Part shown: positions 1 to 42,064 of the stretch, one piece after another
How the letters are laid out: the number at the start of each line of letters is the position of its first letter
Numbering within the stretch: position 1 is the first letter of the stretch
Source of the DNA: Octopus bimaculoides
Taxonomy: Eukaryota
Length of the DNA: 42,064 nt
Assembly (NCBI RefSeq): GCF_001194135.2
Contig: NC_068982.1
Location: forward strand, 113,234,753-113,276,816
Direction: 5' to 3'
The notes under the pieces: model-generated
Told to the model about the DNA's origin: nothing
The model's input: only the letters and a program-made list of their open reading frames with translations
Database searches by the model: none
Made by a program: the position numbers and the translations under genes

Positions 1-849
1 CATGGTAAATACTGGGCTAAACTAAATGCAAAAGAAATAGGCAGAGAAAAATCCCAACAATGGTTGAGAAGCTCAGGACTCAAAGCAGAGACTGAAGGAT
101 TTTTAATTGCTGCACAAGACCAAAGCCTCCCCACCAGAAATTACCAAAAACACATAATGAAAAGAAACATAACAAGTAACTGTAGAATATGTGGAGATGG
201 ACAAGAAACAATAAATCATATTATCTCTGGCTGCCCAGTCCTGGCTAAGAAGGAATATATTCACAGACATGACAGAACTGGGACCTATATACACTAGAAG
301 CTATTCGAACACTATGGAATAACAACAGAAAAAAGATGGTATAAACACACGCCAGAAAAGGTCACAGAAAACGAGAAAGCAACCATACTCTGGGATATGC
401 CAATACACACGGATAGAGAAATTAAGGCAAATAGACCAGATATAGTTGTCAAAGATCATGAAGAAAAAAAATGCTTTCTAATTGATGTATCAATACCAGC
501 AGATGACAACGTTTCTCTAAAAGAAATGGAAAACTTTCAAAATACAAAGACCTGGATATAGAGATAAATCGAATGTAGAATCTAAAAACAGAAACAATTC
601 CTATCATAGTAGGTTCCTTAGGTATAATAAAAAAATATTGAGACAAATACATAACAAAAACACCAGGACTTACAAATATATATAACATACATAAAATTGC
701 ACTACTGGGTACTGCACACATTCTATGCAAAACACTTTCAATACAGTAAACATAAGAGCACCACAGCACACCACAGCACATACCCAAGGCGCACAGAGCT
801 GCGCTCGGTAGTGAAGTGAGAGCCCGTTATAAAAATAAAACTACTGAAC
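1..849 (+). mobile_element. Dong/R4-like non-LTR retrotransposon, 3' part (CCHC knuckle + RLE endonuclease + 3' UTR), pseudogenised; element 1
   Basis: Translation gives WLRSSGLKAETEGFLIAAQDQ, knuckle CRICGDGQETINHIISGC (C-X2-C-X8-H-X4-C), RHD, ILWD, NRPDIVV..FLIDV (PD-D/ExK core). In-frame stop at 295-297, a frameshift near 530, ORF end ~749, then an (AAT)n tail. Cut by the window start. Confidence 0.9.

Positions 850-889
<40 letters not shown>
850..889 (+). repeat. (AAT)n microsatellite between elements 1 and 2
   Basis: Direct reading. Confidence 0.97.
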
Positions 890-1848
890 GCATGGCATGT
901 AAAAAACACTAGAAAACCACTATTATTGAAAGTAAGAAGATCAGTTTTGTGTAGAATGGAAGATTACAAAGATAAAGCACTGTACAAGCACTTGAGAATG
1001 AACGAAACTGAAAATAGGTGGATAAAGAAAGGAATTCATAGGGATGTTGAAGGTAAGACAGACAAAGAAAAAGATGGTTATGGATGACTAAAGGTGATTT
1101 AAAACCAGAAACAGAAGCTCTAATCTGTGCTGCCCAAGAGCAAGCATTAAAAATGAATTACATCAAATACAGAATAGATAACAGATCAAAAAGTGATACG
1201 TGCAGAATCTGTGAACAAAATGGTGAAAGCTTATGGCATATAACCTGTCAATGTACGCCACTAGCCCAGAAAGAATATAAGAGACGTCATGACAATATAA
1301 CAAGGATTGTCCATTGGACACTCTGCAACATGTATGGAGCTGACAAAGTAAAAATGTGGTACGTACATAAACCCGAAGGCATCATTGAAAATGATAATGC
1401 AAAGATCTTATCGGATTTTATGATTCAGTGCTACCATGAGATAGAGAATAGAAAACCAGGCATAATATTATTTGAGAAAGAAAGCAAACGATGCTGGATC
1501 ATAGATATAACATGCCCAGCTGACATCAAGGTATTGCGATAAGGAAGAAAGAAAAGTCGATAAATATGACAGGATAGCTTTGGAGATTAAGCAGTTGTGG
1601 TCGCTGAAAAAGGTTGTAGTAGTACCAATAATGGACGGAGCCCTGGGAACAATGAGTAAAATCCTTGAGAAGTACATGGAACAAATAAGGGCTGCAATAA
1701 GAGTGGAGCACTTGCAGAAAACAGCACTGCTTGGAACCGCTCGAATACTCCAGATGGTGCTCGAAAAATAAGGGTATTACCTTAGTTCACTGGTAGTAAA
1801 CAGCTGGCACCGTAGTACATCTCCAGCGTTAGAAGCTATGCACAGACA
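890..1848 (+). mobile_element. Dong/R4-like RLE retrotransposon, 5'-truncated; element 2 (different family from element 1)
   Basis: ORFs 1084-1542 and 1580-1771: LKPETEALICAAQEQ, CRICEQNGESLWHITCQC, KRRHD, RKPGII..WIIDITCP, VVVPIMDGALG, LQKTALLGTARIL. Distinct 3' UTR, then an (AAT)n tail. Confidence 0.9.
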
Positions 1849-1882
1849 ATAAGTGATGATGATGATAATAATAATAATAATA

Positions 1883-1935
<53 letters not shown>
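1849..1935 (+). repeat. (GAT)/(AAT)n microsatellite
   Basis: Direct reading. Confidence 0.95.
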
Positions 1936-1936
<1 letters not shown>

Positions 1937-2465
1937 CCCTGATGCAGTACCAGGCAGTGGCTCTCATGGTTTCTGATCTTAATTGATTGGAAGTGTTATC
2001 ATGTACATTGTTTTGTCTTGGTATAAAAGATGGGCTACAGCAAATATTCTGCTCAATACCACAGATTTGCTTGTCAGTTGCTTGACCTTAACCAGTTGAG
2101 CATGTTCCTTGGTGGCTGATGATATGTGCATCTCTGATCATGAGCAGAAGTATTGAGCGGAATTCTTTGGGGTTTGAATAATTCACCTTTGGAAACACGG
2201 GTGTTTCGCTCAACATCCTTAAACAAACCTTATTCAGGGACCCTTTTGAATGGGATGGGCTACTCGACCTGAAGAAAATTCCAACTGGGCCCCACCAGCG
2301 AGGTCATGCGTTGTTTATCTAGATATGAGATCACCATTCGCGCACATATGGTTGTGATGCATGTGCTTGGTGTACCCTTATTAGACGGGTAGTCATGATG
2401 GGTATACTGGGCTTCGTATATTTTACTCCAGTGTCACTTTGATGGCATGCACTGCTCTCTCACTC
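1936..2465 (+). mobile_element. Non-coding ~530 bp interspersed element flanked by (AAT)n; putative non-autonomous retroelement, copy 1
   Basis: Aligns by eye to 11563-11790 (+) and 36613-37112 (-). No long ORF and no clear tRNA A/B box at its 5' end. Ends ...ctgctctctcactc followed by (AAT)n. Confidence 0.85.
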
Positions 2466-2516
<51 letters not shown>

Positions 2517-2540
2517 CACGATGATGATGGTGATGATTTC
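2466..2540 (+). repeat. (AAT)n/(GAT)n microsatellite
   Basis: Direct reading. Confidence 0.95.
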
Positions 2541-2544
2541 TTTT

Positions 2545-3843
2545 TTTAATTTCAAGAGAAGTTTAAGGTGCTTAAAATATGTAGTGATGACCATGTCTTT
2601 CATTGCTTTATGCAAGATATTGTCCAGCTCCAGCATCCCAAGGTACTTGTACCCATCATCATCTTGGTCTCCCATTCTCGCTCCGTTTGGCAATTCTATG
2701 CCCGTACAATTTACTTTTTTCGCCCACTTCAAAGTAAGCACTGCACAAAACCCAACTCAAGAAACCTTGTGATTGCCATCAATATATGGACCTTGCTATA
2801 GTGCACCTATCCTGAAATAGACACAAGCGGAGATTAATCTACTCGATCTCACTACCTGAAAAACAATGGTAATGTATGGTGCCCTCCACCATAAGGCGAA
2901 TGTTCACAGGCTCTACATGAAAAGCGGTAAAGGTGGATTTAACAAGACTGGACTTTAGAGTGCTCACGAATTCCGATCAAGAACAGCCAATGCGAGTGAA
3001 GAAACCCTACTCCTTATGGAATTACATGGTCAGTTCCATCGTGAAACCAACAAATTAAAAGACCAGGGAACATCATGGAGGTGGCTTAACAAGGATAGCC
3101 TGAAAAAGAATACTGAAAGCCTAATCATCGCTGCCCAGGACCAGGCATTGAATAACAACTCAGTGAAAAAGAATATATTCCACACAAGTGCAACGGACCT
3201 CTACAGAATGAGTGGGAAATTGTTAGTGCTTGTGAAAGTCAGGCACAGAAAGTGTACAAGCGTAGACACGACAAGGCAGCCCAAGACCTCTACTGGTTAC
3301 TATGCCGTTAGTATGAATATAAGGTTACGGGTGCTCGGTACCAACATACACCAGAAAAAGTAATGGACAAAAAGGGAAAGGCAAAGATCCTCTGGGACTT
3401 TGACTTCCAGACAGACATGGCATTAGAGCACCGAAGGCCGGATACAATAACTTTTAGGTGGGACAAACATGAGTGCGTAATAATTGCCGTGGCAGTTCCA
3501 GGAAATCTACATATCATTATGAAAGAAAGAGAAAAGATTGATAAGTATGGAGACCTGAGAATTGATATCGCTAAGATGTGGGAGGTACGGGAGTCAAACA
3601 TAAAGGTTATCCCTGTTGTCATCAGAGAATTGGGTTCAATACCACCCAATCTGAAAAATTCATCTGAAAACTTTAGAAATACCCTACAATCTAGGTGTAT
3701 TGCAAAAGTCACTTGGAATTGACGCATATTGTGTAAAGTACTGTTTGTCTGAGGTCCTTGTTGTGACTTGACAAACAGTACAAACTCCCGGTAGACAATA
3801 TTTTCAATCAACAACCTCACGATATTGTATAATGTGCGGCATC

Positions 3844-3844
<1 letters not shown>
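2545..3844 (+). mobile_element. Dong/R4-like RLE retrotransposon, element 3, with inverted 5' segment (2545-2747 on minus strand)
   Basis: Minus 2747-2545: CAVLTLK..VNCTGIELPNG..YKYLGMLE..YFKHLKLLLKLK (late RT). Plus from 2748: KPNSRNLVIAINIW, GALHHKANVHRLY, WRWLNKDSLKKNTESLIIAAQDQAL, ILWDFDFQTD, RRPDTI, IPVVIRELG. Followed by an AAT tail. Confidence 0.88.
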
Positions 3845-3896
<52 letters not shown>

Positions 3897-3949
3897 TGAT
3901 AATAATAATAATGATGATAATAATAACGACGACGACGACGACGACGACA

Positions 3950-3993
<44 letters not shown>

Positions 3994-3996
3994 AAT
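3845..3996 (+). repeat. Compound (AAT)n-(GAC)n-(GAT)n microsatellite
   Basis: Direct reading; source of the poly-N/D, poly-I and poly-Y/H ORFs. Confidence 0.97.
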
Positions 3997-4870
3997 AAAA
4001 GCAGTCAATTTGCAAGAGATACGAACGCCAAGACAGATATAGAAGACCGGTGGCTATGGATGATAAGGAGTGAACTGAATATAGAGACAGAAGCGCTTAT
4101 ATCCGCAGCACAAGAAGACCGTTAAGGACCAACTGTGTGAAGTGCAGAATCGACAACTCTACCAAGAGCGACAAAGGGAGAATGCGTATTGAGATGAGTG
4201 AAACGGTATGGCACATCGTTAGCGAATGACAGAAATTGGCACAACGCGAACAGAAAAGGTGACATGACAATGTGGTAAGAATGATCCAGTGGGGGGCTCT
4301 GTGGAAAGCACGGCCTAGAAAGAGCAAAGGTGTGGTATGGGCAAACTCCTGAAGGAGTAACTGAGAAGGAAGATTGGAAATTCCTGAGAATGAAGATTGG
4401 AAAGTGGCATTCAATAAGTCAGAGCGATCACCTGACCAGACATCGAAACCAGACATTGTTGTTGTGAATAAAAAAGAAAGAACTTGCATGATAATCGACA
4501 TGACATGTCCTCGAAGACAAGAGAATCAAAGAGCAAGAAGAAAAACTGAACAACTTAGACGATCTGAAGTGAGAAATGCGAAGGCTATGGTCAACGAGGA
4601 GAGTAGACGTGACACCAATAGTAATTGGCACACTTGGAAGTATTAACGCTCTACCAACATGGCTCAAAATGACTGGTACAAATGTAAAGGTAAAACACCT
4701 ACAAAAATCGGCATTGCTTAGAATTGCAAGAATTCTTCGCAGGATACGTGAAGCATGTCCGGTAAACAAGTGTCGCCTTGGTATGCTGGCTGTGGACAGC
4801 TGATACTTTCCAACTTACCCAGGAAAATAAACTGAGAATATTCATCAAATAACAAAAATGATAATAATAT
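3997..4870 (+). mobile_element. Dong/R4-like RLE retrotransposon, 5'-truncated and more degraded; element 4
   Basis: RWLWMIRSELNIETEALISAAQE, SKPDIVVVNKKERTCMIIDMTCP, VTPIVIGTLG, LQKSALLRIARIL across several frames. Short AAT-like tail. Confidence 0.85.
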
Positions 4871-4925
4871 GCATATATACATACAAATAATATATAAAGA
4901 AGGTTTGCGTAAAGTATAAGCTTGG

Positions 4926-4926
<1 letters not shown>

Positions 4927-4965
<39 letters not shown>

Positions 4966-5382
4966 NNNNNNNNNNNNNNNNNNNNNNNNNNNNNNNNNNN
5001 NNNNNNNNNNNNNNNNNNNNNNNNNNNNNNNNNNNNNNNNNNNNNNNNNNNNNNNNNNNNNNNNNNNNNNNNNNNNNNNNNNNNNNNNNNNNNNNNNNNN
5101 NNNNNNNNNNNNNNNNNNNNNNNNNNNNNNNNNNNNNNNNNNNNNNNNNNNNNNNNNNNNNNNNNNNNNNNNNNNNNNNNNNNNNNNNNNNNNNNNNNNN
5201 NNNNNNNNNNNNNNNNNNNNNNNNNNNNNNNNNNNNNNNNNNNNNNNNNNNNNNNNNNNNNNNNNNNNNNNNNNNNNNNNNNNNNNNNNNNNNNNNNNNN
5301 NNNNNNNNNNNNNNNNNNNNNNNNNNNNNNNNNNNNNNNNNNNNNNNNNNNNNNNNNNNNNNNNNNNNNNNNNNNNNNNNNN

Positions 5383-5447
<65 letters not shown>

Positions 5448-5450
5448 ACA
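4927..5450. repeat. (TA)n/(TATG)n microsatellites around assembly gap 4966-5382
   Basis: Direct reading. Confidence 0.95.
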
Positions 5451-5529
5451 TGCAAACAGAGAGAAAACAAAAACCTAAAACTTTTAGACGATGAATTCTT
5501 AAGTATAAATATATAGATATTTGTATTAA

Positions 5530-6210
5530 AAGACCAAACTTACACATAGTATGAACGACAGAGAAAAATAAAGGGGAAGATATAAGGTGTTATAGGTGCA
5601 ACAGCTGTTTCTAGGAGCTCGGAGAGCCATCATAATGCTGGTGGATGTAATTTATCACAATATTCAGGTCATAATAGAAGCAAACAACACTGGATAAATC
5701 GAGTCTCCGTCATCAGTATAGAAAAAGAATATTACATTTTCTGGCTGTTATGAGAAGCGGCTGTGTTTGATATGCAGTCCAGGTTATTCTAAAGATGTGC
5801 CTTTACCAACAGAGATCCTTAGTGATATTATCACCCAACAATTACAGCACTATTTGTGTACTGCTTATCTTAAGTGTTTGTGCTGGTATATTCTTGATAC
5901 GAGCAGTGCTTGAGTTTTTTGTGCTGTTCAATGAAACAAGATTGGCATGCCTCAGTGAAAAATACTCTCAAAGTTTTCTTTTTTTGTACAATCAATGTGG
6001 ATTTAACGTGAGGAACATAGTTTTCTTATGGATGACGCGGAGTTTGGGATAATTAGGAAGGAATAAAGAGTCGTACCGTCGTATTGATGTGAAAAGAATT
6101 AGGTCATTGATGAATTTAATTAAAAAAGTGGAGGGAAAAAAAGCTTGAAACATCAGAGTTGCTTGAGTATGAAGCAGAAAGATCTCTGTCAATTCCATAA
6201 TAGTACGATC
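5530..6210 (-). mobile_element. Penelope-like element remnant (degenerate RT plus terminal repeat)
   Basis: Minus strand: FLIKFINDLILF (degenerate RY(I/V)DD region) and NIPAQTLKISS (cf. SIPYSQ..R..RICS). Terminal motif cctagaaacagctgttg is shared with 26206-26225. Confidence 0.6.
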
Positions 6211-6603
6211 TGATAAGAGTTGTAAATCTAAATCAAAACTACAGACGGGCTATAAAAGTAAAACAAAAACGATCGAAAACAAAGACACAACATGCATATT
6301 CTTTCTATCTTTTGTCTGAGCTGGAAGGAAGGGAAACAGGGCGATAAAGAAAAAGCGGTGTGAATTTTCACATATTCCTCTATATATAAGTATATGCATT
6401 TTGAAAACATGAATAGAAATGGCTTTTCTGATAATTTTGCCACTTTAATAATTAGATGTTTATAAGGTTACGAAAGGTGATTCTGACATGAGCTTTTCGC
6501 TTAAAAGCGGTTTTCAAACTGATATGTTGGAGTTTGTTATACGTATATGTACGTATGTGTTTAAATGTAGGGCTTGAACTTAGAATATAACGATGGATTA
6601 CAA

Positions 6604-6759
6604 AATATCTCAAGAGAAGTAGATGTCACTGTCATCACAATCTGAACTGACCTTTCACGCACAATAGTGATGACAATTTATCATATATTACGATCATTGT
6701 TATATGTGAAAAACAGTGTAACAATGATGACAGTGACAACGTACTTTTCTTGAGATATT
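6604..6759. repeat. ~156 bp foldback (MITE-like) inverted repeat
   Basis: aatatctcaagagaagtagatgtcactgtcatca pairs with tgatgacagtgacaacgtacttttcttgagatatt; inner arms also pair imperfectly. Confidence 0.8.
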
Positions 6760-7260
6760 AATTCATACTCCGTTGTTTAAGACTCATGATTTCATTTAAT
6801 CCCTCTAAAATAAATAATGTACCAACCATGAAATAGCGACAGTTCAAAAGCCTATGACAGTCTCCTACGCACTAATACTATTTGGTCATACGACGAAAGA
6901 ACAACATCTGTTCTGCCTTTGAAATGTATTTATTAATGCTTCTTCCGATAAAATACGTATAACATTTTAATGTTGTAGGTAATCCAGATATTAAGACAAA
7001 ACATATCGGAATCCAAATGTTATTGCTATATCCTATATTGTTCTAATAATTCAAAATATTTTTCATAAATTCATTATTTTGTAACGAAGCATTGCTTTGT
7101 TAATGGATGTTCTCTTAACAAGATATGGGTTATACTGTACATGACAGAAATAACACAGAAATAAAGTCTCAAAATAGCTACAAATTCTAGGCGTATCTAT
7201 GCACCACCACCGCCACGACCACATGTCTAAGTTGTGTTTCATAGAGTTCTGTATCAGAAA

Positions 7261-7300
7261 TGTATGTATGTATGTATGTATGTATGTATGTATGTATGTG
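7261..7300 (+). repeat. (TATG)n microsatellite
   Basis: Direct reading. Confidence 0.95.
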
Positions 7301-7324
7301 CTTATATCTCTCATTCTATATGTA

Positions 7325-7810
7325 TGATTCGGATCGAACTGGACGGCGAACAAAAGTGTGGAGTTGACTGAAAGCATTTAAGGAGGGCAGGATAACATAC
7401 GCAAGACTCAATAGAGATTTAAAGAAGAATGTTGCGATCGAGACGGTGAATCTCCGTGACTGTTTTGTGTGCACACCTTGTGACAGACCATGCCTTTCTT
7501 TTGTTGGGCTCAAATCTCATTTGCAAAGCCATGAAAAACAAACCTCCATCAGCTATTCTGCCTACATATCTGTGCACACCTTTCAATGCCGTGTATGCAA
7601 TAAGGTCTGAAAATCTAAGGGAGGCCTCAAAAGACATTTTAAGATCCACAAAGATCAGAACTTAACTGCAGCTGTCGGTGGTCAAAATTGGATATGCGAT
7701 ATGAGTATCTTTTCAATACATTGTCCGGTTTAAAAAGCCACACCAGACACCATGGTGGATCTAAGGTACAAGAGGTAGTCCTATTCTGTATAAGGAATAG
7801 ACAACTATCA
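7325..7810 (+). mobile_element. RTE-clade LINE 3' end with three tandem C2H2 zinc-finger remnants, flanked by (TATG)n
   Basis: Frame reads DRTGRRTKVWS*LKAFKEGR..LNRDLKK, then FVCTPCDRPCLSFVGLKSHLQSH, FQCRVCNKV*KSKGGLKRHFKIH and WICDM/EYLFNTLSGLKSHTRHH (frameshift in finger 3). Confidence 0.75.
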
Positions 7811-7898
7811 TGTATGTATGTATGCGTGTATGTATGTATGCATGTATGTATTTGTGTATATACAAAAATGAAGTATATATATATATATATATATATAT
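7811..7898 (+). repeat. (TATG)n and (TA)n microsatellites
   Basis: Direct reading. Confidence 0.9.
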
Positions 7899-8225
7899 AC
7901 GAGGTGCTTTCAAAAAGTATCCGACTTTATTTATCCATGTCCAACTTATGCCGCGTGGGCAAAGACCTTTGGGTGGGAGGTGATGCCACCGTTCCTGTGC
8001 ACGCATGAAAATTTTCGCACTGGTAGACCTCATCAGTTCCTGGATGTTACGTCTAGAGTACAGACGTGTAGTGCAAGAATCTAGTGCTTGCTATTTATCA
8101 ATAAACGTTGTATTCACAGCTTAAATTTCAATCCTTCTAGTCATGTATCTCATTATACCGACATGGTATGAGAAATGGAATGCTGACATAGATGATCGTC
8201 AAGAACATCGCGTCTCTATTTGCCA
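7898..8225 (+). mobile_element. Mariner-like element 5' remnant
   Basis: TA followed by cgaggtgctttcaaaaagtatccgactt resembles a mariner TIR. A degenerate start ME...RQEHRVSI resembles a mariner N-terminus. No catalytic domain is present. Confidence 0.5.
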
Positions 8226-8307
8226 ACAGTATATCCAGCAATATCACTCCTCAGATCATGATAAAAATTTCATTTTGACAAACCCCAACATATTCTAATC
8301 AAACTGA

Positions 8308-8428
8308 CGACAATACTGCCTTTCACCCACCACCTCCGGGATCGAAAAAATAATGTACCAGTCAATCAATGGAGTTGATGTAATCGATTACCCACTTCCA
8401 TTCAAAATGTGTGCCCTTATCACTAATT
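8308..8428 (+). mobile_element. SINE family A, partial and degraded
   Basis: gcctttca..gggatcgaaaaaataatgtaccagt..gatgtaatcgatt matches the middle of 15238-15450. Confidence 0.6.
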
Positions 8429-9965
8429 CAGAAACCATCACTGGAGGAAGACATGGAAACATACGTGAAGATGATAAAATAAGCATGGCCGGCAACATAA
8501 GCCAAGCTCCAAGATTCTCTCACCATTGCTTATATATACTGCGCCATCAGAACATTCCCCACCAGTTTTGACAAACATCAATTCATGGTACTCGAGTATA
8601 GTTTTGAATTTTGAATAGATATTTAGCAACAAGAGTAAAGAAGTGTTCTTTGCTTGTTACGCCAACTGCTTTGGATTCCTCCTAAATCTTGCTACCCAAA
8701 CTACAATAAGATACTTAAATACTCTGCAGTGCCTTAGAAAGAAGTATTCAAAGCCTCTATAATTTTCGAGTTCAAGTGTCAATATACTGCAGTGAGCACG
8801 AACACATTCAATATAGTGTTTAAGAAAACTTCGACATAGATGTTGGCTTGAAAATCAGATAATTAATTTTTGGTTAGTAAGAAAATATAACGATGTTTAT
8901 TTACAAGCTACAACTAATCAAGAACAAAATCTTTTGACAAAATATACGTATAATACCATGATTGTAATATAGACGGTTTTAATATAGTCCGATATTATTT
9001 TGTTGACTTACTGTTAGTCTTGAAGATTAATTTTATTTCTTACATCTTCATATTTATTGGTGCTAATTTTCACTACATCTCACAAATGAGATTTTATCTA
9101 TACTTCCAACTCAATTGCCTTAAGAAAACCGCGGTAACACAAATTTATTGATGGAATAATGCTACGAAGATACTTGATTGTTTACGCAGAGTATGGTATA
9201 AAATTAATCGTCTATAATTCTAGACCCTTAATATCATTTAAAGTAATAACTCCAAATTTGCTTATCAATNNNNNNNNNNATAAATATATATCATCCTAGA
9301 TAACGTTCTTTTCATTTACATATCTTCAATCTTAGCAAACTTAATTTCCAGAGATTGGTGTAAACAATTTATATCAGAAGCATTTTTTTCATTGAGCTTA
9401 TTTATTTATTGTTGCATATGATACCTATCTTTGCTTCAGGGAGAATGATAAACATTTTCCTCGCAAATTATTGACTACTTTAATCTGCAAGAATCAATCT
9501 TTTAGTATGTTTATCAAGAAAGGCTCCCTCCATTTCAGAATATGTTATACAAGAGAGAGAATATCTCATTTAAATATAAAAATAGAAGATGCCCTTCTGA
9601 CATGGCACAAAGTCTGAATAATATAGCAGAACTATGCTGACACCTAAGCGATTTTACTATGCGAAATCATTTTGGATTTATCATCACTTGACTACTTTGC
9701 AAGTAAATAACATTATTAATTTCAAAACGTATTTTGTTTATAATGCATTATAGGTATTTTAAAGTATCTGTAGTAGACAACGGGGATAATACGTTTTTGG
9801 TGTAAACATAAAGTCAGCAAAACTATTTACAAAATTCCATTCTGTTTCGGTGTTTCTTTTCGTGTGTTTAGGGTATGTGCTTACAGCACACAATGTACCC
9901 TTGCATTTCAGATTGATTCTAAAAGTATAACATTTACCACATCGAAGTCTATAAGAGGATTTGAC

Positions 9966-10110
9966 TGAATCGTTAGCACGCTGGAATAAGTGCTTAGCAG
10001 TATTTCGTCCATCTTTACGTTCAAATTCCGCTGAGGTCCATTTTGCTTTTCATCCTTTCGGTTAAGTACCAGTTACGCACTGAGGTCGATGTAATCAACT
10101 TCCCCCAATT
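9966..10110 (+). mobile_element. tRNA-like SINE family A
   Basis: gaatcgttagcacgctgg..gttcaaattccgctgaggtc..aagtaccagt..gatgtaatc; homologous to the 15238, 37209, 14212(-) and 18781(-) copies. Confidence 0.8.
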
Positions 10111-10130
10111 TCAGCCAATAGAAGAAAGGA

Positions 10131-10151
10131 TTATTATTATTATTATTATTA

Positions 10152-10209
<58 letters not shown>

Positions 10210-10210
10210 C
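10131..10210. repeat. (ATT)n microsatellite
   Basis: Direct reading. Confidence 0.97.
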
Positions 10211-11449
10211 ATTTCCACGTTAATTTCATGTAATAACACGTCTAAATACGAAATTTTATTGAGGTGGTGGTGTGGAAAAGACTGTAATACAATAATTCCC
10301 TCTATTTAGTTACATTAGTTTACGACCATATTTCGTTGACGATATTCTTGACATATTTTGTACAGAAAGTATTAGATACATAAGTACAAACGTTACTGGC
10401 GTTGCTAAAACAATATCAATTAAGTATTCGTGAGAATCAATTAACTACGTTTTATGATAAACGTTTAATAATATTATGATATTGTAGATACTATAAATAT
10501 GGATGCGTGAGTCAAGAACAGTCTTTAATTTCTTATGTAATCTCTGAGGGTAGTCCACGGCCGGCTTAATAAGTCAATGATAAGTCAATGTTTAAACAGT
10601 ACATGTTTACTTAGAAGCCCCCATAAAATAGAGGTGGTGTTTCACACAAAGAAAATTAACCATTTTCAATCGCAATATTCATATATAGAGGTAGAGTTAA
10701 CATGTGCTGTAGCAGTAGTGTTGTACACATTAATGTCTTCAGAATGTGTCTATAGTAGAATTCGACTAAGTAAATATACACGTTGCTGAAATAAAGGAAA
10801 GCAAAACAATAGAATCGATATTCGGAAATTTAAGCTCCAGTCCATTTAAGGCTTGTCGTATTAAAGACTAATTATAAGAGTAGATAATTACCACTACCTT
10901 GATTTTTGCTGGGTTCTCTAAAAGAAAAAATTATGGGAACATCTTTGAATTCTGATTAGATAAGCAGTGATGGTTGTAAAGCAATGCCGGCTTATTGCTC
11001 TGAATTTTACCGAAAAGGGAGCGAGAACAAATTTGCATACTTATTATAAAGGCAATACATGGCAGATGAGTACTGCTCTCTCTCGTTGTTCCAATAAATC
11101 GGTGAACAACAAAAATTCCACCCAGTTGCATGAAGGTCGCTACAGTCTTGAGCAAAATTTTAAAATCAATATTTAACGAACGTCTAGCCGATTCTGCTAT
11201 ATAATTTCATTGCATGTGTCGAAGCATTCCATATTTCACTTAATCTATAAATGTTACAACTTCACATTGTCGAAAACTGTGAGAGCAGGTGTCAGAAACC
11301 AAAAAATTGTCTCTATCAATAATGTTTCTCATGTTCTAATTAATTTAATGTACACACAATAAGGTTTTCCTGTGTCTGTATCATAATGCATAAATTCAAT
11401 AGAGACTAGTAAATTTTAGTCAATATTTATGAGATGCATCTCCTAAATT

Positions 11450-11464
11450 AATAATAATAATAAC

Positions 11465-11535
<71 letters not shown>

Positions 11536-11562
11536 TAATAATGATGATGATGATAATAATAA
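11450..11562 (+). repeat. (AAT)n microsatellite
   Basis: Direct reading. Confidence 0.97.
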
Positions 11563-11790
11563 TGCAGTATCAGGTAGTGGTCCTCGTGACATCTGATGTT
11601 AACTGATTGGAAGTGTTATCATGTATATTGTTTTGTCCTGGAATAAAAGATGAGTTAGAGTAAATATTCTGCTCAATACCACAGATGTACTTGTCAGTTG
11701 TTTGACCATAACCAGTTGAGCATGTGTCTTAGTGGTTGACGATATGTGCACCTTTGATCACAATCAGTAGTAGTTGGGGAGCATCATAGC
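11563..11790 (+). mobile_element. AAT-associated non-coding element, copy 2, 3'-truncated
   Basis: Homologous to the first ~230 bp of 1936-2465; directly follows (AAT)n. Confidence 0.85.
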
Positions 11791-11912
11791 TGAATAAGGA
11801 TAAACAATGTATCGTTGCATTTCAGATTGATTCCAAAAGTATAACATTTACCATATCGAAGTCGATTCGAGGATTTGACTGAATCGTTAGCACGCCGGAC
11901 AAAGTGCTTAGC

Positions 11913-13085
11913 AAAAGAGGGACTCATAAAAACCAAAGCCATCTCCATTAGAAGAGGAATATTTCAGGGAGACACACTCTCTCCACTCCTTTTCTGCTTG
12001 GCACTGACGCCTTTATCTGATATTCTAAACAGAACTAGAACTGTTACGGCAAAACAATCAGCCACCACTTATATATGAATGATCTAAAACTGTACGCTAC
12101 AAACGATTATCAACTGGAAACATTACTGTTGACATTACATGGATTTACCAAAGAAATAAACATGAAATTTGGCTTAGAAAAATGTGCCAAAGCAACCTCG
12201 AAAATGGGAAAGCTAGTTAAGAGTAGCAACATCACACTAGATAAAGTAAATGAAATAAGAGAATTAGACGAAAGCCAGACATACCAATACTTAAAAATCA
12301 ATGAACTAGATACGTTACGACACACACAGATGAAAGAGAAGATAATAAAAGAATACTATAGACGAGCTAGATTAATACTAAATACAGAGCTTAATGCGAA
12401 AAACAAGATAATAGGTATCAACAATCTAGCCGTCCCAGTTATAAGTTACAGCTACATTATTCTTAACTGGACACTAAATAAACTAATCAAAATAAACAGA
12501 AAAACAAGGAAAATAATGACAGCACTTTGAATGCACAACCCAGAATTGACATAGGAAGGTTATATATACAGCGTATCGAGGGTGATAGAGACCTGATACA
12601 ACTAGAAAACTATTACAAAATAACCACCATAGGACTACAAAACAAAATAAAAATTGTTTCAGTCTTTAAGGAAGCTAACAAATACAAAAAAGAAGTCATA
12701 ATGCCTCACAACTATGAAGACAAAAAAAAAAAAAGAAACAAAAGCTGTAAAACAAATGAAATCCAAACTAAAACTGGAACAGCAATGGATTGTGATAAAA
12801 CGATGACAAGAAAAACCACTTCATAGCAAATACAGCGTGAAACTAAACAGAAAAGAAACTGACAAAGCAAAATCCCAGCAATGGCTGAGAAGTTCAGGAC
12901 TCAATGCAGAGACTGAAGGATTTCTAATAGCAGCACAAGATCAAAGTCTTCCTACCAGAAATTACCAAAAACATGTAATGAAAAAAATACAACTGCAGAA
13001 TATTTGGAGTTGGACAAGAAACAGTAAATCATATTGTCTCTGGCTGCCCAGTCCTGGCTAAGAAGGAATATGTTCACATACAAGA
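11913..13085 (+). mobile_element. Dong/R4-like retrotransposon internal fragment (RT domains 5-7 to knuckle); same family as element 1
   Basis: RRGIFQGDTLSPLLFCLAL, YMNDLKLY (YMDD equivalent), MKFGLEKCA, LNAKNKIIGIN, IGRLYIQRIEG. 12880-13078 closely matches 61-260 (WLRSSGL(N/K)AETEGFLIAAQDQSLPTRNYQKH). Confidence 0.92.
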
Positions 13086-13109
13086 CAGTGCAACCACAAG
13101 GCGAGACTG

Positions 13110-14000
13110 GATGAGACCCCGGTGATTTACTTCGTGGGGGTTGAAATGTTGGGTAGTCAGATCACTAGGTCTGACAAGAAGCATGTTAGAAGAATCTGCA
13201 GGGAGATCGAAAGTCAACTTCATATTTCTGACTTAAGTAATGCCTACAGAGCAATCGCTATGCTTATGGGATCAAAACCTCGATGTACTAGAGTTTTAGA
13301 ATTCTAATTGGCGGCTTACTGTGCATCGTACTTTGAGGAATTGTATAAGGACCCACCTAGAAAGTTTTGCATACTACGATGCCTTCAGCGCTGATAAACC
13401 ATCTGACACTCAGTTATGATCCGCCGTCTATTGATAAGGTCCGTAAGAGTGGGACAGCAGTTAGTGTCTGCTGTACCTATAGGGAGATGATCAAGAAAGT
13501 TGGGCCTGCTACAGGCGTTTTTCTTTTAGCAGATCATCTCCTTACTGAATGAGGATTATTATTATTATTATTGCTCTCAGGATGGGTAAAAGTGACCGTC
13601 ACGGCTACAACTATTGAGCTATTATACTCCACTCTTCTCAGTGTCTGGTAAGGTCTTTGCCGTGGTTATTCTAAACAGAGTGCAAAATCATTTGCTTGCC
13701 TTTCAGCGACCGGAACACTTAGAGTTCACGCCTGATAAGACAACTACTACCAGGATCCTGCCTTACCGAGTACACATCGAACGCAGGCAGAGTTTTCAAT
13801 AGAGGCTGCATACAGCTTATGTCGAGTTCAACAAGGCATTTAACTCGGTCGACCGGATTGTGCTCCCTTGGGGTTTGGAGAATATCGGAACTGTGGGCGC
13901 AGTTCGGATTGGGTGCTTAACATCTGACCTTTTCACAAGTAGATCTGTGGTTCGTTAGGGTTGTGATTTGACTCCTATTCTATTTAATATCTGCATGGGA
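13110..14000 (+). mobile_element. RTE-clade LINE internal remnant (linker + RT domains)
   Basis: RSDKKHVRRICREIE, SYFEELYK, DPPSIDKVR, SVSGKVFAVVILNRVQNHL..QRPEH, AYVEFNKAFNSVDR, GCDLTPILFN. Confidence 0.85.
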
Positions 14001-14211
14001 TAGGTATCACTATGGCTAGAAAAAGTTATTCGAAACAAGTGTAAATATAGGTGTAAAAGAATTCTTTTGACAAAACTGGTATTCAATTTACCAACCACGG
14101 TAAAATTAAAGATCAAGATCGTAAAACAAGAAGAAATGTTGCTAAGCGTTTTGTTCAGTGAGCTTAAGACTCTACTAAGTAGCCGCTTAGGTTTTATTAA
14201 ATAATACGTTC

Positions 14212-14405
14212 TGCTACAAGGCTTGGTATTTGTAGGGAAAGGCTGATCGATCGCATCGGCTCCAGTACATAACTAATATTCATTTTATCGACTCCAAAAG
14301 GATGAAAGGTTCGGTCGTGCTCCGGAGTTTTTGAACTTATATAATGAAGTCAAAAGAAATGCTGCTAACCATTTTGTCCGGTGAGGTAACTATACTACCA
14401 GCTTG
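14212..14405 (-). mobile_element. SINE family A, degraded
   Basis: Reverse complement matches 15238-15450 (ccggacaaaatggttagc, tttcatcc..gtcgataaaat). Confidence 0.7.
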
Positions 14406-14475
14406 TAGATTTTGTTATATTAAATAACAGACCCAATTCATTACTAGAACTAAATTTTCTTTTTATTTAACTATC

Positions 14476-14476
<1 letters not shown>

Positions 14477-14523
<47 letters not shown>

Positions 14524-14543
14524 ATCTCTTTCTCTCTCTCTCT
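14477..14543. repeat. (CT)n microsatellite
   Basis: Direct reading. Confidence 0.95.
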
Positions 14544-15237
14544 GTCCGTTCTGGATTGCACCAGCAATTCAAACGCATTATGTCCCATTGTATTATACCA
14601 ATTCACTTCCAGTATTACGTTAATGGCACATGCGTAAACGGAAAACGCAACTGTATGACATGTAGCAATTTCACTTGATTGAACAACTAAATGCTCATCT
14701 CCGAAACCGAGAGAGGATTAACCAAATCCGTTCGCGCGGAGAAAAAAATTTTCAAATTGAAGTAAGACCTCATTATTGGATGTATAATAGAACCTTCACT
14801 CTTAGCCTGTTGGTAATGGTTATGAAAGTGTTTGCGATGTGATGATGACTATAATGATTATGCTGTTATAGTTTAGCCCTCATTTCAGCCCAAACTGAGT
14901 AGAACTAAGATGAAAGACATTCACATCAAGACCATCCTGTTTTTCTCTAGTGTTACATAATCCAATGTTTACTGCAATTTGTTCAAGATCACAATGATGT
15001 ACTTTAAGGGAACTGGAACGGTGATCATGGTAGTTGTGATGTTTGTGGTGTATTCATGGCTATGATGATCATATTGACGATGGTGGCGTTGGTAGTGATG
15101 GCTATGGTGATGGTGATGGTTGGTGGCGTTGTAGTTGGGGTGCAGTAGTGAAAGCCGTAATCTACCATCGCTCATAGGGACGTTAGTAGTATTAGCAGCA
15201 GCAGCAGTTTTTAATAACATCATTAGTAGCGTAACAT

Positions 15238-15450
15238 GGTGAGCTGGGAGAATCGTTAGGACGCTGGACAAAATGCTTAGCGGCATTTCGTCCGTCTTTA
15301 CGTTCTGAGTTCAAATTCCACCGAAGTCGACTTTGCGTTTCACCCTCTCGACGTTGATACAATAAGCAACAGTTGAAGACTATGGTAAATGTATTTGACT
15401 TCCCCCTTCACTAAAATTGCTAGCCTTGTGACAAAATTTGAAACCATTAA
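15238..15450 (+). mobile_element. tRNA-like SINE family A, near full length
   Basis: A-box-like ggtgagctgggagaatcg, B-box-like gagttcaaattcc, 3' gccttgtgacaaaatttgaaaccatta. Confidence 0.85.
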
Positions 15451-15494
15451 TTTGGAGTGTGTTTAGATATTGTACCTGTGTCGTAACTATTAAT

Positions 15495-15512
15495 TGTAGT
15501 AGTAGTAGTAGC

Positions 15513-15573
<61 letters not shown>

Positions 15574-15904
15574 ACAACAGCAGTAGCTACAACATTTAAT
15601 GTATTTGAGGCGATGTTGTGTTTTGTGATGTTGCTGATGCCAGCCGTTGTAGTTGAGAATATAGTGAGATTGCGGTGGTGTGTCTTTTGTTGTTGTACTG
15701 ATTGTTGTGAGATTGTCGTGAGAAAGGTTGTGGTTGTGGTGGTGATGGTGGTGAGGTATTTGACTGTAGTCGTTGTAGTTGCTGAGGTGGTTGTGCATGT
15801 TGTCGTAGTTCTTGGTTTGCAGTGGTAGTTGTAGTAGCCATTTAGAAGGGGTGATGGTGTTGCAGTTGTATAAGTATTATCAGTTGGTCTATTAACAGTA
15901 GCTT

Positions 15905-15946
<42 letters not shown>

Positions 15947-15960
15947 AAGCAACAGCAGCA
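15495..15960. repeat. (TAG)n tracts flanking a GTT/GGT-rich low-complexity trinucleotide block
   Basis: Direct reading; explains the Thr-rich and Val-rich pseudo-ORFs. Confidence 0.9.
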
Positions 15961-16024
15961 AAAGTTTCTCCCATCTTTAACATCAACTGTTAGTGAGTTG
16001 AGATTGGCATTGCTGCCGCCCTAT

Positions 16025-16075
16025 TTATGTATTTATGTATGTATGTATGTATGTATGTATGTATGTATGTATGCA
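16025..16075. repeat. (TATG)n microsatellite
   Basis: Direct reading. Confidence 0.9.
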
Positions 16076-16676
16076 TGATGCATGTATGTAGGTGGTGTGT
16101 GCCTATGTATACATGAACATATGTGTATGTATATGTGTTTACAGGAGTAAGGAAGGGAGGAAAGGGCGGAAGGAAGATACATAAACTTGAGAATATCATT
16201 TAGTATTAATAGTTATTTGTACTTGCGACTCTTATCAGTATTTGAGGTGGCTGTTTGGGTTGTGAGATGGTAAAAGATGAAAATATATGGTAGTTTGTAT
16301 ATGTATGTATTTGTGAGCGCGTAGAAACTATTGCTATATTTCCTCTCACTAGCACCACCACTATCATCTCTAGAAGATGAGCCCCGTTTACTCGTCTTTT
16401 CAAAACATCCTGTCAAGATCTCAGGAGCGTGCAAATAAATAAATAAATAAACCAATGAATTAAAAGAAATATTTTACCTATACTAAACGGTATAAGCTAT
16501 AGTGCTTCAATTGACAAAGTGCTGTTCCTTTCGCGAAATGGATGGAATACCTTTACATAGATAAAATCCTGTGGTTAGTGTCAGACGTCGGACAGACGTC
16601 ACTGCTACCATTTTCTATCATCACCCACACCACAAATGTTTTCACAAAACATACTCTATTCCCATCCCTTCACTTT

Positions 16677-16680
<4 letters not shown>

Positions 16681-16721
<41 letters not shown>

Positions 16722-16742
16722 ATCTTTCTATCTCTCTCTCTC
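16681..16742. repeat. (CT)n microsatellite
   Basis: Direct reading. Confidence 0.95.
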
Positions 16743-16844
16743 ATTTCCTCTCATCTTTCCTATTTTATCTCTTTTAAATTTCTCTATTCCTTCCTATAAA
16801 AGCAAATTAACAAGCACCTACAATAACAACAGTAGTATTTCACG

Positions 16845-17055
16845 AGCCAACGTGATAGCCACTTTCTGGTCACTAAGCCTGCTAGAAATAACAGCAGAAC
16901 TCTCCCTCAATGTTTCGACCTTTAAAAAAAAGGATTTCATAGTGGATAATATAGTCCTAAATTACACTGCGTAGAAAAAGAAAAAAAATTACAAAATGTG
17001 CCTTTGATCATCGGTCCCCTGCACCAGGACTGACCTGGGGTTAATCAACAATACC
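16845..17055 (+). mobile_element. SINE-like element 3' part with CAA-type tail; related fragment at 21795-21900
   Basis: Both end in ..gatc/gactgacctgggg(t/c)taa.caacaa; ggtcactaagcctgctagaaata is also similar to 31845-31860. Confidence 0.55.
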
Positions 17056-18780
17056 AGCACATCTTTTTTCAAAGACTCTCTATATCTCTCTCTCACTCTC
17101 TCTCTCTCACTCTATTTCTCTCTCTCTATCTCTATCTCCTTCCGATTAATTTCTTTCTCAGTCACTGTCCACACAACATGTTTATGGAAAACAAAAACAC
17201 TTCTACAAACGTCAAACTACCGACTCTGGCGCTCTCAGATTAACATCAACATGTTGTACGCATTCATTCCGAGATAATAATGATTTCGAGTACCAACAAC
17301 TCTGAAAAATAAAGAAGGCAAGTGCAAACGATGATAGAAAAGTTTAATACATGTGTGCCACATATCATTTGTTTTTCTTTTCTTCACTTCCTTTTTTTAG
17401 GTTAAATGAAAACTTCTACAGTGAACAATTATTGTTTGTTTGTATTTAATTTCCAGCCGCAGAATTGTATTAATGTATAAATACTTTTTTTTCAAAATCG
17501 ATAATATTGAAGTGCATTAATTGATCTCTTGCCTGTCTGATGGAGGCATAAAACGGAGTACACGTGTTGTCAAAATAGCGCGTATGATATGAATATTAAC
17601 ATTACTAAGATAGTAATATCAGGAGTAATGGTAAAATTTCTCGGTATATACGTATTTTTCCTAATAAACCAAGAACAAGTATGATGTAAGTACGAAATAT
17701 TTGCAGTTTGCTCTTAATTTATTTTTATTTTTTTATACATATATATATATTTCTTTTTTTTTTACATAAATGATTTTAAAATATTCTGTAGTGATTGTTC
17801 CTGCATTCCTGAATATGTTAGTAATTTAATAGTTGCAGCCTTGTCAGTAACGTTTTTTTTTTGTTTTCTTTCTATCAAAATATTTAAAAAATCATTATTT
17901 GTAGTGGGAATACCAATGGGTTTTGCTTTTACCTTATTTCTTAGTCACGGGAGGAAAGGTAGAACGTATGGTCTTTCTCGGGGCTACCGAAATTACTGGG
18001 TAGAAAGACGATAGTTCTCTGTTTAAAGACTTGGTATTTATGCCTGTAGAAGAGTGAACTTGGTAAAAGTCACCTAAAAGCCAGGTGGTGGTATTAAACA
18101 AAGTGATGGAATTAGTTAGACATAAAAAGAATAGGAGTGGTCCCTGTTAGACACCCACATAAATTCCATCTGCTGAATCCCACTCTCAATAATCTAGACG
18201 ACTGGAAGTTACAGTAGAAGAGTTTTATTCAATTTATTATGCATTTGGATCGAACCCGACATCGATAGTTTTAACCCGCCACCATTTGCCGCTTTGTGTG
18301 CCTTTAGTGAAATCCAGTCTGTTGCAAGCATTTGGACCAGGTTTCCAATTTGAGAACAGCTTCCTCTCTACTTCCCACTAGACTCGAATGTTCTGTAACA
18401 GGTGGTGAGAACCGCTTTCCCGGCTATAAGATAAAAACATATATATACTTTCGAATCAAACCCGAAAACAGTTTCGAAGCGAACTTCTTGAAAGATATTC
18501 ATCGCTAGTGTACTCAATAAAAATTGCTTATACTAAATAACAAAAATTATTATGCTGTGAATCTTCTAGTAAGAATGACCAAGAGTGTAAAATGGAGCGT
18601 CGGAATCAATGTTTCTCTTTTGGAGTTAGACATACCCCTGAAATCATATCAATGATCTTATACAGGTACAACATCGATTTTCCGGAATCTTTGGATCCAA
18701 AGTATTTCCAGGAGACGGATTTTTCCGAAACAGGGTCAGTTACCTCGGTCAATACACTTTAAATTTAACAAATATTGTTT

Positions 18781-18962
18781 TCAAATTTTGGCACTAGGCC
18801 AGACATTTCGAAGGGGTTGAATCGATTACATCGACTCCACTACTCAACTAGTACTTATTTGATCGACCCCGAAAAGATGAAATACAAAGACGACCATTTC
18901 AATTCAAAATTCAAAGACTGACGAAACACCGCTAAGCGTTTTGCCCAGCCAGCTCACCGCCA
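18781..18962 (-). mobile_element. SINE family A
   Basis: Reverse complement reads atggcggtgagctggctgggcaaaacgcttagcggtgtttcgtc..ggggtcgatcaaataagtactagt..gccaaaatttgaaa. Confidence 0.8.
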
Positions 18963-19499
18963 TAAAGAAAACAAATGTTAAATTCAAATAATTAAACGAA
19001 ATATAGATACCTGTACATTAGTATAATGATACAAATTTATTAATACAGTGCTTTCAAGGTACTAGTCTGCAAGATACCTACGATAATATATATANNNNNN
19101 NNNNNNNNNNNNNNNNNNNNNNNNNNNNNNNNNNNNNNNNNNNNNNNNNNNNNNNNNNNNNNNNNNNNNNNNNNNNNNNNNNNNNNNNNNNNNNNNNNNN
19201 NNNATATATATATATATATAGATGTCTTTGATCACCGGTCTCCTAAAACATATCACAACTGAACTTAACAACTAGATTTATGAGGATGGCAACTGGTGTC
19301 ATTGATGCACAAACTGATCATGTACATTCGCACAGGGATATGCACGTACACACGCACCCTTTGTGTACATACATATTGTATATATGGTTTTATATCAGAG
19401 TGACCTTCTACTCGAGGGGTGCCTTCTAGCACACTGGGCACCAACCTGGAAGATCCAAATGCGCGTGTTATTGCTAGATACTCTTTGATCTTATACCTG

Positions 19500-19920
19500 T
19501 CAAAAGGGTTTATTCACCCTTTTGAGAGGTTTTGTCTTGCTGGGTTTCTAATAACTCTCATCACCAAGCTAACCTGGCGGAGATGCCGTTTTATTCATCG
19601 ACAATTGACCATGCAACATGTTGTACTGGAATCCATGTTGTCAGTAGCACTCGTTCAATGCATGGGATATATAGAAGATCGATTGGAAAAGCAATGTTTC
19701 TCATCGTCACCAATAGAGGAAACAGGTAAAAGAAGGTGTGAGTGTTTTCAAAAAGAAAATAGCACTCATTTTGCAAGCAGAATTTAAGCGAGCTGCTCGA
19801 AAAATGCACCACCAATGTAGTGAAAAAGAAAGCTTGGATTGCAATACCTGCAAGCATATTTTCTTCTTATCAAGGGCTGGGCTTATTAGTAACTTGTGAA
19901 CCTACAAGTGTAAAGTATAA
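19500..19920 (+). mobile_element. RTE-clade LINE 3' remnant with a single degenerate C2H2 finger
   Basis: DWKSNVSHRHQ*RKQVKEGVSVFKKK..KRAARK..LDCNTCKHIFFLSRAGLISNL*. Confidence 0.65.
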
Positions 19921-20159
19921 ATTTGTGTGAGTGCACAATGTTCTTAACGCTCAGTCTTCCATGGTATGAGACAGACAGGTAGATAGATTGAAAAGACAGA
20001 TAGATAGATTGAAAGAAACATAGACAGAAAGATAGATATACATATATGTAGATATACCACTATAGCGACCAGACTATCTAGTGCTGTTTTTCACGGCTGA
20101 TCATAATGTGTTTAATCGAACTGTTTTAAATTTCGAATGATGTCACTTCACTGGCCAGG

Positions 20160-20336
20160 TGAACAGGCCTACATCACCCCTGAAAGAAACGGTCGTCTTT
20201 CACAGACGAATGAGTGGACTGGAGTAACGTGAAAGGATATACTTAAGGACAACACAACGACTGGCTGTTCCAGGATCACAACCACGAGGTTGAGATCGTG
20301 AGTACAGCACCCTAATTACTAGGCCACGCGCCTTCA
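20160..20336 (-). mobile_element. tRNA-derived SINE family C (head and body)
   Basis: Reverse complement: ggcgcgtggcctagtaattagggtg (A-box-like), gtggttgtgatcctgg (B-box-like), ctccagtccactca. Confidence 0.7.
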
Positions 20337-20369
20337 TAATGTGTATACATACATATACATGTATGCATG

Positions 20370-20582
20370 TATTCATCAGATTACAAGTTCAAGTTTATAC
20401 CCGTGATTATTGGGGACCTGGGATATGTAGCACACTGCCTAAATACCAATCTTGAGAAATTGGGCCACTCAAAACCAGAAAGGAAAAATCGAAGTCGAAG
20501 ACTACAGATCGAATCCATCACTGGGACTGTAAAAATATGTAAAACTTTCCACAAGTTTATCATATATATATATATATATATA
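20370..20582 (+). mobile_element. Extreme 3' end of a second RLE-type non-LTR family, with (TA)n tail
   Basis: YKFKFIPVIIGDLGYV..LQIESITGTVKICKTF resembles the RLE C-terminal VVPIVIGALG..LQK.A..GT..I motif of elements 1-4; the ORF runs directly into (TA)n. Confidence 0.7.
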
Positions 20583-23461
20583 TGAGCATGTCTAAATATG
20601 CAACTATATGAATGAGAATACATACATAAACATACATACATACATAAAAANNNNNNNNNNAAACAAAAATACTTTGTTGTTGATGTTGAAATTCCAATGA
20701 AAGAGCCTTGGATCTAGGTTAGAAACCGGTTTTTTTCTCTATTAGCGAGAAATCTTGAAATAAACTGAATAATGACATACATGCCTACATACATAGTATT
20801 GCAGCTGAAAAAGTTCAGAGTCACTGAAGAAGAGTCATACAAATAAGTTAATTTACGGTCAAGTGTACATTAAGTCCGAGGGGTACATTTGCAAATTTGT
20901 GGTTATTGACTTCAGAAAAAAGTTATTTTCCTAAATTTCTGTTTGTTGATGCTTGATGCTACAAATGTTCAGTTTCACACTGTTTCTATAAAGTACTCGG
21001 TGGATACAGGTAAATCTCTTATATATACGCTTTAGGATATAGAGTCCGACAATTTCCGAAAATTCAAATGAATCTTTCGAGTCCCATATTCACATTGAAA
21101 ATACCATCTGGTTTTTTTTCCCCTCTACATTATGTGAAGTCTTAAAAATGAAATAAAACTCCAACTATGACATCCAATGCAGATTTATACTTTGTCATAA
21201 TGTATAACCATTCTAATAATACATTTAGACCTTGTATTTCTGAATGCTACAAAATATTTTCCAATTTGTCTCTTTTTAACAGAGTTGCTATTTTCTTGTG
21301 TGCATAAACCATTTAGGACGTTCAAACATTTCAAACCCTTTGATATATTACTGAAAATGATAAATGAAAGTTATCCCCCACCCCCAGCAGCGTTTCATTT
21401 TTTTTCCGAACAATATTTTATTTAGTTGACACACAGATACTACACTATCCTCATATCATCCAACCCAACTGCTTTCCGAATAGACACACAACGTTTCATA
21501 ACATTTAAATCTGCATTCTTTGACTGACCTTTCTGTTAAACTATTAACATCCTATCTTTCTTGTTTTGGTTTTTCCTCCTTTATAAATTTCTCTTCTATT
21601 CTCATTCCACTCTTCCTCAACTCCTAGCTAACATTATATATGCAATTTATAATAAAAGTTACCTCGTATGATATAATGATTCGACGATAAATGAAACTAT
21701 AGAAAACTGTAAACATAAATCGATAAGCAAGTTGATTTGCTTCAAACAACAACCAATGTTTTCCACAATGCTAGATACTGTATTAATTTATGAAGAACAC
21801 ATTGAATAATGTCTGAGAAAGAATGGAATAGTCATGGCTGAAAAGTTTGACCATAAGGCTGCTGGTCAGATCTGACTTGGGGCTAAACACCAACAACAAA
21901 AACGTAATATTTCTACCCCACCGTTTAATAGCATTCCTCAGTTTACTGAGGTCTATTCTTTTCCGATGCTTTCAGCGTCTTTTACTTGTTCTTCATCAAT
22001 GGTCGTTCAATGTGGAGTTTCAGTATTTTGCCAAATTCAGATGCAAACATTATTCATATAATAGCTAGTTTGTTAAACTATACATTTTCACAAATTGTAA
22101 TTGTTTCCAGTTATCCTTTCTACACTTGTGATATTCAAAGTTTACATACCCGATAATATTATAAGCAAAGTATCAATTCCATTACTTTCTCTCAGGGCTT
22201 AAATCCCAGAAGTCCTTTGGCTTGGACATGGTAGAAGGGTACAGAACAAAAGAATGATATTTCACATCAATTTGTGTCTCTTTAAGATGAGCTCAAATCT
22301 TATTATTGTTGACTATACGTTTCATAATTCTAGGATTAATAAGTTAAGTATCAGCCAAATGATGGATTGATCTACTCATGTATACCTTCCAATCAAAAAC
22401 ACGCAACAATGTGTTTACATTACAATTCAAGATTTAATTATGCCTTTACGCGTTCTGAATTCAAATTCCAGTGTGGTTAGAAATACATGATGGTGCAATA
22501 AAAAGCTAAGCTTCAATCCTTGCATAGCATGAACTCATTCAAAATTGTGATGTTACCTATTGTCATTCTGAATCCTGACGGCAATGTTGAAATGTTGCTG
22601 TCATTGAGAGCAAGTACACATATACATGTTTCCTCTTGTGGGATACATTTTATTTTTCCATTCTGAAATTATTTCTTTCACTAATATATAGTTATGCTGC
22701 CAATATTGATAAATATTTATAAAAACAGCAAAATTAATTCTATTACAATTATCAAAATATCCTTATTCTCTATCTCTCCATTTTCTCCTCTTTTCACTTG
22801 TGTTCATTTCTTTTCCAAAGTAGTTTCTATTTATCACTATGAAATCTATATCAACGTGCATAGTTAGTTCGTGTTAAAATATAAGGTCGTGTAGTAATTC
22901 CGGCCCATGATATATGGAGCTAAATTGCCCCTTAAAATAGTTACTTTTTTCTTACAATCATTGGAAGCATGATTATTTTAATAACCAGTTACCTATGTTA
23001 CGGCTGTTGGTCGTTTCGAGTCTCAGGTGGTAAACATTATCGGTTAGAGCGTAACATCATAACGTTTGTCAGTTGCCATCAATCTTTCTCCATACAAGTG
23101 CCAGATGGAACAGCGAGCTTGAACATATAATGTTCCACGGTGGATGATCACTAAGCATACATAAAGTCATTGCCAAATTTTCTTTCAGTAATGTATGTGT
23201 GTATAACTGCGTGCGTGAGTATATGTGTGTGTATGTGCTCGCGCACGTTTATGCTCATATGTATTTACATATGCATGTATTTATTTATCTTTGTATCAGT
23301 ATACATACGTAAAGATGCATACATACGCTAGTGTTACACTCTATTATAGTATGTTGTATTGTACTTGACATGTTTTTCTTTCGTTATTCAAATGTATGCC
23401 ACTGTCCAAACGTCCACTCTCCGATATCCACAAATCTTGCCTTGAACGGTTTTTTACAGTG

Positions 23462-23910
<449 letters not shown>

Positions 23911-23919
23911 CCATATACA

Positions 23920-23974
23920 TATGCATACACACATACACACACACGCACACACGCACACACACACACACACACAC

Positions 23975-24010
<36 letters not shown>
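23920..24010. repeat. (CA)n(TA)n microsatellite
   Basis: Direct reading. Confidence 0.95.
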
Positions 24011-24012
<2 letters not shown>

Positions 24013-24167
24013 TCATCATCATCATCATCGTTTAACGTCCGCTTTCCATGCTAGCATGGGTTGGACGATTTGACTGAGGACTGGTGAAACCGAATGGCAA
24101 CACCAGGCTCCAATCTAATTTGGCAGAGTTTCTACAGCTGGATGCCCTTCCTAACGCCAACCACTCA
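24011..24167 (-). mobile_element. 3' end of an RTE-type SINE/LINE with (GAT)n tail, cut by a gap
   Basis: Reverse complement: gtggttggcgttaggaagggcatccagctgtagaaac..ccatgctagcatggaaagcggacgttaaacgatgatgat. The family call rests on my recognition of this repeat. Confidence 0.7.
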
Positions 24168-24852
24168 NNNNNNNNNNNNNNNNNNNNNNNNNNNNNNNNN
24201 NNNNNNNNNNNNNNNNNNNNNNNNNNNNNNNNNNNNNNNNNNNNNNNNNNNNNNNNNNNNNNNNNNNNNNNNNNNNNNNNNNNNNNNNNNNNNNNNNNNN
24301 NNNNNNNNNNNNNNNNNNNNNNNNNNNNNNNNNNNNNNNNNNNNNNNNNNNNNNNNNNNNNNNNNNNNNNNNNNNNNNNNNNNNNNNNNNNNNNNNNNNN
24401 NNNNNNNNNNNNNNNNNNNNNNNNNNNNNNNNNNNNNNNNNNNNNNNNNNNNNNNNNNNNNNNNNNNNNNNNNNNNNNNNNNNNNNNNNNNNNNNNNNNN
24501 NNNNNNNNNNNNNNNNNNNNNNNNNNNNNNNNNNNNNNNNNNNNNNNNNNNNNNNNNNNNNNNNNNNNNNNNNNNNNNNNNNNNNNNNNNNNNNNNNNNN
24601 NNNNNNNNNNNNNNNNNNNNNNNNNNNNNNNNNNNNNNNNNNNNNNNNNNNNNNNNNNNNNNNNNNNNNNNNNNNNNNNNNNNNNNNNNNNNNNNNNNNN
24701 NNNNNNNNNNNNNNNNNNNNNNNNNNNNNNNNNNNNNNNNNNNNNNNNNNNNNNNNNNNNNNNNNNNNNNNNNNNNNNNNNNNNNNNNNNNNNNNNNNNN
24801 NNNNNNNNNNNNNNNNNNNNNNNNNNNNNNNNNNNNNNNNNATATATATAGG

Positions 24853-25898
24853 GGAAAAGTAAAAAGAAAATGCCCATTAGACATAAAACATAAAGGCTTT
24901 TTTAAGAAAAGCAAAGATATATACATGCAATTAGATGATTTGAGGTGGAATTATGAAGTATAAAAATGCTTATTATGAATCATAACAAAGATTATTAAAA
25001 GTCAGAGCTGATCATTGACTTTGAATGAACACAGATTTCCAAACAGTGTTGTGTCTAATAGTACCTGAGTGAAAAGAAAACATGCAAGGGAGGTATGCAA
25101 TTCTGAAAGTGGAGCAACGAAGGTAGATAGAAATACTGGAATATTAATGGTGTATAGGATGTGTGGAGATTAGTGGGATTATTGGTATTGGCAAAGTTAG
25201 TAGTGTCCTGTATTAAGTTGTGTGTTCATGTTGAGTTGTGGATAATATCTATTAATGAAAGTTGCCCCTTTATTTAATCTTTGCTGTGCTGAGGTGTTCT
25301 GTGAACGTTGATAAAAAGGGAAAATTAGGAAGTTCGGTTTAAGGATCGTAGCACATCTTTCTATGTCCTCACTGACCTGTATCTTTCTATATTGTGGGTA
25401 GACGATTTGTTCTTTGTGAAGAGTTGTTCTTCGTCGGTGTGACATTCCTGTTTGGCCTTTATAGGGATTTCCGTACCCTTAGCAGGTAATAGCATAGATT
25501 AAGTTTTCAGAGGCACCTGTGCCTCTGACAACTTAATCTATGCTATTACAGGACACTACTAACCTTACCAATACCAATAATCCCACTAATCTTCATACAT
25601 CCCATACACTATTCGTATTCCAGTATTTGTATCTACCTTAATTGCTCCACTTCCAGAACTGCTTACCTCCCTTGCATGTTATCCTTTCACTCCGGTACTG
25701 TTAGACCCAACACCGTTTGGAAATCAGTGTTCATTCAAAGCCAGGGATCAGCTCTGATGATACCGGTAATAATGATTTTCATACTTCATAATTCCGCCTC
25801 AAACCATCTAATTGTATGTATATATATTTGTTTTGCTTTAAAAAGCCTCTATGTCTTATATCTAATGTGCATATTCTTTGTTTTCTTTTTAATTTTCC
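24853..25898 (-). mobile_element. Penelope-like element (GIY-YIG end + terminal repeat) in a palindromic foldback centred at 25517/25518
   Basis: Minus strand: CASENLIYAITC*GYGNPYKGQTGMSHRRRTTLHKEQI..VSEDIERCA..RLNKGATFINRYYPQLN (GIY-YIG motif). 24853-25212 is the reverse complement of 25547-25898. Confidence 0.85.
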
Positions 25899-26082
25899 AC
25901 TATTTATACCACGCGTAGTCTTCTTTGTTTGAAACCTATATCTATGATATATATACATATGTATATAAACGATATAAACATCTAGACAGATGCCGGAAGA
26001 CCGACAAAAGCATAGCAGCTACAATTGAGGTCAATGAAAGAGTCAGTAGATGGGTAAATGTAATGAAAAGCAAGTTAAGCAA

Positions 26083-27008
26083 GTCGATTTACACAGAATA
26101 TTAGATACATTTAATACAAATAACGTACATGTGTATGGATATAAAATAGTTCGACTTACAGAATATAAATGATATCAGGAGTTAAAAGGGTAGATTTTTA
26201 TGAATCCAACAGCTGTTTCTAGGGTGGTCCTGAATAGTGATAGTTACTTTTATCTATTATCGGATAACACCGCCTCTGTCTTCAGAGTAGAATTTTACAT
26301 TGGAAAATTTTACATTTGAGGTGTTGACAGGATGGAGTTTAAAGAGGGAATGATTTTGTAGAGAACAGAGTTTTTTAGGAAGGGGAGTTGTGGTGTTTAG
26401 ATAGAGAGTATTCGGAGGAGAAAATAGATTTCAGGGTTAGGGTTAATAATGAGGCTATTGATTTTAGTAGAGATGAAAGATGGGTGGAAGGGGTAGTTTA
26501 GGTACTATGTAAGTGATGATCTTTGTGATAGTTTGTATGAAGGCTATAGAGTTGGAGATTGAGATAGTTGAAAAGGCTTCTAAGCCACCATTCGCCCTTC
26601 CTCTCACCTTCCTCCTTTTCTAGCTTCACTAGCCTCATTATTAACCCTAAACCTGAAATATTATCTCCTCCCACTACTCCCTATATAAACACACTAACTC
26701 CCCTTCCTAACACACTTAGTTCTCCACAAAATCATTCCATCTTTAAACTCCATCCTGTCCACACCTCAAATATAAAATTCTCCATTGTAAAATTCCCCCC
26801 TGAAGACGGAGGCGGTGTTATTTGATAATGGATTCAAGTAACTATCATTATTCCAGACCACCAAGCCCCCAGAAACAACTGTTGGTCTCGTAAAACTTTA
26901 CCCATTTAACTCCTGATATCATTTATCTTCTGCAAGTCGGACTATTTTATATCCATACATATGTATATTTTTTGTATTTAATGTATATAATATTCTGTGT
27001 AAATCGAC
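26083..27008. mobile_element. Penelope-like terminal repeats in inverted orientation (arms 26083-26493 and 26595-27008)
   Basis: Arms align in reverse complement along their length; each carries CTGAAGA...GAAACA(G/A)CTGTTGG. Confidence 0.8.
26800..26885 (+). ncRNA. Hammerhead-ribozyme-like motif (type I, degenerate); mirror copy at 26206-26285 on minus
   Basis: CUGAAGA core, long helix II, GAAAC, short helix III, GUU triplet; helix I only 2-3 bp. Confidence 0.4.
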
Positions 27009-27027
27009 ATCCCTAATTTGTTTCTTA

Positions 27028-27074
<47 letters not shown>

Positions 27075-27075
<1 letters not shown>

Positions 27076-27480
27076 GAAAATTAGAAGATGATAATACACT
27101 GAGAGTAGTTGAAATGTTTTTTATCAATATACTTGAAGCTTTAACCGGTTTCACAGCTTACACTAATTTTGAAAAAGTTCAAATAGAAAGACGTGGCTTG
27201 TGTCACAGCTCTCTTGCTTCTGATTATTGTTTGAAGTTTGCCCTATTTTTATAGGGAGTTCATGACTCAAATCAGTACACGTTTTAATAGGATTTGATTG
27301 GTAGAGGATAGTCACATGACTGGTATAAGAAATTTTTGTAGGTTACACACAAGGAGACCCAAAAGTAGGTTTACATTTATCACGTAGGCACTTTAAATTT
27401 ATTTTAAGCATCTTATTGCATTTAAATATCTATCTTAGTATTAACTAAATTAGCATAGAATAATGGTTTCATATTTTTTT
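27075..27480 (-). mobile_element. Probable third Penelope-like terminal fragment
   Basis: Minus strand has gtgaaaccggttaaag and a TCATGA..CCCTAT-AAAA-ATAGGG-CAAAC hairpin; no protein motif seen. Confidence 0.35.
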
Positions 27481-27557
27481 TATAATTAAGATCTAATCTG
27501 TTAACATATGAATGCAAAAGAGATAGTTGAATAACTGTAAACCTACTTTGGGCTATC

Positions 27558-27558
27558 C

Positions 27559-27620
<62 letters not shown>

Positions 27621-27635
27621 CATATATATATATAT
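27558..27635. repeat. (TA)n(TG)n(TA)n microsatellite
   Basis: Direct reading. Confidence 0.95.
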
Positions 27636-29314
27636 GCGGAATCACAGAATTACACCAGTTGATTTTACTTTGCTTTTTTTTTATTTCTCTCAGATTATAC
27701 TGGGTATTTTGTTTTTCGTTTAAAATACACCAGTTTACCACGAGCTTAATCTACTTTTAGCTAGTTTTCTTACATTTCCGTTGTTTTTTTTTTCTGAAAC
27801 CACCATCATACCTGTTCTCGTATTCTACCTCCATCACAGCCGCCTTTTCTGTCACAAAACAAGACATATTTCTCCGTTACTTCCGTCTTTTATTTCTTTC
27901 TTTCCTCAACACATTTTTCCTTCTTCTAATTATCTAAATTCTAAAGAAGAGATTAGATTAAGAAAAGAAAATATCTCAGGAAATACAATTTAGTCAAATT
28001 TAAGCAAAAAGTTGAATTATTTTTGTCTGTAAAGCTTGACATTGTTATCATTATTTCCAGAAATTGTTGTTAAAAGAACAATGGAAGTAAACAATGACAA
28101 CAAGGTTATAAATGATATTCAGTTGTGATTTTGGTGTTTACTCATCAGAAGCTTGCTTCCGCAACTTCACATATTTAATTCTCATATTGATACAAGGTTA
28201 GAAAATTATAGGTGAGGTGGGTAATCAATTTAATACAGCTACAACACAGGTTGTACATATTTTGTTGACCAATGAGTGCTGCGGTTCTTTTTACCATCAA
28301 GACACACTTTAACAAATCAATAATCTATGACCCACTTTTGAAATATTTATATAAAAATATATTTCAAGATATTTAATGCATTAAGATTTTATTCCTTTTT
28401 ATGGAAATGTTTTGCTCATATTTTGTTTGTAGTAAATTTTGTGCTGTATACATTTTAGAAATATTTCAAAAAGATATTTTCTCTTCAAGGTTTTTTTTTT
28501 TTCAGAATTATACCACCACCCAATTTGGGTCGTGATCGCTAATTTGGGAATTGTGCCCAAGTTTAAATCTAGTGTTGTTTCAACTCAGTACAACGAAGGA
28601 CGAAATAAAATTATGTATGATTAACGCCCTTGACTCTGCTGTTATTTATTTATTTATTTGCACCCTACCATCATGGTTTGGAAAACATATTGTACACATC
28701 AGTATACACCTCTTCTTTTTTTTGTAATATCTACATATGCGTTAGCAGTTATCATTGCCTGACCACATAAGTCTGTTTGCGAGCACTGCAAATTATCAGC
28801 TAAGTAAAAATATATAAATAAAATGGAAAGCGAAAATAATTGTTTGTACAGTGTAAAGTAATTAATTAGATAAAATAGGATTCCTTCGATTAAATAATGC
28901 CAAATATACCTGAATCACCGAAGTGTAAGACAAAGGTAGTGATACAGTATCAACAGAAGAGTTTCCTTTGTGCATGCGCGAGCGTGAGTGTGTGTTAGAA
29001 TTTATGAGTAATGGCACGGTTATTTATATGAATTGCTGCACATTGATAATAATACTTATTATATAAAGAGGAAGGGCAGCAGATTAGAGGAAGCGATAGA
29101 TTGTTTAAATTATGTTTTACGCCCATCCAAACCTTATGTTCTGAGCTCAAATGCTTCTGATGTTCATGCTGCTTTTCATCCAAGCAGAGTCAATAAAATA
29201 TGTACCAGACATGTAATAAGGTGCTATTAATACAACTGTATTCCTTGCATGCATGTATGTATGTATGTATGTACGTACGTACGTATGTATGTATGTATGT
29301 ATGTATGTATGCAT

Positions 29315-29594
29315 CAGTCGCCATGTTTGATCACTAACTCCAAAAGTTTTTTTCGCGTGTTCCTTTCTGTTGAAGAGGGTAGGCTCGAAGCATAAAGGAC
29401 TTTCTCACCTTCCCGAGCGTCAAACTAATACACCTGTTTTTTTGTTTCAGTTTCTGTCTACCAAATCCTCTCACAGTTCTTTGTCGATCCGAGGCTATGG
29501 TAGAAGGCACTTGACAAGATGCCAGCAAGGGGAGTGAACCTGCAACAACGTGGTTGCAAAGCAAGCTTCCTAACACATAGCCACGCCTGCGCCT
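29315..29594 (-). mobile_element. SINE family B head (29594-29440) joined to an unrelated ~125 bp segment and (CATA)n
   Basis: Reverse complement matches 30138-30290 up to gaaactgaaa, then diverges. Confidence 0.7.
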
Positions 29595-29710
29595 ATAAGC
29601 AAAACCTTGTACCGAAATCTAGCTTACTCTTCAGAGCAATAAAATCTAGAAAGCTTAAATGGAACCCAAAATCGAATGTTGTTTCAAAATTTGAATGATC
29701 ATCGCACACG

Positions 29711-29751
<41 letters not shown>

Positions 29752-30137
29752 NNNNNNNNNNCACACACACACATACGAGGAGAAACCTTAGACTTACCGA
29801 CGTCCAGCTCAAACATCCATATTATCTATCTAACCACACTTGAAAAACCTGCGAAGGCCATAACACTATCTCGTTAATCCCGCCAAACGCAAAATGAAAC
29901 ATTAAAATAAGAGACTCTCTACCTATTTCTTGACTCGCTAAAAATAGCTGCCGCATTTTTCTGCAGCCCTCTTTGTCGTTTTCACTTTTTTCTATTATCC
30001 ATCATTGTCCGTGTTAATATAACAAAATTTTCCGACCGAATCGAACCATGTATGTCCTGGTTAGCTAACGTACGTACTGCAGGATATTGAAATATGGCAT
30101 CAGTAAAATTCATATAATTATTTTCTTAACATGAGCG

Positions 30138-30316
30138 AGAGCAGGAGTGGCTGTGTGGTAAGTAGCATGCTTACCAACCACATGGTTCTGGGTTCAGTCC
30201 TACTGCGTGGCCCCTTAGCCACGTGTCTTCTACTATAGCCTCGGTCCGACCAAAGCCTTGTGAGTGGATTTGGTAGACGGAAACTGAAAGAAGCCCGTCG
30301 TATATATGTATATATA

Positions 30317-30347
<31 letters not shown>

Positions 30348-30548
30348 ATTTGTGTGTCTGTGTTTGTCCCCCCAACATCGCTTGACAACCGATGCTGGTG
30401 TGTTTACGTCCCTAACTTAGCAGTTCGGCAAAAGACATCAATAGAATAAGTACTAGGCTTACAAAGAATAAGTCCTGGGTTCGATTTGGTCGACTAAAGG
30501 CGGTGCTCCAGCATAGCCACAGTCAAATGACTGAAACAAGTAAAAAGA
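30138..30548 (+). mobile_element. tRNA-derived SINE family B, full length, with internal (TA)n(TG)n
   Basis: A-box-like tggctgtgtgg, B-box-like ggttcagtcc, internal microsatellite 30301-30350, 3' end gactgaaacaagtaaaaag. Confidence 0.9.
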
Positions 30549-32784
30549 GAGAGAGCATAAGAGCATCATTTTGAGAGAGAAGAGTCATTTAAAAAATCAA
30601 ACTCAGAAGTGATTGATTCTAAGTCTATCGGTACATCAAGAGGCTGGTGGTTGACATCGATAGGATATCAGCTCAATAGGAAGAGGCACTGAGAAAGCAG
30701 AAAGCATTTCGTCAGTGTTGTACCTCTCTCATCTGTTAATTACTATTCACAGGACATTTGTCAATCGAAATCTATAGCAGAAATCACTTGGTCTCGATGC
30801 AACATATATTGAACTCCAGTTATGCAGTTACGAAAATAACCTTTTATCTACATCACTTTTTGTTGGAATACCTTATAAATTAGCGAACATTATGATTTAC
30901 AGTATCATGTAGGTGAAGTAATTCATAGAATAGAAAAAGAAATATACTTTTGACGCCCAAACCAATTCGCAACAGATTTCACTCTTCTGAATTTGATTCA
31001 GTTTGCTATCAATTTTTTATGACTGCCTTCCGAACTACAACAGAACTATAATTCGTTATTTTGGCAAGAAATCTCTTTACGCAATACTATGTGTTTCATA
31101 ATGCTTTAAGCATGAATTATTCATTCTAAGGTAGACCGCAGTCTGGAAAGAACGGGCAATTACACAAAGATTAATAGTGTTGGTTTGGGTCAATACGTGT
31201 TACTGATTTTGAGATTTAAATGATATTGTCCACGCACTGTTGTGCACACGGGAGATGGTATAGGAGAAATATGGTTGACTGGTTTATAGGTGCTAAATTA
31301 GAGTTAATTGAGGTGTTTATAGTAGCAGATAATCTTCAAGAGTAGAAATTTGATAATAGAAAGGGAAATATACGAGCAAATAACAGCTTATGAACTGAAA
31401 GTTGTCTGTAATATATCAAAAGATATGATTGTGAATATACAAAATCATTGCAGAGAGGTTTTAGCCTTGTGTGTGAAATTATGTGTTTGAAGTAAAAATC
31501 TAATCTGTATGTCACACGATTTGAAATATGTTAAAATTATTGGAGTTTAAAGAGTAACATTAAGTATTTGGTATTACAGCATTTTTATTTAAATGGTTTC
31601 TTACAAATATTAAATAATAGACAATTATGTAAGAGTTGCAGTTAAAATAAATATTAGGAATCGTTTAACTAATGTACTCTTTGATTGAGATGAGGCTTTG
31701 TCTTGCTTTTTTTTTGGTTTTGTGCTGTGTTTATAGGTAAGTTATTCTTGTACGGAGAAAATTTCACAAATTATCGAACTTTGTTTGTTGTAGCAAGCCT
31801 CAGAATGCACATTGCTGTACACTAGACTGTATGTGCTCGCTCGATCTGCTAGAAGTAGTAGCACTCTTCCCTCGAATAACACATAGGATAATGCAGTCAT
31901 ACGTACGTTGTTTCTACAAAAACGGTGTACCTTCCATTTGCTATATCTTAGAAGGAACCGATGAGACGCTTATCGGTAGAACACCTTAGTTTGATGGTCT
32001 ATGCAAATATTACTCACATGGGGTGGGGCTAAACATCTTTTTCTGTTTGATTGACACACGTGTGTGTTGGTGCATACATGTGTTTGTGTATTTACTGTAA
32101 TGTACAGCAGTATAAAGTTATAGATTTCAGCTAGTAAGCATGGATAAATTAAGCATAGTAGACTGTCGTAAAATGATTTCAAATTTGATGTACTGATGTA
32201 ATTTTGTATGCTCATTATTGGCATGAAATTCATTTTAGCCATAAATCAATAAATAAACAGTTAACAACTTTTAAAGTTTGCCAATTTTGAGTAATTTTTG
32301 CCAGTCTAAAGCCACAGACATATAGGTGCCTGTTTCCATCGTAACAAATCAAGCATTGGGAACTCCCCTGTATAGTTAATGTGTGTTTACGAAAAACGAA
32401 AATCGTGTGTTTGTGAAATATTTCATTTCTTTACAGTTTGGTTTTTTTTCTGTTCTTAAAACAACAAAATATGTTGTTTATTCTTTTTTTTCGCATTGGA
32501 TACATATTGAATGCTTAAAACTACAAAATATGTGTTGTTTACTTGGTTTTTGGTCATTTTTCTCTCAATAAATGCTTAAAATACGTGCTATCGTCGCAAT
32601 GTTGATATTATTGTTTTGTCGTCTTACGACTGAAGTCAAGCACAAAAATGACGGCTTCCAAATCCTGTTTTCTGACCGGATAAAAACTATCAAACGTTAA
32701 ATCTCAGTAAAGTTGTCAAAAAAATTCTGGAACAAGTGATATATAAATATATATATATATAATACATATATACATATATATATA

Positions 32785-33670
32785 CAGGGGTTGGGCAAAA
32801 TAATGGAAACACCTTAAAATTTCAAACAAATTTATTTTAATATGGGGTAGGACCACATTTGGCAGTAATTACAGCTTGAATTCCACGAGGTATGGACTTG
32901 TACAGTTTGAATTGTTTCCAAAGGAATTGTTGTCCATTTTCAGCTAAAACAATCTTCTAGTGATGATGGTGGAGGATATCGACTCCTTGGTTTTCTAAAA
33001 TGCACCATAAATGTTCAATAATATTGAGATCTGGGGACTGTGGTGGCCGGATAAGATGTTCGACTTCATTAGAATGTTCCTCGTGCCATTCAGTAACAAT
33101 TTTACCTGTATGAATTGATGCATTATCATCCTGAAAGATTGCGTTTCCCTTCGGAAGCAGTTCTGCAACCATAGGATGAATTTGATCAGATAAAATGCTT
33201 AAATAGTCTTAACTATTAATTCTGCCATGAAAGGACACCATTAGGCCGGCGGATTTCCAAGATATACCCCACCCCAGATCATCACAGATCCTCTTCCGTG
33301 TTTAACAGTTGGAAGAAGGCAGTCTGCGTTAAATGCTTCTTTTGGCTGTCTCCACACGTATACTCGGCCGGTTGTCGGAAATAAGGTAAAGGATGACTCG
33401 TCCACGAAAATAACATTCTCCCACTGCTCTAGGGACCAATTCTGTAAAAGCTTTGCAACGTTTGTTTTTGAAAGTAGTGATTTTCTGATTGCATCCCTCC
33501 CGTGAAATCCGGCTTTGTGGAGCTCCCGGCGAACAGCTTTTGTGGAAAGTGGGTTCTCAAGGTGGTCATTAGACTCTGCAGGAATTTTAGGAGCTGTACT
33601 TTTGTGATCCTTTCTAACAATTCACGTAAGAGTCCGACGGTCCCTATCTGAAAGTTTTGGTTTTCTTCTG
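32785..33670 (-). mobile_element. Tc1-like transposon, 3' two-thirds with right TIR; DD36E transposase pseudogene
   Basis: TA then caggggttgggcaaaataatggaaacacc TIR. Minus strand: RKPKLSDRDRR, VIFVDES, FQDDNASIH..SPDLNIIEHLW, GPTPY* at 32837. Confidence 0.92.
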
Positions 33671-35098
33671 GACACTCTTATAATCATTAACATTTATTTA
33701 AAGCTGAGATTATACATTCAAATTATTTCTTGTTATAATGTGAATATTTAATATTTAGTAGATATGCCCTTTACATTTTTCAGTGCAAAGACCTTATGAA
33801 GCATGTTACTGATCAGATGACGAATATTGTATTGCAGAATGTCTCGCCAAGTTTAATGCAGTAACATCAAAAGATCTGGTTTTGAAGATACTTTCTTGTT
33901 CTTTTTATGAAGTGTCCTGTCCATTATTTTCCAGAGGTGTTCAATAGGTTTCATACCTGGTGACTGGTTTGGACATGGAAGCTTTTTAATGCCATTCTCA
34001 TTCAACAGATCTTGGGTCATTTTAGCTGTGTGACAAGGAGCCCCATCTTCCATATATAAAGAGTATTCTTCAATCATTTTACTACTGGAGAAGATTGGAA
34101 GATATCCTTTCTGCAATATGGACATATATTTATCTGAGTTTACCTTTCCCTTACACTTCACTAGCTCTGATCAACCATTGCTCCAAACTGCTCTCCAGCC
34201 CATCACAGAATAGCTGCCGTTTTTCATTGTCCACTGCAATCTTTTCACATCAAATTCTTGATCACAGAATTTCCAGACCCACACTCAACCACTGTCAGGA
34301 AATACAGCGAGTCTGGAATCATCAGTGTCCCAAAATGCTAGTGGCCGCTCCACCATCTCACTGGCCCAATCTTTTCTCCGTTAGATGTTGGCTGGTCGAC
34401 AAAGTGCCATAGTAACCAAGTTTGTGGAGATATCTGACAGCTATTCTGGGACTGGCATCAATTTTTTCTGCTATATTAGAGGTCTTGCAACGTGGATTAT
34501 CCTCCACACTACTCTTAAAAAAGAGAAGGGTCCTGTCAGAGGGCCCAGGTTGATCTGGGTGAAGTGATGTGGACTCCTTCTCTCTCTGGTGAATTGGACA
34601 ATTACTCTATTAACTGTTGAAGGCAAGATCACAAGGTCTTCGGCGATTTTATGCTTACTATGTCCAGCTTCAGAAAGACCCTTTGAAATTCAGACAGTTC
34701 CAAGGCTTCTTTTATATATGGCACGATTAAATAGTCACATATAGTTACGTTCTGGTTTCAACGAATCAGTTGCAGCGCACACTTCAACGTGAAAGGTCAT
34801 GGCTTTCCATTAGAGTAACGCGTACTGTAAAAGGTGAGGCTGTTGCAGCCCAAACTACAACGTGATAGGTCGTGGCTTTTCATCATTGTAACGCGTGCTG
34901 AAGAACGTGAGGCTATAATTCCAGTTCAGAAACCAGTCCACGTGAGGCCAAATACTTGAATGTATGTTGAGATATTGTCCTAGCCCGTTTGCCCAGAGAC
35001 GGTTGATTTCTGTAGTCATCACCAGTTTTTTCCGGCGATTTAAATAAGAGCTTTGACTGTTATTTCCAGGCAGGTAGACATACATAGTATGTCCTTTG

Positions 35099-35100
<2 letters not shown>
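33670..35100 (-). mobile_element. Second Tc1-like transposon; DD34E transposase pseudogene (ORF ~34724-33748)
   Basis: LSEFQRG, LHKLGYYG, GKVNSDKYMSIL, MEDGAPCH..SPGMKPIEHLW (34 aa D-E spacing), KGISTKY*. The 5' boundary near 35100 is tentative. Confidence 0.85.
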
Positions 35101-35136
<36 letters not shown>

Positions 35137-35807
35137 NNNNNNNNNNNNNNNNNNNNNNNNNNNNNNNNNNNNNNNNNNNNNNNNNNNNNNNNNNNNNNNN
35201 NNNNNNNNNNNNNNNNNNNNNNNNNNNNNNNNNNNNNNNNNNNNNNNNNNNNNNNNNNNNAAAAATAATATTAGGATAAGTGAAAATTACTAATACCTTA
35301 TCCCAAAACTGCTGGTCATGTGAATGAGAAAAAACTTCTTCTTTTTCTTCATCATCATCATTATCATCATTTTATCTTTACAATACGGTAAATGATGCAC
35401 ACACATGCGCGCGCGCACACATACAGACATGAGAGCACACACGCCTACACACAAACAAACACACATTGCTCACATTACTCACATACACATTACTCATATA
35501 GTGGCCTCTATTCCTCGCACTAAGTGATCATGTTACCTCTATTCAGGCATTCATGTCTTACTCTTCTCCGTATGTCTATTGTGACCAACTGCACTCAGGT
35601 ATGACGTTATGTCTTCACGCAATTGCATTCGGAGGACACCGGCCGCCTAGAATTTTGGTTCTACTCATATCTTGATTGCACATAACTCGCAACAATTCAG
35701 CACAACCTCAGTGGCAGTGATCTCATCAAGAACTCTTGATAAAGATTTTATTTATAACCCCATCCTCCACGTTTAGAAATGATGTTGACTGTGTGTGAAT
35801 GTGTGTG

Positions 35808-35847
<40 letters not shown>

Positions 35848-36612
35848 NNNNNNNNNNNNNNNNNNNNNNNNNNNNNNNNNNNNNNNNNNNNNNNNNNNNN
35901 NNNNNNNNNNNNNNNNNNNNNNNNNNNNNNNNNNNNNNNNNNNNNNNNNNNNNNNNNNNNNNNNNNNNNNNNNNNNNNNNNNNNNNNNNNNNNNNNNNNN
36001 NNNNNNNNNNNNNNNNNNNNNNNNNNNNNNNNNNNNNNNNNNNNNNNNNNNNNNNNNNNNNNNNNNNNNNNNNNNNNNNNNNNNNNNNNNNNNNNNNNNN
36101 NNNNNNNNNNNNNNNNNNNNNNNNNNNNNNNNNNNNNNNNNNNNNNNNNNNNNNNNNNNNNNNNNNNNNNNNNNNNNNNNNNNNNNNNNNNNNNNNNNNN
36201 NNNNNNNNNNNNNNNNNNNNNNNNNNNNNNNNNNNNNNNNNNNNNNNNNNNNNNNNNNNNNNNNNNNNNNNNNNNNNNNNNNNNNNNNNNNNNNNNNNNN
36301 NNNNNNNNNNNNNNNNNNNNNNNNNNNNNNNNNNNNNNNNNNNNNNNNNNNNNNNNNNNNNNNNNNNNNNNNNNNNNNNNNNNNNNNNNNNNNNNNNNNN
36401 NNNNNNNNNNNNNNNNNNNNNNNNNNNNNNNNNNNNNNNNNNNNNNNNNNNNNNNNNNNNNNNNNNNNNNNNNNNNNNNNNNNNNNNNNNNNNNNNNNNN
36501 NNNNNNNNNNNNNNNNNNNNNNNNNNNNNNNNNNNNNNNNNNNNNNNNNNNNNNNNNNNNNNNNNNNNNNNNNNNNNNNNNNNNNNNNNNNNATTATTAT
36601 TATTATTATTGA

Positions 36613-37112
36613 TTGAGAGAGCAGTGCATGCCATCAAAGTGACATTGGGGTAAAATATACGAAGCCCAGTATATCCATCATGACTACCCGTCTGATAAGG
36701 GTACACCAGGTACATGCAACACAACCGTATGTACGCGACATGGTGATCTCATATCAAGATAAACAACGCATGACCTCGCAGGTGGGGCCCAGTTAGAATT
36801 TTCTTCGGGTTGTGTAGCCCATCTCGCTCAAAAGGTCCCTGAATAAGGTTTGTTTAAGGATGTTGAGCAAAACACCCATGTCTCCAAAGGTGAATCATTC
36901 AAGCCCCAAAGAATTCATCTCAGCACATGGCTATGATGCTCCCCCACTACTTCTGCTCGTGATGAGAGATGCACATATCATCAGCCAGCAAGGGGTATGC
37001 TCAACTGGTTAAGGTCAAACAACTGACAAGCAAATCTGTGGTATGAGTAGAATATTTACTGTAGCCCATCTTTTTATACCAAGACAAAACAATGCACATG
37101 ATAACACTTCTA
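36613..37112 (-). mobile_element. AAT-associated non-coding element, copy 3, 5'-truncated by ~50 bp with intact 3' end
   Basis: Reverse complement of 1990-2465; (ATT)n on both sides (36593-36612 and 37113-37205). Confidence 0.9.
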
Positions 37113-37158
37113 ATTATTATTATTATTACTATTATTATTATTATTATTATTATTATTA

Positions 37159-37205
<47 letters not shown>
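37113..37205. repeat. (ATT)n microsatellite
   Basis: Direct reading. Confidence 0.97.
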
Positions 37206-37207
<2 letters not shown>

Positions 37208-37208
37208 G

Positions 37209-37390
37209 AAAGGTGGCAGTTAGAACTGTTAGCACGCTTGACGAAATTCTTAGCGGCATTCCGTTCGTCTTAACGTTGAGCTTAAATTCCACCGAAATCT
37301 ACTTTGTTTTTCATCCTTTCCAGGTTGATAAGTACCAGTCGACTTCCCTCTTCCTCAAAAACTGCTGGCCCTGTGCCAGAATATGAAAGC
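37209..37390 (+). mobile_element. SINE family A
   Basis: gaactgttagcacgcttgacgaaattcttagcggcatt..aaattccaccg..tttcatcctttc..aagtaccagt..ctggccctgtgcca. Confidence 0.8.
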
Positions 37391-37829
37391 ATGTTGTATG
37401 ATGCAAGAGAGGTAAAAATACTCCATTATATATTGTGTGTTAAAGTATGTAAATTCCTCTAATGTAAAGGCCTTAAGAGGTACATTGTTATTTGCTATCA
37501 GGTCATAGTAACCGAACACGTATCAGTCGCATCTTTCGCTGAGTTATATATAAATAAACAAATAAATAAATAGACAAATTAACGATGTTCAACAAAGCGG
37601 AATTTCGTAAATATTTAGGAAGGAGACAGAAAAAAGAAAAGGACTATTATTAGTAACAGTGATACAAGACAATGTTTGCTTGTTTTAAAGATTTTGCTCA
37701 CCCTATGAAAGCTTCTTTGTGACCATTGCACTGAGATACATTCACAGTGAGGATCACTTGAAATTCTGACGTATATATTCCTTTCGCTATTTATTTAGGT
37801 TACCCAACGCTTCCAGTGGATATCCCACG

Positions 37830-37877
37830 CTCGTAGTAGTAGTCGCCACCGCCGTCGCCACCGTCGTCGTCGTCGTC

Positions 37878-37941
<64 letters not shown>

Positions 37942-37982
37942 CAGCAGCAGCAGTAGTAGTAGTAGTAGTAGTGGTAGTAGCG

Positions 37983-38032
<50 letters not shown>

Positions 38033-38035
38033 CAT
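37830..38035. repeat. (GTC)n(GTA)n compound microsatellite
   Basis: Direct reading. Confidence 0.97.
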
Positions 38036-40963
38036 TTTATTGTTTTAGTTCTAGGGGAAGGAATTAAATTATCTTTTAATAGATTTGATATATATATTTT
38101 CAGTAATGAAGACATTGTTTAAATAATATTCTTGCAAATCTTTGAGCACAAGAACTACAACCCTTTCGTCTTCGTCTCTTCTCTGTTTTCTCTATCATGA
38201 TAAGAAGAGACGTTGTTCTTAGTCTTTTCGAGATCTACGCAAACGCTGCAGTGAAGATAACTGGTTGAAGATCATTTGACTACTATTCAGAGTAGACTGT
38301 TGAAAGTTATAAGAACATGGGCGAGCAGATAGTTTGAATTGATGCAGGAGTTAGTACAGAGTATGAGAAGTGAAAAACAATGATTATTCTATATGGAGAA
38401 TAATCGGATGTTTAGAGATCCCTGATCATTGAGGTTTTATAAAGTTCGTGAACTGCAATGATTATTATAGCACACAAAGAAAGGCTATGCTGAGTTGGTA
38501 TTTGCACTGATAGTTTAATACCAATATTAAAGTAAATATTAAGTTATTTTCTTTGATTAAAAAGTTTCAAAGACTTTCCAGCTTAAAATTATTTCATGAA
38601 GGATCGTTTATCATGAAGCTCTAGAATATAGTGACTGCGAAGTGGCACAAATAGCAGGGCACTAGAATGAATTATTTCACTTGTTGCTTTCTCCTACGTA
38701 CAAATCAATGGGCTCACGCATGAACTGTGTATATACAAACATATGTTTGTGTATACTCATCCCTACAAATATATGGTATTGTGTCATATTGAGAAAGGAA
38801 TAGTTAAGAATTAAGAAACCAGCAAATACGAATATTGCACATTAGTAACAAACTTGAATAGTTTTAATGAAAACAGTTGCTTAGGAAAACCTGTAATGTC
38901 AAGTAAAACTTAGGAATAGAGAAAAATCGTATTTCACAAATAGAAAACAGAAAAATTTATTTTTCATATTTTGAAACATTTTGTCATTAGTTGCTGTATC
39001 ATCATTCATTATATAATTGCATTATTTTCTCTTATTTCATCTGTACCATGTACTAGTGTCTTTATTTTGTAGATAAAGCAGATGAAGCAACGAATACATT
39101 CTACTGTGTGAGTGTGTGTATGGGGGCTATCTGTATGTGTATATGTGTGTGATAAACGTCTGAGTGAATTATTGAGTATCTATAGATGAAACTCGTGCTT
39201 ATACTAACTTAATGATGATTTAACATAAGTATAGCACTGTTGATACTACAATCATAACAATGAAAACGTATTGGAACGAATTCACTTATTCACTTCAAAC
39301 ACCATTTCTAATCTCAATGTCAATTCTAGATACTTTATTACTTAAACCTTAAACATGGCGGTCAGCTTCGTAAAAGAAATAATTAGCACCAATTCGATCG
39401 ATAAAATAACATCTAAAACCTACTACAAAACTAATAATTGAATTATTTTTGTTGTATGAAAATCAAATCAACGTCTGTAATGGAGAAAATTCCTCTTATT
39501 AACTGTCAATGCCATTGTTTTATTTTTGTTATCTCTCTATATGATTGTTTCTACAGCTGAAGTAATCAATCAAGGCTAATGAGAAGCGAAGAAAAAACAA
39601 ATCACAGTCATTCGATTATACTAGATACGTGTAGTTTTTTCCTTTTACTTTTCCTAATGTTAAGTTACATATAATTGTATGTACAAGAAAACCTCACTAT
39701 GTCACTCAGCATTTGCTATCTACAAGAGAAATGAGGTGATAGTAGTTTGTTTACCTTCACATTATTTACTTCAACACGACAGGTTTCATAAGTTACCGAC
39801 TTTACATACTATAACAATATGAGTTTCTGAATTGATAATTTGTTTTCTTCTTGAAATATATTTAGTCATTATAAAAGAATATATACAAGGTAGAAAGTTA
39901 CCCTGTTTCAAATGCACTACTGAAAACTGGGTAGATGCTAAAGGGGTAGGAAGTCTTTAACATTTCTGGAAAACATAATTAGAAATTAGTAATGATGAAG
40001 GGTCTTGTTTACTGTAATTTATTTACTGTGTTGGCATTAATTATAATGATATTATAAATATATTTTACATGAGTTTCCCTGCCAAATATAGCCTCCACAC
40101 GTAATCATTGTTATTGTTACTCTTCTGCTGAAGAGAAGAAAATTCTAACCAGTAAGCAAATATTTACATATAACAATAACAAAACTACTTTCTATAAAAA
40201 CAAACAGTCTCGAACAGCAATTTCAATATATTATTTCGCAAGTCGGAATTTCTATTTCTGTTTATATGAAACGTTGTATAATTGAACAAAACACTAAGAT
40301 ATGGAGTCTGTTATTAACCTTGTTTGATTTTTATATAATGAATTCTTTTATTTTTCTCATTCATCACAGATTTCAAGTCACACCTGAAGGCAATTTCAGT
40401 ATTATAAATATTCAAAAATATAAAATACAAATGAAATGCGCTAGGAAAATGCAAAAAATCGTAAAATACAGTACGTAAAAGGAAAAGGCGTTGGACATCC
40501 ACAAATTGTGTTAGATATAAACAATCGATAAACACAATGATAGATACAACCCCATTATGATGTAAAGGAATCCAATTTTGTCACTGAGTAGCTTTCGGCA
40601 AAACAGTCTGTTATGTCAATAGAATGATTAGAGTACGCGGAAGTTTGCCAATAGCAGTCATTATTTAATCTTTCATGATATATTAACGTCATAATAAAAC
40701 CGAAAGATAAGAAGTTTGACCTGCTTGTATGTTATAGCTCTTAAAGATAGCTAGAGATACTGATTAGAAACGGTTAGCTTCAGATAGACAACATATAAGA
40801 CTTAGATATATGAAGTATATTTGAAAATGATAGTTTCATACAAACTCTTCCTCTAGATGCCATGTGTGCACTACATTGTAGTCGAGGCAGATTGACAGTG
40901 TACTTCTTGTTCTGTACAACACAGTGTCTGGGTGCCTATACGCGTATATGTGTGCGTGTGTGT

Positions 40964-41627
40964 ATACTTTGATACTTTGATGCGTTTCGGCCAGTATTGG
41001 CCCGGGCCATGTCTAACTTAATAGCACCACCTGGCAAAGTTAAATCAGGAATCGGACAACATGGCCCACCCGAGGAGAGAGTTATTGTTCACGGAGACAT
41101 ATCCGGGTGTAGGAGGTTTATCCGGGATTTTTTGAAGGAATTTGCCCAAAGACTTCTTGAAATTTATGGGGTCTGTTTCTGCTTTAATGTGTTTTGGTAT
41201 AATTTTAAAAAGAGCGGGGCCAGTTGAGGTGAAACAATTGTGCTGTATTGTTATTATGTAACGCGAATATGATTTATGTTGTGGGCAGATAGAGCGGGGT
41301 ATAAGTCTTGGGTCTATCTTAAAGGCGATGCCAATATTATTTGGGCAATGCTGATGGAATATTTTCCATATCATGCAGATCTTTCATGCCAGATATCTTT
41401 TTTTTAATTGACTTTTGAGATGCTTCAATTTTCTTGATATTTTGTTTCGTATGGGGAGATTGGCAAATGTAGAGAAGAGGATAATGGTATCGATATCTCT
41501 CGACGGGAAAGTTCTGAGAATCCAAGAACACATTCTGCGGGCCATGCCACTTTTCCTGTTTATATGAACAGCCCAGCTTAGGTTGTTGTTCACAATTACT
41601 CCCATGTCTCTGATGTTTTTAGATGCC
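40964..41627 (-). mobile_element. CR1/Jockey-group LINE 3' fragment, 5'-truncated
   Basis: Minus strand: RDMGVIVNNNLSWAVHI..ARRMCSWILRTF and GPALFKIIPKHIK..FKKSLGKFLQKIPDKPPTPGY..NNSLLGW. Tail is (caaagtat)x2. Confidence 0.8.
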
Positions 41628-41660
<33 letters not shown>

Positions 41661-41680
41661 TGCATGTATGTATGTATGTG
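41628..41680. repeat. (TATG)n microsatellite
   Basis: Direct reading. Confidence 0.95.
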
Positions 41681-41689
41681 TGTACCCTC

Positions 41690-42064
41690 CACTTCTGCAC
41701 TATCTCTGACACTTCTGTCTCTTTTCTTGACATTTCGGTCAGCATTCATCGCTCCACTCTCACCACCTCCATCCACTACAAACACACAGTCTCACACTCA
41801 TACCTCAACTTCTTCTCCTCCCACCCTAAACACACCAAGCTCTCCATCCCCTATTCTGAATTCCTCCTCTACCTAGGCTCTGCAGTGACGACCATGGCTT
41901 TAAGACTCAGTCTCAACTCATGGCTCGTCAAGTCATCCTACGTGGATATCACCTCACTACTATCCACACCGCCCTTGCCAGAGCACGTTCCGTGGACCGT
42001 GCATCTCCCCCTCCCCCTCCCCCTCCCCGCCGTCTCCCGTCACCCGTTTCCACTCACCTACCAC
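41690..42064 (+). mobile_element. Penelope-like element RT C-terminal/thumb remnant, running off the window
   Basis: SVSFLDISVSI..TTSIHYKHTVSHSYLNFFSSHPKHTKLSIPYSEFL..RLCSDDHGF..LRGY. Confidence 0.85.

What the first reader, a model, noticed from the sequence alone, without database searches (positions are those of the whole stretch)
1936..2465. Non-coding, non-tRNA passenger element that appears to share the (AAT)n target and polarity
Seen: three copies (1936-2465 +, 11563-11790 +, 36613-37112 -). In element orientation each is preceded by (AAT)n, and both copies with a 3' end are also followed by it. Copy 3 is 5'-truncated but has the same 3' end, the usual signature of target-primed reverse transcription. 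Copy 1 lacks ~22 nt (gggggagcatcatagccatgtg) present in copy 3. There is no ORF and no clear pol III box, and its 3' end matches none of the four RLE 3' UTRs in this window. Inference: a non-autonomous element mobilised by a Dong/R4-like enzyme, possibly analogous to R2-derived SIDEs (5' UTR/ribozyme fused to 3' UTR). I could not fold a convincing ribozyme by eye.
Basis: partly seen in the sequence, partly recalled or inferred. Interest (0 to 1): 0.75.

Follow-up and report, generated by a model that had tools for sequence, protein, structure and literature searches.

The report
Octopus (AAT)n-targeting non-coding retroposon
A roughly 550-base non-coding repeat of the octopus genome always sits inside AAT microsatellites in one orientation, as the Dong-type jumping genes beside it do, so it is most likely a parasite of their copying machinery, though the enzyme-encoding partner was not found.

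Summary
The window (Octopus bimaculoides) has exactly three copies of a non-coding repeat of about 530-550 bp: 1936-2465 (+, full length), 11563-11790 (+, 5' part only) and 36611-37112 (-, lacking the first ~50 nt). Each abuts (AAT)n in the same sense.

Three further copies on unrelated sequencing contigs (66-79% identical to the window copies and to each other) have the same 5' end (GCCCTGATGCAG), the same 3' end (..CTCTCAMTY), AAT-type repeats on both sides and the same polarity. The element is therefore a discrete unit, not the random 5'-truncated tail of a LINE.

It has no ORF, tRNA, Rfam match, HDV-like or hammerhead fold, or terminal inverted repeats.

Four mutually divergent Dong-like LINE tails (zinc knuckle plus restriction-like endonuclease) share its arrays and polarity. 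The best reading is a non-autonomous retroposon inserted by target-primed reverse transcription using a Dong-clade enzyme.

The SIDE/ribozyme analogy is unsupported. Its ends match none of the LINE 3' UTRs I could reach, and no partner was identified. I rate it a new member of a known kind, of modest interest.

The parts
1936..2465 (+). Copy 1: full-length element (530 bp). 5' end GCCCTGATGCAG, 3' end ..CTCTCACTC. Carries a private 24-nt internal deletion after position ~218.
1865..1935 (+). (AAT)~24 array upstream of copy 1. It is also the 3' array of the Dong-like LINE tail at 889-1864.
2466..2516 (+). (AAT)17 array directly downstream of copy 1.
11563..11790 (+). Copy 2: element positions ~9-236 of an older subfamily (85% to copies 1 and 3). 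The 5' junction to (AAT)n has AT microhomology. The 3' side breaks off into a 110-nt repeat fragment and then a 5'-truncated LINE.
11449..11562 (+). (AAT)~38 array, with GAT variants, upstream of copy 2.
36611..37112 (-). Copy 3: 5'-truncated (lacks the first ~50 nt) with the complete common 3' end. The junction to (AAT)n has AT/ATT microhomology.
37113..37207 (-). (AAT)~32 array upstream of copy 3 in element orientation.
36593..36610 (-). (AAT)6 downstream of copy 3, running into an assembly gap (N 35848-36592).
1..849 (+). Dong-like LINE tail 1 (CCHC zinc knuckle, RLE domain, 3' UTR with a conserved hairpin), followed by (AAT)13 at 850-888. It is a candidate source of the enzyme class, not shown to be the partner.
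889..1864 (+). Dong-like LINE tail 2, 5'-truncated, of a different family (39% aa identity to tail 1). Its (AAT)n array holds copy 1.
2959..3844 (+). Dong-like LINE tail 3 (31% aa identity to tail 1), followed by (AAT)n at 3845-3926.
3995..4860 (+). Dong-like LINE tail 4, degraded. The 3' side runs into AT-rich repeat and an assembly gap.
11914..13088 (+). 5'- and 3'-truncated LINE of the tail-1 family (RT motifs FQGDTLSPLLF / YMNDLKL; 12822-13088 is 84% identical to 1-275). It is joined through a 110-nt repeat fragment to copy 2.

Best explanation
The element is a non-autonomous, non-coding retroposon family of octopuses, about 550 bp long with fixed 5' and 3' termini. It integrates only into (AAT)n microsatellites and always with the AAT strand as its sense strand. 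The most likely mechanism has four steps. (1) An element RNA ending in the 3' terminus plus some (AAU)n read-through is produced. (2) A Dong-clade LINE protein (reverse transcriptase plus C-terminal zinc knuckle and restriction-like endonuclease) nicks the (TTA)n strand of an AAT array. (3) It reverse-transcribes the element RNA from that nick (target-primed reverse transcription). (4) The cDNA 5' end is joined to the upstream repeats, sometimes prematurely, giving 5'-truncated copies with AT microhomology. Shown here: discrete ends, AAT repeats on both sides, constant polarity, 5' truncation with a common 3' end, absence of coding capacity, of pol III-type heads and of inverted repeats, and co-occupation of the same arrays by Dong-like LINE tails of identical polarity. 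Inferred: the RNA intermediate, the identity of the enzyme, and how the RNA is recognised. Recognition could be by a partner LINE's 3' UTR that was not sampled here, or by pairing of the (AAU)n tail to the nicked target.
For: Three window copies and three independent Logan copies (L003, L006A, L006B; 66-79% identical to the window copies and to each other) share termini. The 5' end AAT|GCCCTGATGCAG is seen in c1, L003 and L006B. The 3' end ..CTCTCAMTY|AAT is seen in c1, c3, L003 and L006B, with a shorter variant in L006A. All six informative copies are AAT-sense, as are LINE tails 1-3 of the window and the contigs L001 and L002. L006 holds two head-to-tail copies separated by 24 nt of AAT-type repeat, the usual picture for site-specific retroelements. 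The 5' ends lie at element positions 1, ~9 and ~51, the last two with AT microhomology to the array. There is no ORF, no tRNA or Rfam family, no TIR and no protein homologue except spurious octopus ORFs. The neighbouring LINE C-termini carry zf-RVT and align weakly to the C-terminal part of solved R2 protein. Dong elements are the known (TAA)n-specific LINEs, one of them in a snail (PMC3812793), and Dong-R4 LINEs are abundant in octopuses (PMC13282606; PMC9115989; PMC8967140). Copy 2 is fused through a 110-nt repeat fragment to a 5'-truncated Dong-like LINE directly behind an AAT array. A template switch during reverse transcription would give that architecture.
Against: No partner was identified. 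The element's 3' 100-200 nt and 5' 140 nt score no better than shuffles against the four LINE 3' UTRs of the window and the LINE 3' UTR in L007. By eye they do not resemble the short tails of L001, L002, L012 or L013. There is no direct evidence of an RNA intermediate, of recent activity or of empty sites. Only six informative copies were seen, and only one is clearly 5'-truncated. Older relatives (L007, L009; translated copies P0139, P0144) show no clear AAT flank, which may be decay but was not proven to be. The species of the Logan runs is unknown.
Confidence: 0.65

Rival explanations
1. SIDE-like deletion derivative: the element is the 5' UTR (possibly with a self-cleaving ribozyme) of one particular Dong-like LINE fused to that LINE's 3' UTR. 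It would be recognised by that LINE's protein exactly as R2 SIDEs are. This is a special case of the main explanation.
For: It shares target and polarity with Dong-like LINEs. The termini are conserved across subfamilies 66-79% identical to each other, which suggests constraint on both ends. A hairpin of about 70 nt lies near the 3' end of the young copies, with z -2.1 in c1 and -0.8 in c3; L003 scores -1.6 but adopts a different fold. Many unsampled Dong families must exist, since the four in the window are only 30-40% identical in protein sequence.
Against: No ribozyme was found: Rfam gave nothing at E<=10 and the HDV-like descriptor scored at shuffle level without conservation between copies. 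The 5' region has no conserved fold, and the 3' consensus fold is weak with an unfavourable covariation term. Neither end matches any LINE UTR available. No full-length octopus Dong element could be examined.
Confidence: 0.2
2. It is simply the long 3' UTR of an autonomous LINE, and all copies are 5'-truncated LINEs.
For: Copy 3 is 5'-truncated with a common 3' end. In L007 an element-like sequence lies about 150 nt downstream of a Dong-like ORF stop with no obvious AAT array between them.
Against: c1, L003 and L006B start at the same nucleotide directly after AAT repeats, and c2 starts within 8 nt of it. No copy continues upstream into an ORF. The 3' UTRs of the four window LINEs are about 100-120 nt, not 550 nt. 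The L007 spacer contains a decayed AAC/GAT-type repeat, and the same arrangement of LINE tail, array and element is seen in the window at 889-2465, where the array is intact.
Confidence: 0.05
3. A true SINE transcribed by RNA polymerase III from an unrecognised or much-diverged small-RNA head, with a Dong-compatible tail.
For: Its size, lack of coding capacity and high conservation of the 5' block (GAAGTGTTATCATGT..TTGTCTTGGTATAAAAG) across subfamilies fit a SINE. Octopus genomes hold hundreds of unclassified SINE families (PMC13282606).
Against: ARAGORN finds no tRNA in any copy. There is no tRNA, 5S, 7SL or snRNA hit in Rfam even at permissive thresholds. By eye, the A-box and B-box resemblances are poor and wrongly spaced.
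Confidence: 0.07
4. A DNA transposon derivative (PIF/Harbinger-type MITE with TAA/TTA target duplication, or a Helitron inserting at AT) that accumulates in AAT repeats. Alternatively, a segment spread by duplication of microsatellite-containing DNA.
For: AAT arrays contain the TAA/TTA and A|T sites such elements prefer. Target-site duplications cannot be read inside a microsatellite.
Against: There are no terminal inverted repeats. The ends are not Helitron-like (no 5' TC or 3' CTRR) by direct reading. All six copies have strict orientation relative to the AAT strand, which cut-and-paste elements do not show. One copy is 5'-truncated with microhomology. Sequence beyond the arrays differs between loci.
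Confidence: 0.03

Closest known systems
R2 SIDEs (non-autonomous R2 derivatives of Drosophila; Eickbush & Eickbush, Mobile DNA 2012, cited from memory)
   Same: Short, non-coding and without a pol III head. It sits at the same specific target and in the same orientation as an RLE-type, site-specific LINE, and presumably uses that LINE's TPRT machinery.
   Different: SIDEs demonstrably carry the partner's 5' HDV-like ribozyme and 3' UTR. Here no ribozyme and no shared UTR could be shown. The target is a microsatellite rather than 28S rDNA.
Dong and other (TAA)n-specific Dong/R4-clade LINEs (Xiong & Eickbush 1993; Kojima & Fujiwara 2004; summarised in PMC3812793)
   Same: Target (TAA/AAT)n, fixed polarity, flanking repeats on both sides, 5' truncation and tandem stacking in one array.
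   Different: The element encodes nothing, is about 550 bp, and has a fixed 5' end. Its sequence is unrelated to the Dong-like tails in the window.
Classical tRNA-derived SINEs with LINE-derived tails (Ohshima/Okada model, PMC3747384), including the octopus tRNA-Core/tRNA-Deu SINEs (PMC8967140)
   Same: Non-autonomous retroposon dependent on a LINE enzyme, of similar length.
   Different: It has no small-RNA head, no demonstrated common tail, and strict target-site specificity.
LINE-dependent retroposons without a small-RNA promoter in the RepeatMasker/Dfam classification (RTE-derived, L2-derived and, as I recall, R4-derived; from memory, a literature search for 'R4-derived' found nothing)
   Same: This is probably the formal bin the element would fall into.
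   Different: Membership needs a shown derivation from a Dong/R4 element, which is missing here.

Membership tests
Classical SINE | 5' head derived from tRNA, 5S, 7SL or snRNA with an internal pol III promoter | tested here: not met
   ARAGORN found 0 genes in the window and in L003, L006, L007 and L009. Rfam found none at gathering threshold, none relevant at E<=10 over 1800-2600, and none at E<=1 in the four loci.
Classical SINE | 3' tail shared with a partner LINE | tested here: inconclusive
   There is no similarity to the four LINE 3' UTRs of the window or to the L007 LINE UTR. However, most octopus Dong families could not be examined.
R2-type SIDE | 5' end is the partner's 5' UTR with an HDV-like self-cleaving ribozyme | tested here: not met
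   No Rfam ribozyme matched. The HDV-like descriptor gave 3 start sites against a shuffle mean of about 2.8, with different sites in copies 1 and 2. There is no conserved 5' fold. The descriptor is crude, so a very atypical ribozyme is not excluded.
R2-type SIDE | 3' end is the partner's 3' UTR | tested here: inconclusive
   There is no match to the available LINE tails, and no full-length partner candidates could be obtained.
R2-type SIDE | Same insertion site and orientation as the autonomous RLE element | tested here: met
   Six of six copies are AAT-sense, as are LINE tails 1-3 and contigs L001 and L002.
Dong/R4-clade LINE (as a truncated copy) | RT plus CCHC/RLE coding sequence, or remnants of it | tested here: not met
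   All six frames are closed. BLASTX against 120 Dong-like C-terminal proteins gave nothing better than E=0.02, and that on the wrong strand. Protein searches returned only spurious octopus ORFs.
Dong/R4-clade LINE (as a truncated copy) | Common 3' end with 5' ends scattered along the element | tested here: not met
   5' ends cluster at position 1 (c1, L003, L006B) and about 9 (c2). Only c3 is truncated, at about 51.
TPRT-inserted, (TAA)n-specific retroelement (works-like test) | Repeat on both flanks, fixed polarity, 5' truncation, tandem stacking | tested here: met
MITE / Helitron | Terminal inverted repeats, or 5' TC...CTRR 3' with a 3' hairpin | tested here: not met
   No inverted repeat involves the termini. 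The ends read GCCCTG...CACTC.
Penelope-type retrozyme | Hammerhead ribozyme motifs | tested here: not met
   No hammerhead family appears in the Rfam scans. A CTGATGA word at about 2118 has no matching fold.

The most novel reading that the evidence does not exclude
Template choice by the tail alone. Four or more mutually very divergent Dong-like families with unrelated 3' UTRs, and this element with yet another 3' end, all land in the same repeat with the same polarity. The enzyme may therefore select RNAs mainly through pairing of a terminal (AAU)n read-through tail with the nicked (TTA)n target, not through a specific 3' UTR structure. Any transcript ending in (AAU)n could then become a passenger, and this element would be a dedicated 'tail-only' parasite. 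It may also carry its own reiterated 5' promoter module of about 135 nt (seen duplicated in two other loci).
Probability: 0.2. Interest if true: 0.6.

Novelty: new member of a known kind. Interest (0 to 1): 0.4.

Why it matters
Non-autonomous parasites of restriction-like-endonuclease, site-specific LINEs are documented mainly for R2 (SIDEs). I could find no description of a microsatellite-specific counterpart for the Dong clade. Such an element would give a short, natural template for asking how Dong-type reverse transcriptases choose their RNA, by 3' UTR structure or by repeat-tail pairing. That question bears on current efforts to use R2-like enzymes for targeted insertion. It also explains part of the 'unknown/unclassified' repeat fraction and of the complex AAT-microsatellite nests in octopus genomes, and it accounts for several spurious 'uncharacterized proteins' in the O. 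bimaculoides proteome.

Tried and rejected
- Exact-pattern scans for a conserved 25-mer found nothing in metagenome, viral or prokaryote-genome collections. No eukaryote genome collection is searchable by DNA.
- The look-up of encoding contigs found no record for the UniRef or metaclust translations P0001 and P0005, or for a window ORF.
- What worked was searching translations of the spurious minus-strand ORFs. This identified the species and gave four Logan loci.
- Two look-ups on other Dong-like C-terminal proteins, made in the hope of hitting the partner's 3' UTR, gave unrelated tails from unknown species.
- The ribozyme idea was rejected: Rfam, the HDV-like descriptor and alifold of the 5' region all gave nothing.
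- Whole-element folding is no better than shuffles, z -0.36.
- TIR, MITE and Helitron readings were rejected (and direct reading of the ends).
- The hammerhead or retrozyme reading was rejected.
- Hidden LINE coding remnants were rejected.
- Literature searches for a described Dong-dependent non-autonomous element, for 'R4-derived' retroposons, and for the identity of the SRA runs and the GCA_024449705.1 assembly gave nothing useful.

Full report
**Observation**

The window is AT-rich eukaryotic assembly sequence with gaps and many microsatellites. The three copies are real: 1936-2465 (+), 11563-11790 (+) and 36611-37112 (-). A profile HMM built from seven copies finds exactly these three in the window and nothing else at E<=1.

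Without flanks, copies 1 and 3 are 92.8% identical, and copy 2 is 85% identical to either. In element orientation each copy is preceded by a long (AAT)n array. The two copies that have a 3' end are followed by one; copy 3's array runs into an assembly gap. AAT/ATT runs of 4 or more units cover 1.2% of the window, so five of five boundaries abutting them is far beyond chance.

Copy 3 lacks the first ~50 nt and copy 2 the first ~8 nt. Both junctions show AT or ATT microhomology with the array. The 24-nt block missing from copy 1 is present in nearly all other copies, so it is a private deletion.

**Species and further copies**

I therefore searched with translations of the accidental minus-strand ORFs.

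This returned nine proteins. Eight are 'uncharacterized proteins' of Octopus bimaculoides (A0A0L8H6S8, A0A0L8HJ33 and others); the ninth (P0005) comes from metaclust with no species name. They fix the species and show that copies are spread over the genome.

An exhaustive profile search found 21 such ORFs, most from Logan assemblies. Four could be traced to contigs:

- **L003** carries a full-length copy about 77% identical to copy 1 over aligned columns. Its junctions read ..gataataataataataaAT|GCCCTCATGCAG... and ...GCTCTCTCAATT|aacaataataaaag.
- **L006** carries two head-to-tail copies. The first ends ..TCTACTC, followed by AATAATAATATTATCAATAATAAT. The second starts GCCCTGATGCAG and ends ..CCCACTC|aatattgatggtaatgacgac.
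- **L007 and L009** are older, decayed relatives without clear AAT flanks.

In the alignment the 5' terminus is shared by c1, L003 and L006B, and nearly by c2. The 3' terminus is shared by c1, c3, L003 and L006B, with a shorter variant in L006A. All six informative copies have the AAT strand as sense strand.

**What it is not**

- All six reading frames are closed.
- BLASTX against 120 Dong-like C-terminal proteins gives nothing meaningful.
- ARAGORN finds no tRNA in the window or in the extra loci.
- Rfam gives nothing at gathering threshold, and nothing relevant at E<=10 over the element or E<=1 over the loci. This covers tRNA, 5S, 7SL, snRNAs, and the HDV-like, hammerhead and twister families.
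- A home-made HDV-like nested-pseudoknot descriptor gave three start sites in copy 1 against about 2.8 in shuffles, and the sites are not shared with copy 2.
- The whole element folds no better than shuffles, z -0.36.
- The 5' 170 nt have no consensus structure, and the 3' 200 nt have only a weak one with an unfavourable covariation term.
- The last ~90 nt of the young copies form a long hairpin (z -2.1 in c1, -0.8 in c3). L003 scores -1.6 but folds differently, and the hairpin is absent in the decayed L006 copies. I treat this as a weak lead.
- There are no terminal inverted repeats, and the ends are not Helitron-like.

**Surroundings**

Window 1-4860 is a stack of four 5'-truncated LINE tails on the + strand. 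Each has a CCHC zinc knuckle (CRICG..H..C) and a PD-D/ExK-type motif (RPDIVV...IDV). At least three are followed by (AAT)n. Copy 1 sits in the array behind tail 2.

The tails hit Pfam zf-RVT. An intact relative, L001, aligns weakly to residues 899-1020 of solved R2 protein at E 0.0017. The four tails are only 30-40% identical to each other at the protein level, and their 3' UTRs of about 100-120 nt are unrelated.

Independent contigs of the tail-1 family also end in (AAT)n or (ATA)n and conserve a 3' hairpin. Dong elements are the known (TAA)n-specific LINEs, one of them in a snail (PMC3812793). Dong-R4 LINEs are abundant in octopus genomes (PMC13282606; PMC9115989; PMC8967140). I call these tails 'Dong-like' on the basis of target, domain order and that literature. 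No phylogeny was made.

**Mechanism**

The anatomy is that of target-primed reverse transcription by a site-specific RLE LINE: a fixed 3' end, a mostly complete but sometimes truncated 5' end joined with microhomology, target repeat on both sides, one orientation only, and stacking in tandem within arrays. Because the element encodes nothing, the enzyme must come in trans. The only elements seen with the same target and polarity are the Dong-like LINEs that share its arrays.

What is shown is the insertion signature and the co-occurrence. The RNA intermediate, the enzyme and the recognition mode are inferred. I put 0.65 on this explanation as a whole.

The element's ends score at shuffle level against the four LINE 3' UTRs of the window and the L007 LINE UTR. 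They also do not resemble the tails of L001, L002, L012 or L013. So either the true partner is an unsampled Dong family (the SIDE or common-tail model, 0.2), or recognition relies mainly on the (AAU)n tail pairing with the nicked target (the most novel reading, about 0.2).

**A suggestive detail**

Copy 2 (element positions ~9-236) is followed by 13 nt. Next comes a 110-nt fragment that is 91% identical to 9890-9999, the 5' part of another repeat that continues into a tRNA-type SINE body. Directly after that comes a 5'-truncated LINE of the tail-1 family starting inside the RT domain.

Neither the SINE-like piece (it has no 3' end) nor the LINE (no AAT at its 5' junction) can be explained by simple nested insertion. 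A reverse transcriptase switching templates from LINE RNA to repeat RNA to element RNA before joining the upstream AAT array would give this order. Deletions could give it too, so I count it only as consistent.

**Rivals**

- **Long LINE 3' UTR (0.05).** It fails on the shared 5' end. The one locus that looks like it, L007 with a Dong-like ORF stop about 150 nt upstream, mirrors the window arrangement 889-2465, where the array between LINE and element is intact.
- **True pol III SINE (0.07).** It lacks any recognisable head.
- **DNA-transposon or duplication models (0.03).** They fail on orientation, the absence of TIRs and the differing outer flanks.

**Comparison and novelty**

The element works like an R2 SIDE or a LINE-dependent retroposon without a small-RNA promoter. 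It is not shown to be a SIDE, because the ribozyme and the shared UTRs are not met or not testable.

I know of no published Dong-dependent, (AAT)n-specific non-autonomous element, and the literature searches found none. Repeat libraries such as Repbase or Dfam, which I could not query, may already hold it as an unclassified or 'R4-derived' entry. I therefore rate it a new member of a known kind, with interest 0.4.

The decisive tests could not be run here: a genome-wide census, a search for a LINE sharing either end, empty sites, and transcript ends.

Noticed in passing
window 11791-13088 (compare 9890-9999): Copy 2 is fused through 13 nt to a 110-nt fragment 91% identical to 9890-9999, and then directly to a 5'-truncated Dong-like LINE starting inside the RT domain. 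The order of the pieces would fit a template-switch chimera made during reverse transcription, but deletions are not excluded.
   Followed up: partly
loci behind P0001 (A0A0L8H6S8) and P0009 (A0A0L8FNA5); element positions 1-135: Both translated copies read past the element's 5' end into ..CAATACCACAGATTTGCT-AAT-GCCCTGATG, which is element position ~118-135 followed by a new position 1. The first ~135 nt, which contain a conserved GGTATAAAAG, are therefore tandemly reiterated in at least two other loci. This is reminiscent of LINE 5' monomers. Gene-model splicing could confound the reading.
   Followed up: partly
window 1-4860: A stack of four different Dong-like RLE LINE tails sits in one orientation. 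They are only 30-40% identical to each other in protein sequence and have unrelated 3' UTRs, yet at least three are followed by (AAT)n. Several deep Dong lineages therefore coexist on one target.
   Followed up: partly
window 9960-10129, 15235-15445, 37208-37375 (+): Copies of a tRNA-type SINE (..GAATCGTTAGCACGCTGGAC..GAGTTCAAATTCCACCGAAGTCGAC..CATCCTTTC) that ARAGORN does not call. Two of them abut (ATT)n arrays, one at its 5' end (37208) and one at a truncated 3' end (10129). Whether that reflects targeting or arrays being insertion hot spots is open.
   Followed up: no
window 770-849; L001 880-950; L002 ~960-1030: The tail-1 LINE family keeps a GC-rich hairpin (GCGCACAGAGCTGCGC) about 45 nt before the (AAT)n junction in three independent copies, one of them from a different assembly (GCA_024449705.1). 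Folding gives z about -2.7. It is a candidate RT recognition element.
   Followed up: partly
window 32960-34690 (-): Two degraded Tc1/mariner transposase remnants (HTH_Tnp_Tc3_2, DDE_3) lie side by side.
   Followed up: partly
window 2520-2760 (-) and 13089-13800 (+): Further LINE fragments. A post-RT 'YKYLG' segment on the minus strand lies directly behind the array that follows copy 1. An unrelated LINE replaces the 3' part of the tail-1-family LINE at 13089. Pfam found no family for the minus-strand fragment at 2520-2756, and the fragment at 13089 was not scanned.
   Followed up: no
UniProt O. bimaculoides proteome: At least nine 'uncharacterized proteins' (A0A0L8H6S8, HJ33, HAP1, I0P0, I1L9, H316, G3R2, FNA5, G9T0) are translations of the antisense strand of this repeat. 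They are annotation artefacts.
   Followed up: yes
window 34769-34914: Two copies of a 73-bp tandem repeat at 82% identity, of unknown nature.
   Followed up: no
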